64,000 nt of DNA from a bacterium (GTDB lineage Bacteria > Cyanobacteriota > Vampirovibrionia > Gastranaerophilales > JBAXKC01). Of this stretch, positions 1-64,000 are shown one piece after another. The stretch covers positions 64,001 to 128,000 of the forward strand of contig JBAXKC010000001.1 in assembly GCA_037137535.1 (NCBI GenBank), written 5' to 3'. The translations under genes and the position numbers were made by a program. Within the stretch, counting starts at the first letter, position 1. Each line of letters starts with the position of its first letter. The notes under the pieces were generated by a model. The model had not been told where the DNA came from and did not search any database. It saw only the letters and a program-made list of their open reading frames with translations.

Positions 1-765
1 TAATTCATAAGGTTTTAATTTTCTTTTCTTTAATTCATTAAGAGAAACGCCAAGACCAACAACAACAGAGTCAATATTTGTATAAATAAAGCCAAGCCCG
101 AGCATTTCCTGCATTGGTCCGCCAATTATCGTATAAATAACTCCACTATCGCCTTCTAAGTTAAATCTATCTTCGATTACTTGTCTTGGGAGAGCGATTA
201 CTTCTTTTATACCTAAAGCAACTTCTTCAGGTTTTATTTCATCATGAAGTCCGACTTTTTTAGCTAATAAAGAGTTTACTCCATCAGCAAGAATTACGAT
301 TTTTGCATAAAATTCTTCCTGCTCAGTTTTCACTCCAACAACTCTACCGTCTTCAACAATTACGTCAGTTACTAAAGTTTGAGGAACTATAAAAGCTCCT
401 GCTTCTTCAGCTTGCTCTGCGCACCATTTGTCCCATTTAGCTCTCATCACAGTAAAACTGTTATAATGTCCTTCTTGTCCATGAGCTGAGTTTTTATAAC
501 CAACAACAGTACCGTCATTATTGCCTAAAAGACCAAATCTATGTTCTGTGTTAAATCTTTCAACCGGAGCTTCTTCCCAGAAGTTCGGATAAATTTCCGC
601 TGTCGGCTGAGCATAGATTGCACCGCCAAAAACATTTTTACTACCGGGGAAGTCCCCTCTTTCAAGAACAACAACCTCTTTGCCGGCTTTTGCAAGTGTT
701 ATTGCCGCAGCAATACCGGCAGGACCGGCACCTACTATGACAACATCAACAACTTCTCTCTCCAC
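1..765 (-). CDS. fixC: FAD-dependent oxidoreductase, FixC/ETF-quinone oxidoreductase family (3' end outside window)
   Basis: Not in ORF track. Manual translation from GTG at 765 (SD GAAAGGAG) gives VEREVVDVVIVGAGPAGIAAA, a GxGxxG FAD motif, then FixC-like segments (GSKNVFGG, EAPVER, IVILADGVNS). Confidence 0.8.
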   Translation of the reverse strand, partial: MEREVVDVVIVGAGPAGIAAAITLAKAGKEVVVLERGDFPGSKNVFGGAIYAQPTAEIYPNFWEEAPVERFNTEHRFGLLGNNDGTVVGYKNSAHGQEGHYNSFTVMRAKWDKWCAEQAEEAGAFIVPQTLVTDVIVEDGRVVGVKTEQEEFYAKIVILADGVNSLLAKKVGLHDEIKPEEVALGIKEVIALPRQVIEDRFNLEGDSGVIYTIIGGPMQEMLGLGFIYTNIDSVVVGLGVSLNELKKRKLKPYEL

Positions 766-881
766 CTTGTTCTCCTTTCATAAACTGTATATAATTTATT
801 AAAAGTTTAATATACATAAGTATAAATATTTATTTATTTAACCACAGTCAAAATAAATATAAAATAATAAAGGATAACATT

Positions 882-986
882 ATGGAAAAATTGCAAATTA
901 TAATTTTCCCCGCAGTAACTTTTGCTGTTTTATGCGCAGGAGTCATTTTATATGAATTATGCTCATATCTGGCAAAACTCATATAA
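882..986 (+). CDS. Putative 34-aa single-pass membrane microprotein
   Basis: MEKLQIIIFPAVTFAVLCAGVILYELCSYLAKLI*, preceded by AAGGA; one hydrophobic stretch. Confidence 0.4.
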   Translation: MEKLQIIIFPAVTFAVLCAGVILYELCSYLAKLI

Positions 987-1092
987 TTAGCCGATTAAGC
1001 CTCTTCTCTCAAGAAAATTTCTATGTCTAAAACCATCGGCTAACTTTTTGACAATTGCCTTAATATAAAAATAATTTTACCAATTAGAAAAC

Positions 1093-2379
1093 TTACTTTT
1101 CTCTAGTTGCAGCAGGCTTGTGTTTCTCAAGAATACCTGTAAACAGATTTACTTTATCCGTTAAATATTTATCAATTACAGTTTTAAACTTAGGATTAGC
1201 TTCGATAGCTTTTAATTCGCTGTCAAACTCAGCTTCCATTTCCTTTTTCTCTTGCGGAGGCAAGAAAGCCGCATTTATACCGTTTTTAACAAGAGTTTTA
1301 ATATCTTGCAATGTAGTAATTATTCCATGTTCATATAACCTTCTGAACTCTTCTGAGAGGTCTGTATTAAACATGGATTGATCATCTGTACAGACTGCAA
1401 CTTTTATATTTTCGTCAATCATTCTTTTTAAATGTTTTTGATCCCATGTTGTAACACCTGTTGCAACATTTGAAGAAGGACAATTTTCAATAACAATATT
1501 TTTATCTTTTACCTGTTGTATAAGGTTTTTATCATTAAATAAAGCCAGTCCGTGGCCTATTCTTTCCGTTCCGTAAGCAATTGCTCTCATCATAGACTGA
1601 GTAGGGGTTAAATCTTCGGAGTGAGGAGTTTCCCCTGCATGAATAGTCAAATGCAGACCATTTTCTTTTGCATATTTTAAAGTTTCAGAGTGTTTATCAA
1701 TTGAGTGATTTAGTTCATCACCTGCAAGATCGAGAGCTACAACAGAAGAATTAGGCTCTTTTGACCACTTAACGGCAAGTTTTGCATCTTCCATAGACGT
1801 TTCAGGAGATTCATGCCTTTCAGTAGTAACCATTAATTTTACAACCTGATGAAATCCTGTTTTTTGAAGTTCATTTTTAGCCTGTTCAATACCATCGTTT
1901 ATTGCATGATACATTGTATCTTTAGCCTTTAGACGGGCATCAGTCTCTTTTAATTTTTCAGGATTTAATTCTTGAGACGAAATCTTTAATTCTATATATT
2001 TAACGTTTTCTTTTGCAGCATTCATACAAATAGAATAAGTAACAGCTTTTAATTCTTCGGCGGTTTTTACAGACTTTGACAAATTTGTATAAACATTAAC
2101 AAAATCTGTAAGATTATCATATTTTTCTTTGGTATAAGTCGCCTTAAAAACATCAGCTTCAGGCATACCTTTTATTTTTAGCTGATTTCTGACGAAATCA
2201 AGCGGATAAGATCCTGCTAAATGTGCATGTAATTCTGCTTTAGGAATAACGGAAAAAAATTCATTTAACTCTGCCGGCATCTCTTTTAATTTGTCAGTAT
2301 TATTTTTATTAATCGGCACATTAACCTCATTTATTTTACTTTTATCAATATTTATTGAATTGAATGCAGATAAAATCAT
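1093..2379 (-). CDS. Adenosine/AMP deaminase family protein with N-terminal low-complexity extension
   Basis: PKAELHAHL, DLAGDE, TIHAGE, ERIGHG, CPSSN and TDD motifs. Confidence 0.9.
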   Translation of the reverse strand: MILSAFNSINIDKSKINEVNVPINKNNTDKLKEMPAELNEFFSVIPKAELHAHLAGSYPLDFVRNQLKIKGMPEADVFKATYTKEKYDNLTDFVNVYTNLSKSVKTAEELKAVTYSICMNAAKENVKYIELKISSQELNPEKLKETDARLKAKDTMYHAINDGIEQAKNELQKTGFHQVVKLMVTTERHESPETSMEDAKLAVKWSKEPNSSVVALDLAGDELNHSIDKHSETLKYAKENGLHLTIHAGETPHSEDLTPTQSMMRAIAYGTERIGHGLALFNDKNLIQQVKDKNIVIENCPSSNVATGVTTWDQKHLKRMIDENIKVAVCTDDQSMFNTDLSEEFRRLYEHGIITTLQDIKTLVKNGINAAFLPPQEKKEMEAEFDSELKAIEANPKFKTVIDKYLTDKVNLFTGILEKHKPAATREK

Positions 2380-2482
2380 TAAAGCACCTCTTAATTAAAC
2401 ATGCCGTAGTGATTAAATAAAAACAACTCAAAAAACAAATTAACAACATGATTGTTAAATCTTTACACAAATTTAACAATCT

Positions 2483-3172
2483 TTATTTTTTATTTAAAAG
2501 AATTTTTTCAGCAATTTCAAAATCTTCTTGAGTATCAATATCAACTTGCCATTCAACAGGATAAATTGCAGGATTTTCCCCAATGAAATCATTGTGCTTT
2601 TCAAAGGCCTCACGCTTAATTGCGTAAACTGCACCATTTTCACAATAAATATTGCCTCTTTGCTCAACATCTTGCCTTCTTGGTCTTAAATGATAATCAT
2701 ATAAGGATTTTACAGTTCCATCATCAAACTTTTGCCAGTAAGGCATAGCCTGTGAATGCCAAAATACAGTAAAAACAGAATCGTTATCGGAGTTTAACAG
2801 CTGTTTGACAACACCATCTATTATAATCTCATCTCTCAAAGGACATGTGGGTTGTAATAATACAATCACATCAGGAGAATATCCCTGTATTTCAAGCTCT
2901 TTAACAGCATGAATAAGGACTGGAGCAGTCTTAGTTTCATCTTGAGCTAATTCTAAAGGGCGATTTATAATTTCTGCACCGAAACTTTCAGCAACTTGAG
3001 CAATTTCAGAATCTTCTGTTGATAAAACGACTTTATCAATAAATTTAGACTTTTGTGCCGCAATAATTGTATGTGCAATGAGAGGCTTACCTGCCAAAGG
3101 TTTTATATTTTTTCTCGGAATGCCTTTAGATCCACCCCTTGCAGGAATAATTCCCAAAATTTTCATAAACAT
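2483..3172 (-). CDS. Acylneuraminate (nonulosonate) cytidylyltransferase, NeuA/PseF family
   Basis: IIPARGGSKGIPRKNI, LLQPTCPLR, ENGAVY and DIDT motifs. Confidence 0.92.
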   Translation of the reverse strand: MFMKILGIIPARGGSKGIPRKNIKPLAGKPLIAHTIIAAQKSKFIDKVVLSTEDSEIAQVAESFGAEIINRPLELAQDETKTAPVLIHAVKELEIQGYSPDVIVLLQPTCPLRDEIIIDGVVKQLLNSDNDSVFTVFWHSQAMPYWQKFDDGTVKSLYDYHLRPRRQDVEQRGNIYCENGAVYAIKREAFEKHNDFIGENPAIYPVEWQVDIDTQEDFEIAEKILLNKK

Positions 3173-3231
3173 TTCCTTAATTACTCACATTTATATAATA
3201 TTAAAATATTATACAGTTTTATGAAAATTTA

Positions 3232-4695
3232 TTAAATATTTTCTTCTTTTACGATTAAACCGTTACTGACATAAGCTCCACCTTTTACAAGAGGACTGTT
3301 TACAATTCTATTCTTAATGACCATTTGGGTAGAAGTACCGCCATCAAGGTTCATTGCAAAATAACATCCATATTTTTGCATAACTTTGGCAAGTTCATAT
3401 AAACTTAGTCCCGAAGAGTTTTCCTGCCTACCGTCAACTGTAATAATAACTACCACATTGTCTTTGGTATAACCTATTGCTGTTCTAGGGTTAAGCCCAC
3501 TTATTGAATGAAGCTTTTGTTCGTTTGCATCAACAAATAAATGACCGTCTTTAATAAGATATGGCCCGCCTCCTATTGCCTCGGAAACATCTGACCAATC
3601 GGGTGACGACGTAATTTTAACAGTTGTTTTTTCCCCAACTTCAAGATTATCTAATAATTTTTTAGAACCTGAAACAACAACGCTATTTTCATCAAGAGGA
3701 ATTGGATTAGCTGATATTGACTTAACTTCATTATTTTTTATTAATATGTTAACTCCGTATTTTGGAGCAACAGGAGAAACCCAGCCCCATTTTGAGGAAT
3801 AAAGAATTGTTTTTGTGGCAAGCATTCTAGGTTGATTATAAGAATCAATTTTAATAACTCTCCCATCACCTAAAATAACCTTACCATCAAGTTCAACTCT
3901 TGCCATTTTGAAACCGTCTTGAGTTATTCCCATCGCAACTCTGTCATAAACAGGGCCGGATAAGATTTCACCTTCTTTAATCATTAATCCGAGCGGAACA
4001 CCGTTGGTTTGCTTAAAGAAAGAAGCATTCACACCTGCAATTGCATTATTAGCTCGAACCATAGCAGCAACATTTTTTTTACCCGATAATTTAGAAGTAG
4101 CAAAAGCAGGAATTAATTTTAAATTAGGATTAACATTTCTATTAACTTCAATAATATTAATATTTACAGGTCTTCTGTTTATGTACTTTTTAATTTTAAT
4201 ATGAGCAACACCTTTAGAAACAATTGAAACCCCTGCGCCATAGTATTTTTTCGCAAGAGCAAGCTTCCATGCGTTATCATTAAATAACACAGGATTTAAA
4301 GGTTCTTCGGATTTTATCACAGGTGTATTAATAAAATGCTCGGGGATATTAATTGAGGCTTGAGATAAGAGTTTACTGTCTTTTGTCAAATACGAAACAA
4401 GCAAGTTTACAGATTCCTTTTGGGAAATACGCAAACTTGCCTGATTTACATTTTCTTCATTAGAGCTAATTTGTCCGTTATAATCCGGAAGATTATAATC
4501 AAAATTGAAGCTCGGCCTATCACTTATAAAGGATCCACCGCTATTCGACTTTAATACTTGCGCTCGAAAAAGTTCTTGAGCCACAACAGAGTATGACATC
4601 GAATATAGAATAGTAAATGCGATAAAAATTCGCCAAAATGACTCCGTATTAGGGTAAAACCTAAACATAATCTTTACCTTCTCTTTTTTTTGCAC
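3232..4695 (-). CDS. Exported phosphodiester glycosidase (NAGPA/DUF2233) family protein
   Basis: Signal-like N-terminus; AGVNASFF, GGGPYL, PRTAIG, VDGRQ and NLDGGTST motifs. Confidence 0.85.
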   Translation of the reverse strand: MQKKEKVKIMFRFYPNTESFWRIFIAFTILYSMSYSVVAQELFRAQVLKSNSGGSFISDRPSFNFDYNLPDYNGQISSNEENVNQASLRISQKESVNLLVSYLTKDSKLLSQASINIPEHFINTPVIKSEEPLNPVLFNDNAWKLALAKKYYGAGVSIVSKGVAHIKIKKYINRRPVNINIIEVNRNVNPNLKLIPAFATSKLSGKKNVAAMVRANNAIAGVNASFFKQTNGVPLGLMIKEGEILSGPVYDRVAMGITQDGFKMARVELDGKVILGDGRVIKIDSYNQPRMLATKTILYSSKWGWVSPVAPKYGVNILIKNNEVKSISANPIPLDENSVVVSGSKKLLDNLEVGEKTTVKITSSPDWSDVSEAIGGGPYLIKDGHLFVDANEQKLHSISGLNPRTAIGYTKDNVVVIITVDGRQENSSGLSLYELAKVMQKYGCYFAMNLDGGTSTQMVIKNRIVNSPLVKGGAYVSNGLIVKEENI

Positions 4696-5030
4696 CTTAA
4701 CCCTCTTATAATTTATTATATCAGATTTTAATTACGATTTTAACTAGTATTTATAAAGAAAAATGGAGACAAAATACATGCATTTCAACAATGAATGTTC
4801 AATAGGGTTTTCACAATCGCCATTTTTACACTTGTAGTATTTTCATTTTAACATTTGTACACATTTATCGACAAGCAAAAAAACCTTGTATTTGCATTTT
4901 TATTTAGTGTAATTTTCATAAAAATTACACTAATTTCTAAAGACCAACCGAGAAAATTTTCAATATTTTAAATTTTTTGGTAATATAATTTTAGAGAATT
5001 TTTAATAAATAATAAATTAAAGAGGATGCT

Positions 5031-5375
5031 ATGATTAATTCAGTTGTAATCGTTGGAAGAGCAGGGAAAGACCCTGAAATAAAATATTTTGAATCAGGCA
5101 AAGTAAAAACAAGTTTTTCACTTGCCGTTAATATTTGGAATTCAGCAACAAAAAAAGAAGAAGCTCATTGGTTCAATATTGATCTTTGGGATAAACAGGC
5201 AGAAAGAGCCAGTGAATACATAAAAAAAGGAATGCTTATCAGTATTGAAGGCAGATTAAGCGGAAGAAAATGGAAAGATGAAACAGGAGCAACCAGAGAA
5301 ATCTTTTCAATAGTAGCTTCCAATTATCAAATATTAAGCTTCAAGCGTGATGCTCAACAACAAAATAGCTTTTAA
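5031..5375 (+). CDS. ssb: Single-stranded DNA-binding protein (short form)
   Basis: INSVVIVGRAGKDPEIKYFESG, WF..W and IEGRL OB-fold pattern. Confidence 0.93.
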   Translation: MINSVVIVGRAGKDPEIKYFESGKVKTSFSLAVNIWNSATKKEEAHWFNIDLWDKQAERASEYIKKGMLISIEGRLSGRKWKDETGATREIFSIVASNYQILSFKRDAQQQNSF

Positions 5376-5377
5376 CC

Positions 5378-6688
5378 ATGGCTAATACTATCGGAATAAT
5401 TGCTGATGATTTAACAGGGGCAAATGATACGGCCTTACAGTTTCATTTAAAAGGTTGTAATACTCAAATACTTTTTGATTACGATCTGATTCCCGAAGGT
5501 CAAGTAAACACGAAAGCATGGGCAATAAGCACTCAAACAAGAAATATTGATGCAAAAACCGCTTATAACAAGGTATATAAAACCGCTAAGACCTTAATGG
5601 GCAATCTTAAAATTGATTATCTGTATAAAAAGATTGATTCAACTTTAAGAGGAAACATAGGCCCTGAATGTCTTGCGGTTCTTGATGCTTTAGATTGGGA
5701 TGCGGCAATAATTGTTCCTGCTTTTCCAAACGAAGGCAGAATAACAGTAGGCGGCTATCATTTATTAAAAGGCGTTCCTCTTGAAAGAACGGAAGTCGCT
5801 AGAGACCCCGGCTCTCCTATTTATGAATCACATATCCCTTCTTTAATTTCAAGGCAGGTTGAAACTTCTGACATAGTAGCTCATATTCAGCTTATGACAG
5901 TTATGAAAGGAGCAGGCCCGATACTTCTTGAAATTCAAAACCTCGTTAAAAAAGGTAAAAGACTTATTATTGTTGACGCTGTATCAACGACTGATTTAGA
6001 ACAAATATCTCTGGCAACTGAAAAATGCAGCTATGACTTACTTCCTGTCGGCTCGGCAGGTCTAGCCCAAGCATTGACAAAAACATGGCTATCAGACACA
6101 AAACATCAGAATTTATCAAATACTATTCCATCAATTCCTGTTCTAGTAGTGGCAGGCAGTGCGACAAATCTGACAAGAGTGCAAATTAAAAGAATTAAAG
6201 AATCAGATGAAATCGAACCATATATAATGGAGCTAAAACCTGAAGAAGTCTTATCAATTGAGCCGACAAAAGACAAAATAGATAAAATTGCGCAACAACT
6301 TAAATCAACAGGTTGTGTAATTGTTCACTCTATTCCTCTTGAAGGAGATATAAGTCAAACTCTTGAATTTGCAAAACAAGAAGGATTAAATCTTGATAAT
6401 CTTCATGGAAGAGTAAGCGATTATTTAGCAAAATTAACTTCTTTAGTTAATCAGGAACAAAACTTTATACTGGTTGTAATAGGCGGAGAAACTTCTTATA
6501 AATGTTGTAACTCAATAGGCAGCAGGCAGCTGCAACTTATTGATGAAGTAGATTCTGCTATTCCTCTGTGCCTTGATCTTAATGCACAATGGATTGTTAC
6601 TAAATCAGGTAACCTTGGAACACCAAACACTTTAATAAATATTTTAAAGTACTTCCAAAAACATCAATCACAGAAGATAATAAAATAA
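5378..6688 (+). CDS. Four-carbon acid sugar kinase (DUF1537, DtnK/DenK family)
   Basis: IADDLTGANDT, YKKIDSTLRGN, PAFP..GR, GGETS and TKSGNLG motifs. Confidence 0.9.
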   Translation: MANTIGIIADDLTGANDTALQFHLKGCNTQILFDYDLIPEGQVNTKAWAISTQTRNIDAKTAYNKVYKTAKTLMGNLKIDYLYKKIDSTLRGNIGPECLAVLDALDWDAAIIVPAFPNEGRITVGGYHLLKGVPLERTEVARDPGSPIYESHIPSLISRQVETSDIVAHIQLMTVMKGAGPILLEIQNLVKKGKRLIIVDAVSTTDLEQISLATEKCSYDLLPVGSAGLAQALTKTWLSDTKHQNLSNTIPSIPVLVVAGSATNLTRVQIKRIKESDEIEPYIMELKPEEVLSIEPTKDKIDKIAQQLKSTGCVIVHSIPLEGDISQTLEFAKQEGLNLDNLHGRVSDYLAKLTSLVNQEQNFILVVIGGETSYKCCNSIGSRQLQLIDEVDSAIPLCLDLNAQWIVTKSGNLGTPNTLINILKYFQKHQSQKIIK

Positions 6689-6727
6689 GAAAGACACTTT
6701 TTTGCAGACGTTCGTCTTATATAAATT

Positions 6728-7765
6728 ATGGACAAACTTAATAATCGGTCAAAAGAAATGAAAAATTCTAAAAAAATTGCAATAACTATGGGCGATCCGT
6801 CAGGGGTCGGGCCGGAAATTATTTTAAAAGCGTTAAATTCAAATGAAATTGATAAAGACAACTTAATTTTAATAGGAAATAAAGATGTATTTATTAAATT
6901 TGCGAAAAAACATCATATTAATGCCGATTTTAACCTTGAATTTATAGAAGTAGAATGTGACTTATCAAAACTAAAAATGGGTATTCCAACTGAAGAGTCG
7001 GGAAGATCTGCATTTTTAGCTTTAGAAAAAGCTTGTGAACTTGCAAATGAAAATTCAATTAGTGCCATAGCAACAGCTCCTCTTTCAAAAAAAGCTATAA
7101 ACCTTGCAGGATATTGCTATTCAGGGCAAACAGAAGTATTAAAAACACATATCAAAAGTTTAACTAAACATAATCAGCCAGAAATGCTTTTTGTAGCTAA
7201 TGATTTTAAAGTGATGCTGCTTACAAGACACGTTGAGCTTTCTAATCTTTGTGAACTGATAACGCAAGATAAAATAATAAACTCTGTTTTAAATCTGAAT
7301 AAATCACTAATAAATGATTTCGGAATAGAATCACCAAAAATTGCAATCTGCGGACTGAATCCACATGCTGGAGAAGACGGGCTTTTAGGACGAGAAGAAG
7401 TTGAAATTTTCATTCCAGCAATTCAAAAACTTAAAGAAATTTATAAAATAAATATTTCAGGACCTTTTCCCGGCGACACCATTTGGGTAAACGCAGGAAG
7501 AGCCTTTTTAAAGCAGGAAAAACTACCGTTTGATGCCTATATTTCTTCTTATCACGATCAAGGGCTAATCCCTATAAAACTACTGGCTATGGACGAATGT
7601 ATAAACACAACAATAAACCTTCCAATAATAAGGACCTCTCCAAGCCATGGAACTGCTTATGACATTGCAGGCAAAAACATAGCGAATCCCCAAAGCATGA
7701 TTGAATCAATTAAACTTGCAAATATGATAAATTCAAATAGAGGAAACCTTTTATCTAAAAAATAA
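6728..7765 (+). CDS. pdxA: 4-hydroxythreonine-4-phosphate / 4-phospho-threonate dehydrogenase (PdxA family); start may be 6758
   Basis: ITMGDPSGVGPEI, GLNPHAGEDG, YHDQGLIP and RTSPSHGTAYDIAG motifs. Confidence 0.92.
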   Translation: MDKLNNRSKEMKNSKKIAITMGDPSGVGPEIILKALNSNEIDKDNLILIGNKDVFIKFAKKHHINADFNLEFIEVECDLSKLKMGIPTEESGRSAFLALEKACELANENSISAIATAPLSKKAINLAGYCYSGQTEVLKTHIKSLTKHNQPEMLFVANDFKVMLLTRHVELSNLCELITQDKIINSVLNLNKSLINDFGIESPKIAICGLNPHAGEDGLLGREEVEIFIPAIQKLKEIYKINISGPFPGDTIWVNAGRAFLKQEKLPFDAYISSYHDQGLIPIKLLAMDECINTTINLPIIRTSPSHGTAYDIAGKNIANPQSMIESIKLANMINSNRGNLLSKK

Positions 7766-7816
7766 CTTATATTTATAGTTGTATTTACATTATTAATAAA
7801 AAACGAATAAGCAAAT

Positions 7817-7847
7817 AAAGCCTTGTATATTACGATACAGGGCTTTT
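7817..7847 (+). terminator. Intrinsic terminator after pdxA
   Basis: AAAGCCTTGTAT...ATACAGGGCTTTT stem with T tail. Confidence 0.6.
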
Positions 7848-7976
7848 AAAACGCTGAAATATTAATGAAGAATACTGTCCCTATTAATTATTGTTTTATA
7901 AAATCATTTTTTATCTTATAATCAAAATAATTATAGTTAGTATTAAGAATTCACAAAAGAAAGAGGTTTTTTATCT

Positions 7977-9404
7977 ATGGAAACAATGGAAAAGGTTGTA
8001 GCTGAAACAACCGAACAAGTTGAAACAAAGAAATTACCGTCATATTCAAACCTTCAACTTTTAAATTTCTGTTTAGGATTTTTCGGACTTCAATTTGCAT
8101 GGCAAATGAGAATTATTCTTTCAGGTCCTGTTACAGAAGGTCTTGGAGCTTCACCGTTAATTTTTGGATTGATTTGGCTTGCAGGTCCTTTCACAGGTAT
8201 GATTGTTCAACCGATTATCGGAACAATCAGTGATAATTTAAATTCAAAATTCGGAAAAAGAAGACCATTTCTTTTAGTAGGAGCTTTACTTGCAAGTTTA
8301 GCTTTGTGGGCCTTTCCTAATTCTGCAAAAATTACAAACTTTTTCGCAGGTTCAATCCACCAATCACTACCTGTTTGGTCAGCATTACTTCTTGCAGCAG
8401 TTATGATTTGGGCAATTGATGCAAGCGTTAACGCAGCTCAAGGTCCTTACAGAGCAATGATTCCTGATAATATTCCTCAAGAACAACATTCACTTGCAAA
8501 TTCTTACTTAAGTTTTGCTATCGGTTTAGGTTCAGTCATATCAGCAGGGACAGCACCATTTTTAAACGCTGTATTCCATTATCAAATGAGCACAACAGCA
8601 CAATTCGTAATGGCTAGTATTGCTTTTTCAACAGCAATGTTATGGACTTGCTTTACAACAAAAGAACAAACTGCTGTTACCGTCAACAAAGAAGATAAAA
8701 CAATAGAAGAAACACAAAAAGAAAACTTAATCACTCCTTTAGTTAAATTCTTTAAAACTTCACCTGATGTTTCAAAAATCTGCGTAATGCAATTATTTAC
8801 ATGGATTGGTGTAATGAGTATGTTTATCTTCTTTACACAATTCACAATCCACAATGTTTACGCTGTTCCTGATTTAACAAACGCAACAGCTGATATTAAA
8901 GCACACTTTATAAATGCTACAAATGCAGGAACAAACCTTTCATCAATATGCTTTGCGGCATTTAACCTCGTTTGCTTCTTAGTATCACTTCCTATGGGAA
9001 TGATTTCATCAAAATTAGGCAACAAAAAAATACTTGGAGGTTCTTTATTTACAATGGCTATTGCTTTCTTAGCAATGACCTTTACAAAAGATTCAAAGCT
9101 TGTTATAGCTTGTATGTCATTAGCTGGTATCGGTTGGGCTGCAATCCTTTCCTTACCATTCGCTATGCTTACAAAATACATTAAAAAAGGAACTGAAGGT
9201 TCAATCATGGGCTTATTCAATATCTTTATCGCAGGACCGCAAGTTTTAGTTTGCACACTTCTTGCATGGTTCATTAACCAATGTCCGACTGCTACTCATA
9301 ATAACTTCCATTGGGAATACGCTTTCATCATCGGAGCAGTTTCCTTAGCAGTTGGAGCTTTATTAGCTTTATCAGTTGATGAGAATGCTAAAGTAGCAGA
9401 ATAG
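7977..9404 (+). CDS. MFS sugar transporter, SLC45/maltose-sucrose type
   Basis: GFFGLQFAW, WLAGPFTGMIVQPIIG, FGKRRPF and GLFNIFI motifs; about 12 hydrophobic segments. Confidence 0.85.
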   Translation: METMEKVVAETTEQVETKKLPSYSNLQLLNFCLGFFGLQFAWQMRIILSGPVTEGLGASPLIFGLIWLAGPFTGMIVQPIIGTISDNLNSKFGKRRPFLLVGALLASLALWAFPNSAKITNFFAGSIHQSLPVWSALLLAAVMIWAIDASVNAAQGPYRAMIPDNIPQEQHSLANSYLSFAIGLGSVISAGTAPFLNAVFHYQMSTTAQFVMASIAFSTAMLWTCFTTKEQTAVTVNKEDKTIEETQKENLITPLVKFFKTSPDVSKICVMQLFTWIGVMSMFIFFTQFTIHNVYAVPDLTNATADIKAHFINATNAGTNLSSICFAAFNLVCFLVSLPMGMISSKLGNKKILGGSLFTMAIAFLAMTFTKDSKLVIACMSLAGIGWAAILSLPFAMLTKYIKKGTEGSIMGLFNIFIAGPQVLVCTLLAWFINQCPTATHNNFHWEYAFIIGAVSLAVGALLALSVDENAKVAE

Positions 9405-9420
9405 TTAAAATACATTTTTT

Positions 9421-9451
9421 AAAATCCCTCTTTTCGCAAGAGGGATTTTTT
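9421..9451 (+). terminator. Intrinsic terminator
   Basis: AAAATCCCTCTT-TTCGC-AAGAGGGATTTTTT. Confidence 0.85.
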
Positions 9452-9559
9452 ATTGAGCGATAACTGTAACAATTAATTAACCCTTAAAGTAAACACTATT
9501 ATTTAGCTACTATTAATATGGTACAAATATAATGAATGTAAAATCTATTAGAGAAGGAC

Positions 9560-10279
9560 ATGACAAAAATGATAACACTTAATAAAATACCAGTTAAGAT
9601 AACAAACGGTTTTCAATTAGGCTTTCAAGGGAAAGAAAATTGGGAGAAACCTTCTAAATATTTTAAAAAGGCCGAAATAACATCAGTAAACGACGATTAT
9701 ATTAAACATTCATGCATAAAAAAAGAAATCGTTCTTGTTGGAGCAATGATTGATCTTTCTATAGATAATGGTATTTATAACAAAAATCAAATCAAAACCC
9801 AAAAACTTCCTGCCTTTAAAGAAGCATCAACAGGCGAACAATTTTTCAGAGCAAGATTGAACTTACAAAAAGATTTGAAAGAAAAAGGTCTGGTTCTTGA
9901 TGCAACAAAAGAAAGAACAGATGAATTACATGTTAGTGAAGAATGCTCAAGAGATTCTTTCAGTTGCTCTACAAATTACTGGAAAGGCTTATTTGCGGCA
10001 AGCAAAGGTAAAGAACCATCAACAGATATGCAACCGCACAAACTTCACGAGCATATTAAATCAATATATTCTGGAGAATTAAATAGACCTACAAATAAAG
10101 ATCAATCGCCCTTAAACAATATTCCATACTACAATGGTGATGATGATGGTTTTAATAATGATGATTTTGACATATTTAACTACGAGCCTAAACAAAAGAA
10201 ACGCATAAATGCAGAGCAACAGGAATATTCTGCAAATAACCTCAATAATGAAGAAACACTCACTGAAGATGGTGAATAA
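9560..10279 (+). CDS. Hypothetical protein with acidic C-terminus
   Basis: 239-aa ORF with SD GAAGGA; no recognised domain. Confidence 0.7.
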   Translation: MTKMITLNKIPVKITNGFQLGFQGKENWEKPSKYFKKAEITSVNDDYIKHSCIKKEIVLVGAMIDLSIDNGIYNKNQIKTQKLPAFKEASTGEQFFRARLNLQKDLKEKGLVLDATKERTDELHVSEECSRDSFSCSTNYWKGLFAASKGKEPSTDMQPHKLHEHIKSIYSGELNRPTNKDQSPLNNIPYYNGDDDGFNNDDFDIFNYEPKQKKRINAEQQEYSANNLNNEETLTEDGE

Positions 10280-10328
10280 TTAGATATATTAAATTTACAT
10301 CCTAAAAACAAAAATAATCCCAAAACAA

Positions 10329-10356
10329 ATAAGAGCTGTTTAATAACAGCTCTTAT
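10329..10356. terminator. Bidirectional hairpin terminator between convergent genes
   Basis: ATAAGAGCTGTT-TAAT-AACAGCTCTTAT perfect inverted repeat. Confidence 0.7.
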
Positions 10357-10383
10357 CTATTAATAAATCTTGATTTTTAACTC

Positions 10384-12018
10384 TTAAACAGAAGCAGTTT
10401 CTTTTGATTTAGGTTGTGCAACCTCTGATTTCAAATTAACATAGCTGGCATTATAAACACCTTCTATTTCTCTAACTTGTTTAAGAATAGTTTCACTAAT
10501 AGCTTCATCAGTATTTAAAATCATAGTTGACTTACCACCAACTGCCTTATCTTTTCTTGCTACTTGCATCATGCTGATATTGATATTGTTATCACCAAGA
10601 ACAGAAGCTACTTTAGCAATCATACGAGGCTGATCTAAGTGAGGAGCAATTAAAATATGCTCAGCAGGTTCGATATTAGTGTTATATCCGTCAATATTAA
10701 CGATTCTTGGTGTATTTTCAGCAATTAAAGCACCGATAGCCAAACTTTCTCCTTTTTCGGCAAGAACTTTTACGCTTATTGAAGCATCAAAGCTGGAAGG
10801 ATTAGCATTTTTTGTTTCTGTAACTTCAATTCCTCTATTTTTAGCAATAATCGGAGCATTTACATAATTAACAGCTTCAAGAGTATTTGAGAAAACACCT
10901 TTTAAAATAGCCACTTTAAGCGGGGATATTGTTTTATTTGCCAATGAACCTTTTACGGTTATTTCAACTTTTTTAACAGCACCTTGAGCTAATTGACCAA
11001 CCAAAGAACCGAGATTTTCAGCTAAACTCATATATTCTTTAACAGGTTCTAGCATTTCCGCTTTTAAAGAAGGAATATTAACAGCACTTCTTGCTGATTT
11101 GCCCATTAATACATCTCTAATTTGCTCAGCAACATCAAAAGCTACGTTAACTTGAGCTTCTTCTGTACTTGCGCCTAAGTGAGGAGTTAAGATAATATCG
11201 CCTTTGCAATGTAAAAGAGGATTTTCAGCAATCATAGGCTCTTGTTCAAATACATCAATAGCCGCTGAAGCAACATGTCCTGCTTCAATTGCATCTTTTA
11301 AATCTTGCTCGTTGATAATTCCGCCTCTAGCGCAATTAACCATTCTAACGCCTTTTTTCATTTTAGCGATAGTTTCTTTATTTATAAGGTTTAAGGTATC
11401 TTTTGTTTTTGGAACATGAACAGTTATAAAATCACAAACAGGCCAGAATTCTTCTAAAGTAGAAACATAGGATGCACCCATTTCTTCAACTCTTTCTCTT
11501 GTCGTGAAAGGATCAAAGACAACTACTTTCATTCCTAAACCAAGAGCAGCAGTAGCAACTCTCATTCCAATTTTACCAAGTCCAATAATACCAAGTGTTT
11601 TATTGAAAACTTCTATGCCGGTAAATTTAGCTCTTTCCCATTTACCTTCTTTTGTAGAACAAGCAGCAGCAGGTATATGTCTTGCCATAGCAAGTATAAG
11701 AGCCACTGTGTGTTCAGCAGCGGCAGTTGTATTTCCATCAGGTGAATTTACAACAATAACGCCTCTTTGTGTAGATTCTTCAACGTCAATATTATCAACA
11801 CCAACGCCTGCTCTTCCGATAATTTTCATTTTTGTTGCAGCCGCTAAAACAGCTTTGGTTACTTTTGTCTGACTTCTAACCATAAAAGCATCGTATTCAC
11901 CGATTACTTCACAAAGTTTGTCCTCAGGAAGAGTTTCCATATATGTTACATCTGCAACATCAGCAAGAATATCTCCTGCCGCTTTATTAATTTTATCGGT
12001 AATTAAAACCTTAAACAT
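10384..12018 (-). CDS. serA: D-3-phosphoglycerate dehydrogenase (with ASB and ACT domains)
   Basis: GRAGVGVDNID, GIIGLGKIG, NCARGG, TPHLGASTEEAQ; C-terminal ACT domain. Confidence 0.96.
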   Translation of the reverse strand: MFKVLITDKINKAAGDILADVADVTYMETLPEDKLCEVIGEYDAFMVRSQTKVTKAVLAAATKMKIIGRAGVGVDNIDVEESTQRGVIVVNSPDGNTTAAAEHTVALILAMARHIPAAACSTKEGKWERAKFTGIEVFNKTLGIIGLGKIGMRVATAALGLGMKVVVFDPFTTRERVEEMGASYVSTLEEFWPVCDFITVHVPKTKDTLNLINKETIAKMKKGVRMVNCARGGIINEQDLKDAIEAGHVASAAIDVFEQEPMIAENPLLHCKGDIILTPHLGASTEEAQVNVAFDVAEQIRDVLMGKSARSAVNIPSLKAEMLEPVKEYMSLAENLGSLVGQLAQGAVKKVEITVKGSLANKTISPLKVAILKGVFSNTLEAVNYVNAPIIAKNRGIEVTETKNANPSSFDASISVKVLAEKGESLAIGALIAENTPRIVNIDGYNTNIEPAEHILIAPHLDQPRMIAKVASVLGDNNINISMMQVARKDKAVGGKSTMILNTDEAISETILKQVREIEGVYNASYVNLKSEVAQPKSKETASV

Positions 12019-13186
12019 TCGCTGTCTCCTTTTTCATTGAGTTCATTGTTTCAATGAGAGCTCTAACGCCTGCACCTTTTTCAAATTTATATCCAAGTGA
12101 ATCTAATGACATTTCTAATGCGCCAACGCAACCAATAATATCACGTTCGCTAACATAACCAAGATGTCCCATTCTAAAGATATTGCCTTTTAATTTATCT
12201 TGTCCGTCAGCAACTACAATGTCAAAATTATTTTTCAATGCTTTTCTGATATCACCAACGCTTATTCCTTCAGGAGGAAGTATTGATGTTATTGCATTAC
12301 TAGCTATTGAATCATCTTCAACAAATAATTTCAAACCAATTGCTCTAATTGCAGCTCTTAAACCTTTTGCAAGTCTTTCATGACGAGCATACATGTTTTC
12401 TAAACCTTCAGACTTCATCATTTTAAGTGTTTCAGCTAATGAAATAATCAATGAAACTGCTGCTGTATAAGGAGTTGAATCATCCGCAACCGCTTTTTTA
12501 TGAGCACCAAAGTTAAAGTAAAAACTTGTATATTCACATTTTTCATAGACAGCCCAAGCTTTTTTGCTGCAAGTTAAGAAAGCAAGCCCTGGAGGAATCA
12601 TGAAGCCTTTTTGACTTCCTGAAACAAGAACATCAACGCCCCATTCATCCATAGGAAGATTAATAGCACCAACGCTTGTAATACCGTCAACGATTGAAAG
12701 AGCGCCATGCTCAGCTATTATTTTAGCGATAGTTTTAACATCATTTGTAACGCCTGTTGAGGTTTCGTTGTGAGTTAAAGTTACGAATTTAATCTCTTTA
12801 TTTACATCTTCTGCAAGTCTTTTTCTAAGAACTTCAGGATCAATAGCTGTTCCCCATTCAAAATCAATGGTTTCAACATTTGCCCCTCTGGACTTAGATA
12901 TTTTTGCCCAACGAGAACCAAAATTCCCGATAGATAGACATAATACTTTATCACCAGGATTAACAAGATTAAAAATAGCTGCTTCCATTGCACCTGTACC
13001 ACTAGCTGCAAAAATAAAAACATCCTGTTCAGTCTGGAAAGCCCATCTTAAATCAGAATATACTTCTTTTAAAAGATTAGAAAACTCTTGGCTTCTGTGA
13101 CCTATCGGATGCTTTGCTAGTGCTAAAAGTGCGCTTTCAGGAACCGGTGTTGGTCCTGGGATCATTAGAAACTGCTTATCTTTCAT
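12011..13186 (-). CDS. Class V PLP aminotransferase (alanine-glyoxylate/serine-pyruvate family), probable phosphoserine aminotransferase
   Basis: LMIPGPTPVP, HNETSTG, GSQKG (PLP Lys) and FRMGHLG motifs; overlaps the serA start. Confidence 0.88.
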   Translation of the reverse strand: MKDKQFLMIPGPTPVPESALLALAKHPIGHRSQEFSNLLKEVYSDLRWAFQTEQDVFIFAASGTGAMEAAIFNLVNPGDKVLCLSIGNFGSRWAKISKSRGANVETIDFEWGTAIDPEVLRKRLAEDVNKEIKFVTLTHNETSTGVTNDVKTIAKIIAEHGALSIVDGITSVGAINLPMDEWGVDVLVSGSQKGFMIPPGLAFLTCSKKAWAVYEKCEYTSFYFNFGAHKKAVADDSTPYTAAVSLIISLAETLKMMKSEGLENMYARHERLAKGLRAAIRAIGLKLFVEDDSIASNAITSILPPEGISVGDIRKALKNNFDIVVADGQDKLKGNIFRMGHLGYVSERDIIGCVGALEMSLDSLGYKFEKGAGVRALIETMNSMKKETANV

Positions 13187-14471
13187 TCTCTTCTTCTCCT
13201 ATGTCGTCTTTATAATATTCGAACGCAAATTGTCCTAATTTCACAGTATCACCATCTTGAATACCACTTTGAGCTAAGGCATCCATAACTCCCATTGCTT
13301 TTAATATATTCTGAAGCCTTAAAACAGCCGTATGGTTTTCCAAATCAGTAACTGACGCAAGTCTTTCAACTTTTCCGCCAACAACCGTAAATGTGCCATA
13401 ATCTTCAACGATAGTAAAACCGCTGTCATCGTGGTTAGAGGCAATATCATCTTCTTCAACCTGAATATTGAAATCAGGTAGAGGAATTTCTTCTACTTTT
13501 TTAGTTATAAAATAAACAAGCTCTTTTGTTCCATTACCCGTTGCGGCAGACATTACGAAAACATCCTGTCCGTTATCAACGAAATATTTTTTAACAGTTT
13601 CAATTTTTTCTTCATCATAAACCGCATCTATTTTGTTTAATGCGACAATCTGAGGAATATCAGACAATCTACTGCCAAATTTTGCAAGCTCATTATTAAT
13701 AATATTGTAATTATTAATCGGATCTTCTTCTGTCATATCTAAAATATGAACCAAAATCCTTGTCCGCTCAACGTGTCTTAAAAACTCGTGACCTAAGCCT
13801 AAACCTTCACTTGCTCCCTCGATTAACCCGGGAATATCAGCAACAAGATAGCCATCGCCACTTGGTTTTCTAACCACACCGAGATTTGGAATAAGAGTAG
13901 TAAAAGGATAATCGGCAATTTTAGGCTTTGCCGCACTAATTACACTTATAAATGTTGACTTACCTGCATTTGGCATTCCCAAAAGCCCAACATCTGCAAT
14001 TAACTTTAATTCTAATTCTAATTCTCTTTCAATACCCGATTCACCAGGTTCACAGAATTGAGGGGCTCTTCTAGTCGAAGAAGTAAATCTTGAATTTCCT
14101 CTTCCGCCTCTGCCACCGGTCGCAACAACCATTGATTGACCATCATTCACAAGATCACCAATAATTTTTCCTGTTGCAACATCTCTAATAATTGTTCCGC
14201 AAGGCACTTTTAAAACAAGGTCTTTTGCATTAGCACCATGCATATTTTTTTGTCCGCCTTGTTCGCCATTTTTAGCAACAAAAAGCGACTTGTATTTGTA
14301 ATCTATAAGAGTAGTCATATTGCGTTCTGCAATAATAACAATACTTCCGCCATGACCACCATCACCGCCGGCAGGTCCGCCTTTCGGGACGTGTTTCTCT
14401 TTACGCCATGCAACAATACCATTGCCACCTGAACCAGAGATAATATTAATTTTTACTTTATCCATAAACAT
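13176..14471 (-). CDS. obgE: GTPase ObgE/CgtA
   Basis: Gly-rich Obg fold, GMPNAGKST, YPFTT, DIPG, NKID and a C-terminal OCT domain. Confidence 0.97.
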   Translation of the reverse strand: MFMDKVKINIISGSGGNGIVAWRKEKHVPKGGPAGGDGGHGGSIVIIAERNMTTLIDYKYKSLFVAKNGEQGGQKNMHGANAKDLVLKVPCGTIIRDVATGKIIGDLVNDGQSMVVATGGRGGRGNSRFTSSTRRAPQFCEPGESGIERELELELKLIADVGLLGMPNAGKSTFISVISAAKPKIADYPFTTLIPNLGVVRKPSGDGYLVADIPGLIEGASEGLGLGHEFLRHVERTRILVHILDMTEEDPINNYNIINNELAKFGSRLSDIPQIVALNKIDAVYDEEKIETVKKYFVDNGQDVFVMSAATGNGTKELVYFITKKVEEIPLPDFNIQVEEDDIASNHDDSGFTIVEDYGTFTVVGGKVERLASVTDLENHTAVLRLQNILKAMGVMDALAQSGIQDGDTVKLGQFAFEYYKDDIGEEENER

Positions 14472-14550
14472 AAAACTATCTTATCAGAAACCTAAATAAT
14501 TCAAAAGCTTTTTGTGATAAATTTCACAAAATAATTTTTTTTTTAGATTA

Positions 14551-15549
14551 TTAAGACACAAAACATGAAAATAATTCTTCAAGAGCAGGTTGTAATGAAG
14601 CATATCCCTTTATCTCAAATTTTGTTCGCTCTGTTTTTATTACCCAATTATGAAGAAGTTTAATTTTCGAACTGTCATTACAATTACTTCTAACTATTTG
14701 CCTAAAGAAATGTAAAAGCCCGTCAAAAAGCTCGTCAAGGGAATAATGCCCCTCTTTAAGTTCTGTATTTACAGTTTCCGCTAATTCTAAAGCTTCACCA
14801 TAAGAACCTACGGGCAATTTGGACACCAAATCAACAATCCTTTGAGAATAAACCCAACCAGCTTCTTTAGATGCAACATTTAAAACACAACACCTTGAAA
14901 CAATTGTTTCGATTACATCTTCTTTATCCTGTGCCAAAAAGAAAAACGTAATATTAGCACCAGGCTCTTCAATAGTTTTCAAAAGAGAATTAGCGGTATC
15001 TTCACGCAAGACATTACGGCTCAATGTTTGAGGAATCCAGGTATTTCTTATTTCATCAGCATTATCCGCCAAAGATTTAGGAGCATATAAACGTTCGCTA
15101 AAACTTTTCCATTCATTTTCAGCACGATTAGCATATTCTGTCCCCTCAACTGCACCTGTAAAAATAACTACCCTATGAAAATCAGAAGTAGTAGAAAGCA
15201 AGTTTTTCAAATACCTCGCCTGTTCTATCTTTATATTATCTGATTTTTTATCCACCCAATAGCCGTTTTCGTTATACTTAAAATCAGCTGGGGAAACAGT
15301 AATAACGGCAGGATGCCTGTTTTGAGAAATCCATCTTCCGTCCTGACAATTACATAATTCTAAATTCTTTCCACACTTACAGTTCAAAGCTCTTGCCGTT
15401 TCAAGTGCTATATAATAGCTCATCATTATATTTGAACCTGTTAATAAATAAGCATTAGCAAGTTTTGGAGGATTCACCGAAAAAAGTGATTCAAAGTATT
15501 CAGTAATAAAAGGCTGTTGCTGTTTTAAAAAATCCGAAAATAACATCAT
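14551..15549 (-). CDS. holB: DNA polymerase III delta' subunit
   Basis: LANAYLLTG, Cys cluster, IKIEQAR, ANSLLKTIEEP and TIVSRC (SRC) motifs. Confidence 0.85.
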   Translation of the reverse strand: MMLFSDFLKQQQPFITEYFESLFSVNPPKLANAYLLTGSNIMMSYYIALETARALNCKCGKNLELCNCQDGRWISQNRHPAVITVSPADFKYNENGYWVDKKSDNIKIEQARYLKNLLSTTSDFHRVVIFTGAVEGTEYANRAENEWKSFSERLYAPKSLADNADEIRNTWIPQTLSRNVLREDTANSLLKTIEEPGANITFFFLAQDKEDVIETIVSRCCVLNVASKEAGWVYSQRIVDLVSKLPVGSYGEALELAETVNTELKEGHYSLDELFDGLLHFFRQIVRSNCNDSSKIKLLHNWVIKTERTKFEIKGYASLQPALEELFSCFVS

Positions 15550-16541
15550 AATAAAAGTAAAACCTCCAAAGCCGTTTCAGCCTGCATTTTTCCCGATTTA
15601 ATACTTACTTCTGTTTCATAAAGATTTTTTTTCATTTTTATAAGAGCTTCGGGAGTTATTTTTAAAATATTTTTCAAATCCCGCTCTACAAAATTAGGCG
15701 GAATCCCCATTGCTTTTGATATATCAAATTTATTTTGAGTTTTAGAAGAAATTTGTTTTAATTTTATCCATTTTCTTACAGTACTTGTCAAAGTAGCAAT
15801 GACCATAAGCGGATGCGAATCCTCCAAAACCTTTGAAAGCTCTTTCATAGAGTCTGTTTTTTTACCAGTAAGCCATAAATCAGCAAGTTTAAAAATATCT
15901 TCTTTTTCATCATTAATTATTTCAATGTGTTTTGCTTCAATTTTTTTTGACGGATGAATATACAATTTCAGCTTTTCCAGTTCCATATCCAAACGTCTAA
16001 GGTCAGTTCCCATTTTATTGAAAAGAATTGTTGCCGCCTCTTTAGAAATTGAAATTTCTCTTAATTTTGCATTATCTGACATCCACGAAACAACTTTTTC
16101 CCCTTCCCAATACTGAAAAGGCTTAAATTCTTCAATTTTTCCGATAGTTTGAATATGTTTTACTATTTTAGAGGCAGAATTAATTTTTCGTTTGCTATTT
16201 CTCGGTACAATACACTTGAAAAGCACATATACATTAGGATTTATGTTTGACAACGTATCCAGAAATTTCTTAATATCAGCATCATGAAATTTAGACTTTT
16301 CTTCTGTTTCGTCGCCAGAACTGCTTCTCATAAATAATTTTGTAGAATGAACCTCAATAAGCACATTCCCAAAAGCCATGGGCAAATTCATCAAAACTTC
16401 TGTTAAATTTCTTACAGACAGCTCATTTAAAATCTTATGATTAAGCACAGCCCAATCAGGGTCAAGTATTTTCTCTTTTAAAGAATTTACCGACTTTTCC
16501 AAGTTAAAATCTTCTTCACCCCAATAAAGTAAAACAGGCAT
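15546..16541 (-). CDS. holA: DNA polymerase III delta subunit
   Basis: LYWGEEDF N-terminus, DLRRLDMELEKLKLY, IFKLAD and C-terminal IKSG motifs. Confidence 0.9.
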   Translation of the reverse strand: MPVLLYWGEEDFNLEKSVNSLKEKILDPDWAVLNHKILNELSVRNLTEVLMNLPMAFGNVLIEVHSTKLFMRSSSGDETEEKSKFHDADIKKFLDTLSNINPNVYVLFKCIVPRNSKRKINSASKIVKHIQTIGKIEEFKPFQYWEGEKVVSWMSDNAKLREISISKEAATILFNKMGTDLRRLDMELEKLKLYIHPSKKIEAKHIEIINDEKEDIFKLADLWLTGKKTDSMKELSKVLEDSHPLMVIATLTSTVRKWIKLKQISSKTQNKFDISKAMGIPPNFVERDLKNILKITPEALIKMKKNLYETEVSIKSGKMQAETALEVLLLL

Positions 16542-16587
16542 TAGTTGAGTCCTTTTAATCTTTTATATCTTGATTTTTCATAGATTT

Positions 16588-16596
16588 ATTATAACA
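16588..16596 (-). promoter_or_regulatory. Extended -10 promoter element for holA-holB
   Basis: Minus strand TGTTATAAT about 45 nt upstream of the holA ATG. Confidence 0.5.
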
Positions 16597-16639
16597 CACC
16601 GATATGTAGCACTCTGAAGTTATTTTTATCTTTACTAAA

Positions 16640-16825
16640 TTCTTTCATCACAAAGAAATTTCGATGCCTGAAGCCATCGACTCCCTTTTTATTTTAAAAA
16701 AAATAAAAAGGAAACAAAAACTTTGCAGCTCTGACCGCTACTGGCTTCTTTTCTTACTCTTTGAGTTGTTTTGCACAAAATGATTTTTGAGAAAAGAAGC
16801 AAACCGCTCGTTTGTGCCCGTTCTT
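16640..16825. other. Multi-hairpin, GC-enriched intergenic element (REP/MITE-like or ncRNA)
   Basis: Four consecutive inverted repeats: 16640-16657, 16661-16680, 16684-16711 and 16744-16800. Confidence 0.45.
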
Positions 16826-16856
16826 AATTCAATCTTTTACAAAATGACCAATAAAA

Positions 16857-16888
16857 AATAAGCCCACTCTATAATGAGTGAGCTTATT
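16857..16888 (-). terminator. Intrinsic terminator after nrdJ
   Basis: AATAAGCCCACTC...GAGTGAGCTTATT stem; T run on the minus strand. Confidence 0.7.
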
Positions 16889-16925
16889 AATCTTATTAAT
16901 AATAGAACTAAATATATTCTTATTA

Positions 16926-19307
16926 CTAACTACACTTAGAATAACCACAATTCTTGCAAAGAACGCAACCTTCACCGAATTCAAGCATTTGTCCGCATTC
17001 TGGGCATTCAGGACAATGTCCCGCATCTGCTTTAGAAGAATTAAGCGGAGTACAAGCTTTTTCAGCTCCTGTAATACATTCTTGAGTGTTAATTCCAAGC
17101 CCGTTGAGTTTTTCAAGGTTTCTTTCAAGAACTTTTGCAATAGCATCAGAACAAGAAAGAACCATTCCACCTTTAGCCATAGCAGGGGACGGACATCTGA
17201 TACCTGTCAGCTGGCTGATTATCGCATCAACTTCAACACCGGCTCTTAATGATAATGAAATCATTCTTCCTGTCGCTTCCGCCTGACTTGTCGCACAACC
17301 GCCCGATTTACCCATTCTTGCAAAGACTTCGCAAAGCCCTTCATCATCAACATTAATTGTTACATATAAAGGACCGCAACCTGTTTGAATCTTATCGGTG
17401 ACTCCATAAGTAACAACAGGTCTTTCTCTAGGAGTTACAACACCATGAGAAGTTGTTGCAGAAGCCTCAGCGGTTCTTGTGTCAGTAGCTTTAATAATCA
17501 TAGCCTGACCAAAACGGCTGTTGTTTCTATAAACGGTTGTTCCTTTTAATTTCGAATTAAAAGCAAGCATGTAAGTTTCTGCAATTTGCTCTCTTGTCGC
17601 ATCTTCGCAGAAGTTTACTGTTTTTGATACGGCATTATCAGTGTGAAGCTGGAAAGCAGCTTGCATTTTAACGTGCCAAGCAGGTGAAATATCGTGAGAA
17701 GTAACATAAACTTGCTGAACTTCCTCAGGAACTCCATCAACTCCAACAACTGAACCATGATATGAAATTTGCTTCATAACTTCTTCAGAATAAAAGTCTT
17801 TTTCTCTTGCAATTTTTTCAAGATACGGATTAACTTCTAAAAGCTCTGCTCCATCCATGATGTTTCTGATGAATGCAAGGGCGAAAATAGGCTCAACACC
17901 ACCTGAAGCGCCTGCAATCATGCTTATTGTTCCTGTCGGAGCAATACATGTTGTAGTTGCGTTTCTGATTCCGTATGTTTTAATATCTTCATCAAGATTT
18001 TTCCATTGCTCATCGGAAATAATACCTGCAGAAGTACCGTTATATTTTTCGTATAAGAAATTTTTATTATCATAGATAGAACCTTTGAAGTTTTTGAAAC
18101 TTCCTCTTTGTTTTGCAAGTTCAATTGATTCGACCTTAGAGTGATAATCAATAAATTCCATCATTTGAGCCGCTAACTTAACACCTTCTTCTGAATTATA
18201 AGGAATATTCATAATCATAAGAAGATCAGCCCATCCCATTACTCCAAGACCGATTTTTCTGTTAGCATCTACCATTTCGGTAATTTCAGGAAGCGGATAA
18301 TTATTAACAACAATTACGTTATCAAGGAAGTGTGAAGCAAGCTTAGTTGTATAAGCAAGTTTGTCCCAATCAATTTCAAGCTGTCCGTTTTCATTGGATT
18401 TGACCATCATACTAAGGTTAATTGAGCCAAGGTTACAAGCTTCATAAGGAAGTAAAGGAACTTCTCCGCAAGGATTTGTAGACTCAATGTCTCCAACATG
18501 AGGAGTAGGATTGTATCTGTTTACTTCGTCAATAAATACGATTCCCGGTTCGCCATTTCTCCAAGCATGATCGACAATAATGTCATATACTTCTTTAGCA
18601 CGCATTTTAGCAACAACTTTTTTAGTTTTAGGATGGAAAAGTTCATACTCTTGATCATTGATAACCGCTTTCATAAATACATCGGTTATTGCAACTGAAA
18701 TATTAAAGTTATTAAGTCTGTCACCATCAAATTTTGCATTGATAAAATCAAGAATATCTGGATGATCAACTCTTAAAATACCCATGTTAGCACCACGTCT
18801 TGTTCCACCTTGCTTAACAGCTTCAGTTGCAGCATTAAACACTTCCATAAAGGAAACAGGACCTGACGATACGCCCATAGTTGTTTTAACTATGTCGTTT
18901 TTAGGTCTTAATCTTGAGAAAGAAAAACCTGTACCGCCACCACTTTTGTGGATAATAGCAGTATTTTTAATGGTTTCAAAAATAGCTTCGAGTGAATCTT
19001 CGATTGGAAGAACAAAACACGCTGAAAGCTGTCCTAATTCTCTTCCTGCATTCATTAATGTAGGACTGTTTGGCATAAAGCAACGATTAGCCATAAATCT
19101 GTAAAATTCTTCAGCTAATGTTTGAACTTTTTCTTCATTTAAACCGAAAGACTTATCGCCGTCAGCAATGGTTGAAGCAACCCTCCAAAAAAGGTCTTCA
19201 GCTGTTTCAACAGGTTGACCGTTTTCATCTTTTCTAAGATAGCGTTTTGCTAAAACCGTTCTGGCATTTTCAGTTAGATCCATTTGTTCTTTTAAAAAAG
19301 GTGTCAC
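16926..19307 (-). CDS. nrdJ: Class II (adenosylcobalamin-dependent) ribonucleotide reductase with C-terminal TSCPD-like domain and Zn ribbon
   Basis: PNSPTLMNAG, LSACF, TNPCGE, APTGTIS, DNAVSKT; C-terminal CPECG...EGCVLCKNCGYSKC. Confidence 0.95.
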   Translation of the reverse strand: MTPFLKEQMDLTENARTVLAKRYLRKDENGQPVETAEDLFWRVASTIADGDKSFGLNEEKVQTLAEEFYRFMANRCFMPNSPTLMNAGRELGQLSACFVLPIEDSLEAIFETIKNTAIIHKSGGGTGFSFSRLRPKNDIVKTTMGVSSGPVSFMEVFNAATEAVKQGGTRRGANMGILRVDHPDILDFINAKFDGDRLNNFNISVAITDVFMKAVINDQEYELFHPKTKKVVAKMRAKEVYDIIVDHAWRNGEPGIVFIDEVNRYNPTPHVGDIESTNPCGEVPLLPYEACNLGSINLSMMVKSNENGQLEIDWDKLAYTTKLASHFLDNVIVVNNYPLPEITEMVDANRKIGLGVMGWADLLMIMNIPYNSEEGVKLAAQMMEFIDYHSKVESIELAKQRGSFKNFKGSIYDNKNFLYEKYNGTSAGIISDEQWKNLDEDIKTYGIRNATTTCIAPTGTISMIAGASGGVEPIFALAFIRNIMDGAELLEVNPYLEKIAREKDFYSEEVMKQISYHGSVVGVDGVPEEVQQVYVTSHDISPAWHVKMQAAFQLHTDNAVSKTVNFCEDATREQIAETYMLAFNSKLKGTTVYRNNSRFGQAMIIKATDTRTAEASATTSHGVVTPRERPVVTYGVTDKIQTGCGPLYVTINVDDEGLCEVFARMGKSGGCATSQAEATGRMISLSLRAGVEVDAIISQLTGIRCPSPAMAKGGMVLSCSDAIAKVLERNLEKLNGLGINTQECITGAEKACTPLNSSKADAGHCPECPECGQMLEFGEGCVLCKNCGYSKCS

Positions 19308-19613
19308 TCTTATATCTCCATCAACAATGTATTATAGCATTTTGGGCAGATAGCCGTTTTACAGAAATAAGTCTTTTTCAATTTTATACAATCAGTAAAA
19401 CTATAACGTCATGTTATATTGAACGAAACATGATTTTTTGAAAAGCCATGCTATCACCATGTTTTTATAAGGTTAAGGGAAATTTAAAACAAACTCACTG
19501 ATATAAACCACATGAAAAACTGTCTAGTGTTTTTAACATAATTTTACGAAAATTTAAAAGTTAAAGACTTGATTCAACTTTCCACAATAATTTATAAAAT
19601 AATTTATAGCAAC

Positions 19614-19650
19614 AACAAAAGATATCGATAGATGAACAAAAGATATCGAC
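19614..19650. promoter_or_regulatory. Tandem operator-like direct repeat, candidate NrdR boxes
   Basis: AACAAAAGATATCGA at 19614 and 19635 (21-bp period), upstream of nrdJ. Confidence 0.5.
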
Positions 19651-19999
19651 AACTTAATATTTGTTAACCATGAAGAATAAATTCAGCCGACAATAGGGAC
19701 ATGGGCAAAACTCATGGCTGACAAGGATTTTAGGAGAATTTATTAAACTAATTCATGAGGTTTGTTAACAAGCGTTAAGAAGAGTTTAAATTTCTTTTAT
19801 CCCTTTGTATCAGTGTTTTTCAACATGACAAACCTGCTTTATCCTAAAAAACAAGTGCCTTACAGGTTATATTAAATCTCATTCGCTTTGCATGGATTGA
19901 ATTGCACATGAGTAGCATTACAATTGTATTAGGTTGCCTTAAATTGTTTTTAGGTATGATATATAAACATCTCACGAGTTAATTTGGGGTATACGGGGA

Positions 20000-20605
20000 A
20001 TGAACAGGGATATATTGAATACACAGCATTTACTAAAAGAGCGTAAGCAAAAAAAGATTTTTAATATAAAAGTTGAAAAATTAGTCAGAGAAGCAAGCGA
20101 CACTTTTATTTACTTCAAAGACTATGAAGCAGCACTTAATTTAATTGAAGAATCTCTTTTCATTGAGCCGACACATTGCAAAGCATTGATTTTAAAAGGT
20201 CATATAATGCTATGCAATGGTAAAGAAGAAGCAGCTATAAGATATTTTGATCAGGCGATTGAATCAGAACCATTTTCAGCAGAAGCATACGGAGCAATGG
20301 CGGGAACTCTTTATGTATTAGGAAGACAAGAAGAAGCTTTTTATTACAACGAAAAAGCCTTTGAATTTCTTACTCCTAAAGATAAAAACATGCTTCCATC
20401 TCTTTATGAGCAAAAGATTTCAATGTTAATTCAAATGAAAAAATTTGAAGAAGCAAACTATATGCTTCAAAAAAGTGGTAAATACCTTGCAAATGATGAT
20501 ATTTGTCAACTTTTCTCATCCTATCAGGAAACAATTAAAAACTATTTCAAACAAAGAAAAATTAAAAAACAAAAATTAGCACAAATGGCATTAAAAATAG
20601 TTTAA
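20000..20605 (+). CDS. Tetratricopeptide repeat protein
   Basis: TPR-like helices (ALILKG...EAAIRYFDQAIESEP; AYGAMAGTLYVLGRQEEA). Confidence 0.75.
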   Translation: MNRDILNTQHLLKERKQKKIFNIKVEKLVREASDTFIYFKDYEAALNLIEESLFIEPTHCKALILKGHIMLCNGKEEAAIRYFDQAIESEPFSAEAYGAMAGTLYVLGRQEEAFYYNEKAFEFLTPKDKNMLPSLYEQKISMLIQMKKFEEANYMLQKSGKYLANDDICQLFSSYQETIKNYFKQRKIKKQKLAQMALKIV

Positions 20606-20726
20606 AATATAATCACACATAAACAAAACAAGCTTCTCAAACGAGAGGCTTTTTCTTTATAAAGAGATTAATTTAAACGATAACGGGGAATAATTGAGAA
20701 TAAGTAATAAACTCGGAAATTTTAAA

Positions 20727-21026
20727 ATGATAAACGGAATAAACAGTTCCATTAACAGTTCAGTAATATCAAATATTTATGATTCAAAACAGCAAACTAA
20801 AACTCCTGAAGTTTCTTCACTAACAAATTTTGATATAGAAGATAAAGCAATAATAAGTGCTGAAGCAAAAATGCTTAATGAATCTGATAAATACAATTCG
20901 GGACAAGGAAACGAAATTGATCTTGCCATAAGTCAAATAGAAGCCAAAACTCAAACAGCAGCCGAAGTAAACGTTATAAATACTAAAAAAGAAATGATTG
21001 ATAGTGTTTTAGAGATAGGCAAATAA
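20727..21026 (+). CDS. Small protein with flagellar rod/hook C-terminal-like helix
   Basis: ATG at 20727 (TTG at 20694 possible). C-terminus IDLAISQIEAK...VINTKKEMIDSVLEI resembles the Flg_bbr_C pattern. Confidence 0.55.
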   Translation: MINGINSSINSSVISNIYDSKQQTKTPEVSSLTNFDIEDKAIISAEAKMLNESDKYNSGQGNEIDLAISQIEAKTQTAAEVNVINTKKEMIDSVLEIGK

Positions 21027-21288
21027 TAAATATTATATTTGTAATATAAATAATTTTGTCATAAACTTCAACTATTAATAAAAATCTATAAAATTAAAAA
21101 TTTGAAAGAAGATTAGATTTAATCTTCTTTATTAATTTTTAATATGAAGTATTGTTAAGAATGAGAGATTAAAAGTTCTTATATCTGTTTTTCTTATAGT
21201 ATCTTTATTAAATATGGTAAAATCAAGCATAATTCATTTATTCCGACGTTTACGTTAAAAATTACATATAAATCGGAGAGAGATCAGT

Positions 21289-22818
21289 ATGGAACAGAAG
21301 CTGGAAAAGACTCAGGGAGCTGGTGGCTTTGCTCGAATCTTCAGAAAAAAAAGTCCTGAAGAAATTATCGGCACTACAAAAAAAGCAGGTTTAGCTAAAA
21401 CCTTAGGTGCTTTTGACTTAACAGTATTAGGGATAGGAGCAATTATAGGCTCTGGAATCTTCACACTAGCAGGAACAGCTGCACTTGGAACACCTGGAAA
21501 CCCTGGAGCAGGACCTGGATTAATGATATCCTTTATATTTGCAGCTATTGCTTGCGGATTTGCAGCACTTTGCTATGCAGAATTTGCTACAATGATTCCT
21601 GCGGCAGGCAGCACTTATACTTATACATTTGCAACGCTTGGTGAATTAGCAGCATGGCTAATTGGTTGGATATTAATGCTTGAATACGCAATAGGAAACA
21701 TAACAGTCGCATGCGGATGGACGGGTTATGTTTTTGAGTTTTTAAAAGGCTTTACGCATGTCCTTCCAGCTTTTGTAACTGATGATAAATACTGGATTTA
21801 TCAATTAGACATACCATCACTACATCATACTTTATTTTTAAACATTCCGGCTATCTTTATTATGCTGCTGGTAACAGCCATTTTATATAAAGGTGTACAG
21901 GAAAGTACAAAAATGGCAGGAATCATGGTTGCGGTAAAAATCGTAGTAATTGCATTATTCGTAGGAATAGGTGCATTCTATGTAAAGCCTGCAAACTGGC
22001 ATCCATTTGTTCCAAACGGATTTAACAGTTTAATAGGTGGAGCAGCGGTTATATTCTTTGCTTATATAGGCTTTGACGCAGTTTCAACAGCTGCGGAAGA
22101 AACAAAAGACCCTCAAAAAAACTTACCAATCGGTATCATTTCCTCATTAGTAATTTGCACATTAATTTATATTATCGTTGCAGCAGTTTTAACAGGTATT
22201 ATTCCATATAAACAAATAAATGCGGAAGCTCCTGTAGCGGCAGCTATGAGATTAATAGGGCATGGAAACGTAGCAGGGTTTATCTCTTTCGGAGCAGTAG
22301 CAGGATTAACCTCCGTTCTTTTAGTATTACAATACGGTGCTATAAGAATTTTATATGCAATGTCCAGAGATGGCTTATTACCTAAAGTATTTTCAAAAGT
22401 TCACCCTAAATTCAAAACACCTCATATTATAACCATTATTGCAGGTATATTTGTTGCACTCGGAACAGTTGTTTTAAACCTTGATGAAGCAGCAAGGCTT
22501 TGCAACATAGGAACTTTAACAGCATTTATGGTAGTTTGCGCAAGCGTTATTATTTTAAGAATTAAAGACCCACATAGAGAAAGACCTTTTAAAGTTCCTT
22601 TTTCTCCTTTACTTCCATTGTTAGGAATCGGCTCATGCTTCTGGCTAATAACAGGCTTACCATTAAAAACAATCGTCTTATTTGGTTTATGGATTGTAGC
22701 AGGAATAGCAATATATTTTGCTTATGCCTACAGAAGACCCGAAGAACCTCTTTATGTACATGAAGAAGTTCCCGTAATCGAAGAAACAACAAAAGAATCT
22801 CAACCTGTATCACAATAA
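21289..22818 (+). CDS. APC-family amino acid permease (cationic amino acid transporter type)
   Basis: GIGAIIGSGIF, LCYAEFA, FFAYIGFDAVSTAAEE and RPFKVP motifs. Confidence 0.93.
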   Translation: MEQKLEKTQGAGGFARIFRKKSPEEIIGTTKKAGLAKTLGAFDLTVLGIGAIIGSGIFTLAGTAALGTPGNPGAGPGLMISFIFAAIACGFAALCYAEFATMIPAAGSTYTYTFATLGELAAWLIGWILMLEYAIGNITVACGWTGYVFEFLKGFTHVLPAFVTDDKYWIYQLDIPSLHHTLFLNIPAIFIMLLVTAILYKGVQESTKMAGIMVAVKIVVIALFVGIGAFYVKPANWHPFVPNGFNSLIGGAAVIFFAYIGFDAVSTAAEETKDPQKNLPIGIISSLVICTLIYIIVAAVLTGIIPYKQINAEAPVAAAMRLIGHGNVAGFISFGAVAGLTSVLLVLQYGAIRILYAMSRDGLLPKVFSKVHPKFKTPHIITIIAGIFVALGTVVLNLDEAARLCNIGTLTAFMVVCASVIILRIKDPHRERPFKVPFSPLLPLLGIGSCFWLITGLPLKTIVLFGLWIVAGIAIYFAYAYRRPEEPLYVHEEVPVIEETTKESQPVSQ

Positions 22819-22839
22819 CCGATACAACCGACTAAAAAT

Positions 22840-22872
22840 AAAACTCCTAATCTCGTAAGATTAGGAGTTTTT
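22840..22872. terminator. Bidirectional terminator
   Basis: AAAACTCCTAATCT-CGTA-AGATTAGGAGTTTT between convergent genes. Confidence 0.85.
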
Positions 22873-22874
22873 AT

Positions 22875-24881
22875 TTATTCTAAAACTAAAGACCATCGCT
22901 CAAGTATGTTCTCGGGAAGATCTTCTACAAACCTTGAAGGCTTTGACAAAACCATTCCTGCTGTATAATCAAACATATCAACAGGATAAGTGACATAAAG
23001 TTGACTTTTTGCCCTTGTAGCAGCAACATACATCAATCTTCTTTCTTCTTCGAGGTCCTCTTCTGAATTATAGGAATAAACAGAAGGAAACCTACCATCA
23101 ACAGCTCCTGAAATGAACACAGCTTTCCATTCAAGCCCCTTTGCGGAGTGAATAGTAGAAAGAGTAACATATTCATCTTTTATCGTGCCTGCTTCAACTT
23201 CAGAAATACTGCTATCAGGTGGATCAAGCGCTAAATCACTCAAAAAGTCCTCTAATGAAGTATAACCTTGGACAAGAGCTAAAAAATTCTCGAGATCTTT
23301 TTCACGTTTATTAAAATCATCATATTTTTCAGCAAGTAATGGATGATAATATGAAATTACTTTCTCAACAGTATCAAAAATTGTCATTTTAGAATTTTTT
23401 ATCGAATCAAAAGTACCTATAAGTTTAAATACAGCGTCTTTTGAAGTTGACTTCAACCGAACATTGCTAATATCAGGATTATCGCCTGTGATAAACATAG
23501 GAATTAATTTATTGCTAGTTGTACTGCCTATTCCGTTTAAAAGAAGTAAGATTCTGTTCCAGCTGATTACATCTTCAGGATTCATCAATACCCTTAGATG
23601 AGCTATAATGTCCTTAATATGAGCTGTTTCAACAAACTTATAGCCGCCAAACTTTTTAAACGGCAATCCCTTTTTGTTTAGCTCTATTTCAATTTTATAA
23701 GTACTTCTGGCACTTCTGGCAAGTATTGCTATATCATTTAAAGCAATACCCTCTTCTGAAAGCTCTAATATCCTCTGAGTTATAAATTCCGCCTCTGTTT
23801 GCTGATCAGGAGCACATATAACAGCAGGAAGTTCACCTGTTTTACCGTAAGAATATAAATTTTTATCATATTTTTGTATTGCATGAGAAATTATTTGATT
23901 TGATAAATTTAAAATTTCTTGAGTGCTTCTATAATTTTCTTCAAGTTTTATAATTTTTGCCCCTTCAAAAATACTTGGAAAATCCATTATATTTTGAAAG
24001 TTAGCTCCTCTAAAAGAATAAATACTCTGAGCATCATCTCCTACAGCCATTACGTTATTATGCGTATAGGCTAAAAGCCTTGCAATGTCAGCTTGTAGAT
24101 AATTAGTATCCTGATACTCATCTATCATTATGTATTTATATTTATCCGAGAGTTTTCTTCTAACCTCTTCGTTAGACTCTAAAAGTAATTTGAGGTAAAT
24201 AAGCAAATCATCATAATCAAGCAAAGAATTTTCACGCTTATATTCGCAATATTCTTTACAAATCAGCTTAATAGTTTCGGTACAATTAATAAAATGAGAA
24301 TATTCAGAGGCAATAATCTGATCTGCCGTAGAATTTTTATTTACCGATTTAGAATAAATATCGCAAATAGTAGATTTACGAGGAAAACGTTTCTCCTTTA
24401 CTTCAGGAAATCTTCCTCTGACAAGATCAATAATATCTTCAGCATCACTACGATCTAAAATTGTAAAAGAATTTTTCAAACCTAATAAACTTGAATGTTT
24501 TCTGAGAATCAAATTTGCAAAAGAATGAAAAGTTCCTCCTGAAACCCCTTCACATCTTGAATCAAGAACAATAGAAGCTCTATCTGTCATTTCTTTAGCC
24601 GCTTTTCTCGTAAAGGAAAGCAACAGTATATTTTCAGGATCAATCCCTTTTTCAACAAGCCTTGCAACTCTATAAATAAGTGTTCTTGTTTTACCCGTAC
24701 CTGCACCGGCAATAACCAAAACAGGGCCATCTGTAGAAGATACTGCTTCATATTGGCTTGTGTTTAATTCAGTCCTATAACTTATTTTAAAATTTTCTTC
24801 TACATTAAGAGCTCGTTTTAAAACATACTGCTTAGGTTTTATCTGATTATTTTTTGAAATATCAATAATATTTTTATCCAT
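22875..24881 (-). CDS. UvrD/PcrA/Rep-family SF1 DNA helicase
   Basis: AGAGTGKT, TFHS, DEYQDTN, VGDDAQSIYSFRGA, NYRST, TIHSAKGLEW and EERRLMYVAATRAK motifs. Confidence 0.95.
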   Translation of the reverse strand: MDKNIIDISKNNQIKPKQYVLKRALNVEENFKISYRTELNTSQYEAVSSTDGPVLVIAGAGTGKTRTLIYRVARLVEKGIDPENILLLSFTRKAAKEMTDRASIVLDSRCEGVSGGTFHSFANLILRKHSSLLGLKNSFTILDRSDAEDIIDLVRGRFPEVKEKRFPRKSTICDIYSKSVNKNSTADQIIASEYSHFINCTETIKLICKEYCEYKRENSLLDYDDLLIYLKLLLESNEEVRRKLSDKYKYIMIDEYQDTNYLQADIARLLAYTHNNVMAVGDDAQSIYSFRGANFQNIMDFPSIFEGAKIIKLEENYRSTQEILNLSNQIISHAIQKYDKNLYSYGKTGELPAVICAPDQQTEAEFITQRILELSEEGIALNDIAILARSARSTYKIEIELNKKGLPFKKFGGYKFVETAHIKDIIAHLRVLMNPEDVISWNRILLLLNGIGSTTSNKLIPMFITGDNPDISNVRLKSTSKDAVFKLIGTFDSIKNSKMTIFDTVEKVISYYHPLLAEKYDDFNKREKDLENFLALVQGYTSLEDFLSDLALDPPDSSISEVEAGTIKDEYVTLSTIHSAKGLEWKAVFISGAVDGRFPSVYSYNSEEDLEEERRLMYVAATRAKSQLYVTYPVDMFDYTAGMVLSKPSRFVEDLPENILERWSLVLE

Positions 24882-25111
24882 AAATATATTATACGGTTTT
24901 AAAAATAAATTAAAAACTAAATTTTAATTCCCTCAAATAAATAAAACTCATCATCTTGTAGTTTGATTTATTAAAATTATTTGAAATTTATAATAAAAAT
25001 CGGTCAAAATAAAGTTATAGAGTTAATCAATTTATGTTTTTGATATAATTACCACATATTTTGAAATTAGCTTAGGATTATTCCTTTTACGGGTATAAAG
25101 GTGGAATATAA

Positions 25112-26362
25112 ATGCGTGAACCTAGAAACAGAAACTTAAAGAAAACTAAAAAAATCAATTCAAATGACAAATTTACAGCCTTATGGAGTCTTTCCGCAAT
25201 AGGAATAAGTTTATTAATAAGTTTAGCCATATTATTATGCACTCATCCGTCATGGCTACCAGGACTGGCCTCTAAATTACCTGCTGGGCCAAGTCTACCA
25301 TTTCTTGATAATAAACAGAATATCTTACTTCTCGGTGTTGATTCAAACGGAAAAAATTCAGACCCTTTTGATCATACAAGAAGCGATTCTATTATTGTTT
25401 TAAGCATTGATCCTTTTGGAAAAACAGTTAATGCCCTTTCAATTCCAAGAGACAGTAAAGTTCAAATTGCAGACAACAATGGGATTGATAAAATTAATGC
25501 AGCTCACGCATTTGGAGGTCCACAATTAACAATAAAAACAATACAACAAACTTTCGGAATAAAAATAGACCATTATATAGCTGTAAACTATGATGCAATA
25601 AGAGAACTAGTAACTATACTGGGCGGTGTACCTATAAATGTAGAAAAAAGAATGAGATACAGGGATAGAACCGCTAAACTTAATATAGATCTATATCCTG
25701 GTCGTCAGGTACTGAATGCTGAACAAGCAGAAGGTTATTTAAGATTCAGACACGATGCAATCGGTGATATCGGACGTATGCAAAGACAACAATGGTTTGT
25801 TAGAGGTTTAGTAGAAAAACTGCAATCACCTGAAATAGTAACTAAAATCCCGCAACTTATTGATGCTCTTTCAAAATATGTAAGAACAGATATGAATATA
25901 TTTGACCTCACAAAACTTGCAGGATATGCAAAACAAGTTGATTTTTCTAAAGTACAATCAGCAACTTTACCGGGAAAACCTTCTAACAGAGGACATATAA
26001 GCTATTGGATACTGGATGCTGAAAAAACACAAGAAATAATTGACAGGTTAATCTACAAGACAGATGCTCAAATTACTCATCCGTTAACGGTTAGTATTGT
26101 ATATGCAGCCGATAAAGCAAATGAAGCAGCACTTGCTAAAACAGCTGTTGAAAAAGCAGGCTTTACAGTAGGATGCACAAATCAAAATAATTTCCCCCAT
26201 ACACAAATAATGTCACACTCGGCAGAAGCCTCTCTTAAGCTGGCTACAACCTTTAAAAAGCAAATCCCATCACTTGAAAAAGCACAATTTATAATATCTC
26301 CAAATAATTATTTATGCGGAAAAACAGATTACACTATAGTACTTTCAAGCCAAGATAGGTAA
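25112..26362 (+). CDS. LCP (LytR-CpsA-Psr) family protein
   Basis: N-terminal TM; NILLLGVD, RSDSI, SIPRD, KINAAH, RFRHD and DIGRMQRQQ motifs. Confidence 0.92.
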   Translation: MREPRNRNLKKTKKINSNDKFTALWSLSAIGISLLISLAILLCTHPSWLPGLASKLPAGPSLPFLDNKQNILLLGVDSNGKNSDPFDHTRSDSIIVLSIDPFGKTVNALSIPRDSKVQIADNNGIDKINAAHAFGGPQLTIKTIQQTFGIKIDHYIAVNYDAIRELVTILGGVPINVEKRMRYRDRTAKLNIDLYPGRQVLNAEQAEGYLRFRHDAIGDIGRMQRQQWFVRGLVEKLQSPEIVTKIPQLIDALSKYVRTDMNIFDLTKLAGYAKQVDFSKVQSATLPGKPSNRGHISYWILDAEKTQEIIDRLIYKTDAQITHPLTVSIVYAADKANEAALAKTAVEKAGFTVGCTNQNNFPHTQIMSHSAEASLKLATTFKKQIPSLEKAQFIISPNNYLCGKTDYTIVLSSQDR

Positions 26363-26365
26363 CAA

Positions 26366-27001
26366 ATGATTAAAAAAAATTGTTTAACTTTCAGCTTATT
26401 GCTAATGATGTTACATTTGCCTGCGATTGCGGATGAATCAATCCAATCACCTTTTAAGCAAGGATTAACAGCTCCAAAACAGGAACAGACACAATCAGTT
26501 CAATCAGAAACAACAATTGAACCACCAAAAACTCAAGTTCAAGTAAATAATCCTCTGAATAATCCTCTAAATAAACTGGGAGTTGTTTGGGCTCAAAATG
26601 CAATAATAAAAGCGGATGATTTGCTTAAAAAGAAAAAAACAATAGAAGCAAAAGCGATTATAAAACCTCTTGAAACATGGTTGATTGATGCAACAGAAGC
26701 TCATACAGAGCTTTATAAGACGCTAAGAGGAATTGAAACAGCAAAAGTACAAGCAGAGCTTGAAAGAGAACTTGCTTTAAGTTTTGCAATCCTAAGAGAT
26801 AAAGCAGAGCTTGAATTAGGATTAATCAATATAGAAGAAAAACAATATGATAAAGCAGTCGAAGAGCTTGTAAGTGTTGTGAAATCACAACCAAAAACCG
26901 CTTTAGGAATGCAGGCCTATGATGCGCTAAAAGAAATAGGCTTTACTTATGAAGCAAAATTATCTGAAGAACAAAAAACACAGGAAATTAAACCTTTCTA
27001 A
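26366..27001 (+). CDS. Exported helical (TPR-like) hypothetical protein
   Basis: Signal peptide ending AIA-DE; C-terminal helices QYDKAVEELVSVVKSQP. Confidence 0.7.
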   Translation: MIKKNCLTFSLLLMMLHLPAIADESIQSPFKQGLTAPKQEQTQSVQSETTIEPPKTQVQVNNPLNNPLNKLGVVWAQNAIIKADDLLKKKKTIEAKAIIKPLETWLIDATEAHTELYKTLRGIETAKVQAELERELALSFAILRDKAELELGLINIEEKQYDKAVEELVSVVKSQPKTALGMQAYDALKEIGFTYEAKLSEEQKTQEIKPF

Positions 27002-27016
27002 ATGTATTTACGCTAA

Positions 27017-27679
27017 TTGGAGAACAATATGAAGCTTTTAGACATAAAAGAAAGACACAGCGTAAGAAATTTTTCAGACAAAGCTGTTCCTGATGAAATA
27101 ATTGAAAATATACTTGAAGCGGGAAGATTAGCTCCATCATGGGTAAATGTTCAGCCATGGCACTTTATTGCGATCAGAGATAAAGAAACTAAAGAGTTAT
27201 TAAAAGAACTCTCCAGCGGGCAACCTCATTTAGTAACAGCGGATACAGTCATCATTTGCTGTGGAAATAAAATGGCCTGGGAATACAACAATTATAAAGC
27301 TGTTATTACCTCCAAGCCTGGAATACCGCAAGAAAAAATAGACAGACTGCTTTCTTATCCAAACTTTAACCAAGAAGGGCAAGAAGCAGTAAAATTAAGA
27401 TGTGTGGAAGAAGTTACCTATGCCGTAGCATATATGACTCTTGAAGCTCACAAAAACGGTTTAGGCTGCTGTATAATAGGTGCTTTTGGGAATGAATTGA
27501 CAGAAACAAACCCTGAAGTCTATGAAAAAGTCAGAGAAAGATTAAATTTACCTGAAGAATTAATGATAATAACTTTATTACCCATAGGTTATTCCGCAGA
27601 GAAAAATATCGCTCCTAAAAAAAGAAAACAAAAAGAAGATGTTGTTTCTTATGAAAAATTTGGTAATAAAACCAAATAG
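27017..27679 (+). CDS. Nitroreductase family protein
   Basis: RHSVRNF, APSWVNVQPWHF, GLGCCIIG and LPIGY motifs. Confidence 0.92.
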   Translation: MENNMKLLDIKERHSVRNFSDKAVPDEIIENILEAGRLAPSWVNVQPWHFIAIRDKETKELLKELSSGQPHLVTADTVIICCGNKMAWEYNNYKAVITSKPGIPQEKIDRLLSYPNFNQEGQEAVKLRCVEEVTYAVAYMTLEAHKNGLGCCIIGAFGNELTETNPEVYEKVRERLNLPEELMIITLLPIGYSAEKNIAPKKRKQKEDVVSYEKFGNKTK

Positions 27680-27753
27680 CAACATTTGATAATTGATTAA
27701 TTTAAAAATAAAATATTTTAATCTTTTGAGGATTAGTTATTATAAGAGAATAA

Positions 27754-27978
27754 TTAATCCTCGAAATAAATTTCCCACATTTTTATAGTTCCGCAATATT
27801 CACAACAAGCATGACCATTCATAAAATCGATATCAGGAACAAAAGTATAGCCATCAACGTTAAGTACAATCTGATCATTATTATTTATAGACTGCTTAAT
27901 TTCCCCTTTGCCTTTATAATTGGGGCTAAGCATTAAAGTAAATTTATCAGAACTATTACAATTTTTACATCTAAACAT
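27754..27978 (-). CDS. Small Zn-ribbon protein
   Basis: CKNC and CEYC pairs in 74 aa. Confidence 0.7.
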   Translation of the reverse strand: MFRCKNCNSSDKFTLMLSPNYKGKGEIKQSINNNDQIVLNVDGYTFVPDIDFMNGHACCEYCGTIKMWEIYFED

Positions 27979-27981
27979 TCG

Positions 27982-28956
27982 TTATTTTTTCTTCTTTTTT
28001 CCACTTACTTTAGAATTAAAAGACTGATAAAGTAAAGTAAAACACACACTACCAAAGGGCAATAATAAAGTACCCATAACAAAATTTATGATTAAAGCAA
28101 CTATACTCTTTGGAGCTTCTAAAGTAATTTGAGATAAAATTACTTTATCAACTACAAAGAAATTAATTATTGATTTTATATAATATTGTACCCCATTATT
28201 TAAAATTTTAACCAAAAATGAATTCACTCCCAAAAAAGACAGTAAATAACTAAACGATGAAGAAATTAAAATTGAGATAATAGAGAAAAGAATTATAAAT
28301 CCACAAATTTTTCCAAAGTTATTATTAACAATCTGCCAGCTTTTTTTCAAATAACCAAACGAAGAATATTTTTCAAAAGCAAAGACTTGATTTGACAGAG
28401 ATATAAAAATTGAAATAATACCAAGAGAAATAAAAGAAATAAAGCTTAAAAATACAAGTCCAAAAATGGCAAAAGGAATGGGTAATCCGACTAAAGTCAA
28501 AGAACCGAACAGTATGGCAGGTCCCAACAGACAAATTAGCCATAAAACAGAAACTAAAAGAAGTAAATAAATATACTCCTTACTTTTAAGTTTGACAGCT
28601 GAAGAGTATTCTTGTAATTTTTTTAATTTAGTTCCTTTAATAACATCTTCAGATAATAAAATTGTAGAAATTATAGCAATCAGCAACTCCCAAAAGGCTT
28701 TCATAAAAAGCAAAAAGCCCGGGGCAAGGACAAGAAGAAGCCCTAAAATCAACAGCGGCATAAACCTAATTAAAGTTTGCTGTGGAAAATGAGACAAATA
28801 ACCCGTTTCTATATAGTAACAGCCACAAAAAATCCAAGAAATACCGATAATATGACCAATTATAGGGAAAAGCATTATTCTGGAAAAAGGGAAAATATTT
28901 TTAAAATAAAGCTTAATACTTTTAAAAATAATACTGAATATCCCTTTATTCTGCAT
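27982..28956 (-). CDS. Polytopic membrane protein of unknown function
   Basis: Six to seven hydrophobic segments; KKSWQIV..NF pattern. Confidence 0.75.
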   Translation of the reverse strand: MQNKGIFSIIFKSIKLYFKNIFPFSRIMLFPIIGHIIGISWIFCGCYYIETGYLSHFPQQTLIRFMPLLILGLLLVLAPGFLLFMKAFWELLIAIISTILLSEDVIKGTKLKKLQEYSSAVKLKSKEYIYLLLLVSVLWLICLLGPAILFGSLTLVGLPIPFAIFGLVFLSFISFISLGIISIFISLSNQVFAFEKYSSFGYLKKSWQIVNNNFGKICGFIILFSIISILISSSFSYLLSFLGVNSFLVKILNNGVQYYIKSIINFFVVDKVILSQITLEAPKSIVALIINFVMGTLLLPFGSVCFTLLYQSFNSKVSGKKKKK

Positions 28957-29014
28957 AAAAAATAATTTCCTTATTTGCCTTATAATATTTATTCTATGAC
29001 AAGCTATAATATAC

Positions 29015-29041
29015 TAAATACGATTAACTTGTATCCGATAA
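29015..29041 (+). promoter_or_regulatory. Candidate sigma-28 (FliA) promoter
   Basis: TAAA-N15-TCCGATAA, one mismatch to TAAA-N15-GCCGATAA, 25 nt before the PHP gene ATG. Confidence 0.5.
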
Positions 29042-29066
29042 TTAAATTAAATTGCGTGAAAAATAA

Positions 29067-29717
29067 ATGAATAATGATTTTACAAAAATATTAAGTTCCT
29101 TATCAGAAAATGATTATTATGAAAATGCCAATTTCCATATACATTCAACTTGCTCTGATGGGCTTCTTTCTCCTGAAGCTATTATTAAAAATGCAGTAAA
29201 ATTAAACTTAAAATATATTTCAATTACAGATCATAATACACTTGATGCTTATAAGTCATTTGATTGTTTTAATCAAGCTAACCTTCAAGTAATAACGGGG
29301 GTTGAATTTGACTGCTGGCATAAAGGAACACTATTACATATTTTAGGATATGGGGTTGATATAAATAACAAAGAACTAAACAGTCTATGCGGGAAAAAAA
29401 ATATTGAAAAAAGAGCAGATGTTGTTAGATTTTTCAATCAAAGAGGTGCAAAACAAGTAATTGATTTTATAAAAAAAGCAGGTGGAACAGCAATTTTAGC
29501 TCATCCGGGATGTACGTTAAGAATAGGATTTAAACATTTTGTAAAAGAACTGAAATCATATGGTCTTGACGGATTAGAAGTTTATTACCCTTATAAAAAC
29601 TACAAAAAACTTATAAATATTCATAATAGAAAAAAACTTCTTGAACTATGCAAAGGATTAGATCTTTACGCCAGCGGCGGAAGTGATTGCCATGGTATTG
29701 ATTTAAGGTTAAGATAA
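29067..29717 (+). CDS. PHP-domain phosphoesterase (TrpH/YciV-like)
   Basis: HIHSTCSDG, ITDHN, GVE, HILGY, LAHP, GLEVYYP and GGSDCHG motifs. Confidence 0.9.
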   Translation: MNNDFTKILSSLSENDYYENANFHIHSTCSDGLLSPEAIIKNAVKLNLKYISITDHNTLDAYKSFDCFNQANLQVITGVEFDCWHKGTLLHILGYGVDINNKELNSLCGKKNIEKRADVVRFFNQRGAKQVIDFIKKAGGTAILAHPGCTLRIGFKHFVKELKSYGLDGLEVYYPYKNYKKLINIHNRKKLLELCKGLDLYASGGSDCHGIDLRLR

Positions 29718-29774
29718 CAATTTAAAGCGGTGAAGAATAACTCTTCACCACTTTAAGTTTATAAAAGAATATTT

Positions 29775-30812
29775 CTATTTCCAAATATTGTCTTCAGACA
29801 TATATTCTTGCTTCCAGCCAGCACTGCCAAGTCGTGTTTTTGCCCACATATTATTGCCTAAGTAGTCTTGAACAATATTACGTTCACTTAGCAAGAAATG
29901 ACCGTCAGGCTGTTTATAAATCACTTCTGCGGTTAAGATACGATAAGTAATTATACCGTACTCATTACGATGTATTGTCCAGTCACTATCAATAAGGATA
30001 ACTCTTTTAACAATACCCTCATATGCCATCAAAGCTTTTATTTCAGCTTCCAGCTTAGGATTTTTTTGTCCTGCTTTGTCTGGAATTACAGCGTTATATT
30101 CAGATTTATTAATCAAACTTGCCAGATTCTGCCATTTTGCAAAATTCTGACCGCTTAAATCCCACTTAATACTGGTTGAAGCAACTTCATCAATATTTCC
30201 ATACTCATAATAAACTTCAAATTTTACAGTATAAACTTTAGGGGCTAGCTTATAATAAGTATCTTCTTTTATCGCAAAAACTCTGTTTCTTAAATTAACT
30301 GTTTCTTCCCAAGGCTCTATAGTTTTATCGGTAGGGTCAACCCAAATTCTAAATGAGGTTTCCTTTTCTTTAGCTACATCTTTAACATATTCATCAGAAT
30401 CGCCCAGTTTTTTATCGCCATCATAAATAGCAACATTTACACGAATTTTCTGCATATCAGCAGGCTTATCGGTTGTATTAAAAGCCTGTTCAAAGGTTTT
30501 ATTATTTTTTGCATAAACAGCTAAAGAAACCGACATCCCCGGTGTAAATGAATTTATAAGAGCCTTGGACTTTGTGTCAAAAACTTCAATTTCACCACCG
30601 CTAAGTTTTTTAGCCACATTTTTTATGACTTCATTATGAGTATAATTAGATGGTGAAGTATACGTAGATGGTGATGTCATTTGACTTGCTTGATTTACCG
30701 CATCTTTTGCCTTGTTAAGAAAGGATTGAGGATCAAAAGCAAATGAAGTTGAACACATTGTTGAAAATAACAATAAAGATGAAATAATGATAGAGGATAT
30801 GTTTTTTTTCAT
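29775..30812 (-). CDS. Exported hypothetical protein
   Basis: Signal peptide ending SFA-FD; 345-aa ORF. Confidence 0.75.
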   Translation of the reverse strand: MKKNISSIIISSLLLFSTMCSTSFAFDPQSFLNKAKDAVNQASQMTSPSTYTSPSNYTHNEVIKNVAKKLSGGEIEVFDTKSKALINSFTPGMSVSLAVYAKNNKTFEQAFNTTDKPADMQKIRVNVAIYDGDKKLGDSDEYVKDVAKEKETSFRIWVDPTDKTIEPWEETVNLRNRVFAIKEDTYYKLAPKVYTVKFEVYYEYGNIDEVASTSIKWDLSGQNFAKWQNLASLINKSEYNAVIPDKAGQKNPKLEAEIKALMAYEGIVKRVILIDSDWTIHRNEYGIITYRILTAEVIYKQPDGHFLLSERNIVQDYLGNNMWAKTRLGSAGWKQEYMSEDNIWK

Positions 30813-30905
30813 AAAAATCTAAAATCCTTATTTTAATAACCTTTATAATAAAAAATGCGAGACAAATTTTAAATTGACACCGCATTTTTTAAATTTTTAT
30901 ATTAA

Positions 30906-31814
30906 CTAACCTTTTAAAGCATTTGCTCCGCTTACTACTTCAAGAAGTTCCTGAGTAATACTAGATTGCCTTGCTTTATTGTAAATGAGTGAAAGTTTAT
31001 GAATCATCTCTGAAGCGTTTTTGGTTGCAGCTGCCATCGCTGTCATTCTTGCAGCCAATTCACTTGCAGCAGACTCTAATAAAGACTGATACACTCTGTT
31101 TGAAAGGTAAAGAGGAACTATTTTACTCAATACATCTTCAGGAGAAGGTTCAAATAACATTTCTTCCTGAATAATATTTTCTTTTTTCTCTTGAGAGACC
31201 TCAACAGGAAGTAATTGAAAATTTTGAACTTCAAAAGACATCAATGACTTAAACTTAGTAGTAATAACTTCAATTTTATCAATTTCAGCTTTTACATACG
31301 CTTCCGCAATATCCTCAACAATAACGCTTCCATTGCTTACCGTTGGAATAGCAGGCAACTTTACATAATTATTGATGATTTCATTATCGGTATTCTTTAA
31401 GGCATTTAATCCTTTTTGACCTACTACAAATAATTTAACCTGTAATCCTGACTGTTTAAGTTCTTTAATCCTTGAAACAGCCCTTCTTACGATATTAGCA
31501 TTATATGCACCTGCCAAGCCTTTATCGGAAGTAATTACAAGTAATCCAACCGTTTTAATATCACGCTGAGAAAGTAAAGCAGGATAATTATCTATAGCCA
31601 GTCGAGTTTTCATCTCCTTATTACCAATAACAGGATTAGTTTCCATAACTCTGGTAAAAGCCTTGATAAGCTCTTCAGAATAAGGTTTTGAGGCTTTAAC
31701 AGCATTTTCTGCTTTTTTAACTTTTGCAGCCGCAACCATTCTCATTGCCTGAGTGATTTTTTGGGTATTCTGAACGCTTTTTATTCTTCTTTTGATTTCT
31801 CTTAAATTAGCCAT
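30906..31814 (-). CDS. atpG: ATP synthase F1 gamma subunit
   Basis: MANLREIKRRIKSVQNTQKIT, SDKGLAGAYN, ASELAARM and ARQSSITQE motifs. Confidence 0.97.
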   Translation of the reverse strand: MANLREIKRRIKSVQNTQKITQAMRMVAAAKVKKAENAVKASKPYSEELIKAFTRVMETNPVIGNKEMKTRLAIDNYPALLSQRDIKTVGLLVITSDKGLAGAYNANIVRRAVSRIKELKQSGLQVKLFVVGQKGLNALKNTDNEIINNYVKLPAIPTVSNGSVIVEDIAEAYVKAEIDKIEVITTKFKSLMSFEVQNFQLLPVEVSQEKKENIIQEEMLFEPSPEDVLSKIVPLYLSNRVYQSLLESAASELAARMTAMAAATKNASEMIHKLSLIYNKARQSSITQELLEVVSGANALKG

Positions 31815-31823
31815 TATAACCCC

Positions 31824-33353
31824 TTAGCATGCAGTTAAAGCAAATAAATTATCTCTAAATTTAGAAAATTCGTCAGATAAAAGCTTTTGATTTTCTTCAC
31901 TAACTTTTGCTCCGGTATTAAATACTTTTTCAAGATCTTTAAGCTGAGTTGACAGATAACCGAACCAACTTTCTTTTAATTTAGCAATATCGTCATTCTC
32001 AACGCAATCTAACAATCCCATATTTACTGCAAAAAGCATTGTATATTGCTGAGCAACACTTAAAGGACTGAATTGAGGCTGTTTTAATACTTCAATAAGT
32101 TTTTGACCTCTTTTTAACTGATCCTGAGTAGCTTTATCAAGATCGCTTGCAAATTGAGCAAACGCTTCAAGCTCTCTGAACTGAGCTAAATCTAATCTTA
32201 ACTTACCTGCAACTGACTTAACAGCAGAAGTTTGAGCCGCACCACCAACCCTTGATACCGAAATACCAGCGTTAATAGCAGGACGAACACCTGAGTTAAA
32301 TAAATCTGAATCTAAGAAGATCTGACCGTCAGTAATACTGATTACGTTTGTAGGAATATAAGCAGAAACGTCACCAGCTTGTGTTTCAATAATCGGAAGA
32401 GCTGTAATACTTCCTGCTCCAAGTTTATCAGAAAGTTTAGCCGCTCTTTCAAGTAATCTTGAGTGAAGATAGAAAACATCACCCGGATAAGCTTCTCTGC
32501 CCGGAGGTCTTTTAAGAAGCAAACTCATAGCTCTATAAGCCCAAGCATGCTTTGTAAGGTCATCATATATAATTAATACATGTTTACCCTGTTCCATAAA
32601 CTCTTCTGCCATTGTGACTCCGGCAAAAGGAGCTAAATATTGAATAGGAGCGCTATCATTAGCAGGAGCGGTAACGATGATAGTATAATCCATCGCACCT
32701 TGTTCTTCTAATATTTTAGCAACCTGTGCTACGGTACTTGTTCTTTGACCTATAGCAACGTAAACACATATAACGTCAGTATTTTTCTGATTAAGTATGG
32801 TATCAATAGCGATAGCGGTTTTACCCGTTTGTCTGTCGCCGATAATTAACTCCCTTTGTCCTCTACCGATTGGGGTTAGAGCATCAATTGAAGTTAATCC
32901 TGTTTGCAGAGGCTGATGAACTGATTTTCTGCTAACAATACCCGGAGCTACTCTTTCTACAGGGCTGTATTTGTCTGTAGCAATTGCTCCTTTTCCGTCA
33001 ACAGGTTCACCAAGAGGATTTACAATCCTGCCGATAAGCGCATCACCAACCGGAACGGATGCAATTCTACCTGTTGTTTTAGCTGTCATTCCTTCTTTAA
33101 TGAATTTAAATTCACCAAATATAACAGCGCCAACGTGGTCTTCTTCAAGGTTTAATACCATCCCGATTGTGCCATGACCGTCATTGAACTCGATAAGTTC
33201 ACTGGACATAGCATTTTTTAGGCCATATAACCTTGCAATACCATCACCAACCTCGATTACAGTACCAACATTTGATACTTCGAGTGTTGTCTGGTAATTT
33301 TGTATTTTGCTTTTAATGATGGAGCTTATCTCATCAGGTCTCATTGTTGTCAT
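31824..33353 (-). CDS. atpA: ATP synthase F1 alpha subunit
   Basis: GDRQTGKT and [28 protein letters not shown] motifs. Confidence 0.98.
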
Positions 33354-33367
33354 ACAGTCATCCTCTG

Positions 33368-33919
33368 CTAAATAAACTGATTTTTCATTTTATTAAGTCT
33401 GTTTTTCACGCTGCCGTCAATGACTTTATCTTCTATTTTTACGATAACTCCGGCAATGATATCTTTATCTACTTTAAAACTCACTTCCAGCGTTTTCTTA
33501 TAAAGAATTTCCAGCTTTTGTTTGATTCTCGATAAAGTTTCTTCATCAAGCTGAATGGCCGCAACCACAACAGCCTCAAGAATATTTTTCTTTTTGTTTA
33601 ACTGCTTATGATAAATATTTGCAAGTGATTGCAAAATAAAGACTCTATTTCTATCTATAAGCAACTTTAAAGTATTTAGAATAAATTCAGTAATTTGTGC
33701 ATTAAAAATAGCATCAATTACGTCTTTTTTGTCGGCATGGCTAACTTCAGGATGTCCTAAAAACTCCGAAAGTTCATTATTTTCGTTAATTGTTTGTTTT
33801 ATGACCTCAAGGTCCTTGTCAAATTGTTCCAACAGAGAATTTTGCTCTCCCAGCTCGATAAGAGCTTTTGCATATCTCTCTGCTATTGTTGAAACACCGC
33901 CAAAATATTCATTACTCAT
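33368..33919 (-). CDS. atpH: ATP synthase F1 delta subunit
   Basis: IAERYAKAL...[17 protein letters not shown]; operon position. Confidence 0.95.
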
Positions 33920-33923
33920 ATGC

Positions 33924-34496
33924 CTATGCCTTTAAATTATCCAAATTCTCGATGAACTCGTCTACAAACTTTTTATGAAGTCTTTCTCCATCTGTTTCTA
34001 TAGTTTTTCTAACATGCTCTTCAGCAATAGTTAAAGCAACTTTTGAAACATCGTTTGAAAGTTTTACAAAAGCCTTATTTTTATCTGCTTCAATAGATCT
34101 TTTCGACTTTTCCGCAAGATTATCAGCTTCTGAATGAGCTTCATTTATAAGTTTTTCCGATAAAGACTTAGCCACTCCGTCAGCCTCTGTAATAATCTTA
34201 CTGACTTCGTCATCAAGTCTTCTTATCTTTTTTTCCGCACCGTCTAATTCAATTTCTGCCTGAAGTTTTAATTCTTCCGCAGTTTTAATTGAATTAGCAA
34301 TATGTGTTTGTTTTTCACTAATAGCAGCAAAAGGATTAAATTTTCTAATTAAAACTACAAGTATAGCCAATAAAATCAAAAAGTTAAAAACATTTGCGTG
34401 GTATAGATCTTCCATAACACTATGGTGAACAACCTTAACCGCTTCTTCAGAGGCTAAGGCAGGTGCTATTCCTAATACATAATCAAAAATACTCAT
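33924..34496 (-). CDS. atpF: ATP synthase F0 subunit b
   Basis: One TM (NVFNFLILLAIL) followed by coiled coil; operon position. Confidence 0.88.
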   Translation of the reverse strand: MSIFDYVLGIAPALASEEAVKVVHHSVMEDLYHANVFNFLILLAILVVLIRKFNPFAAISEKQTHIANSIKTAEELKLQAEIELDGAEKKIRRLDDEVSKIITEADGVAKSLSEKLINEAHSEADNLAEKSKRSIEADKNKAFVKLSNDVSKVALTIAEEHVRKTIETDGERLHKKFVDEFIENLDNLKA

Positions 34497-34501
34497 TATA
34501 C

Positions 34502-34972
34502 TTACCCGTTCAACGCATTATCAATAATTTCGGGCGAAACACTCAGGGGAATTTCTTCTCCGAGTATTTTTGCAGAAATATCCTGAGCCAGCGAAATAAC
34601 CTGTGGCTTCAACTGTTCTCTGACTTCATCTGTTTGTTTCTTTGTCTTTTCTTTTGCTTCATCAATTTCTTTTGCAAACTGATCAGAAACTTTTTTAATG
34701 ATAGCCATTTTTTCTTCTGAAGCTTTTTTGGTTTTTTCAAAAAGAGCAGCATTTGCTTCTTTTTTAGTTTTAGATATTTCTTTTTTATAGTCGTCTAAAA
34801 GTTGATCAGTTCTTTCTTTTGAATCTTTTGCCTTTTGCATATTATTTTCAATGTACTCTTTTCTTGTTTCTCTAACAGAGGAAAGAGGTCCATAGAAAAC
34901 TTTCTGCATTAAAAACATAAAGAATAAAAAGCTTAAAACCATCAATATCAGTGTGCCGTTAATATCAAGCAT
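34502..34972 (-). CDS. ATP synthase F0 subunit b'
   Basis: MLDINGTLILMVLSFL..FYGPL, the cyanobacterial-type b' N-terminus. Confidence 0.88.
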   Translation of the reverse strand: MLDINGTLILMVLSFLFFMFLMQKVFYGPLSSVRETRKEYIENNMQKAKDSKERTDQLLDDYKKEISKTKKEANAALFEKTKKASEEKMAIIKKVSDQFAKEIDEAKEKTKKQTDEVREQLKPQVISLAQDISAKILGEEIPLSVSPEIIDNALNG

Positions 34973-35000
34973 TTGCTTATTACCCGTCTAAATTAATAAA

Positions 35001-35243
35001 TTAAGCGCCGAATACATATTTTCCAAGAAGAATAAATACGATTACAAGAGCATAAAGAGCTAACGCTTCCATAAACGCCAAACCGATAAACATAAGTGTG
35101 CTTGCTTTTTTCTCAATTTCAGGCTGACGAGCTGTAGCGTCAATAGCTGCCGCAACTGCTGTTCCCATACCGATACCGGGGCCGATAGCCGCTAGTCCAA
35201 CTGCAAGACCCATTGCGATAAGTGCTGCTGATTTTGGTTCCAT
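35001..35243 (-). CDS. atpE: ATP synthase F0 subunit c
   Basis: IGPGIGMG, ARQPE and FMEALALY motifs. Confidence 0.96.
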   Translation of the reverse strand: MEPKSAALIAMGLAVGLAAIGPGIGMGTAVAAAIDATARQPEIEKKASTLMFIGLAFMEALALYALVIVFILLGKYVFGA

Positions 35244-35296
35244 GTTAATTTCTCCTTTATCAAAGTTAACCCAAATTGTGTAAATAAATACTATTT

Positions 35297-36040
35297 TTAG
35301 TGATCTTCCGCTAATGCACCACCAATATAGGAAGCAGCAAGAACAGAGAAAATGAATGCCTGGATAAATGCGACAAATAACTCAAAAAGCATCATCGGAA
35401 CATCCAAACCGATAGGGAATAAACCGATTAAAACCATTATAATGATTTCGCCTGCCAATATGTTGGCAAAAAGCCTGACTGCCAGCGATAACGGTCTTGT
35501 AAAATCTTCCATAAAAATTAACGGAGCCATAATCCAGATTGGCTGAAAATAATGTTTAAAATAGCCAATTCCTTTTTTAGCAATACCTGAACCTAAGTAA
35601 ACAATAGAAACAATAATTGCTAAAGCGGCTGTTACGTTAATGTCGTTTGTCGGAGAAGCAAAGTCACCTTGTTTTAAGTGGTATAACTTTAAAGGTAATT
35701 CTCCCAACAGATTTGAAAAAAGAATAAACAAAAATAAAGATCCGATTAACGGAACAAATCTTTTGCTTTCTTTCCCTATTTGATCCCTAGTTAAACCTTC
35801 AACAAAATCCATAATCATCTCGGCAAAAGCCTGTAAACCATCAGGAATTCTAGTTAGTCTTCTTGTAATGATAAATCCAAACACGACTAAAACTGCCATT
35901 ACTGTCCAGGCAGCGATAAGTGTATCCATATTTACATTCAAAAATGACTTAAAAGGTTTTAACGGTTCAAGATAAGGAGCTACGTCTTTAATGTAAGGTG
36001 ATAGGTTTTCTACCCAGTGTTTTCCGAATTCAAGCTCCAT
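35297..36040 (-). CDS. atpB: ATP synthase F0 subunit a
   Basis: SPTNDIN, RPLSLAVRLFANILAGE and IQAFIF motifs. Confidence 0.96.
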   Translation of the reverse strand: MELEFGKHWVENLSPYIKDVAPYLEPLKPFKSFLNVNMDTLIAAWTVMAVLVVFGFIITRRLTRIPDGLQAFAEMIMDFVEGLTRDQIGKESKRFVPLIGSLFLFILFSNLLGELPLKLYHLKQGDFASPTNDINVTAALAIIVSIVYLGSGIAKKGIGYFKHYFQPIWIMAPLIFMEDFTRPLSLAVRLFANILAGEIIIMVLIGLFPIGLDVPMMLFELFVAFIQAFIFSVLAASYIGGALAEDH

Positions 36041-36182
36041 AAGGTTATGACCCTCTCGGCATTAAATACTAACCATTAACATGACTTTACGTCTTTGTTA
36101 TTAATAGCATAAATTTTAAAGTTAGAATACATTTATTAAAAAAAATAATATTTTTAAACTATGGTAAAACCATTACTAAAAT

Positions 36183-36350
36183 TCACTTGATATATTTTTT
36201 ATAAACGGCATACACACCGACAAAAAAACCGAAAAAGGACGAAACAATAGAAATAATAGGAAATTTCAAACCAAAACTTTTATCAATTAAAGAGCCTGCA
36301 AAAAATCCGATAATAATCGGGCCAAGAAGAGTAAAAGAAATATCTAACAT
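36183..36350 (-). CDS. AtpZ/AtpI-family (ATPase gene 1) small membrane protein
   Basis: Not in ORF track. Manual translation MLDISFTLLGPIIIGFFAGSLIDKSFGLKFPIISIVSSFFGFFVGVYAVYKKYIK* has two TMs and the G...G..ID pattern; lies upstream of atpB. Confidence 0.75.
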   Translation of the reverse strand: MLDISFTLLGPIIIGFFAGSLIDKSFGLKFPIISIVSSFFGFFVGVYAVYKKYIK

Positions 36351-36433
36351 ATAATTTTGCCAAATTCCAAATTTAATATATTATAGAATTATAATATAAA
36401 ATTATTTAGACAAATATTACTGTAAGGGAAAAA

Positions 36434-37768
36434 ATGAAAGAAGCGTCTCAAAATCCAAATGAGCTAAATATCCTTTATAATGACACGATATTAGAGAATA
36501 AAACCCTTAAAGAAGGGCTGCAATCTCTTTCAACAATTTTAAACACATCTCAATCATCTCATAATATATTTGAAAATTTGTTGTTAAAAATTAAAGAAGT
36601 TATTCAATACGATAAAGCTTTTGTAATATTTCTTAATGGAGACAATCTGGAGTTAAAATATTCCGCAGGTGTTGATAAAGAATTCAACTTTGAAATTAAA
36701 GATGGAAACAAAAAATTATTAAAACTTTTGAATAATGGAAATGATGTTTATCTTTCAACAATATTTCCTGAATTAACACAAGATTCAACAGAAGAGCGTT
36801 CTTTTCTGATTGCTCCTTTATCAATTAGAGGGACTAAATTTGGTGCAGTTATTTTAATAAAAGACACTGCTGATTATTATGACGCAACGTCAAAAACATT
36901 ACTTTATGCCCTTTCTGAAGCGGCATCATACGCGATAAAAGATGCAGAGCTTTCCTCTGTGTTTAAAATGCAACTAAAAATATTAAAAGAAAATATTGCA
37001 GAAAAAGCTAAAGCTTATGAAACTATAAAAATTCAGAATGAAAAAATACTTGAAGCAGACAGAGTAAAAAACGAATTTCTGGCAAATATGTCACATGAGC
37101 TAAGAACACCTCTTAATGCTATCATTGGTTTCTCTGAGGCATTATCTTTAGAAATTTTTGGCGTATTAAATGAAAAACAATCAGAATACATAAACGACAT
37201 ACACTCAAGCGGAGTTCATCTTCTTGGAATGATTAACGACCTGCTTGATCTCTCTAAACTGGAAGCAAAAAAGATATATCTTAATAGAAAAAACTTAATA
37301 ATATTCGATATTGTTGTTGAATCAGTAAATATAATAAAAGCTATTGCCAACAAAAAAAATATCGAAATAGAAATCATCTGCAATAACAAAAATATAGAAG
37401 TTTTTGCAGATCAGACAAAATTAACGCAAATTATTTATAATTTATTGAGCAATTCAATAAAATTTTCACCTGATAATAGCAAAATAACTGTTGAAATAAG
37501 CTCTAACTCAAATGACTTAATAGAAGTTAAAATTAGTGATCAAGGGATAGGAATAGATCCTGAATTTCATGAAAAAATATTTGAAAAATTTCAGCAGGTT
37601 GACTCTTCCTTAACAAGGTCACAGGGCAGTACAGGTTTAGGATTAACGATAACAAAAGAACTTGTAGAATTGCATGGCGGAAATATAACAGTAGAAAGCC
37701 AAAAAGACAGCGGAGCTACTTTTATTTTCACATTGCCGTTTAAGAAGGATGAAACAAGTGAAAACTAA
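36434..37768 (+). CDS. GAF-containing cytoplasmic sensor histidine kinase
   Basis: GAF-like segment (LIAPLSIRGTKFGAV), FLANMSHELRTPLN, NLLSNSIKF and GTGLGL-type boxes. Confidence 0.93.
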   Translation: MKEASQNPNELNILYNDTILENKTLKEGLQSLSTILNTSQSSHNIFENLLLKIKEVIQYDKAFVIFLNGDNLELKYSAGVDKEFNFEIKDGNKKLLKLLNNGNDVYLSTIFPELTQDSTEERSFLIAPLSIRGTKFGAVILIKDTADYYDATSKTLLYALSEAASYAIKDAELSSVFKMQLKILKENIAEKAKAYETIKIQNEKILEADRVKNEFLANMSHELRTPLNAIIGFSEALSLEIFGVLNEKQSEYINDIHSSGVHLLGMINDLLDLSKLEAKKIYLNRKNLIIFDIVVESVNIIKAIANKKNIEIEIICNNKNIEVFADQTKLTQIIYNLLSNSIKFSPDNSKITVEISSNSNDLIEVKISDQGIGIDPEFHEKIFEKFQQVDSSLTRSQGSTGLGLTITKELVELHGGNITVESQKDSGATFIFTLPFKKDETSEN

Positions 37769-38138
37769 ACATAAAATCCTGATAGCTGAAGATAATGTAA
37801 GCAATATGAAACTTTTAAGGGATGTTCTTGAACATCAAGGCTTTGAAGTCATTGAAACTTATGACGGAAAACAAGCTCTTCATAAAATAAAAGAATTAAA
37901 TACACAAATAAGTCTCATATTAATGGATATTCAGCTTCCTGAAATAAACGGCATTGAAGTTATAAAAGAAATAAAACAAAAAGAAGCAACAAAATATATT
38001 CCTGTTTTTGCAGTTTCAGCCTATGCAATGCAAAATGAAATAAACAAAGCCAATGAAGCAGGATGTGATTGTTATATAACCAAACCGATAAACCTCAAGG
38101 ACTTTGTTATAAAAGTAAAACAAACTATAAAAGATTAA
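37749..38138 (+). CDS. Single-domain response regulator (DivK-like)
   Basis: ILIAEDN, LMDIQLP and YITKPI motifs. Confidence 0.92.
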   Translation: MKQVKTKHKILIAEDNVSNMKLLRDVLEHQGFEVIETYDGKQALHKIKELNTQISLILMDIQLPEINGIEVIKEIKQKEATKYIPVFAVSAYAMQNEINKANEAGCDCYITKPINLKDFVIKVKQTIKD

Positions 38139-38194
38139 AGTATCAGCTTGATTGTTTTAAAATAGCGATGAATATAGTTAATGGGAGAGTCAAA

Positions 38195-38623
38195 ATGCAA
38201 AAAAAGAGCTATGAAGAGCTTAAAGAATGGTTAAAAAAGAAAAAATTTCAAAAAAGAATAGATGAGCTTGCAAAAAAATATAAAGATAAAAAAGTATTAA
38301 TTTATGGAGCAGGTTTATTATCCTCAGTTATTTTTGACGATTATGACCTTTCAAATCTTGATATAATTGGTGTTTCAGACAAACGTTTTTATTCAGGAGA
38401 AGAAACTTACAGAAACTTTAACGCAATTCCTCCCGATGAAATCGAAGATTTAACTCCTGATGCTATAATTATGGCAACATATCATACTTTTGACGTTAAA
38501 AACTTCCTTGAAAACTATGTAGGACTTGAATCCAATAAAAATATTAAGCTCGAGCCAATGGTAAAGAAAAACATCAAAGAAAAAATAGAAGAATTTCTTT
38601 TTGACGTTTCTGTCTCAGCTTAA
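38195..38623 (+). CDS. Rossmann-like hypothetical protein
   Basis: Likely start ATG 38195 (SD GGGAG); KKVLIYGAG...IIGVSD...PDAII pattern. Confidence 0.65.
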   Translation: MQKKSYEELKEWLKKKKFQKRIDELAKKYKDKKVLIYGAGLLSSVIFDDYDLSNLDIIGVSDKRFYSGEETYRNFNAIPPDEIEDLTPDAIIMATYHTFDVKNFLENYVGLESNKNIKLEPMVKKNIKEKIEEFLFDVSVSA

Positions 38624-38627
38624 AATA

Positions 38628-39482
38628 CTATTTGTTTATTTTCAACAAAGATTTATCATATTCAACTATATTAAGTTTTTCGCCCTTTAGTTTTTCTATA
38701 ACTCCATCGAGTTTAAAAACGCTAAGGGCCTTTTTGTATGGAGAACCCAGATATTTTTTTAATACTGTATCAACTTGATTTACAGAGTAAGTAAAATCAG
38801 TTTTAAAATATCTTCTTCTTATTTGCTTCATTTCTTTTACATAAAGTTTATTTAGCTCTTTTTCCTTTGATGAACTTAATCCGCCAAGCTCAAATTTTGA
38901 TATTATCATTGGCAAGTAAATCATCTTTGCATCATGTTTTACTAAAAATCTCGCATTAAGTTCATAATCGGCATAAACTTTAAAACTTTCGTCATGTTTT
39001 CCATACTTTTTAAACAAATCTGCTTTATAAAATACACTTTGCTGACACATGTTAAAACGGCAGAAAGCAGCTTTATACTTAAATCTATTACAACTATAAG
39101 TCTGATCCTTTTCTCTGCTTTCAGTCATAAATAAACAATCGCCAAAGACAAAATCAACATCAGTTTCCTTGAACAAATTAGCCATTCTCTCAAACATAAA
39201 TTCATCATAAATAAGGTCATTTGCATTTAATAAATAGACAATATCACCCGTAACATGGTCAATAGCCTTATTCATAGCATTATAAACCCCTTTATCGGGT
39301 TCGCTTATAAGAACATCTATTTTATCTCTGTATTTATTAACAACTTGAAGTGTATTATCAGTAGAAGCTCCGTCAATTACTATATATTGAATATTTTTAT
39401 AGGTCTGATTTAATGCACTTAATAAAGTTTCTTCAATAGTTTTTTCTGCATTTCTACACACAGTAATTACGGAAATTTTCAT
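38628..39482 (-). CDS. Glycosyltransferase family 2
   Basis: KISVITVCRN, IDGASTDNT, SEPDKGVYNAMNK and ADYE motifs. Confidence 0.93.
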   Translation of the reverse strand: MKISVITVCRNAEKTIEETLLSALNQTYKNIQYIVIDGASTDNTLQVVNKYRDKIDVLISEPDKGVYNAMNKAIDHVTGDIVYLLNANDLIYDEFMFERMANLFKETDVDFVFGDCLFMTESREKDQTYSCNRFKYKAAFCRFNMCQQSVFYKADLFKKYGKHDESFKVYADYELNARFLVKHDAKMIYLPMIISKFELGGLSSSKEKELNKLYVKEMKQIRRRYFKTDFTYSVNQVDTVLKKYLGSPYKKALSVFKLDGVIEKLKGEKLNIVEYDKSLLKINK

Positions 39483-39616
39483 TATTTTATCCTTATAGAA
39501 TCATCTTCGCTCTTTTTAATATCAATTTATTGGAATATTATACTTTATAGTATAACGCTACATGATATACTTAGGAAGATTATTAAGCAAATAGCTTATG
39601 CGGAGTATAAATTAAT

Positions 39617-40774
39617 ATGGCAGATAATAAAGTTTATTACGATTATATCGAAAATTATGACTTAGAGCTTATAAAAGAAACTATTGCTAAAATATTTGAA
39701 GAAGATAAAACTTTTATTGAAAAAATAAAAGCAAAATCGGGTGCAAAAATCTTAATAAAACCAAACCTTTTATCAGCGAGACATCCTGATAAAGCCATAA
39801 CCACTCATCCAGTCGTAATAAAAGCTATCGTTGAATATTTAAGCCCGTTAGATTGCGAAATAATTATCGGCGACTCACCTGCGGGAACTTATAACCAAAA
39901 AATACTTGAAAAACTTTACACTACTTGCGGAATGAGTGAAGTAGCAGATACTACCCGAGCAACGTTAAATTTTGATACAAGTGATGCTCTTGTAAACTTT
40001 GAAAACGGCAAAACCTTAAAGAAAAGTTTAATGCTAAAGCCTGCGGTAGAAGCCGACTTCATAATAAATGCAGCTAAACTTAAAACTCACACATTAACAC
40101 GTCTTACCTGCACCACTAAAAACCTTTTCGGACTGATGCCAGGGGTATTAAAATTTCGTCAACATCTAGCCATGCCCGATTTAACAATATTTGCTCAGAT
40201 GCTTCTTGATATATGCAATTATTTTGAAGATAAAAGCTTTCACTTTGTAGATGGAATCATTGGAATGGAAGGCGAAGGACCAAGCGGAGGAGATCCTAAA
40301 TTTGCAGGAGCAATTCTTGCAGGCTCAAATCCACAAATGGTAGATATTTTAGCCTGTCATATCATGGGAATGGAGATTAACACAGTTCCCACCTTAAAAG
40401 AATTTAAAGGAATAGAAGATATTGAAATCAACAATTTCAAAGAAATCAAAACTTATAATTTCAACCTTCCTCCTGTTATGAGAAGAAGTATCCCTGATAA
40501 AATTCCAAAATTTGTCCAAAATTATTTAACGGAAATTATTGTGCCAAAACCTTTATTTGACCTTAAAACATGTAAAAAATGTAATATCTGCATAGAATCC
40601 TGTCCTGCTGAAATCATATCAATGGAAAATAAAGGACCAAAAATAAAAGACTATAAAAAATGTATCAGATGTTACTGTTGTCAGGAAGGATGTCCTTATC
40701 GTTCTATTCACCTTTCAACGCCGTTAGTAGAACGTATCTTCAAGTTTTTTTATTTAAATAAGAAAAAAGGATAA
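39617..40774 (+). CDS. DUF362 domain protein with two C-terminal 4Fe-4S clusters
   Basis: IKPNLL, TTHP, KLKTH, MEGEGPSGG; CKKCNICIESCP and CIRCYCCQEGCP. Confidence 0.9.
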   Translation: MADNKVYYDYIENYDLELIKETIAKIFEEDKTFIEKIKAKSGAKILIKPNLLSARHPDKAITTHPVVIKAIVEYLSPLDCEIIIGDSPAGTYNQKILEKLYTTCGMSEVADTTRATLNFDTSDALVNFENGKTLKKSLMLKPAVEADFIINAAKLKTHTLTRLTCTTKNLFGLMPGVLKFRQHLAMPDLTIFAQMLLDICNYFEDKSFHFVDGIIGMEGEGPSGGDPKFAGAILAGSNPQMVDILACHIMGMEINTVPTLKEFKGIEDIEINNFKEIKTYNFNLPPVMRRSIPDKIPKFVQNYLTEIIVPKPLFDLKTCKKCNICIESCPAEIISMENKGPKIKDYKKCIRCYCCQEGCPYRSIHLSTPLVERIFKFFYLNKKKG

Positions 40775-40779
40775 TATAA

Positions 40780-41220
40780 ATGAAAATTCTTATAATTCAT
40801 GGGCCAAACTTAAATCTTCTCGGAAAAAGAGAGCCTGACAAATACGGTAACACTACGTTGGAAGAAATAAATAATAATTTAAAAAATGAAGCCTCCAATC
40901 TTAATGTTGAAGTTAATTTTTTTCAATCAAACATTGAAGGAGAAATAATCACGAAAATTCAACAGACAATGGGAATATATGATGGTCTTGTGATTAACCC
41001 TGCCGCTTATACTCATACAAGCGTTGCTATTAGAGATGCTATCTTAGCTGTTAATATTCCAACGGTAGAAGTTCATCTTTCTAATATCCATCAAAGAGAA
41101 GAATTCAGGCATTTTTCTTACATCGCACCTGTTGCAATAGGACAAATAGCAGGATTTGGAGCAGATAGCTATAAATTAGGACTTTTAGCACTAGTGAACA
41201 AGTTAAAAGATATTTTATAA
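40780..41220 (+). CDS. aroQ: Type II 3-dehydroquinate dehydratase
   Basis: [22 protein letters not shown] and [15 protein letters not shown] motifs. Confidence 0.97.
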
Positions 41221-41234
41221 ACAGGGAAATATAA

Positions 41235-41654
41235 ATGTTAAAAAAACCTTTTATTTTAAGTCTGATGTTATTCGGAATATCGATATTGATAGCTATAATT
41301 TTTTCAATATTTATTACTCTTTTTAAGATAAATATAGGTTCATTTATAATCGCCATAGCTGCTACTAATTTAGCTGCCGCCATTACAGGTACGATATATA
41401 CAGGCAAATATAAAGTGGCACTTAATAAAAATGAAAAAATAAAAATTTCAGGATATTACTTTGCAATTCAAATAATAACGTCTACATGTCTAATTTATTT
41501 ACTAAAGATTAAATCAATAGAACTTATAATGGCTATAACCCTAATTCCATTGTTTCTTCTTACTTTAATAATCTATTTTTCACTTGGGAGGGGCTGTAAA
41601 ACAAAACTAAGAGAACTAGAAAAAAAAGAATTATTAAATAAATCTTCAGTTTAA
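41235..41654 (+). CDS. Four-TM membrane protein
   Basis: Hydrophobic 139-aa ORF following aroQ. Confidence 0.7.
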   Translation: MLKKPFILSLMLFGISILIAIIFSIFITLFKINIGSFIIAIAATNLAAAITGTIYTGKYKVALNKNEKIKISGYYFAIQIITSTCLIYLLKIKSIELIMAITLIPLFLLTLIIYFSLGRGCKTKLRELEKKELLNKSSV

Positions 41655-41685
41655 AAAAATTAAGACCGTTTTAAAATTTTTCGCA

Positions 41686-41760
41686 AAATAAAAGCCACCT
41701 TTTTGGGCGGCTACCAGACTTTGGGGAGGAGGTTGGGGTATGACCATTTGTTTGGTCTAT
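41686..41760 (-). ncRNA. Candidate sigma-28-dependent small RNA with anti-Shine-Dalgarno tract
   Basis: Minus strand: 5' hairpin GACCA-AACAAA-TGGTC, tract ATACCCCAACCTCCTCCCCAAAG, terminator AGCCGCC-CAAAAA-GGTGGCT-TTTATTTT; directly downstream of a consensus sigma-28 promoter. Confidence 0.7.
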
Positions 41761-41767
41761 ATTTTAT

Positions 41768-41794
41768 TTATCGGCAAATTATTTTAAAACTTTA
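41768..41794 (-). promoter_or_regulatory. Sigma-28 (FliA) promoter, perfect consensus
   Basis: Minus strand TAAA-GTTTTAAAATAATTT(15 nt)-GCCGATAA, including the extended TAAAGTTT -35. Confidence 0.85.
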
Positions 41795-41835
41795 GGGTTT
41801 TATTTGAAGCAATTAATATTTCTTAACAAAAGTCA

Positions 41836-41865
41836 AAAACCGTTTGCGACAAAACAAACGGTTTT
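41836..41865 (-). terminator. Intrinsic terminator of the flgE operon
   Basis: AAAACCGTTTG...CAAACGGTTTT inverted repeat 22 nt after the flgE stop. Confidence 0.75.
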
Positions 41866-41887
41866 ATTTTTAAAAATCAACTATTTA

Positions 41888-43261
41888 TTATCTTCCGATG
41901 TTAATGATTGATTGCATTATCTGACTCTGTGTTGAGAAAACTCTACTACTTGCTTCAATTCCTCTTTGAGCCAGCATCATCTCTGAGAATTCAGTAGGTA
42001 AGTCGATATTTGCTGTTTCTAATGCCCCAGAATCCACCATTCCAAGTCCACCTGCTTTACCCACGCCATACATAGTGTTTCCTGAACCTGGTCCAAACTG
42101 AAAAAGGTTACCTGACGTGGACATTAAACCTTTTGGATTTGCAACGTTACAAATCTGCAATTGTAATTCTTGAGGCTTTATAGCAGTAACAGAACCACCA
42201 TTAGCTCCTGTAATATCTGCTCCATTAATCTCAGTACCTGTTACTGTTTTATAAGATAAAGCTCTTACCGGATCTCCTGATACTGTAATTTTAGCACCGT
42301 TAGAATAAACTGCTTCAATTGCTCCATCTTTACCTACGGAAAAAGAGGACATTGAATATGTACTTGGAGAAGAATCACCCGGCTCAATACTTATTTTATT
42401 GGTATTTTTCAATCCTATGCTTGAAGTTGTAGTTACAGGAGTAGAAGCGGCAGGGTCTAAAGTTAAAGAATTAAAACCCATTACACTAAAGAAATTACTG
42501 GAATCTCCCGAGTCGCCGAATGTAACTTTTGCAGTAGCTCCGGGACTAGGCTCATCCGGTGCAATGTCAATACTAAGTTTATTTCCTGTAATAGTAGCGG
42601 TTACACCATCAAGAGCATCTATATCTGCTCTTACACTTTCAATTGTGGAATTTTTATCAATGGTAACTGTCTTAGTAGTTACGCTTGTAGGCGAGCCTAA
42701 TCCATCATCAATTTTAAAACTGAATGTTCCCTCAGAAACTGCAGGAGCTTGTCCGGAACATGCATTGGTGATTTTATCTCCAGCCGCAGCATCAGGCATT
42801 GAAAGTTTTAAAGTCTGAGGAATTCTAATCGGAGCTACACTTCCGGAAGGACTAACTACGTTTGCTGTGCCTAGAACTGATAAACCTTGAGGAGTAACAA
42901 GGTTTCCATCTCCATTAATGGAGAAGTTACCGGCTCTTGTCAAAGAAATAGAACCTAGAGGATCTTTAACCGTAAAAAAGCCATCACCTTGAATGTTAAG
43001 ATCGGTAGTTCTTCCTGTTGTTTGAACTGTTCCATTTGAAAAGTTTCTTGATACCTCAGAAAGTGTCGCACCAAGACCAACCTGCATCGGGTTTGTATTA
43101 CTTGATCCATTAGTAAGAGTTCTTACAAAGATATTTTCAAAGTTTACTTTACTACCTTTAAAACCTACCGTATTCATGTTTGCGATATTATCCGCAATTA
43201 CATCTAATTTTGTCTGTGATGTTTTAAGACCCGTAATTGCTGTAAATAGGGCTTGAGACAT
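41888..43261 (-). CDS. flgE: Flagellar hook protein
   Basis: IADNIANMNTVGFKGS, TGRTTDLNIQGDGFF, TRAGNF, GALETANIDL..EFSEMMLAQRG; follows flgD. Confidence 0.93.
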   Translation of the reverse strand: MSQALFTAITGLKTSQTKLDVIADNIANMNTVGFKGSKVNFENIFVRTLTNGSSNTNPMQVGLGATLSEVSRNFSNGTVQTTGRTTDLNIQGDGFFTVKDPLGSISLTRAGNFSINGDGNLVTPQGLSVLGTANVVSPSGSVAPIRIPQTLKLSMPDAAAGDKITNACSGQAPAVSEGTFSFKIDDGLGSPTSVTTKTVTIDKNSTIESVRADIDALDGVTATITGNKLSIDIAPDEPSPGATAKVTFGDSGDSSNFFSVMGFNSLTLDPAASTPVTTTSSIGLKNTNKISIEPGDSSPSTYSMSSFSVGKDGAIEAVYSNGAKITVSGDPVRALSYKTVTGTEINGADITGANGGSVTAIKPQELQLQICNVANPKGLMSTSGNLFQFGPGSGNTMYGVGKAGGLGMVDSGALETANIDLPTEFSEMMLAQRGIEASSRVFSTQSQIMQSIINIGR

Positions 43262-43287
43262 TATTCAACCTCCTCAATCAATATTAT

Positions 43288-43707
43288 TTATTTTATGCTC
43301 TGTACTAAATTCATCGGATATGCCTTGTTATTAATAAGAAGATTAGCACCCTTGCTATCTATCTGTGCCTCACTGACTACACCCTTAATGGTACTATTTG
43401 GATTATCAGGATCTGTCATTGTAACTTCTTTTCCAATAAGAGCACTTGCTTGCATAATTTGATTAGATGAATTCTGATTTTTATTTAATTTTTGAAGCTC
43501 GCTTATCTGTGTAAATTGAGCGGTTTGTTGAATAAATTGCTCATTTTTTGTTGGCTCCATAGGATCCTGATTTTGCATTTGCTGCATCAATAATTGAAGA
43601 AATGCATCCTGATCCATGTTACTGCTGCCCATTCTGGTTTTTGCTTTCTCCGCATTAACCATTTTAGTATTATTGGTTATATCTGTTAATGTATTTTGTA
43701 CTAACAT
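43288..43707 (-). CDS. flgD: Flagellar hook capping protein
   Basis: DAFLQLLMQQMQNQDPMEP, AQFTQ and QASALIGKEV motifs. Confidence 0.95.
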   Translation of the reverse strand: MLVQNTLTDITNNTKMVNAEKAKTRMGSSNMDQDAFLQLLMQQMQNQDPMEPTKNEQFIQQTAQFTQISELQKLNKNQNSSNQIMQASALIGKEVTMTDPDNPNSTIKGVVSEAQIDSKGANLLINNKAYPMNLVQSIK

Positions 43708-43724
43708 GCTTACCCCTTTTCCTC

Positions 43725-45383
43725 CTAGATAGTGTAATCGACTAATCCCTGATGATTAAGCGTTTGTGGCTGAGCTGACGTATCTGCTTCAATCTCACCT
43801 AAATCTTTCTGATAATTATTCATCAACGTCCCCTCTGAGGTTTCATTGCTATTTTGCGATGATTTGTTTTGATTATTCAAATTAGATTGCTCAAATGCCT
43901 GTGCATTTTCATTAAACTGTTGAGAAGGGTTTTGATTTTGTGGTGATTGTTCGGAAGATTGAACTACTATCTTGCCTACGCTGATTCCTTGCTCTGTTAA
44001 TGTCTGTTTTAAGGATTCTATACCTTTATTTATTATTTCTTTGACATGCTCATTTTCAGTATCTATTTTAGCGGTTAAAACACCATTTTCACTTATTAAC
44101 TTAATATCAACTTTACCTAACTTATCGGGTCTTAATGATATTGTTATTTCTTTGTTATCCTGCTTTAATTCCGCTTTTAGCTTGTCATTAATTTGATTTA
44201 ATATCTCTTTTGCCTGTTCACTTCTTTGAGCTAATGGAGTTTTTTCTATTTTCAGCTGTGCTGCAAAGTCCGATTTAGCTACTCCTTGCATTTCACCTGT
44301 TGCCATTAATTTAAAATCAGGCTGTTTTTGAGCGAAATTATTTGAATTTGTACCATTTTTACCCATACTTGAAGTATCTTTAGAAACCTGTTGAATTTGC
44401 ATTCTTGCCATCATAGTTTTTACATCTTCAGTCTGTTCATTACTTCTAGGAGCTTTAACAGAGACTTCTTGCTTTTTAGTTTCTAATGGTCTTTCAACCT
44501 TTTGAGTCAAGGTATCATTATTCTCTGAAACTTTTACCGTTGCATCTTTATCAATATTAATTTCAGGTTTATTTTTTAATTTTTCAATATTTTTCTTATT
44601 TTCTAAAATATTATGTTTTTCTGATACTTCGGCAAGAACTTTTTTATTATTAGAGATTTGTTCTTTGTTATTAACATTTTCTACTTTAAAGTCAACAACA
44701 TCCTTTTTAGCCTCTGTTGCATTATCTGTATTTTTTGTATGAGTACTAATATGCTTTAATTTTGACTCAAGCTCAGCAACTTTATCCGTTGTCTCCGGCT
44801 TACCTTTAACATCTACCCCTTCAGCTATATTTTTTGACTTAATTTCTGATTTAAACTCTGATTTGGGAACGGTTACGGATTTTAGTTTATTATTTTGTTC
44901 TTTAATCTCAGTTTGTCCCAGTTTTTCAGTTGATATAGGTTGTTTTGTATAAACAACAGGTTGCTCAGGCTTTTCTCCGGTTTTAATCTCTTGTTTAGGA
45001 GCTACATAAGATTGAGTATTAATGTATAGACTTGGATCAATTTCATTTTTATCTTTTTCAGAAGAATTCTTTTTAGTACTTTCTTCCTCTTTATGTTCAT
45101 TTATATATGACTTTTCAGAAGGAGAATAAGAATTTTTTGACACTTCATTCTGTTGATTATAGCTATAATCATTATTTTTAACCTCTGACTGATTAGACTG
45201 TTTTGAATCAGCCATAGACATAGAATTAAATTTACTTTTTTGAAATGTAATAGTTTTAGATGCAAACTCAAATATATTTGCAAACCCCTTAGCATCAGAA
45301 GAATCCATTGCCTTTTTCCCTTGAGAAATAGGAGAAACAGAAGGTTTTACTCTGTCTATCGTTGTTTCATTTAAAACTGTCAT
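43725..45383 (-). CDS. fliK: Flagellar hook-length control protein
   Basis: Long low-complexity N-region plus C-terminal LRPDKLGKVDI...LKQTLTEQGI T3S4 domain; position before flgD. Confidence 0.88.
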   Translation of the reverse strand: MTVLNETTIDRVKPSVSPISQGKKAMDSSDAKGFANIFEFASKTITFQKSKFNSMSMADSKQSNQSEVKNNDYSYNQQNEVSKNSYSPSEKSYINEHKEEESTKKNSSEKDKNEIDPSLYINTQSYVAPKQEIKTGEKPEQPVVYTKQPISTEKLGQTEIKEQNNKLKSVTVPKSEFKSEIKSKNIAEGVDVKGKPETTDKVAELESKLKHISTHTKNTDNATEAKKDVVDFKVENVNNKEQISNNKKVLAEVSEKHNILENKKNIEKLKNKPEINIDKDATVKVSENNDTLTQKVERPLETKKQEVSVKAPRSNEQTEDVKTMMARMQIQQVSKDTSSMGKNGTNSNNFAQKQPDFKLMATGEMQGVAKSDFAAQLKIEKTPLAQRSEQAKEILNQINDKLKAELKQDNKEITISLRPDKLGKVDIKLISENGVLTAKIDTENEHVKEIINKGIESLKQTLTEQGISVGKIVVQSSEQSPQNQNPSQQFNENAQAFEQSNLNNQNKSSQNSNETSEGTLMNNYQKDLGEIEADTSAQPQTLNHQGLVDYTI

Positions 45384-45398
45384 CCTCGTCCCCTTACT

Positions 45399-45854
45399 TT
45401 ATATACTCTGATTTCTTATGTATCTTGATGTCGCAATATCATCAATTTCAGCCATTGTATGTTTTTCTATCTTTTCATTAAATTCTTTTAAACCTTTCTC
45501 TTTAAGTTTTTCAAGAATTTTCTTTGCTTTCATTGCTTCGAGCATTATGTTCTTTTTTTCTTCCAGTTCAAACTCAACGTCAGCTATTACTTTATGTTGA
45601 TGTCCGATATCAGATTCAAGTTTTACTATATAACCCCTATAGTTATTAATAGTAAAAGGATCAATTGATAATGAAGAAGAAAGTACCGACTTTAAGCCCA
45701 CATTTGTTTGCTTTAACTTATCATAGAGCTCTTCTAACTTTTTATTTTCCAATTGCAACTTATATTGCACTCTGGAAAACTCAAGCTGAGCATTTTCAAG
45801 CTGATTTGTTCTAGTATCAAGTAAACTTTGAAGCCGAAACTTATAGCCTTTCAA
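45399..45854 (-). CDS. fliJ: Flagellar export protein FliJ
   Basis: YKFRLQSLLD start, coiled coil, KILEKLKEK...EIDDIA end. Confidence 0.88.
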   Translation of the reverse strand: MKGYKFRLQSLLDTRTNQLENAQLEFSRVQYKLQLENKKLEELYDKLKQTNVGLKSVLSSSLSIDPFTINNYRGYIVKLESDIGHQHKVIADVEFELEEKKNIMLEAMKAKKILEKLKEKGLKEFNEKIEKHTMAEIDDIATSRYIRNQSI

Positions 45855-46097
45855 CCCGAACCCCTACTGATAATAAGTTGTTATACCCCGTCATATAAGA
45901 AGATTACCTCATGAAAAAAACCTTTACATCCTCCAAAAAAAGTATAAGAACCCCAATACTTTAGTAGGATAAGGATTAACGATGAATATATAGACCATCT
46001 GGTCTATATCCAAAGACAGATGGAGAAACATGATTGTATTATTAAAATAATATATATAATGTTTCATTAAAGTTGTTTTAGAAAAGAGGAATATCTT

Positions 46098-46229
46098 ATG
46101 ACACATGATGAAAAGTTAAATAAATATTACGCTTATGCTGCTAAAAAACTTCTTAAAGAAAAAAAATTAGACCTTTTTAAATGGGTAACATCAATGAATA
46201 AAAAACCAGAACAAGACTTTTTGTTTTAA
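46098..46229 (+). CDS. 43-aa microprotein, paralog A
   Basis: MTHDEKLNKYYAYAAKKLLKEKKLDLFKWVTSMNKKPEQDFLF*; SD GAGGA; homologous to 46335-46484. Confidence 0.7.
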   Translation: MTHDEKLNKYYAYAAKKLLKEKKLDLFKWVTSMNKKPEQDFLF

Positions 46230-46334
46230 TCTAAAATTTTACAAACGCAATTTTTTATATACTTTGTTTTATAACTAATATATTGTGGAATACATATAAT
46301 CCATTTAAAAGTATTTTGATAAAGGTAAAAAATT

Positions 46335-46484
46335 ATGGCAAATAGTGAAAAACTAAATAAATATTATGAAAATGCAGCGAAGCAAATACTAAGAGAAAAA
46401 GGACAAAATTTCTATAAATGGCTAAAACTTGTATCACTTCAAAAAGATAAGCAAGATGTGCTAGATATAATCGAAGATCAATAA
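46335..46484 (+). CDS. 49-aa microprotein, paralog B
   Basis: MANSEKLNKYYENAAKQILREKGQNFYKWLKLVSLQKDKQDVLDIIEDQ*; SD AAAGGT; followed by a terminator. Confidence 0.7.
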   Translation: MANSEKLNKYYENAAKQILREKGQNFYKWLKLVSLQKDKQDVLDIIEDQ

Positions 46485-46487
46485 ACA

Positions 46488-46521
46488 AAAAAGGATTGTT
46501 TAATTAAAAACAATCCTTTTT
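46488..46521. terminator. Bidirectional terminator
   Basis: AAAAAGGATTGTTT...AAACAATCCTTTTT. Confidence 0.75.
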
Positions 46522-46539
46522 CATTATAAATAGAAATAA

Positions 46540-48276
46540 CTATTTTGTAGTTTTGACAACTTCATTATTATCAGAATTAAATTCTGTTTTAGCAGACTGC
46601 TGAATTTTTTCTATTTCTTTTTTAAGCGTTGGTAATTCTTTATCCTTGCCTGTTTTTTTATACCAATCATCTAACAATTTTTTATATTCTTCACCTGAGA
46701 AATTATTTCCGCCTTTTCCTGCAACTTCTTTATATAATCCAACATATTCTTCGATAAATTCTCTATGGAAATCAATAATTTTCTTGGCAATAAGACTTGC
46801 CGAATCAGATATTTGCTTAATATCTTTAGAAACTTCCTGAGTTACAGCTGATTTTGCATAATCATTAGCTTTAGCACAAACTTGTTTTGTATTAGGCCCT
46901 AATCCTAAAGCAGTAACACCATCTGTAATTATCTCTGTGGCAACTTTAAGATCTTCAGAAACTCCATCAAGGTTTGTACCGCCTAATCTGGCTCTTTCAA
47001 TATTATAACTTCCATAACAGACAGCCGCTTCTGCCAGCATTGAATTAAAGGACATATGAGGGTTTTCCCCTTCATCTGTAAATACTGCACCAAGGAATTT
47101 ATCCCTTTCATCAAGACTTATAATTGAGTTTTGATGAGGCTTTTCCCATGGATTTTTAGCAAAATCGGATAATACTTGTCCGACAAGAGCATGTCCGCAT
47201 TCATGAGCAACTGTATTTTCCTTATCCCACTTTGGAAGATCTGAGAAAACTTTAGGACCTGCCAATAATTCTATTTTAGATTCAAAAATATCATTAGTTG
47301 TAATATATTTAGGCTCATCCCTTAAAGCAGCAAAATTTGCAGCTCTATTCATTACTTCAGCAAGCTGAGCACCTGAAAGTCCTCTAGTTATTTTTGCTCC
47401 CTCTTCAAGAACTTTCTTTTTATCTTCTTCCGATTTGAATTTCTTATCTAAAGAATGAATAGCCAGAATTTCAGTTCTTGCCTGTTTATTTCTTGAAGGA
47501 TTAGGAATTTTCAAAGTATAATCAAATCTTCCCGGTCTTATAGCGGCGGCATCAAGATCTTCAAGTCTATTTGTAGCCGCAAGGAAAATAATTCCTTTAT
47601 TATCAGTCGTTCCATCCATTTCTCTTAAAAACTGATTAAGAACCTTTCTGTCTTCGTTATGCTCATTGTCTTTACCTCTTGCCCCTGCTAATGAATCAAA
47701 TTCATCAATCAAAACAATAACTTTATGTGCAGGTGTATCAGTGACAACTTCTCTTGCTTTTACAAATAAAGCCTTAACTGCCTTAGGTCCATCGCCTAAA
47801 TATTTTTGAGCAAAATCACTTCCTGAAACTGAAATCAGAGGTAGTTCCGCTTCTCCTGCTATTGCTTTAGCTAAAAGAGTTTTACCGGTTCCGGGCGGGC
47901 CATATAATAAAATCCCTTTAGGTATTTTAGCTCCTTGCTCTGCAAATTTTTCAGGATGCTTCATATATTCTATAACTCGGTTTTTGATGATATCTTTAAT
48001 TTCACTAATACCCCCAACATCTTTAAGTTTTACGCCTGTATAATGAATCACGTTAAATTCAGGGAGTTCACTATCACTTCCAAATGCGCTAAAACCTTTA
48101 AATGGCAAAAAATTAGCTTTTAAGTGATTTGCATTATAATTAGACAACAAAGCGTTATGGGATAATGCTAATCCATTTGTTTTTAACTGACTTTTCTGTT
48201 GAGTTTGTTTCTTTTGCAACTCAATACTGTTCAATCCTTCATTCAAAAATAAAGGATTCAGTTTAACTGAAACCAT
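46540..48276 (-). CDS. FtsH-like AAA+ ATPase/M41 metalloprotease lacking membrane anchors
   Basis: PKGILLYGPPGTGKT, LIDEFD, AATNR..LD.A.IRPGRFD and HECGH motifs; no hydrophobic N-terminal helices. Confidence 0.88.
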   Translation of the reverse strand: MVSVKLNPLFLNEGLNSIELQKKQTQQKSQLKTNGLALSHNALLSNYNANHLKANFLPFKGFSAFGSDSELPEFNVIHYTGVKLKDVGGISEIKDIIKNRVIEYMKHPEKFAEQGAKIPKGILLYGPPGTGKTLLAKAIAGEAELPLISVSGSDFAQKYLGDGPKAVKALFVKAREVVTDTPAHKVIVLIDEFDSLAGARGKDNEHNEDRKVLNQFLREMDGTTDNKGIIFLAATNRLEDLDAAAIRPGRFDYTLKIPNPSRNKQARTEILAIHSLDKKFKSEEDKKKVLEEGAKITRGLSGAQLAEVMNRAANFAALRDEPKYITTNDIFESKIELLAGPKVFSDLPKWDKENTVAHECGHALVGQVLSDFAKNPWEKPHQNSIISLDERDKFLGAVFTDEGENPHMSFNSMLAEAAVCYGSYNIERARLGGTNLDGVSEDLKVATEIITDGVTALGLGPNTKQVCAKANDYAKSAVTQEVSKDIKQISDSASLIAKKIIDFHREFIEEYVGLYKEVAGKGGNNFSGEEYKKLLDDWYKKTGKDKELPTLKKEIEKIQQSAKTEFNSDNNEVVKTTK

Positions 48277-48580
48277 TCTGATCTCTCCTTCTACCTTCGC
48301 CTCTTTTAGTGTTTAACGTACACTTATATTTACTGTTTTAAATTATATATCAAATTTTAAAATCATACCCAATTCTTTATTAAATTATTATATCTTTATA
48401 AATCCTTTCAGGGCGAATTCAGGCAGGCAGCAGAGACCCACATGTAAAACATGCATTTAAAATATTTATTAAATATATACAAAATACGCAATTTTCAAGA
48501 TCAGTTTGTTTTTATATAAATACAGAGGGAAATAAAAAAGAGAATTTAAAATAAAGCGAGTTTTTTGGGGAGGCAGGTTT

Positions 48581-49150
48581 ATGGGTTTTGACGATATTTC
48601 ATTAGCAAAAATTAAATTTCATTCTTATACTTCAACAACTTCAAATGGAAATGTACAATCAGCAAATCCTTTTAATCAAAGTATTTTTTCAAATTCTACT
48701 TCAGTAAATACAAAGACTCCAAATTCTAGTCTTTCTTATAATAATTCACAGTTCGGAGTGACAACGCCAAACTCCTCTGTTTTTAACAGTTCAACAAGTT
48801 TAAATTATTCAACAACTAATGCAAACAATAACGATAGCTCAATATTTGCAAAGAAGCATCACCATGCACACCACCATCAACATAAAAACAAGGTAGATAC
48901 AGCGAGTAATCCTCAACTTGATGCGATACTTGCCAATGTTGACAATTATATTGCACAATTAGAACAACAAAGTCAGACACAAGAATCCAATAATCCTGAC
49001 AATCAAAATACTGATAATAATGGAGACGATGACAACTTCTTTAAAAAATTAACAAAAACTGCTATTCCAATAGCAATGAGCTTCACAGGTGCAGGCGGCA
49101 ATCCGATTACTGATGCAATAGGTGGTATTGGCGGACTATTTGGTCTTTAA
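48581..49150 (+). CDS. Low-complexity Ser/Asn/His-rich hypothetical protein
   Basis: 189-aa ORF with strong SD (GGAGG); His cluster; Gly-rich C-terminus. Confidence 0.7.
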   Translation: MGFDDISLAKIKFHSYTSTTSNGNVQSANPFNQSIFSNSTSVNTKTPNSSLSYNNSQFGVTTPNSSVFNSSTSLNYSTTNANNNDSSIFAKKHHHAHHHQHKNKVDTASNPQLDAILANVDNYIAQLEQQSQTQESNNPDNQNTDNNGDDDNFFKKLTKTAIPIAMSFTGAGGNPITDAIGGIGGLFGL

Positions 49151-49271
49151 TCAATAAAAAACTTACTCAAAACTCCCAATAAAACTCATTTTAAAGGACT
49201 TCGGTCCTTTTTTTATTTTAAAAGACCGAAAGCTAAACCTTCGGTCTTTTAAAATTATTACAATCCTCTGT

Positions 49272-50609
49272 TTATTTTTTGCTTAAAGCCTTTTTATTGA
49301 TGCAAACAGGTTTTTTTCCGATAGAAATATAATCAAAGCCTCTTTTTAAAAGTCTTTCTGGATCGTATTGATTTCTTCCGTCAAAAATAACAGGCTTATT
49401 CAATAACTCTTTAATTTTTTCAAAATCAGGTCTTCTGAATTCATTCCATTCTGTTGCTAAAATCAAAGCATCCGAGTTTTCAAGTGCATCATAATTACTT
49501 TTAGCATATTCAATAGAATCACCAAAAATAGTTTTTGCTTCTTCCATTGCTTTAGGGTCATAAGCCTTAATTTTTGCTCCTGCAGCTAAAAGACTTTTAA
49601 CTATAGTAATTGCAGGTGCTTCTCTCATATCATTTGTTCTAGGCTTAAATGCAAGTCCCCATAAAGCAAAAGTCATGCCCTTCAAGTCACCTTGATAATA
49701 TTCAAATATTTTATTAATAAAGATTTCTCGTTGATTTTTATTTACGAAATCAACCGCTGAAAGGATTCTAGCCTCTATACCATAAGAGTCGGCAATACTT
49801 CTCAAGGCTTTCACATCTTTAGGAAAACATGATCCTCCGTAGCCAAGCCCTGGGAATAAGAATTGAGAACCTATTCTGCTGTCTGAACTCATTCCTATTC
49901 TTACAAATTCCGCATTTGCTCCGACTTGTTCGCAAAGATTAGCTATTTCATTGGCAAAAGAAATTTTTGTAGCAAGAAAAGAATTTGCCGCATACTTTGA
50001 CATTTCAGCAGATTTTACATCCATTACTATCACGGGATTTCCCGTTCTAAGAAAAGGGCTGTAAATCTCCTGCATAATCTCGGTTGCTTTTTGAGAATTT
50101 GAACCGATAATTACCCTGTCAGGCTTTAAAAAATCATCAATAGCCGCCCCTTGTTTTAAAAACTCAGGATTAGAAACGATATCAAAATCATGATGAGTAT
50201 TATTTCTGATAATTTCCGCAACTTTATCAGCGGTACCGACAGGAACAGTACTTTTATTGACGATAACTTTATAGCCGTTCATTGATTTTGCAATTTGTTC
50301 TGCAACATTGAAAACATAAGTCAAATCAGCAGAACCGTCATCCCCTTGAGGAGTGCCTACCGCAATAATACAAACCGCAGAATTTTTTACGGCTTCATCA
50401 ATATTATCAGTAAAAGACAATCTATTTTCTGCAATATTAACTTTTATAAGTTCATCTAAACCGGGTTCATATATAGGCACTATTCCTTGTCGAAGTGTTT
50501 TTATTTTCTCAAGATTATTATCTACACAAATAATATCGCTTCCCATTTCGGCAAGACAGGTGCCTGCGACTAAACCGACATAACCTGTGCCTATAACGCT
50601 AATTTTCAT
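49272..50609 (-). CDS. ugd: UDP-glucose 6-dehydrogenase
   Basis: [28 protein letters not shown] and GLAFKP motifs. Confidence 0.96.
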
Positions 50610-51553
50610 TTATTTGTCTCCCCAAGTTTTTTATCAAAATACTCTATTGTTTTTTTCAGTCCATCTTCTAATAAAACAGACGCTTCCCATCCTAATTTAC
50701 TCTTAGCAACTGAAATATCGGGTTTTCTTCTAACAGGATCATCCTGAGGTAATTCTTTATATATAATTTTTGAACTGCTTCCAGTTAATTTAATTATTCT
50801 TTCAGCAAACTCAACTATTTGTGTTTCTACCTGATTTCCTAAATTCACAGGTCCTAAAAATTCTTTTTCAGAATTCATCATTTTCACAATACCGCTGACC
50901 AAGTCAGAAACATAGCAGAACGACCTTGTCTGTGAACCGTCTCCATATACTGTAATGTCCTGATTTCTAAGAGCCTGAACTATAAAATTACTTACAACTC
51001 TACCGTCATTTTCAGCCATTCTGGGGCCATAAGTATTAAATATTCTTATGATTTTAGCTTCCACTCCATATTGACGGTTATAATCCATCATTAAAGTTTC
51101 AGCCGCACGTTTTCCTTCATCATAACAACTTCTGATACCGATAGGATTAACATTTCCCCAATAACTTTCCCTTTGAGGATGTTCTTTTGGATCGCCGTAA
51201 ACTTCTGAAGTTGATGCCTGTAAAATCCTTGCATTATTAGCTTTTGCAAGCTCTAACATATTAATGATACCAATTACACTGGTTTTCATTGTTTTTATAG
51301 GATCATATTGATAATGAACAGGCGAAGCCGGACAAGCCATGTTATAAATCTGATCAACTTCTAATGAAATAGAATCAATAACATCATGATTAATAAGCTC
51401 AAAATTCTTATGCTCCAGTAATTGAACCACGTTATCTTTAGAGCCTGTAAAAAAGTTATCTAAGCAGATTACATGATTTCCTTCACTTAAAAGTTTTTCG
51501 CAAAGATGAGAACCAATAAAACCTGCACCACCTGTTATTAAAATTCTATTCAT
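50606..51553 (-). CDS. UDP-glucuronate decarboxylase (UDP-xylose synthase)
   Basis: [45 protein letters not shown] and DDPVRRKPD motifs. Confidence 0.93.
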
Positions 51554-51635
51554 TATATTTAATCCTAAAAAATTATATCTGTTTATTGCATTATATCAAT
51601 TTGAATAACTTTATAGGTCATCAACAAACATTATT

Positions 51636-52607
51636 TTAATAATGCCTATTTTGTTCCCAATCCCATGCAGTCTTAACAATTTTTTCAATGCAATCATATT
51701 TTGGAGTCCAGCCAAGTTCTTTTATTGCTTTGTCATTTTTTGCAACTAACTCGTGCGGATCACCAAAACGTCTTTCTGCCATTTCTGTTTTTATTGTTTT
51801 CTGAGTAATTTTCTCTACTACCTTTATAACTTGATTGACAGAATACCCGTTACCTATACCAAGATTTATAGAATCAGAATCAGAGCCTGCTATAAGTTTT
51901 TCTAATGCGAGCTTATGAGCAATCGCAATATCATTAACATGGATATAATCTCGAACACATGTGCCATCATGTGTATCATAATCATTTCCAAAAATTTTAA
52001 GACTATCTGCTTGCCCTGAAGCAACTTGAAGAATTAATGGAATAAGATGAGTTTCGGGATAATGACTTTCGCCGATTTTAGCTTCTTCATCTGCTCCTGA
52101 TGCATTAAAATATCTTAAAGCCATGTATTTTAGCCCATAAGCCTTATCATAATCCTTAAGTATATTTTCAATCATCAGCTTTGTTCGACCGTAAACGTTT
52201 ATAGGGTCTTGAGGATGATCTTCATCAATTGGCGAATATAAAGGGGTTCCATAAGTTGCACAGGTAGAGGAGAAAACAATTCTCTTAACTTTTGCCTCAA
52301 TCATTGCATCTAAAAGATTTAACGTGCTTACTACATTATTATTATAATATTTCTGAGGATTTGTTTCTGACTCTCCAACATAACAACTTGCCGCAAAATG
52401 AATCACGGAATCAATTTTATATCTTTTAAAGATTAATTTTGCCTCATGTGCTTTGGATAAATCCGCAAGATGAAACTTATTCCCCATTATTGATTGGATA
52501 TTGCCATTTGACAAGTTGTCCACAACCAGAACATTGTAGCCAGCCCTTCTTAATTCAAGAGCACAATGACTTCCAATATAGCCTGCACCGCCGGTAATTA
52601 AAATCAT
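51636..52607 (-). CDS. galE: UDP-glucose 4-epimerase
   Basis: GGAGYIGSH, HFAA..VGES, YGRTK, LRYFN and DGTCVRDYIHV motifs. Confidence 0.95.
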   Translation of the reverse strand: MILITGGAGYIGSHCALELRRAGYNVLVVDNLSNGNIQSIMGNKFHLADLSKAHEAKLIFKRYKIDSVIHFAASCYVGESETNPQKYYNNNVVSTLNLLDAMIEAKVKRIVFSSTCATYGTPLYSPIDEDHPQDPINVYGRTKLMIENILKDYDKAYGLKYMALRYFNASGADEEAKIGESHYPETHLIPLILQVASGQADSLKIFGNDYDTHDGTCVRDYIHVNDIAIAHKLALEKLIAGSDSDSINLGIGNGYSVNQVIKVVEKITQKTIKTEMAERRFGDPHELVAKNDKAIKELGWTPKYDCIEKIVKTAWDWEQNRHY

Positions 52608-52758
52608 TTACTATCTCCATCCCGTTTATTAACTTTTTATTATAAAATTAAATAGTGATACCTAACTTTAAAATACCTATATATGATTTTATAAATACTA
52701 AATTCTTCATATAGCAGATTGGCTATATCTGGCAAGGCAGTTGAAAGGGCTATTAATT

Positions 52759-54846
52759 ATGACTTTTAGAAATAATTACAAACATTTACTTGAAAAAACA
52801 GGCGGACTTTTAGAAGTTGAGACAAAAATACCGATAAATGACAGCTTTGCATTAAGCCTTGTTTATACTCCGGGAGTCGGAAAATGCTGTCTTGATATAG
52901 AAAAAGATATTAATAAATCTTTTGAACTTACAAATAGGGGTAATTCAGTTGCCGTTATTTTTATTGAAAGTGATAAAAATAAACACATCGAAGCAAACCT
53001 GCCAAGATTAGAGCTTAAAGTTTTATTATATAAAGACATAGCTAAAGTTGATGCCTATCCGCTATTAGTTAAAAATGACGATATAAATAAATTATTAACC
53101 ACCATTAAAAGTATCGAGCCTTCTTTTTCCTGCATTGAAATAATTGCGGATAAAGAAATTACTGATTTACTGGAAAAAGAATTAGATAAAACGAATAAAA
53201 TCCCTGTTTTATACAGTTATCAGTCAGAAGAAATCGCTAAAACAGTAAAAGAATGTTCAGGCTTTGAAAATAATGATCAAGAAATAATAAATGCAGCTCT
53301 AATAAAAGCATTAATAAACTTAAAACCTCAAAATTATAAATATACTGACAACAATCAAATTAAAGAGTATTGTCAAAACGTTTTAAACGGGGAAATAAAA
53401 CCGAATAATCTCCTTTTAAGCCATTCATTAAAACTCTTCAGTGCCTTTTACGAATACTTTTTACATAAAATCACAGAAAACTTCAAATCAGAACCTACTC
53501 AAAAAATCAATAAATTAACAGCAGAATATGAAGATAGCTTATTTTTAAAACCAAATGCTTTATTTAAACAAACCAATAAAAATTACAAAATAGAAAAACA
53601 CTCTATCGAGGAAAACTCAATAGAATTGCATAAAAGAGCAAAAGGAGTAATAACCGTAGCTCCTAAAGTAGATTTAAACATGTCCGAAAACTATAAAACA
53701 CTTCTAAGTGCCGACTTCACAGAAAATATTGCCTCAGAAATAAATACTTTTCCTGAAAAGGTTTATGACTACACTTCAAAAAACAATCTTGTATTAATTA
53801 TAAGTGACGGTTCAGCTGTTTTAGGCTTTGGAAATATAGGAGCAGAAGCATCTATTCCCGTACTAGAGGGGAAATCAGCTTTATTAAAGAAACTGGGTGG
53901 AGTCAATGCTTTACCAATTGCATTAAACACTCAAAACCCGAATGAAATAGTCGATATAGTATGCAGTCTTTCACCGTCATTTGGAGGAATACACCTTGAA
54001 GACATTTCAGCTCCAAGATGTTTTGAAATAGAAAACAGAATAATGGAAAAACTTGACATGCCTGTATTCCATGACGACCAACATGGAACAGCGATAATTG
54101 TTTTAGCAGGTGTTATAAATGCTCTAAAAGTAGCGGGTAAAGACATCAAAGACATTAAAATCGTAATGACTGGAGCAGGAGCAGCCGCTCTTTCAGTGGC
54201 AGAACTGCTTATCCATAACGGTGCAAGAAATATAACCTTAAACGACATCTACGGACCAGTCTACAAAGGCAGAGCAAAAGGAATGAATCCTTATCTTGAT
54301 GCAATAGCCGAAAAGACAAATCCTGATAATTTAAAAGGTTCGTTAAAAGAAGTCATAAGAGGTGCTGACTTATTTATAGGCCTATCCGCAGCAAATATCC
54401 TCACAGCGGAAATGGTTAAATCAATGAATAATCGCTCTTGCGTATTTGCGCTTGCAAATCCGACACCTGAAATAATGCCTGAAATTGCAAAAGAAGCAGG
54501 GGCTTATATTGTCGCAACAGGAAGATCAGATTTCCATAACCAGATAAACAACTCTCTTGCTTTCCCGGGTGTCTTTAGAGGTGCGTTAGATGTTCGTGCA
54601 AAATGTATAAACAAAGAAATGAAATCAAACGCAGCAAAAGCTATTGCAAGTTTAATTCCAGATGAAAAATTAAGACCTGATTTAATAATTCCAAATGCTT
54701 TAGATTTAAGAGTTGCTCCCGCCGTTGCTAAAGCAATTGCAGAATCAGCAATAAAAACTAAAGTAGCATCCGTAATTAAAGAGCCTGATGATATTTATGA
54801 GAAACTTAAAAACTATTATTTTGAAGGTTCTTTAAGAAAAATTTAA
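52759..54846 (+). CDS. NAD(P)-dependent malic enzyme with duplicated, degenerate N-terminal malic-enzyme module
   Basis: C-terminal copy: SDGSAVLGFGNIG, EGK, LEDISAP, HDDQHGTA, GAGAAA, ALANP, NQINN. N-terminal copy: LSLVYTPGV. Likely start ATG 52759. Confidence 0.9.
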   Translation: MTFRNNYKHLLEKTGGLLEVETKIPINDSFALSLVYTPGVGKCCLDIEKDINKSFELTNRGNSVAVIFIESDKNKHIEANLPRLELKVLLYKDIAKVDAYPLLVKNDDINKLLTTIKSIEPSFSCIEIIADKEITDLLEKELDKTNKIPVLYSYQSEEIAKTVKECSGFENNDQEIINAALIKALINLKPQNYKYTDNNQIKEYCQNVLNGEIKPNNLLLSHSLKLFSAFYEYFLHKITENFKSEPTQKINKLTAEYEDSLFLKPNALFKQTNKNYKIEKHSIEENSIELHKRAKGVITVAPKVDLNMSENYKTLLSADFTENIASEINTFPEKVYDYTSKNNLVLIISDGSAVLGFGNIGAEASIPVLEGKSALLKKLGGVNALPIALNTQNPNEIVDIVCSLSPSFGGIHLEDISAPRCFEIENRIMEKLDMPVFHDDQHGTAIIVLAGVINALKVAGKDIKDIKIVMTGAGAAALSVAELLIHNGARNITLNDIYGPVYKGRAKGMNPYLDAIAEKTNPDNLKGSLKEVIRGADLFIGLSAANILTAEMVKSMNNRSCVFALANPTPEIMPEIAKEAGAYIVATGRSDFHNQINNSLAFPGVFRGALDVRAKCINKEMKSNAAKAIASLIPDEKLRPDLIIPNALDLRVAPAVAKAIAESAIKTKVASVIKEPDDIYEKLKNYYFEGSLRKI

Positions 54847-55036
54847 ATATTTTTATAATCAATAAACCACACCTAATTTGTATTGATTATAAATTAACTT
54901 GACATTAAAGCTTTCTTGTTTAAATATAAGTAAGAATTACTTTTTTGTAACTTTTAGTAAAAATTATCTACACTTATAGTTGTAGATGATATAATCTAAC
55001 CATTCAACTATTAAAATTGTTTACCGGGAGAACATA

Positions 55037-56185
55037 ATGACTAATTCCACAGTAGAAAGACCCTCAGAGATTATTGAAACAGCTTGTCCTTTAAGTATTG
55101 AAGCAAATGATAATAATAAATCCAGAAATGATTTTGGAATGTCCAGAATTCATTACTTCAATCACCTTATGGGTGGTTTGAAATCAGTTTTACACAGCAG
55201 ATTTTTAGCAAAAACCCCAAGACCTTTTACTTTTTCACACATGGTAACAAGCAAATGCAATTGTAATTGTGATTTCTGCTTCTGGAAGCATCACAAAGAT
55301 AATGAAGACTTATCACTTGAAGAAATTAAAAGAATTTATTCCGAAGCAAAAGCTGAAGGATACATGAACAGCATCTTATGGGGAGGAGAGCCACTTATAA
55401 GACAAGATCTTACCGAAATTGCAAAAGCGTCTTTAGACAATGGAATGTACACTAAAGTTGCGACAAACGGTTGGTTCCTGGAAGAAAACCATGAATTTGC
55501 AAGATATACAGATTTAATCTTTATTTCCCTTGATGATATCGGCGAAAAACACGATGCATTAAGAGGAAATATGAAAGGTCTATTTGATAGAGTTGTTAGC
55601 GGTATCAACTTTATGAAAATGAACTATCCTAAAATGAGAATTTATGTATGTTGCACAGTTTCTAAAGCAAATACACTTGAATCAATCAAAGAAGTTGCAA
55701 AATTATGTAAAGACCTTGATATTTTACTTTACTTCACAGTAAATAAAAGCAATCAGGACTTTAATGAATGGGAAGGCAAAGACGGACTTAAAGAACTTGA
55801 ATATGAATCAGATAAACTTGCTGATATTTTCAGAGGAATTAAAAGTCTTAAAAAACAAGGTTTCCCAATTAGAAACTCTGATTACTTCATGGATTACATT
55901 ATTGATAAGAAAAACTACTATGAGTGCCATTGGCCACAAGTAGCTACAGTTATGTATTCAAACGGTGATATTCTTAAATGTTATGACAGAAAACCAATCG
56001 AAGGCATTAATTTAAGAAAGATGTCACTTAAAGAAGCATTATCCTCACAACAGTTTATTGAAACAGCTAATGCTTGCAAAGACTGCAAACTTGCTTGCGT
56101 AGGAAATTATGCTCTTGATGCTTCAGGCTTATGGAAATTTGACTGGAAAGCTATTAGTTCAATCGCTAAGATTGCTATTACCTAA
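55037..56185 (+). CDS. Radical SAM protein with C-terminal auxiliary Cys cluster (twitch/SPASM-like)
   Basis: CNCNCDFC, GGEPL, TNG, ISLD; C-terminal C...GDILKC...CKDC...C. Confidence 0.88.
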   Translation: MTNSTVERPSEIIETACPLSIEANDNNKSRNDFGMSRIHYFNHLMGGLKSVLHSRFLAKTPRPFTFSHMVTSKCNCNCDFCFWKHHKDNEDLSLEEIKRIYSEAKAEGYMNSILWGGEPLIRQDLTEIAKASLDNGMYTKVATNGWFLEENHEFARYTDLIFISLDDIGEKHDALRGNMKGLFDRVVSGINFMKMNYPKMRIYVCCTVSKANTLESIKEVAKLCKDLDILLYFTVNKSNQDFNEWEGKDGLKELEYESDKLADIFRGIKSLKKQGFPIRNSDYFMDYIIDKKNYYECHWPQVATVMYSNGDILKCYDRKPIEGINLRKMSLKEALSSQQFIETANACKDCKLACVGNYALDASGLWKFDWKAISSIAKIAIT

Positions 56186-56198
56186 TTAAACTACTTAT

Positions 56199-56231
56199 AA
56201 AAACTCCTTGAATGTCTTCAAGGAGTTTTTT
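56199..56231 (+). terminator. Intrinsic terminator
   Basis: AAAACTCCTTGAA-TGTC-TTCAAGGAGTTTTT. Confidence 0.8.
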
Positions 56232-56301
56232 AGTTATAGAGAATAAAATAAAATGAGCTTAATTTAATAAGCTCATTTTTATATTTATACTGAGTTTAAT
56301 T

Positions 56302-57045
56302 TTATCTTCCAACAGTAATAGGCTGTTCAAGTACAATATTTAACTTTGTTCCGCTTGGTAAGCTTACATCTTTGCCTTTTCTGGCAAATATATAAACTAA
56401 TGAACCAATACCACCCATTGTTAATCCAAATACAGCACCGCCACTAGCACTACCCATTAAACTACCTGTGGTTAAACCTGCTAATGTTCCGCCACCCGTT
56501 CCAATAACCGCAGAACCTGCTGCTGTTGCAAGTTGGCGCTTAACTGATCCACCTTTTAATCTCCCAGATGCGTTTTTGTCTGTTGTCTGTAATTTAGCGT
56601 AAATAGGCATTTTTTGACCATTTGGTAGAATTACTGAAGTAAACCTTACATCCATAACGCCATATTTACCAATTCTTCCGGCAGGATCAACATATGTAAT
56701 TTGTCCCACAAGCTGGCTGTTTTCAGGAATAACTGTATTGCCATTCAACATTACAGGTGCATTTGTATAAGCTGTAAACACCTCACCCATTTGGCTTGTA
56801 GCCGAATTCAAACTTGAAGTCATAACTACTGGAAAAAATGTTCCTGAAGGCACTGCTGATACTGATCCTTGTAATGTAGTTGCAGGAGCAGTATATTGTG
56901 GTGCAGTATTAACTGAGTTATTAAATGAAGAAACCGGAGGAAGCACTTTATACTCATCAGCAAAGGCCTGAGCAATAAAGGCAGTATTAGATGAAATTAT
57001 TGTTGATAAAAGAAATGTCGCTGTAATTTTTTTAAAATTTCTCAA
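56302..57045 (-). CDS. Exported protein, TrbI/VirB10-like beta domain with glycine zipper
   Basis: Signal peptide; VPSGT, VIPENSQLVG, Gly-rich hairpin, KGKDVSLPSGT. Confidence 0.65.
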   Translation of the reverse strand: MRNFKKITATFLLSTIISSNTAFIAQAFADEYKVLPPVSSFNNSVNTAPQYTAPATTLQGSVSAVPSGTFFPVVMTSSLNSATSQMGEVFTAYTNAPVMLNGNTVIPENSQLVGQITYVDPAGRIGKYGVMDVRFTSVILPNGQKMPIYAKLQTTDKNASGRLKGGSVKRQLATAAGSAVIGTGGGTLAGLTTGSLMGSASGGAVFGLTMGGIGSLVYIFARKGKDVSLPSGTKLNIVLEQPITVGR

Positions 57046-57283
57046 GGTGTTCCCCTTTCGTTTATGCTTTTAAGTCTAGTAATTTATTTATAAATATTCT
57101 TTCTTATTTTGAAGAAATTGTAAATCAAGCAAAAAATTGATATTAAATAAAAGCAATTAATTTTTTCTTTATTTTTATATAATTATAATATTTAGCATAA
57201 AGAACAATATGGAATGAAACACTGTAGTTTTAACTCTTCCATTCAATCCTACTAATTCAAAATATTATATTAAATGGTGAAAA

Positions 57284-58063
57284 ATGAATAATATTAAACC
57301 TTATATTTCTTTTACTTCAAATATAAAGTTTTGTACTTTATACGACTATATTGATGCACCAATTACTCGATCAAAGCAATATGTATCACCTGTGGGCAAA
57401 ATCGAGCATACAGTAATTGGAAAAGAAGCATATACCGATTCAATAGAAATCTGTACGGCAGGTGGAGTTACAAATACTGAAAACTCAAAAATGATGATGT
57501 TTCACCTTTGCCCCACCGACAAAAACCTTTCTAAAATAGAGGAAATAAAACAATATCTAAGTGAAAAAATAAAAGAAGTATCTCCCGACTGTAAAAATGG
57601 AATTATTGTCGGGGGACGAACTTCTTCAGAAATAAAACAAACGACTGAAGAACCTCAAAAAACAATGCCTAAACCTTCGTTATTCAGAAAAATCATCAGC
57701 ATAGTTTTTGCTGACTTAGAAGAGGCTAATAATAACCATATTGAAATAAAAGAAAAACCTTTACCTACTAAAACAAGCAGTGAAGCATCTAAAGAATTAT
57801 TTGAACATTTAAAAAGTTTTTTTACTAAAGATAAAAAAATTGATATATCTGTATTTTGGGGGCAAAAACAGGGCTATTCGGACATGTATTATAATGTAGA
57901 AGATGATACATGGAAAATATTCAAACCTAATAACAGCGGACAAAATGCCATTAAGTCAGTAGAAGATTTAAAACGTGAATATCAAGAAATTCATCTTGCT
58001 GAAAGTGACAAATTATATATTGAAAATAAAGAAATAAGCAGAGAAGATTTAAAATCGGATTAA
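57284..58063 (+). CDS. Hypothetical protein, possible CheD/CNF1/YfiH-like Cys-His enzyme
   Basis: TDSIEICTAGGV...MMMFHLCP...GIIVGG pattern. Confidence 0.55.
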   Translation: MNNIKPYISFTSNIKFCTLYDYIDAPITRSKQYVSPVGKIEHTVIGKEAYTDSIEICTAGGVTNTENSKMMMFHLCPTDKNLSKIEEIKQYLSEKIKEVSPDCKNGIIVGGRTSSEIKQTTEEPQKTMPKPSLFRKIISIVFADLEEANNNHIEIKEKPLPTKTSSEASKELFEHLKSFFTKDKKIDISVFWGQKQGYSDMYYNVEDDTWKIFKPNNSGQNAIKSVEDLKREYQEIHLAESDKLYIENKEISREDLKSD

Positions 58064-58184
58064 TACAAGACTGTTTCTTTAGCTGAAAAAATTTAGTATA
58101 ATAAGTTTATTCTAAGTATTAAAATTTATCTTTTTGCAAATTTAAAAAAATAAATAAAATTAGTCTTTTATCAGGAAGATTAAA

Positions 58185-60323
58185 GTGAAAAAACACAAGT
58201 TAAAAGTGAATATAAGCACGAGATTATTGGCATATTTCCTTTTTGTGTCAATATTACCTATTTTTTTCCTTGCGATAACTTCGGCTATATTAATTGATTC
58301 AAGTTTAAATGAAAAATTAACCAGAGATTTAAATGCAAAAAGTGAATATTTTTTAAAAAGATATAATCAAAGTCTTATTGATATACCTGTAAATAAGTTA
58401 AAAACACTTTTCAGCGACAATAAAACAAGAAATAAATTTGATTTCGTTGTTATTTTAGATAAAAATAACCATTTATTATATAAATATATTAAAAACCAAG
58501 AAAATATACGAAGAAATATAAAAACACTTAAAATAAAACAAAATACTAATCTTGCTGATTTAGAATTAAAATCACAAAAAAACAAATTTTCTTCGGCGAT
58601 ACTCAATAACTACGACATAAATAGTTTACAGCTAATAAAAAACACAAATTTAAACAAAAATAGTTATTTATTTATCAATTATTCAGTTAAAAAGTTCAAG
58701 ATTAATAATAAAGAGCGCTATTTAATTTTAGGAAAATTACCCGAAAATGATTTACTTAATAACGAATCTTCAGAAAAAGAAATTATAGGATTAATTGAAA
58801 AGAATGGGGAAATTTTATACTCTAATCTCCCCATTAACGATTTTAGCCAAAATATATCTCATTTTTTTGAAGTTTCAAATATAAAAATAAATAATAATAC
58901 TTATGCCTCAATTGCTATACCGTTATTAGATTATAACGACACTGCAATTGCAAAGCTGATTATTGCAACACCCAGCTTTAATTTTGATGAAATAAAACAG
59001 AAAAACAGAATATTAATACTAAAAATAGCGTTATTAATGACTCTTGGAGGTGTAAGCCTTGCTTATATCCTTGCAAGAAGCATTACTGCACCTATTACAA
59101 AAATATCAAATGCTGTTTATGATTTAGAAAGCGGAAATTATTCCTCAAGGGTAAATATTCGCACAAATGATGAGCTTGGATTACTCGCAAGCTCATTTAA
59201 CGGAATGGCAGAGGTTTTAGAGGAAAGAACAGAAAAAATCATGGCCTTCAATGAGCTTCTGATTAATCAAAATAACAAAATAGAAGCGATTCTAAACAGT
59301 TCCGCAGACGGTATTTTAACAATAAATTCAAACGGGAAAATCAACGCCACAAATGCTAAAATAATAGAATGGTCAGGATTGGACGAAACAGAATTAATTA
59401 ATAAAATCTTTTATGAAGTAATAAATTACAATGATTCAAGAAATTATCCTGTTGAATATGCCTCACAAGTAAAAGACTTTAAAAACTTTGTAACCCCATT
59501 CCCTAATGCATGCCTGCATAACGTAAATACAGGGAAAATTATTAATTTAGACATAACTTATTCAGAAATAAAAAGCGAAAATACCCACTTTGAGAAAAAC
59601 TACGTTCTTGTTTTAAGAGATATCACCAAAAAGAAAGAATTTGAAACACTCAAAGAAGATTTTGTGGCAACACTTACGCATGATCTAAGAGTACCTGTGC
59701 TTGCTAATGTTCAGACTTTTGAGCATTTAATGAAAGGCTGTTATGGAGAACTTTCAGAAAAACAAAACTTCATTTTTGAACAATTGACTTCAAGTAACAA
59801 AGATTTATTAAAAATGGTTAATGTTATTTTAGACAGCTATAAATATGAAGCAGGAAAATATTCCCTCTTAAAAAGAAATTTCAATCTTAATAAGTTAATT
59901 AAGGAATGTACAAACGAAATTTCCGCCCTTGCCAGAGAAAAAAAACATACTTTAATTTTTAATAACGAACTGATAGAGCTTTCAGTAAATGCTGATAAGC
60001 ACGAAATTAAACGTGTTATATTAAATCTTCTTAGTAATGCGATTAACTACACCCCACATGAGGGAACGATAAAAATAACAGCAGAAAAAAACAGCCACAA
60101 TATTATTGTAAGCATCGAAGATAATGGAATAGGAATAAACCAGAGCTCTTTAGAAAATCTGTTTGAAAGATACTCAAAAGGAGGGAAAACCCTTAGAAAA
60201 GTAGGAACAGGACTTGGTTTATATTTATCAAAACAGATAATAGATGCTCATAAAGGTAAAATATGGGTAGAAAGCACTAAAGACTTAGGCAGTACCTTTC
60301 ATTTCAGCATACCTCTTGATTAA
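58185..60323 (+). CDS. Membrane sensor histidine kinase (HAMP, PAS, HisKA, HATPase)
   Basis: Two TMs, DELGLLASSFNGMA, ILNSSADGI, THDLRVP, NLLSNAINY and GTGLGL motifs. Confidence 0.93.
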   Translation: MKKHKLKVNISTRLLAYFLFVSILPIFFLAITSAILIDSSLNEKLTRDLNAKSEYFLKRYNQSLIDIPVNKLKTLFSDNKTRNKFDFVVILDKNNHLLYKYIKNQENIRRNIKTLKIKQNTNLADLELKSQKNKFSSAILNNYDINSLQLIKNTNLNKNSYLFINYSVKKFKINNKERYLILGKLPENDLLNNESSEKEIIGLIEKNGEILYSNLPINDFSQNISHFFEVSNIKINNNTYASIAIPLLDYNDTAIAKLIIATPSFNFDEIKQKNRILILKIALLMTLGGVSLAYILARSITAPITKISNAVYDLESGNYSSRVNIRTNDELGLLASSFNGMAEVLEERTEKIMAFNELLINQNNKIEAILNSSADGILTINSNGKINATNAKIIEWSGLDETELINKIFYEVINYNDSRNYPVEYASQVKDFKNFVTPFPNACLHNVNTGKIINLDITYSEIKSENTHFEKNYVLVLRDITKKKEFETLKEDFVATLTHDLRVPVLANVQTFEHLMKGCYGELSEKQNFIFEQLTSSNKDLLKMVNVILDSYKYEAGKYSLLKRNFNLNKLIKECTNEISALAREKKHTLIFNNELIELSVNADKHEIKRVILNLLSNAINYTPHEGTIKITAEKNSHNIIVSIEDNGIGINQSSLENLFERYSKGGKTLRKVGTGLGLYLSKQIIDAHKGKIWVESTKDLGSTFHFSIPLD

Positions 60324-60999
60324 AAAGGAAAAAATTAATATGGATAAAATAAAACTGATAATTGTAGAGGATCATGCCCTTACAAGAATAGGATTAAAAA
60401 CCACACTTGAACAAAGCCCCATCCTTAATGTAATAGACGAAGCAGAAAGCGGAGAAGAGGGAGTTAAAAAGACGTTAGAGCTTGAACCTGACGTTGTTAT
60501 TATGGATTTAGGGCTTCCTGGTATAAATGGAATTGAAGCAACAAAACAAATTAAAGAATATAACTCTGAAATAAAAGTAATTATTCTAACGTCCCATGAT
60601 AATGACAGGGAAGTCATTGCTGCTTTAAGCGCAGGAGCTAACGCATATTGCATGAAAGACATAAGCCCAAAGAAACTTATATCAATCGTAGAAGCTGTTG
60701 CAGACGGCGGAGCATGGCTTGACCCTGCTATTGCAAGGATAGTTTTAACAAAAGCGGTCAACTGCATTGAAGTTGAAGAGCCTATCGGTAAAGTAAAACA
60801 GCTTTCTCCCTTGACAGACAGAGAAATAGAAATACTTCAGCTACTTGCCGATGGACTTGGCAATATTGAAGTAGCTAAAGAACTTGCTTTAAGCCAATAC
60901 ACAGTAAAATCTCATATATGCAATATCCTTCAAAAATTATCAGTCGATGACAGAACACAAGCCGTTGCAAAGGCAATGCGAAGTGGTTGGATTAATTAA
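60316..60999 (+). CDS. NarL/LuxR-family response regulator
   Basis: IVEDH, MDLGLP, LTDRE, TVKSHICNILQKL.V.DRTQAV motifs. Confidence 0.95.
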   Translation: MIKKEKINMDKIKLIIVEDHALTRIGLKTTLEQSPILNVIDEAESGEEGVKKTLELEPDVVIMDLGLPGINGIEATKQIKEYNSEIKVIILTSHDNDREVIAALSAGANAYCMKDISPKKLISIVEAVADGGAWLDPAIARIVLTKAVNCIEVEEPIGKVKQLSPLTDREIEILQLLADGLGNIEVAKELALSQYTVKSHICNILQKLSVDDRTQAVAKAMRSGWIN

Positions 61000-61008
61000 G
61001 CCGTTAAT
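60892..61008 (+). repeat. Response regulator 3' end, copy 1 (in the intact gene)
   Basis: Matches 61453-61548 and 62332-62363. Confidence 0.9.
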
Positions 61009-61086
61009 AAATAGGAATTTATTCCTATTTATTGACATTAATACACTATACTTTATAATTTTAAATAATATAATTTTGAAAGAAAA

Positions 61087-61452
61087 ATGGGATTTATTTT
61101 AATAATCATAATAATTAGTATATTAGTGCTAGCAACTATTAGTTTAATTTTAAGTCTGTTATATGTGAAATTTTTTGGTAAAAATAAAAAAGCATTATAC
61201 AAAACTATCTTAATTTTATACATTCTATTATTATGTCAAGGATTATTACCATTCTCGTGGGTAATTGGAGATTCATGGTATCAAGATTTAGAGAAAATGT
61301 CTAATCCCGACTCTATATTAAGCAATACTTTTATTATATCTTTAATCATTCCAATTTGTTTATTCCCAATTGATAAAACTATTTCATTTTTTCGTAAAAA
61401 TAGGACCTTAACAATTAAAATCAAGAATTTTATAAAATCATTGTATTCGTAG
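61087..61452 (+). CDS. Small three-TM membrane protein, very AT-rich
   Basis: 121-aa hydrophobic ORF with TTGACA-N17-TATAAT promoter upstream (about 61032-61060); lies between repeat copies 1 and 2. Confidence 0.7.
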   Translation: MGFILIIIIISILVLATISLILSLLYVKFFGKNKKALYKTILILYILLLCQGLLPFSWVIGDSWYQDLEKMSNPDSILSNTFIISLIIPICLFPIDKTISFFRKNRTLTIKIKNFIKSLYS

Positions 61453-61548
61453 AGCCAATACAATATTCTTCAAAAATTATCGGTCGATAACAGAACACAA
61501 GCCGTTGTTAAGGCAATGCGGAGCGGTTGGATTAATTAAGCCGTTAAT
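61453..61548 (+). repeat. Response regulator 3' end, copy 2 (gene fragment)
   Basis: 61461-61548 aligns to 60921-61008 with 7 mismatches in 88 nt; encodes NILQKLSVDNRTQAVVKAMRSGWIN*. Confidence 0.9.
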
Positions 61549-61598
61549 TTATGATTTAGTTGGGCGAATTCGCCTTGAAATAATTTACTAAGAAAAAA

Positions 61599-61901
61599 TT
61601 AAGCTATTTTTTTTATCTGATCTATTTCGTTTTTTTGTTTACTGTAAGTTTTATATAAATCATAGTTGCTTTGTAAATTCATCCAAAATTCTGGAGTTGT
61701 ACCCAAAAGATTAGCAAGTTTTAAAGCCATTATAGGAGTAATACCCCTTTTTTCATTATAAATATCACTTATAGTTTTAATCCCGACTTTTAAAAGTTCA
61801 GACAATTTTGCTTGAGTAATATTTAAAGGAACAGCGAACTCTTCTTTTAGAATTATTCCGGGATGAGTATAAGGTCTTAATTCCATTTTCAGATACTCCA
61901 T
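61599..61901 (-). CDS. higA: HigA family antitoxin
   Basis: HPGIILKEEF, HTH, RGITP.MALKL and PEFWMNLQ motifs. Confidence 0.93.
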   Translation of the reverse strand: MEYLKMELRPYTHPGIILKEEFAVPLNITQAKLSELLKVGIKTISDIYNEKRGITPIMALKLANLLGTTPEFWMNLQSNYDLYKTYSKQKNEIDQIKKIA

Positions 61902-62185
61902 TATTTATGGTAATCAACAATACAAACTTCTTCCGCATTTCCGTTGATAAATTTAAAAACAATTCTGTATTGGTTATTTATTCTAATACTACAATAATTT
62001 TTCAATTCCCCTTTTAGGTGCTCAAACCTATTCGCTGGAGGAACCAATAAATCCTGTTCTTTAAAAGCAGAATGCAGCATATCAAGTTTTCTTTTGCCAA
62101 TTTTACTTATTTCTACAGGAAATTTTTTTGAAATGCCACCGTCAAAAATAAAACTTGTTTCTTTGCATTTAAAACTTATTATCAT
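61901..62185 (-). CDS. higB: HigB (RelE-like) toxin
   Basis: MIISFKCKET, RKLDML, PPANRFEHLKG, SIRINNQYRIVF and VDYH motifs. Confidence 0.93.
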   Translation of the reverse strand: MIISFKCKETSFIFDGGISKKFPVEISKIGKRKLDMLHSAFKEQDLLVPPANRFEHLKGELKNYCSIRINNQYRIVFKFINGNAEEVCIVDYHK

Positions 62186-62191
62186 ATAGCT

Positions 62192-62220
62192 ATATTATCA
62201 CTATATGATAACTTTATCAA
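62192..62220 (-). promoter_or_regulatory. higBA promoter with overlapping palindromic operator
   Basis: TTGATA-N17-TAATAT on the minus strand; TTATCA-CTATA-TGATAA at 62195-62211. Confidence 0.5.
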
Positions 62221-62331
62221 GTCAAGGGAATTACCAATAAACATAATTATGAAAAATCGAATCTCTTTTTTAGCGTCTTATTGTTTATAGTTATACTGAT
62301 TACGAGTATAATTCTCATTCGGTAAGAACCC

Positions 62332-62363
62332 CAAAGGCAATGCGGAGCGGTTGGATTAATTAA
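62332..62363 (+). repeat. Response regulator 3' end, copy 3
   Basis: CAAAGGCAATGCGGAGCGGTTGGATTAATTAA, sharing the copy-2 variants. Confidence 0.85.
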
Positions 62364-62827
62364 CCGCAAAGCTGTCCGTATTTATTCCAGACTTTTGTTT
62401 CAAAAGAACCGTTAATGATTTTATCATTAATTTTCATAGAATAATGCCCTTTTACATGCCCTGTTTTATCAATTTGCTCAAATACAATCTCTGCTGTATC
62501 TGCTTTTGAGCCTACATCTTCTTTAGGGGAATAAACAGCTGTTCCTTCATTAGAATTTTTTGAATTAAACTTAAAAACAACAGGTTTAGATAGTTTTTTA
62601 GAATTAAAAACCTCTATATTTTTGAAAAAAGAAAATTCGATATAAGGAGAATAAGTATCTAAAGGATTGTCTTTTTCGCTGAATACAAGTGTAACAGCAG
62701 GACTATCCCAAGGCGAACATGTTTTATATATTGATGAATATGTGAAATTATTCTCCTCTGCTCTCGCCTTAAAGCAAGTTGTAACTATACAAAACATAAT
62801 TAACATTAAAGTAAAAAATCTTTTCAT
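62360..62827 (-). CDS. Exported hypothetical protein
   Basis: Signal peptide ending ARA-EE; SD AAGGAG; Cys pair (TCSPWD, QLCG). Confidence 0.75.
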   Translation of the reverse strand: MKRFFTLMLIMFCIVTTCFKARAEENNFTYSSIYKTCSPWDSPAVTLVFSEKDNPLDTYSPYIEFSFFKNIEVFNSKKLSKPVVFKFNSKNSNEGTAVYSPKEDVGSKADTAEIVFEQIDKTGHVKGHYSMKINDKIINGSFETKVWNKYGQLCG

Positions 62828-62842
62828 TTTAATCTCCTTTTT

Positions 62843-63199
62843 TCACGAATAAAATTGCATTCCAAGCTTCTTTAACACCATGATAAGTAAAAAGTATAAA
62901 CTTATCATAATTAATATAGAAAATAACATTGCAGGAATAAAATGTATTTTTAATTTCAATAATAAAGGCAATACAAGAAAAAAGACAAGCGAAGGCAGAA
63001 CAAGCCAAAAAACATTCAAAGACAATCCTGCAATCTTACTTGAATTTTTTGTTTCCGCATAAATCCAAATAAAAGATATTATTGAAACTATAGGTAATGA
63101 GACCAACGCCGATGCCACAAAAGTATTAATTTTAGACAGCTCTGATATAGAAACAATTAACAATGCAGAAATAATTAATTTTATACAATAATAAAACAT
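62843..63199 (-). CDS. DUF3147-like small membrane protein
   Basis: KLIISALLIVSISELSK...SLPIVSI...FWLVLPSLVFF pattern. Confidence 0.75.
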   Translation of the reverse strand: MFYYCIKLIISALLIVSISELSKINTFVASALVSLPIVSIISFIWIYAETKNSSKIAGLSLNVFWLVLPSLVFFLVLPLLLKLKIHFIPAMLFSILIMISLYFLLIMVLKKLGMQFYS

Positions 63200-63202
63200 A
63201 AA

Positions 63203-64000
63203 CTAATTAAATCTTACCAAATCCTTTAAAATTCCTTTTGTTTGAGGATTAAAAGAATTAAGGGAATCATCAAAATTAAAAATATTAGAAATCAAAGGTT
63301 TAATATCAATCATTCCTAAGGCCAACGCTCTCAAAGCTGGCTTAAAATCACCGCATCTTGAGCCGTAAAGCACTATTTCATCTATTACAATCGGAGCAAG
63401 GTTTAAAGGTTTGTCATCTGCAACTGTGCTTTTTAAAACAAACTTTCCTCTTGGTTTAAGCAGGCTTAAAGCTGTTTCAAAGCCACTTACAGAACCTGTT
63501 GCATCAACTACAACATCAAAAGATTTATCAGCCTTAATTTCCGATAATTTTGCAATTTTCAAACCTTGTTTTTTTGCGATTTCAAGCTTTGAGTCATGTT
63601 TGCCTATAACAATAACCTCTGCCATAGTCAATTTCAGCGCAAATGCAATTAACAAGCCTAATTTTCCATCTCCAAGAACTGCAACCTTTTCAGTTGGCTT
63701 AATATGAACTTGATCAGTTATTTCAAAAGCAGCAGCAAGCGGTTCTACAAAGACTGCCTCTTCGTCAGAAACATTATCAGGAACTTCTAAAAGATTGTTT
63801 AAAGGCAAAGTCAAATAATCTGCAAAACAGCCTTCTCTTATTAATATACCCAGTACATCCCTATTCATGCAATGAATCTGTTCTTTTTTTAGACAAAATT
63901 CGCAGACATTACATCCACAATTTATTTCCCCTACAACTCTTTTACCAAGAAGGCTTTTATCTTCTGAATTTACTTCTTCGACTATACCGACAAACTCATG
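63203..64000 (-). CDS. Zinc-binding medium-chain dehydrogenase (5' end outside window)
   Basis: Frame is open to the window edge: HEFVG, GEINCGCNVCEFC...C, EPLAAA, GDGKLG and GSRCG motifs. Confidence 0.92.
   Translation of the reverse strand, partial: HEFVGIVEEVNSEDKSLLGKRVVGEINCGCNVCEFCLKKEQIHCMNRDVLGILIREGCFADYLTLPLNNLLEVPDNVSDEEAVFVEPLAAAFEITDQVHIKPTEKVAVLGDGKLGLLIAFALKLTMAEVIVIGKHDSKLEIAKKQGLKIAKLSEIKADKSFDVVVDATGSVSGFETALSLLKPRGKFVLKSTVADDKPLNLAPIVIDEIVLYGSRCGDFKPALRALALGMIDIKPLISNIFNFDDSLNSFNPQTKGILKDLVRFN

Follow-up and report, generated by a model that had tools for sequence, protein, structure and literature searches.

The analysed window, a 64,000-nt stretch of a Gastranaerophilales genome, carries on its minus strand a hook operon with a small RNA gene just behind it. 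All four operon genes were identified by Pfam: fliJ, the first gene (45399..45854, with a TTG start at 45854 read from the sequence), fliK for hook-length control (43725..45383), flgD for the hook cap (43288..43707) and flgE for the hook protein (41888..43261). The intrinsic terminator of the operon (41836..41865, minus strand) lies between the flgE stop codon and a sigma-28-type promoter (41768..41794, minus strand) composed of TAAAG, a 14-nt spacer and GCCGATAA. The small RNA gene of about 73 nt (41686..41758, minus strand) belongs to a set of nine near-identical genomic copies. Its predicted pairing surface is a single-stranded C-rich tract (41713..41741, minus strand), in which two CCCC blocks are arranged around CCUCCU and are followed by AAAGUCUGGU.

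The small RNA and its genomic copies

In the predicted fold of the RNA (MFE -19.2, z -3.05) a hairpin at the 5' end is followed by the open C-rich tract and then by a terminator; the tract was unpaired in the MFE, centroid and consensus folds. In an alignment of 30 homologues the 3' two-thirds of the tract were invariant. The consensus fold of these homologues recovered the terminator alone, the variable 5' hairpin being misaligned by MAFFT; its arms vary among homologues, yet stay self-complementary. The nine paralogous copies are near-identical across the transcribed part and share the pairing region, and DNA depth at the RNA was 376 vs 36. The other eight copies occupy loci on four further contigs, three of them in tandem, and no called flagellar gene was listed adjacent to them, their neighbours being unannotated. 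Upstream of the copies the motif TAAAG-N14-GCCGATAA is retained while spacer and flanks diverge; the same motif precedes one flagellin gene, and the genome encodes a FliA/WhiG sigma factor (247 bits vs a cut-off of 189.6). The RNA copies may be transcribed from sigma-28 promoters.

The RNA was found across the order Gastranaerophilales. Its position next to flgE is particular to this genome, as none of the 29 FlgE loci of relatives had the RNA within 1.5 kb. A scan of the window against Rfam gave no match at the gathering score, and 41650-41850 gave chance-level matches only (E 0.67 or above). Gram-positive RsaE/RoxS and the LhrC family use unpaired C-rich motifs to pair with G-rich Shine-Dalgarno (SD) regions, and LhrC is multi-copy. 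The RNA described here resembles them in its unpaired, C-rich and predictedly SD-directed tract and, as with LhrC, in its copy number, but differs in control signal and lineage; membership in these or other Rfam-catalogued C-rich sRNAs was rejected, as no covariance model matched at the gathering score. Among the titles and opening lines of abstracts on Melainabacteria small RNAs, no paper was about such an RNA. It is an uncatalogued, nine-copy RNA, and its target signature is conserved over seven families. Contigs from RNA libraries of the source sample contained parts of flgE, flgD, fliK and fliJ at a depth of 1-5, with part of the stretch present in five runs; the small RNA lay outside the contigs of these RNA libraries. 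This coverage of the hook operon may include DNA carry-over, and contigs are unable to show a 73-nt transcript.

Complementarity between flagellar leaders and the C-rich tract

A minus-strand reading of 43000-46200 located every leader motif that the original prediction had named for the four hook-operon genes. The flgE SD 10-mer GAGGAGGTTG (43266..43275), 5 nt before the ATG, is indeed complementary without a mismatch to RNA nt 24-33, that is, to CAACCTCCTC at 41726-41735 on the minus strand (duplex -19.3 kcal/mol, mRNA -19..-4). In the flgD leader (43710..43726, minus strand), said to match CCUCCU and UACCC, the blocks AGGAGG and GGGGTA pair with CCUCCU and UACCCC (-20.7 kcal/mol, mRNA -19..-3). 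The fliK site GGGGACGAGG is immediately 5' of the ATG (about 45384..45394, minus strand), and the fliJ site covers the ribosome-binding region and start codon (45852..45872, minus strand; -19.3 kcal/mol). The two G-rich motifs noted upstream of fliJ, GGGGTAT (45883-45889) and TTGGGGT (45950-45956), sit 30 and about 100 nt from its start on the minus strand; an additional GGGG (45861-45864), beyond those of the original prediction, was found at the ribosome-binding region itself. Eight predicted duplexes were drawn, and in each the paired region includes the SD or the start codon. The exact flgE 10-mer occurs twice in the window against 0.03 expected, a count reached by 1 of 100 shuffles. Genome-wide it occurs 12 times: nine antisense of the RNA copies, once at flgE, the sole copy at a called gene start, and twice off called starts. 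Perfect complementarity of at least 10 nt to the single-stranded tract was seen in 5 of 2535 leaders, namely flgE, flgN and three non-flagellar genes.

For a genome-wide ranking, 2535 leaders (-30..+6) were scored against the RNA tract, with gene starts taken from a simple caller of our own that favours SD-like upstream sequence. Flagellar leaders outranked the rest of the genome: the 37 primary flagellar genes supplied 5 of the top 25, 10 of the top 50, 16 of the top 100 and 20 of the top 250 (hypergeometric 7e-14 at the top 100; Mann-Whitney p=2.6e-11). These and the following p-values overstate independence, because flagellar genes lie together in operons and the relatives have a common ancestry. 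By locus, the top 100 held 4/4 leaders of the hook operon (raw ranks flgD 22, fliK 22, fliJ 40 and flgE 40), 8/11 of the flg cluster, 2/7 of fliE-I/flgBC, 1/5 of mot/fliLMY and 1/4 of the export genes. Of the hook and export genes proposed as targets, those of the hook operon were thus all matched, but export genes in general were not: flhA ranked 494, flhB 608 and fliI 2512. No leader of the six flagellin genes reached the top 100 of 2535, so that complementarity was found at early and middle flagellar ribosome-binding regions and was absent from the late, flagellin ones. A 105-aa gene between flgJ and flgN was considered as a putative flgM and rejected, as a FlgM match was absent even at E=1.

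Correction for predicted accessibility was run in two parts (800 leaders and the other 1735) and placed fliK at 22, flgD at 58, fliJ at 92 and flgE at 121 of all 2535. Flagellar genes then filled 6 places among the first 25 and 10 among the first 100, with an artefactual length penalty acting on 105/2535 leaders, including flgL, fliF and motA.

Any C-rich, anti-SD-like tract would be expected to favour strong SDs, and much of the signal is in fact generic. Anti-SD pairing alone separated flagellar genes with an AUC of 0.72 (p=2.8e-6), and composition-preserving shuffles of the tract gave an AUC of 0.73 +/- 0.03. The assembly contains no 16S rRNA, and the anti-SD control was therefore run with the textbook tail. 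These values would suit an RNA that is a general anti-SD competitor, or whose action falls chiefly on a handful of non-flagellar mRNAs through long duplexes, the flagellar leaders being merely strong G-rich sites and the hook matches having no dedicated function; we regard this as unlikely. The real tract reached an AUC of 0.81 and placed 17 flagellar leaders in the top 4%, as against a shuffle mean of 5.6 and maximum of 13, and three measures were compared in all, on each of which every one of 265 shuffles fell short of the real tract. Enrichment persisted once anti-SD pairing had been regressed out (p=1.3e-7), among operon-internal genes only (p=1e-7) and among strong-SD genes only (p=0.015). 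The hypothesis thus survived the comparison proposed to refute it, in which flagellar leaders would have had no advantage over other strong-SD genes.

The flgE site itself sides with a general competitor. Once SD strength was removed, the residual ranks of 2535 were 15 for fliK, 16 for fliJ, 40 for flgD and only 233 for flgE. The flgE 10-mer, put forward as the headline site, is a perfect complement, but it is mostly a strong SD, and after this correction the other three sites all rank above it. A general competitor would also account for the three strongest sites of the genome, which belong to non-flagellar proteins of 189, 376 and 417 aa, none with a Pfam family, and whose duplexes of -34 to -36 kcal/mol also take in tract sequence outside the SD-like part. 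The strongest of all (-34.3 kcal/mol) is the leader of the orphan 189-aa low-complexity protein (48555..49150, plus strand). The poor conservation of these sites speaks against it: the 189-aa protein has no homologue among 40 relatives, and the 417-aa protein has homologues in 11/40, several with G-rich leaders, none of which retains the duplex part that pairs with the tract's non-SD 3' end.

Conservation of the predicted sites among relatives

Each relative genome was scored against its own RNA tract. Four further families also had flagellar enrichment, one of them weakly: G015 (family f9) gave p=6e-5 (residual 1e-3), G001 (f2) p=8.8e-7 with 11 flagellar genes among the top 24 of 341, G019 (f5) p=6.3e-5, and G007 (f8) p=0.017, which was lost after SD correction (residual p=0.16). 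The SD-regressed enrichment holds in the genome of the window, G015, G001 and G019, which a general competitor would not predict. The best conserved predicted target was the fliJ site, which is conserved in seven families and likewise counts against general competition. The fliJ leader ranked 3/384 in G015, 2/341 in G001 and 1/285 in G019, and scored against 1046 pooled background leaders it fell in the top 1% in 12/17 relatives, a count that rises to 16/17 for the top 5%. The flgE leader again fared less well, ranking 93/384 in G015, and in relatives flgE pairs in a different register, GGGGAG(G) against the invariant CCUCCCC.

A GGGG run is common in these leaders. It was present in 17/26 flgE and 18/26 flgD leaders of relatives vs 5.0% of background, and in flagellar leaders of five genomes it was 4- to 16-fold enriched (9/37 vs 5.9%, 7/19 vs 3.4%, 6/27 vs 5.6%, 8/22 vs 2.2% and 7/22 vs 5.3%). 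Going by the textbook 16S tail, used in place of one from this assembly, the anti-SD of the ribosome would not select for GGGG, and its enrichment is a further point against a general competitor.

Family f3 supplies evidence of the other kind. FlgE and FliG were each found in 0/10 of its genomes, and the RNA core is kept in 8/10, a retention without flagella that a general competitor would explain. In G028, which has no flagella, the top predicted targets had no common theme; a TonB-like gene ranked high both there and in the genome of the window, as a competitor acting beyond flagella might produce.

A regulatory protein might instead bind the G-rich leaders, or these might mirror codon and SD habits of horizontally acquired flagellar genes, with the RNA working otherwise, for example by binding protein through its invariant 3' half, and the complementarity being coincidental. 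Such a coincidence would fit the invariant stretch of the RNA, which continues beyond the SD-like core into AAGUCU.GUAGCCG, a part that few leaders match, and the second flagellar-like gene set, which was unenriched (p=0.12 and 0.29). We nevertheless judge it improbable: the tract is predicted to lie open between hairpin and terminator, as is usual for RNAs that act by base-pairing, it can form long duplexes with start regions, and the specificity over shuffles is hard to explain without pairing.

Proposed mechanism and known parallels

The reading towards which we lean is that the four hook-operon leaders are part of a larger set of hook, rod, ring and hook-associated leaders complementary to the C-rich tract, whose translation the RNA would block. 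Upon completion of the hook-basal body and release of sigma-28, the nine RNA genes would fire, and the RNA so made would pair over the SD or start codon of its target mRNAs and keep the 30S subunit from binding. Fewer early and middle flagellar proteins would then be translated, while flagellin mRNAs, being without sites, would be spared. A more far-reaching version, which we hold to be possible though doubtful, is that hook-basal-body mRNAs across Gastranaerophilales carry a G4-type SD 'dialect' (GGGG or GGGGAGG) as a tag for collective silencing by an abundant, multi-copy, sigma-28-dependent RNA that mimics the anti-SD, resulting in class II shut-off at translation. The flagella-less family, in which the RNA is retained together with a FliA-type sigma and a second export gene set of flagellar derivation, would under this version point to a module that has a non-flagellar secretion machine under its control as well.

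Campylobacter is the only case in which a late-gene sRNA is known to have been proposed to shut off early flagellar genes post-transcriptionally, and part of that proposal has been tested. Should the favoured reading of hook-operon repression be true, the same logic would operate in non-photosynthetic relatives of cyanobacteria, which would argue that bacteria have met the expense of assembling flagella in this way more than once. It also provides the first concrete regulatory RNA-target hypothesis for this uncultured gut and freshwater lineage. The candidate leaders fliJ, fliK, flgD, flgN and flgI would be accessible to a heterologous reporter, for which the organism need not be cultured.

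The closest known parallel is formed by CjNC1/CjNC4 of Campylobacter (= CJnc10/CJnc170, FlmR), and the complementarity seen here suggests an early-flagellar shut-off resembling the one proposed there. CjNC1 and CjNC4 of C. jejuni are described as sigma-28-dependent paralogous sRNAs that are predicted to cover, by pairing, the ribosome-binding site in class II (sigma-54-dependent) flagellar mRNAs, one of them for a hook protein, and as giving partial, Hfq-independent repression in GFP reporters (PMC4626219); overexpression of CJnc170 led to shorter flagella and lower motility (PMC11187230). The shared traits are paralogous copies and predicted pairing at flagellar ribosome-binding sites, and a sigma-28-type promoter motif precedes the copies here. 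The present RNA belongs to a different phylum, has nine copies instead of two, mimics the anti-SD with two CCCC blocks and persists in a family without flagella.

In E. coli, UhpU, MotR, FliX and FlgO are sigma-28-controlled sRNAs that tune flagellar synthesis, FliX lowering it (PMC10578931); they are UTR-derived, single-copy and Hfq-associated. The RNA described here is by contrast stand-alone, multi-copy and predicted to pair at start regions, and a UTR-derived origin of the FliX/MotR/FlgO/UhpU type was ruled out by its own promoter behind the flgE terminator. That promoter, together with the unconserved adjacency to flgE, also separates it from CJnc230 (FlmE) of C. jejuni, which is encoded immediately downstream of flgE (PMC11187230) and whose position the RNA in this genome, just downstream of flgE, otherwise recalls.

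A multi-copy small RNA and its sigma-28-type promoter

The complementary tract named in the original prediction (41726-41735, minus strand) lies inside an RNA unit of about 73 nt (41686-41758, minus strand). This unit is preceded by the flgE terminator (41865-41836, minus strand) and a sigma-28-type promoter, TAAAG-N14-GCCGATAA (41794-41768, minus strand), and ends in its own terminator. Its predicted fold (MFE -19.2 kcal/mol, z -3.05) has a 5' hairpin and a terminator, with about 29 nt of open C-rich tract (41713-41741) between them. Nine near-identical copies, three in tandem, were found in the studied assembly (G000; 2.95 Mb, 81 contigs, 31% G+C; window at C1:64001-128000), each with its own sigma-28-type box and with spacers and flanks varying between copies. 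The DNA depth of 376 over the RNA versus 36 alongside fits about ten collapsed copies. The genome encodes a FliA/WhiG sigma factor (247 bits, cut-off 189.6), and the promoter motif of the RNA also occurs before one flagellin gene; before the other five flagellin genes, the pattern was unmatched within 260 nt. Three degenerate RNA-like units on contig C8 (58500-58850) share a hairpin-plus-ACCCC start but differ in their diverged C-rich tracts; either decay of former copies or a separate second family may account for them.

Counting G000, 33 of 41 genomes from this order proved to carry the RNA, and a pattern scan of named genomes gave at least 120 matches (estimate ~590), found in Candidatus Gastranaerophilales, Melainabacteria and Vampirovibrio MAGs. 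No Rfam family matched it, and the titles and opening abstract lines of papers found on Melainabacteria small RNAs mention nothing comparable; it is a new, uncatalogued family. Alignment of 30 homologues showed the tract's 3' two-thirds (CCUCCUCCCC then AAGUCU.GUAGCCG) to be invariant or nearly so, whereas the 5' part used in the original prediction (CAACC) was variable. The RNA stood beside flgE in none of 29 loci of relatives, the adjacency being particular to G000.

The closest system, likened by description and not by sequence, is the Campylobacter pair CjNC1/CjNC4 (CJnc10/CJnc170), whose logic is the one predicted here. PMC4626219 describes two sigma-28-dependent paralogues whose top ten predicted targets include seven sigma-54-dependent flagellar genes, a hook protein among them, with the predicted site overlapping the ribosome-binding site in 7 of 8 aligned targets and partial, Hfq-independent repression in GFP reporters. 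According to PMC11187230, overexpression of CJnc170/FlmR shortened flagella and reduced motility, and flgM is the target of CJnc230/FlmE, whose gene follows flgE; PMC10578931 reports four UTR-derived sigma-28 RNAs of E. coli, which act in other ways. Unlike the Campylobacter pair, the RNA described here occurs in another phylum, in nine copies and with an anti-SD-like tract.

Flagellar leaders and Shine-Dalgarno strength

The hook operon, assigned by Pfam, comprises fliJ (45399-45854; first gene, TTG start), fliK (43725-45383), flgD (43288-43707) and flgE (41888-43261), all on the minus strand, and every complementary motif originally listed for it was found in place when read on that strand. 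Start regions (-30 to +6) of 2535 ORFs of at least 90 aa from our own ORF calling were scored against the tract with ViennaRNA duplexfold. The leaders of flgD and fliK both ranked 22, and those of fliJ and flgE 40. As a whole, the 37 flagellar genes assigned by Pfam placed 5, 10, 16 and 20 leaders within the top 25, 50, 100 and 250, an enrichment with a hypergeometric p=7e-14 at the top 100 and a Mann-Whitney p=2.6e-11; since neither genes of one operon nor related genomes are independent samples, these and the following p-values set a ceiling on how strong the evidence can be. The top 100 held all four hook operon genes, 8 of 11 from the flgF-L cluster, 2 of 7 from fliE-I/flgBC, 1 of 5 from mot/fliLMY, 1 of 4 export genes and none of the six flagellins. 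A crude accessibility term applied to all 2535 leaders, 105 of which received an artefactual penalty, gave ranks of 22 (fliK), 58 (flgD), 92 (fliJ) and 121 (flgE), with flagellar genes taking 6 places in the top 25 and 10 in the top 100 (p=8e-7).

Any strong SD could pair with such a tract, and enrichment was therefore assessed against SD strength. After regression on anti-SD pairing, with a textbook 16S tail that may not be the host's, the flagellar enrichment was p=1.3e-7 and the residual ranks were 15 (fliK), 16 (fliJ), 40 (flgD) and 233 (flgE). None of 265 composition-preserving tract shuffles, scored on the 37 flagellar and 500 random other leaders, equalled the real tract, which gave an AUC of 0.81 (shuffles 0.73 +/- 0.03, maximum 0.806) and placed 17 flagellar leaders in the top 4% (shuffles mean 5.6, maximum 13). 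Enrichment was also seen for operon-internal genes alone (p=1e-7), and within the 341 strong-SD genes the 14 flagellar leaders outscored the others (-15.5 versus -12.9 kcal/mol, p=0.015). The hook-operon complementarity is thus real and more than chance, and the fliK, fliJ and flgD leaders match the tract far beyond what SD strength predicts. No other called gene start in the genome carries the flgE 10-mer, but that sequence amounts mostly to a very strong SD.

The original prediction held that the RNA would shut down translation of hook and export genes once sigma-28 is active. Judged from sequence, targeting by the RNA has support across the flagellar regulon and at fliJ, fliK and flgD individually, with repression as its putative outcome and sigma-28 as the putative trigger; at the flgE 10-mer the support is weak. 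For export genes targeting is not supported: no general match was found, with flhA, flhB and fliI ranking 494, 608 and 2512 of 2535.

A histidine kinase and a LuxR-type response regulator, candidate flagellar master regulators, are encoded directly upstream of flgB-flgC-fliE-I (contig C36, 8079-10084, minus strand), and the regulator's leader took 16th place when leaders were first ranked. An FtsH-like AAA+/M41 protease gene (46540-48276, minus strand) precedes the hook operon region, at the position that fliI would occupy in operons of the Firmicutes type.

Conservation in relatives

The ranking was repeated in four relatives of other families (~0.3-0.4 Mb each), each with its own RNA tract. 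Flagellar leaders were enriched in G015 (family f9; 19 of 384 called genes, Mann-Whitney p 6e-5, residual p 1e-3), G001 (f2; 22 of 341, p 8.8e-7, residual p 1.2e-5) and G019 (f5; 22 of 285, p 6.3e-5, residual p 6.3e-4), and G007 (f8; 27 of 347) gave p 0.017 and a residual p of 0.16. In G001, 11 of the top 24 leaders were flagellar. GGGG at -25 to -3 occurred in 9/37 flagellar versus 5.9% of other leaders in G000, with corresponding values of 7/19 versus 3.4% (G015), 8/22 versus 2.2% (G001), 7/22 versus 5.3% (G019) and 6/27 versus 5.6% (G007).

Across the relatives, GGGG was present in 17/26 flgE and 18/26 flgD leaders, against a background of 5.0% of 1046; scored with their own tract, flgE reached the top 5% in 10/17 and flgD in 5/16. 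The predicted flgE pairing in most relatives joins GGGGAG(G) to the invariant CCUCCCC, a register different from that in the window. The strongest conserved predicted site is the fliJ leader; the sequence fetched from three of the four relatives includes it, at ranks 3/384, 2/341 and 1/285. Of the 17 relatives (seven families) with both sequences, 12 had it within the top 1% and 16 within the top 5%; eight more, with the fliJ leader only, were left out.

Predicted sites and genomes beyond flagella

Counting against the flagellar reading, the three best sites in G000 precede genes for proteins without a Pfam family, with predicted duplexes of -29 to -36 kcal/mol. The strongest in the whole genome is the leader of an orphan 189-aa protein rich in Asn/Ser/Thr and His (48581-49150, plus strand), for which no homologue was found in 40 relatives. 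A 417-aa repeat-rich protein with a conserved C-terminal domain (contig C27, 7547-8800, plus strand) has homologues in 11 of the 40 (loci L282-L294); a conserved TTGTTTTTATATA-like element lies just 5' of its gene's short leader, and a sigma-28-like box ~400 nt upstream in G000. The third is a 376-aa protein on contig C1.

FlgE, FliG and FliJ were each found in 0/10 genomes of family f3, all ~99% complete, but the RNA core was kept in 8 of these ten, where its 5' half is altered and its promoter box degenerate; therefore, at least one role of the RNA lies outside true flagella. In G002, G010, G017, G028 and G038 the RNA is a single-copy variant with a different 5' hairpin, and a FliA/WhiG-type sigma factor scored above the curated cut-off in all five f3 genomes tested.

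G028 also retains homologues (L259-L278) of a second flagellar-like export/rod set, which in G000 occupies C13:60-10372 and C7:21484-25501 (minus strand) and in G015 C1:29518-40210 (L219-L238). This set encodes FliI, FlhA, FliH, FliF, FliE, SLT, rod-like proteins, FliPQR, FliO and FliN-like proteins, with no flagellin or hook genes alongside, and its 17 genes on two contigs of G000 showed no leader enrichment (p=0.12). Furthermore, several proteins whose match to FlhA (FHIPEP) is confined to its C-terminal half are encoded in G000 (C2:107894, C34:584, C27:25255 and C60:3211) and G015 (C1:53538-55019), one of those in G015 directly upstream of fliJ.

Follow-up and report, generated by a model that had tools for sequence, protein, structure and literature searches.

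A fused two-copy malic enzyme from the Gastranaerophilales with a predicted one-chain active site formed by both copies

The 695-aa protein encoded at positions 52759–54846 of the window (the whole 64,000-nucleotide stretch of bacterial DNA that was analysed) consists of two small-type malic enzyme copies in one chain. Our data suggest that this head-to-tail fusion forms a pseudo-dimer within one chain and has a single active site, formed in cis, where Tyr36 of copy 1 would meet Lys372, Glu414, Asp415, Asp439/440 and the NAD(P) domain of copy 2. We give this reading, which leans on a structure model, a probability of about 0.78. The eroded copy 1 is likely to have survived because it lends its catalytic Tyr to the intact copy 2. 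Judged from sequence comparison, the fused design is real and conserved, and is a variant of known malic enzymes. No account of a malic enzyme with two copies was found in the literature searched, outside which lie subscription papers and supplements, so that a mention could be missed. Annotation pipelines label such proteins plain malic enzymes, and the fused design is thereby hidden.

The gene is a single open frame without internal stop, and a start at the in-frame TTG at 52741 would lengthen the protein by 6 aa. Its features are the following.

52759–54846, forward strand: fused two-copy malic enzyme gene, 695 aa.
52792–53223, forward strand: N-domain stub of copy 1 (aa 12–155) with beta-1, Tyr arm and scaffold strands, lacking metal and cofactor motifs.
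52804–52827, forward strand: copy 1 beta-1 strand GLLEVETK, the dimer-axis strand in small malic enzymes (role taken from the available text of PMC11944484).
52864–52875, forward strand: YTPG with the putative catalytic Tyr36, the sole such motif in the protein.
53011–53061, forward strand: decayed EGK helix of copy 1 (ELK, Lys87) to the DAYP strand.
53224–53589, forward strand: remnant of the copy 1 C-terminal helices plus linker, with the Rossmann domain deleted (third profile alignment, 92%; helical in the model).
53605–54768, forward strand: copy 2 (aa 283–670), complete catalytic and NAD(P)-binding body.
53623–53718, forward strand: first helix of copy 2, beta-1 (ELHKRAKG) and idle arm with LLSADF replacing YTPG.
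53806–53874, forward strand: DGSAVLG loop and EGK with the putative catalytic Lys372.
53995–54087, forward strand: LEDI (Glu414, Asp415) and HDDQHG (Asp439, Asp440), which by homology to MaeB E149/D150/D174 would supply the metal and catalytic acids.
54172–54552, forward strand: cofactor motifs GAGAAA, ANP, GRSD and NQINN.

A fused pseudo-dimer with catalytic motifs divided between its copies had been proposed from the letters alone, and this is borne out by the open reading frame, the matches to structure families and the motif positions. The N-terminal half (aa 15–156) matches solved small malic enzymes (1ww8, E 2e-17) and lacks DGTAVLG, LEDI, DDQHG and the Rossmann motifs, in line with its description as a decayed small-type enzyme that keeps LSLVYTPGV, the Tyr codon of which starts at 52864. 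The C-terminal half (aa 283–667) matches the same class (2a9f, E 2e-111) with all catalytic and Rossmann motifs and no YTPG, and the proposed replacement LLSADF is found at 53701–53718. The small-subunit traits are present and split, with Tyr36 in copy 1 only and the EGK Lys, LEDI, HDDQHG and Rossmann motifs all in copy 2, and both PF00390 and PF03949 score above cut-off. With its two copies the protein departs from the single unit of ~40–50 kDa, and the spacing from the Tyr to the DG motif is 314, compared to 33 in 78/78 single enzymes. A third profile alignment (probability 92%) identifies aa ~170–260 as a remnant of the copy 1 C-terminal helices, and the Rossmann domain is therefore the part that was cut out. 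The pattern E.K..L.K....VDAYP, said to be retained in copy 1, is indeed present, but its Lys87 is unconserved among eroded relatives (28/192, from hmmalign in a gappy region).

An assembly artefact or a decaying pseudogene would be in keeping with the N-terminal half being more AT-rich (GC 0.276 compared to 0.364) and diverged. Against this, hundreds of relatives come from separate assemblies, where the layout recurs at identities of 72% or less. In another sample of the study, a contig covering 53385–53749 crosses the junction without any difference. This recurrence and the bridged junction rule out the misassembly that the sequence-only reading had named as a danger to its proposal, and the artefact or pseudogene explanation, whose chance is close to nil, is effectively refuted already. 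The frame is also open, and the gene is the sole malic enzyme locus found in its own genome (100% complete), both when the family was searched for and when four queries of small and large type were run with tblastn.

UDP-sugar genes (dehydrogenase-like, decarboxylase-like and galE) occupy 49272–52607 on the reverse strand of the window, divergent from the malic enzyme gene. No functional link to the malic enzyme was found among the neighbours, which are galE, the other UDP-sugar genes on the opposite strand and a radical SAM gene, and a promoter and terminator scan gave counts at chance level (10 compared to 11.3, and 1 compared to 1.3). Two small adjoining ORFs (94 and 100 aa) at 61599–62185 on the reverse strand resemble by eye what we take to be a HigB/HigA-type toxin-antitoxin pair.

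Protein searches (three), a profile search and a pair of genome searches together yielded 572 unique proteins. Of these, 327 contain two copies and are complete at both ends, forming 212 clusters at 90% identity, 64 at 70% and 38 at 60%. The searches were seeded with Tyr-bearing N-modules, and the set is for this reason biased; nor are its members independent of one another. The two-copy set comprises 135 full duplicates (807–892 aa) and 192 eroded forms, most of them 475–730 aa long, and both copies are intact in 0/327. Y[TS]PG is found in copy 1 of 127/135 full duplicates and 190/192 eroded forms, HDDQ in copy 2 of 132/135 and 189/192, respectively, and the two motifs occur together in one copy in 0/327. 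In 128 full duplicates, copy 2 has lost 7 of the 88 positions that are invariant in the 78 single enzymes, including G39, V40 and A41 of the Tyr arm, all three of which copy 1 retains at 95–100%. The split is not clean at this stage, since the copy 2 Tyr is still present in 127/135 full duplicates, in a remodelled YLxPG-type loop, and the full-length copy 1 retains E133, D134 and mostly K91, together with the GxG motif and a new conserved His.

The named full duplicates are few and belong to Chloroflexota and NC10, and named eroded forms include Planctomycetota and Ca. Gastranaerophilales, the latter identical over the matched part to a locus of the same order. Within the window's order, 23/60 sampled genomes have a match, and 22/22 complete ORFs among these are fused; matches in family f3 of the order number 0/27 genomes. 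The best 29 loci in the rest of the phylum are all single-copy. A scan of genome contigs, which served as reference, gave 79 single-copy loci and one fused locus (L074). The latter is identical in its 482-aa sequence to L025; the record is labelled Gammaproteobacteria and the genome search points to the window's order. The ESM Atlas search returned malic enzyme clusters only, one of them with an 842-aa representative. A divergent clade of fused forms of 670–807 aa (P0017, P0253, P0254, P0257, P0259, P0264, P0273 and P0275; support 97–98) lies mostly on short contigs. Its source may be ciliates or other protists, in which small malic enzymes of bacterial kind are known (available text of PMC1413528 and PMC13198582).

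The premise of the sequence-only reading, that small malic enzymes are dimers in which the catalytic Tyr comes from the partner chain, agrees with the available text of PMC7902834, PMC11944484 and bioRxiv 2020.07.07.192161, which also describe a complete site per chain for the large enzymes. The AlphaFold model of the 695-aa protein (pLDDT 89.7, pTM 0.91, 19 sequences) is confident across both halves and forms a compact single chain. No solved chain spans the whole model (best TM-score 0.56 of the query), and 387 residues of copy 2 can be superposed with 5cee at 1.8 Å. In a range-giving structural alignment, which reports first and last aligned residues only, 17/17 small or hybrid chains begin at model aa 275–286, and 31/31 large-type chains begin at aa 21–23 (rmsd 2.8–3.7 Å, 347–400 residues). 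The latter start corresponds to residue 96 of human ME2, presumably about 16 before the catalytic Tyr112. This suggests that in the model the arm of copy 1 occupies the place of the cis Tyr helix, in the copy 2 site. The model of a 482-aa relative (pLDDT 93.4, pTM 0.92) shows in Foldseek an rmsd of 3.3–4.3 Å to the 6 large-type chains listed and of about 11 Å to small-type chains including their own arm. Structure prediction had been named as a check of where the copy 1 Tyr lies, and as far as aligned end residues in a one-chain model can tell, it places the copy 1 arm where large-type enzymes have their Tyr helix.

AlphaFold could have taken the dimer geometry over from the solved structures that the protein resembles, and a model of one chain is compatible with swapping between chains. 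Two fused chains might then pair in a division of labour in trans, so that copy 1 of one completes copy 2 of the other. The available text of PMC11944484 describes small malic enzymes as entangled dimers, and folding such a pair within one chain may be hard; the linker at aa ~260–280 also holds blocks of lower pLDDT (58–68). We regard such pairing as unlikely, and favour the site in cis. The proposal of one active site built from both halves fits both the family-wide motif split and the model.

Copy 1 could also be a folding scaffold or a regulator with a dispensable Tyr, in which case the enzyme would be Tyr-free or would catalyse a partial reaction, e.g. oxaloacetate decarboxylation. Such a role is suggested by the P0247 cluster (5 proteins, 860–892 aa), where the Tyr is absent from both copies and copy 2 is otherwise intact. 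It is also suggested by the full-length copy 1, in which D158 is replaced by N in 120/125 and D159 by H in 123/125 while GxG is retained. These substitutions hint at a remodelled pocket, and its conservation recalls the non-catalytic regulatory beta-1 subunit of Cleome NAD-ME (available text of bioRxiv 2021.06.16.448762). The Tyr of copy 1 is, however, retained in 191/192 eroded forms while the adjoining catalytic positions of copy 1 vanish, and the remodelled pocket is deleted in the 695-aa protein, which makes a dispensable Tyr decidedly improbable. P0261 (727 aa) has lost both the Tyr and DDQ. This protein and the P0247 cluster represent either altered chemistry or dead paralogues.

The relatives can be arranged in a length series, from full duplicates of 807–892 aa through ~700-aa forms, which include the 695-aa protein, to ~480-aa forms in Gastranaerophilales. 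Copy 1 is found full length, with the Rossmann domain deleted as in the 695-aa protein, or trimmed to a stub of ~130 aa. The copy 2 Tyr is mostly gone after the Rossmann deletion (present in 6/192 eroded forms). The ~480-aa forms lack the idle arm of copy 2, and their copy 2 spacing from beta-1 to DG drops from 60 to 25; beta-1 and the DAYP-like strand of copy 1 persist. In a catalytic-core tree of 39 rows, rooted on two full duplicates, the short forms occur among forms of ~670–710 aa, within a clade of 13 rows (98), within one of 6 rows (99) and on two further branches. Their position in separate clades among the ~700-aa forms makes it likely that shortening happened repeatedly, and the root of this tree suggests that erosion ran from long to short.

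The reverse arrangement is represented by a single cluster of three motif-reversed full duplicates (P0274, P0409 and P0410, 848 aa), which have an ACT-like start followed by an active Tyr-less copy and then a dead copy with YTPG. In the tree P0274 groups with other single enzymes, and a separate origin of the mirror order is therefore likely. One common origin of all fused forms is weakly supported, with an SH-aLRT of 81 for 24 rows that include the unfused L146 pair and L147 and leave P0299 and P0360 outside. P0299 (524 aa) and P0360 (535 aa) have a long Tyr-to-DG spacing and possibly represent further origins. The L146 pair consists of two adjoining unfused small malic enzyme genes (1364–2578 and 2587–3831 of L146, reverse strand, genome G172) with 5 nt from stop to start. 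The first looks intact (YNPG), and the second retains YSPG, EGK and DDQHG and has lost GRSD/NQxN and the LEDI Glu. The pair is possibly a heterodimer stage preceding fusion, in a genome with 9% contamination.

The course that we propose starts with duplication and fusion of a small malic enzyme and loss of the metal and cofactor motifs from copy 1. Relatives represent copy 1 at full length, in the Rossmann-deleted form and as the ~130-aa stub, and the arm of copy 2, which would face the dead site, loses its motif and in the end disappears; up to this point the steps can be read from the sequences. The copy 1 arm is predicted to thread into the copy 2 site within one chain, where, by homology, malate would be converted to pyruvate, CO2 and NAD(P)H. 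This path would have been taken from long to short several times, and would be a route to a one-chain site distinct from that of the large-type enzymes.

It is tempting to speculate further that the family is a stepwise living record of how an obligate entangled homodimer becomes a true monomer through duplication, fusion, the killing of one site and a deletion that leaves a Tyr-donor stub of ~130 aa, a course taken at least twice, in mirror order. As the parent dimer is entangled, and as knots elsewhere are produced by duplication and fusion (available text of PMC2848546), the fused chain may by analogy be knotted, a natural knot that arose through fusion; in the full-length stage the dead site may serve as a metabolite sensor. 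We hold this extended picture as tentative, possible rather than probable. The main text of the knot survey PMC11184937, as available, has no malic or malate term.

The sequence-only reading had also placed the protein as an intermediate on the way to large-subunit malic enzymes, which it took to be proposed products of duplication and fusion. No such proposal was found in the literature searched, and in the available text of PMC11944484 the cis site of large enzymes is instead explained by short insertions that bring in a Tyr and a Lys, which speaks against an intermediate. An 8-sequence large-type profile aligned to 57 small-type proteins as one colinear copy, with a second-alignment probability of 0.2%, compared to 99.9% and 75.7% for the profiles of ~700-aa and ~500-aa fused forms. 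An old duplication could have eroded past detection by a profile of 8 sequences. The abstract of Alvarez et al. 2018 reportedly speaks of gained cassettes in the origin of large-type enzymes. The Tyr-to-DG spacing is 33 in single enzymes (78/78), 50–52 in large-type (8/8) and 146–455 in fused enzymes, and the large-type have ~87 additional residues ahead of the Tyr, which are absent in fused forms. What could favour an extant intermediate is that, going by the model, both arrive at a cis Tyr helix in the same position, and that a tree joining the large-type to the clade of the 695-aa protein was not rejected (p-AU 0.79); the control, joining them to unfused enzymes, was not rejected either (p-AU 0.92), so that the trees carry no information on this point. 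These trees used 45/89 rows, N-copies, both P0274 halves, the duplicate L074 and similar rows being left out, and the large-type sit on a long branch, with the free quick tree worse than both constrained trees. With a colinear profile, distinct spacing and an unrejected control tree, the intermediate claim is unsupported, and we consider it very improbable. The better reading is that the fused design is a second route to a one-chain site, convergent with the large-type.

If true, the malic enzyme classes described so far (small, large and hybrid) would be joined by a fourth layout, and the passage from homodimer to monomer by duplication, fusion and erosion would become testable on natural stages of 840, 700, 570 and 480 aa. 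The large-type insertions would be a different solution to the same problem, available for side-by-side comparison, and a one-chain malic enzyme of ~480 aa with an asymmetric site would, if true, be a handy engineering scaffold.

The fused protein can in some respects be compared to each of the known systems. The small prokaryotic enzymes (Ca. Phytoplasma AYWB 5cee, T. maritima TM0542 1vl6, P. horikoshii PH1275 1ww8/2dvm and Entamoeba 3nv9) have the same catalytic residues and a composite site; they form homodimers that have two sites and receive the Tyr in trans, whereas the fused protein has both halves in one chain and one dead site, parts of which are being deleted. In the large-subunit enzymes (human ME1-3, maize, E. 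coli MaeA 6ags and Mtb MEZ 6urf) Tyr, Lys and metal ligands all come from one chain, as predicted by the model for the fused protein. Unlike the fused protein, they are single copies with short insertions, YTPTV and DGER motifs and a domain A before the Tyr, and identity is 26%; the 695-aa protein scores 117.6 bits with the large-type NCBIfam model NF010052, compared to a cut-off of 326. The hybrid MaeB/DME/TME enzymes likewise join a catalytic unit of the small type to an enzyme domain that is catalytically dead, and their length is similar. Their partner is a phosphotransacetylase sensor and they stay arm-swapped dimers, whereas the 695-aa protein ends ~25 aa past the malic enzyme unit, has no PTA family match and scores 409 bits with NF009501, compared to 1178. 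Cleome NAD-ME, in the available text of the preprint cited above, also has a dead malic enzyme paralogue beside an active one; these are large-type, regulatory and on separate chains, and the dead subunit has lost the Tyr that in the fused protein would be donated by the dead copy.
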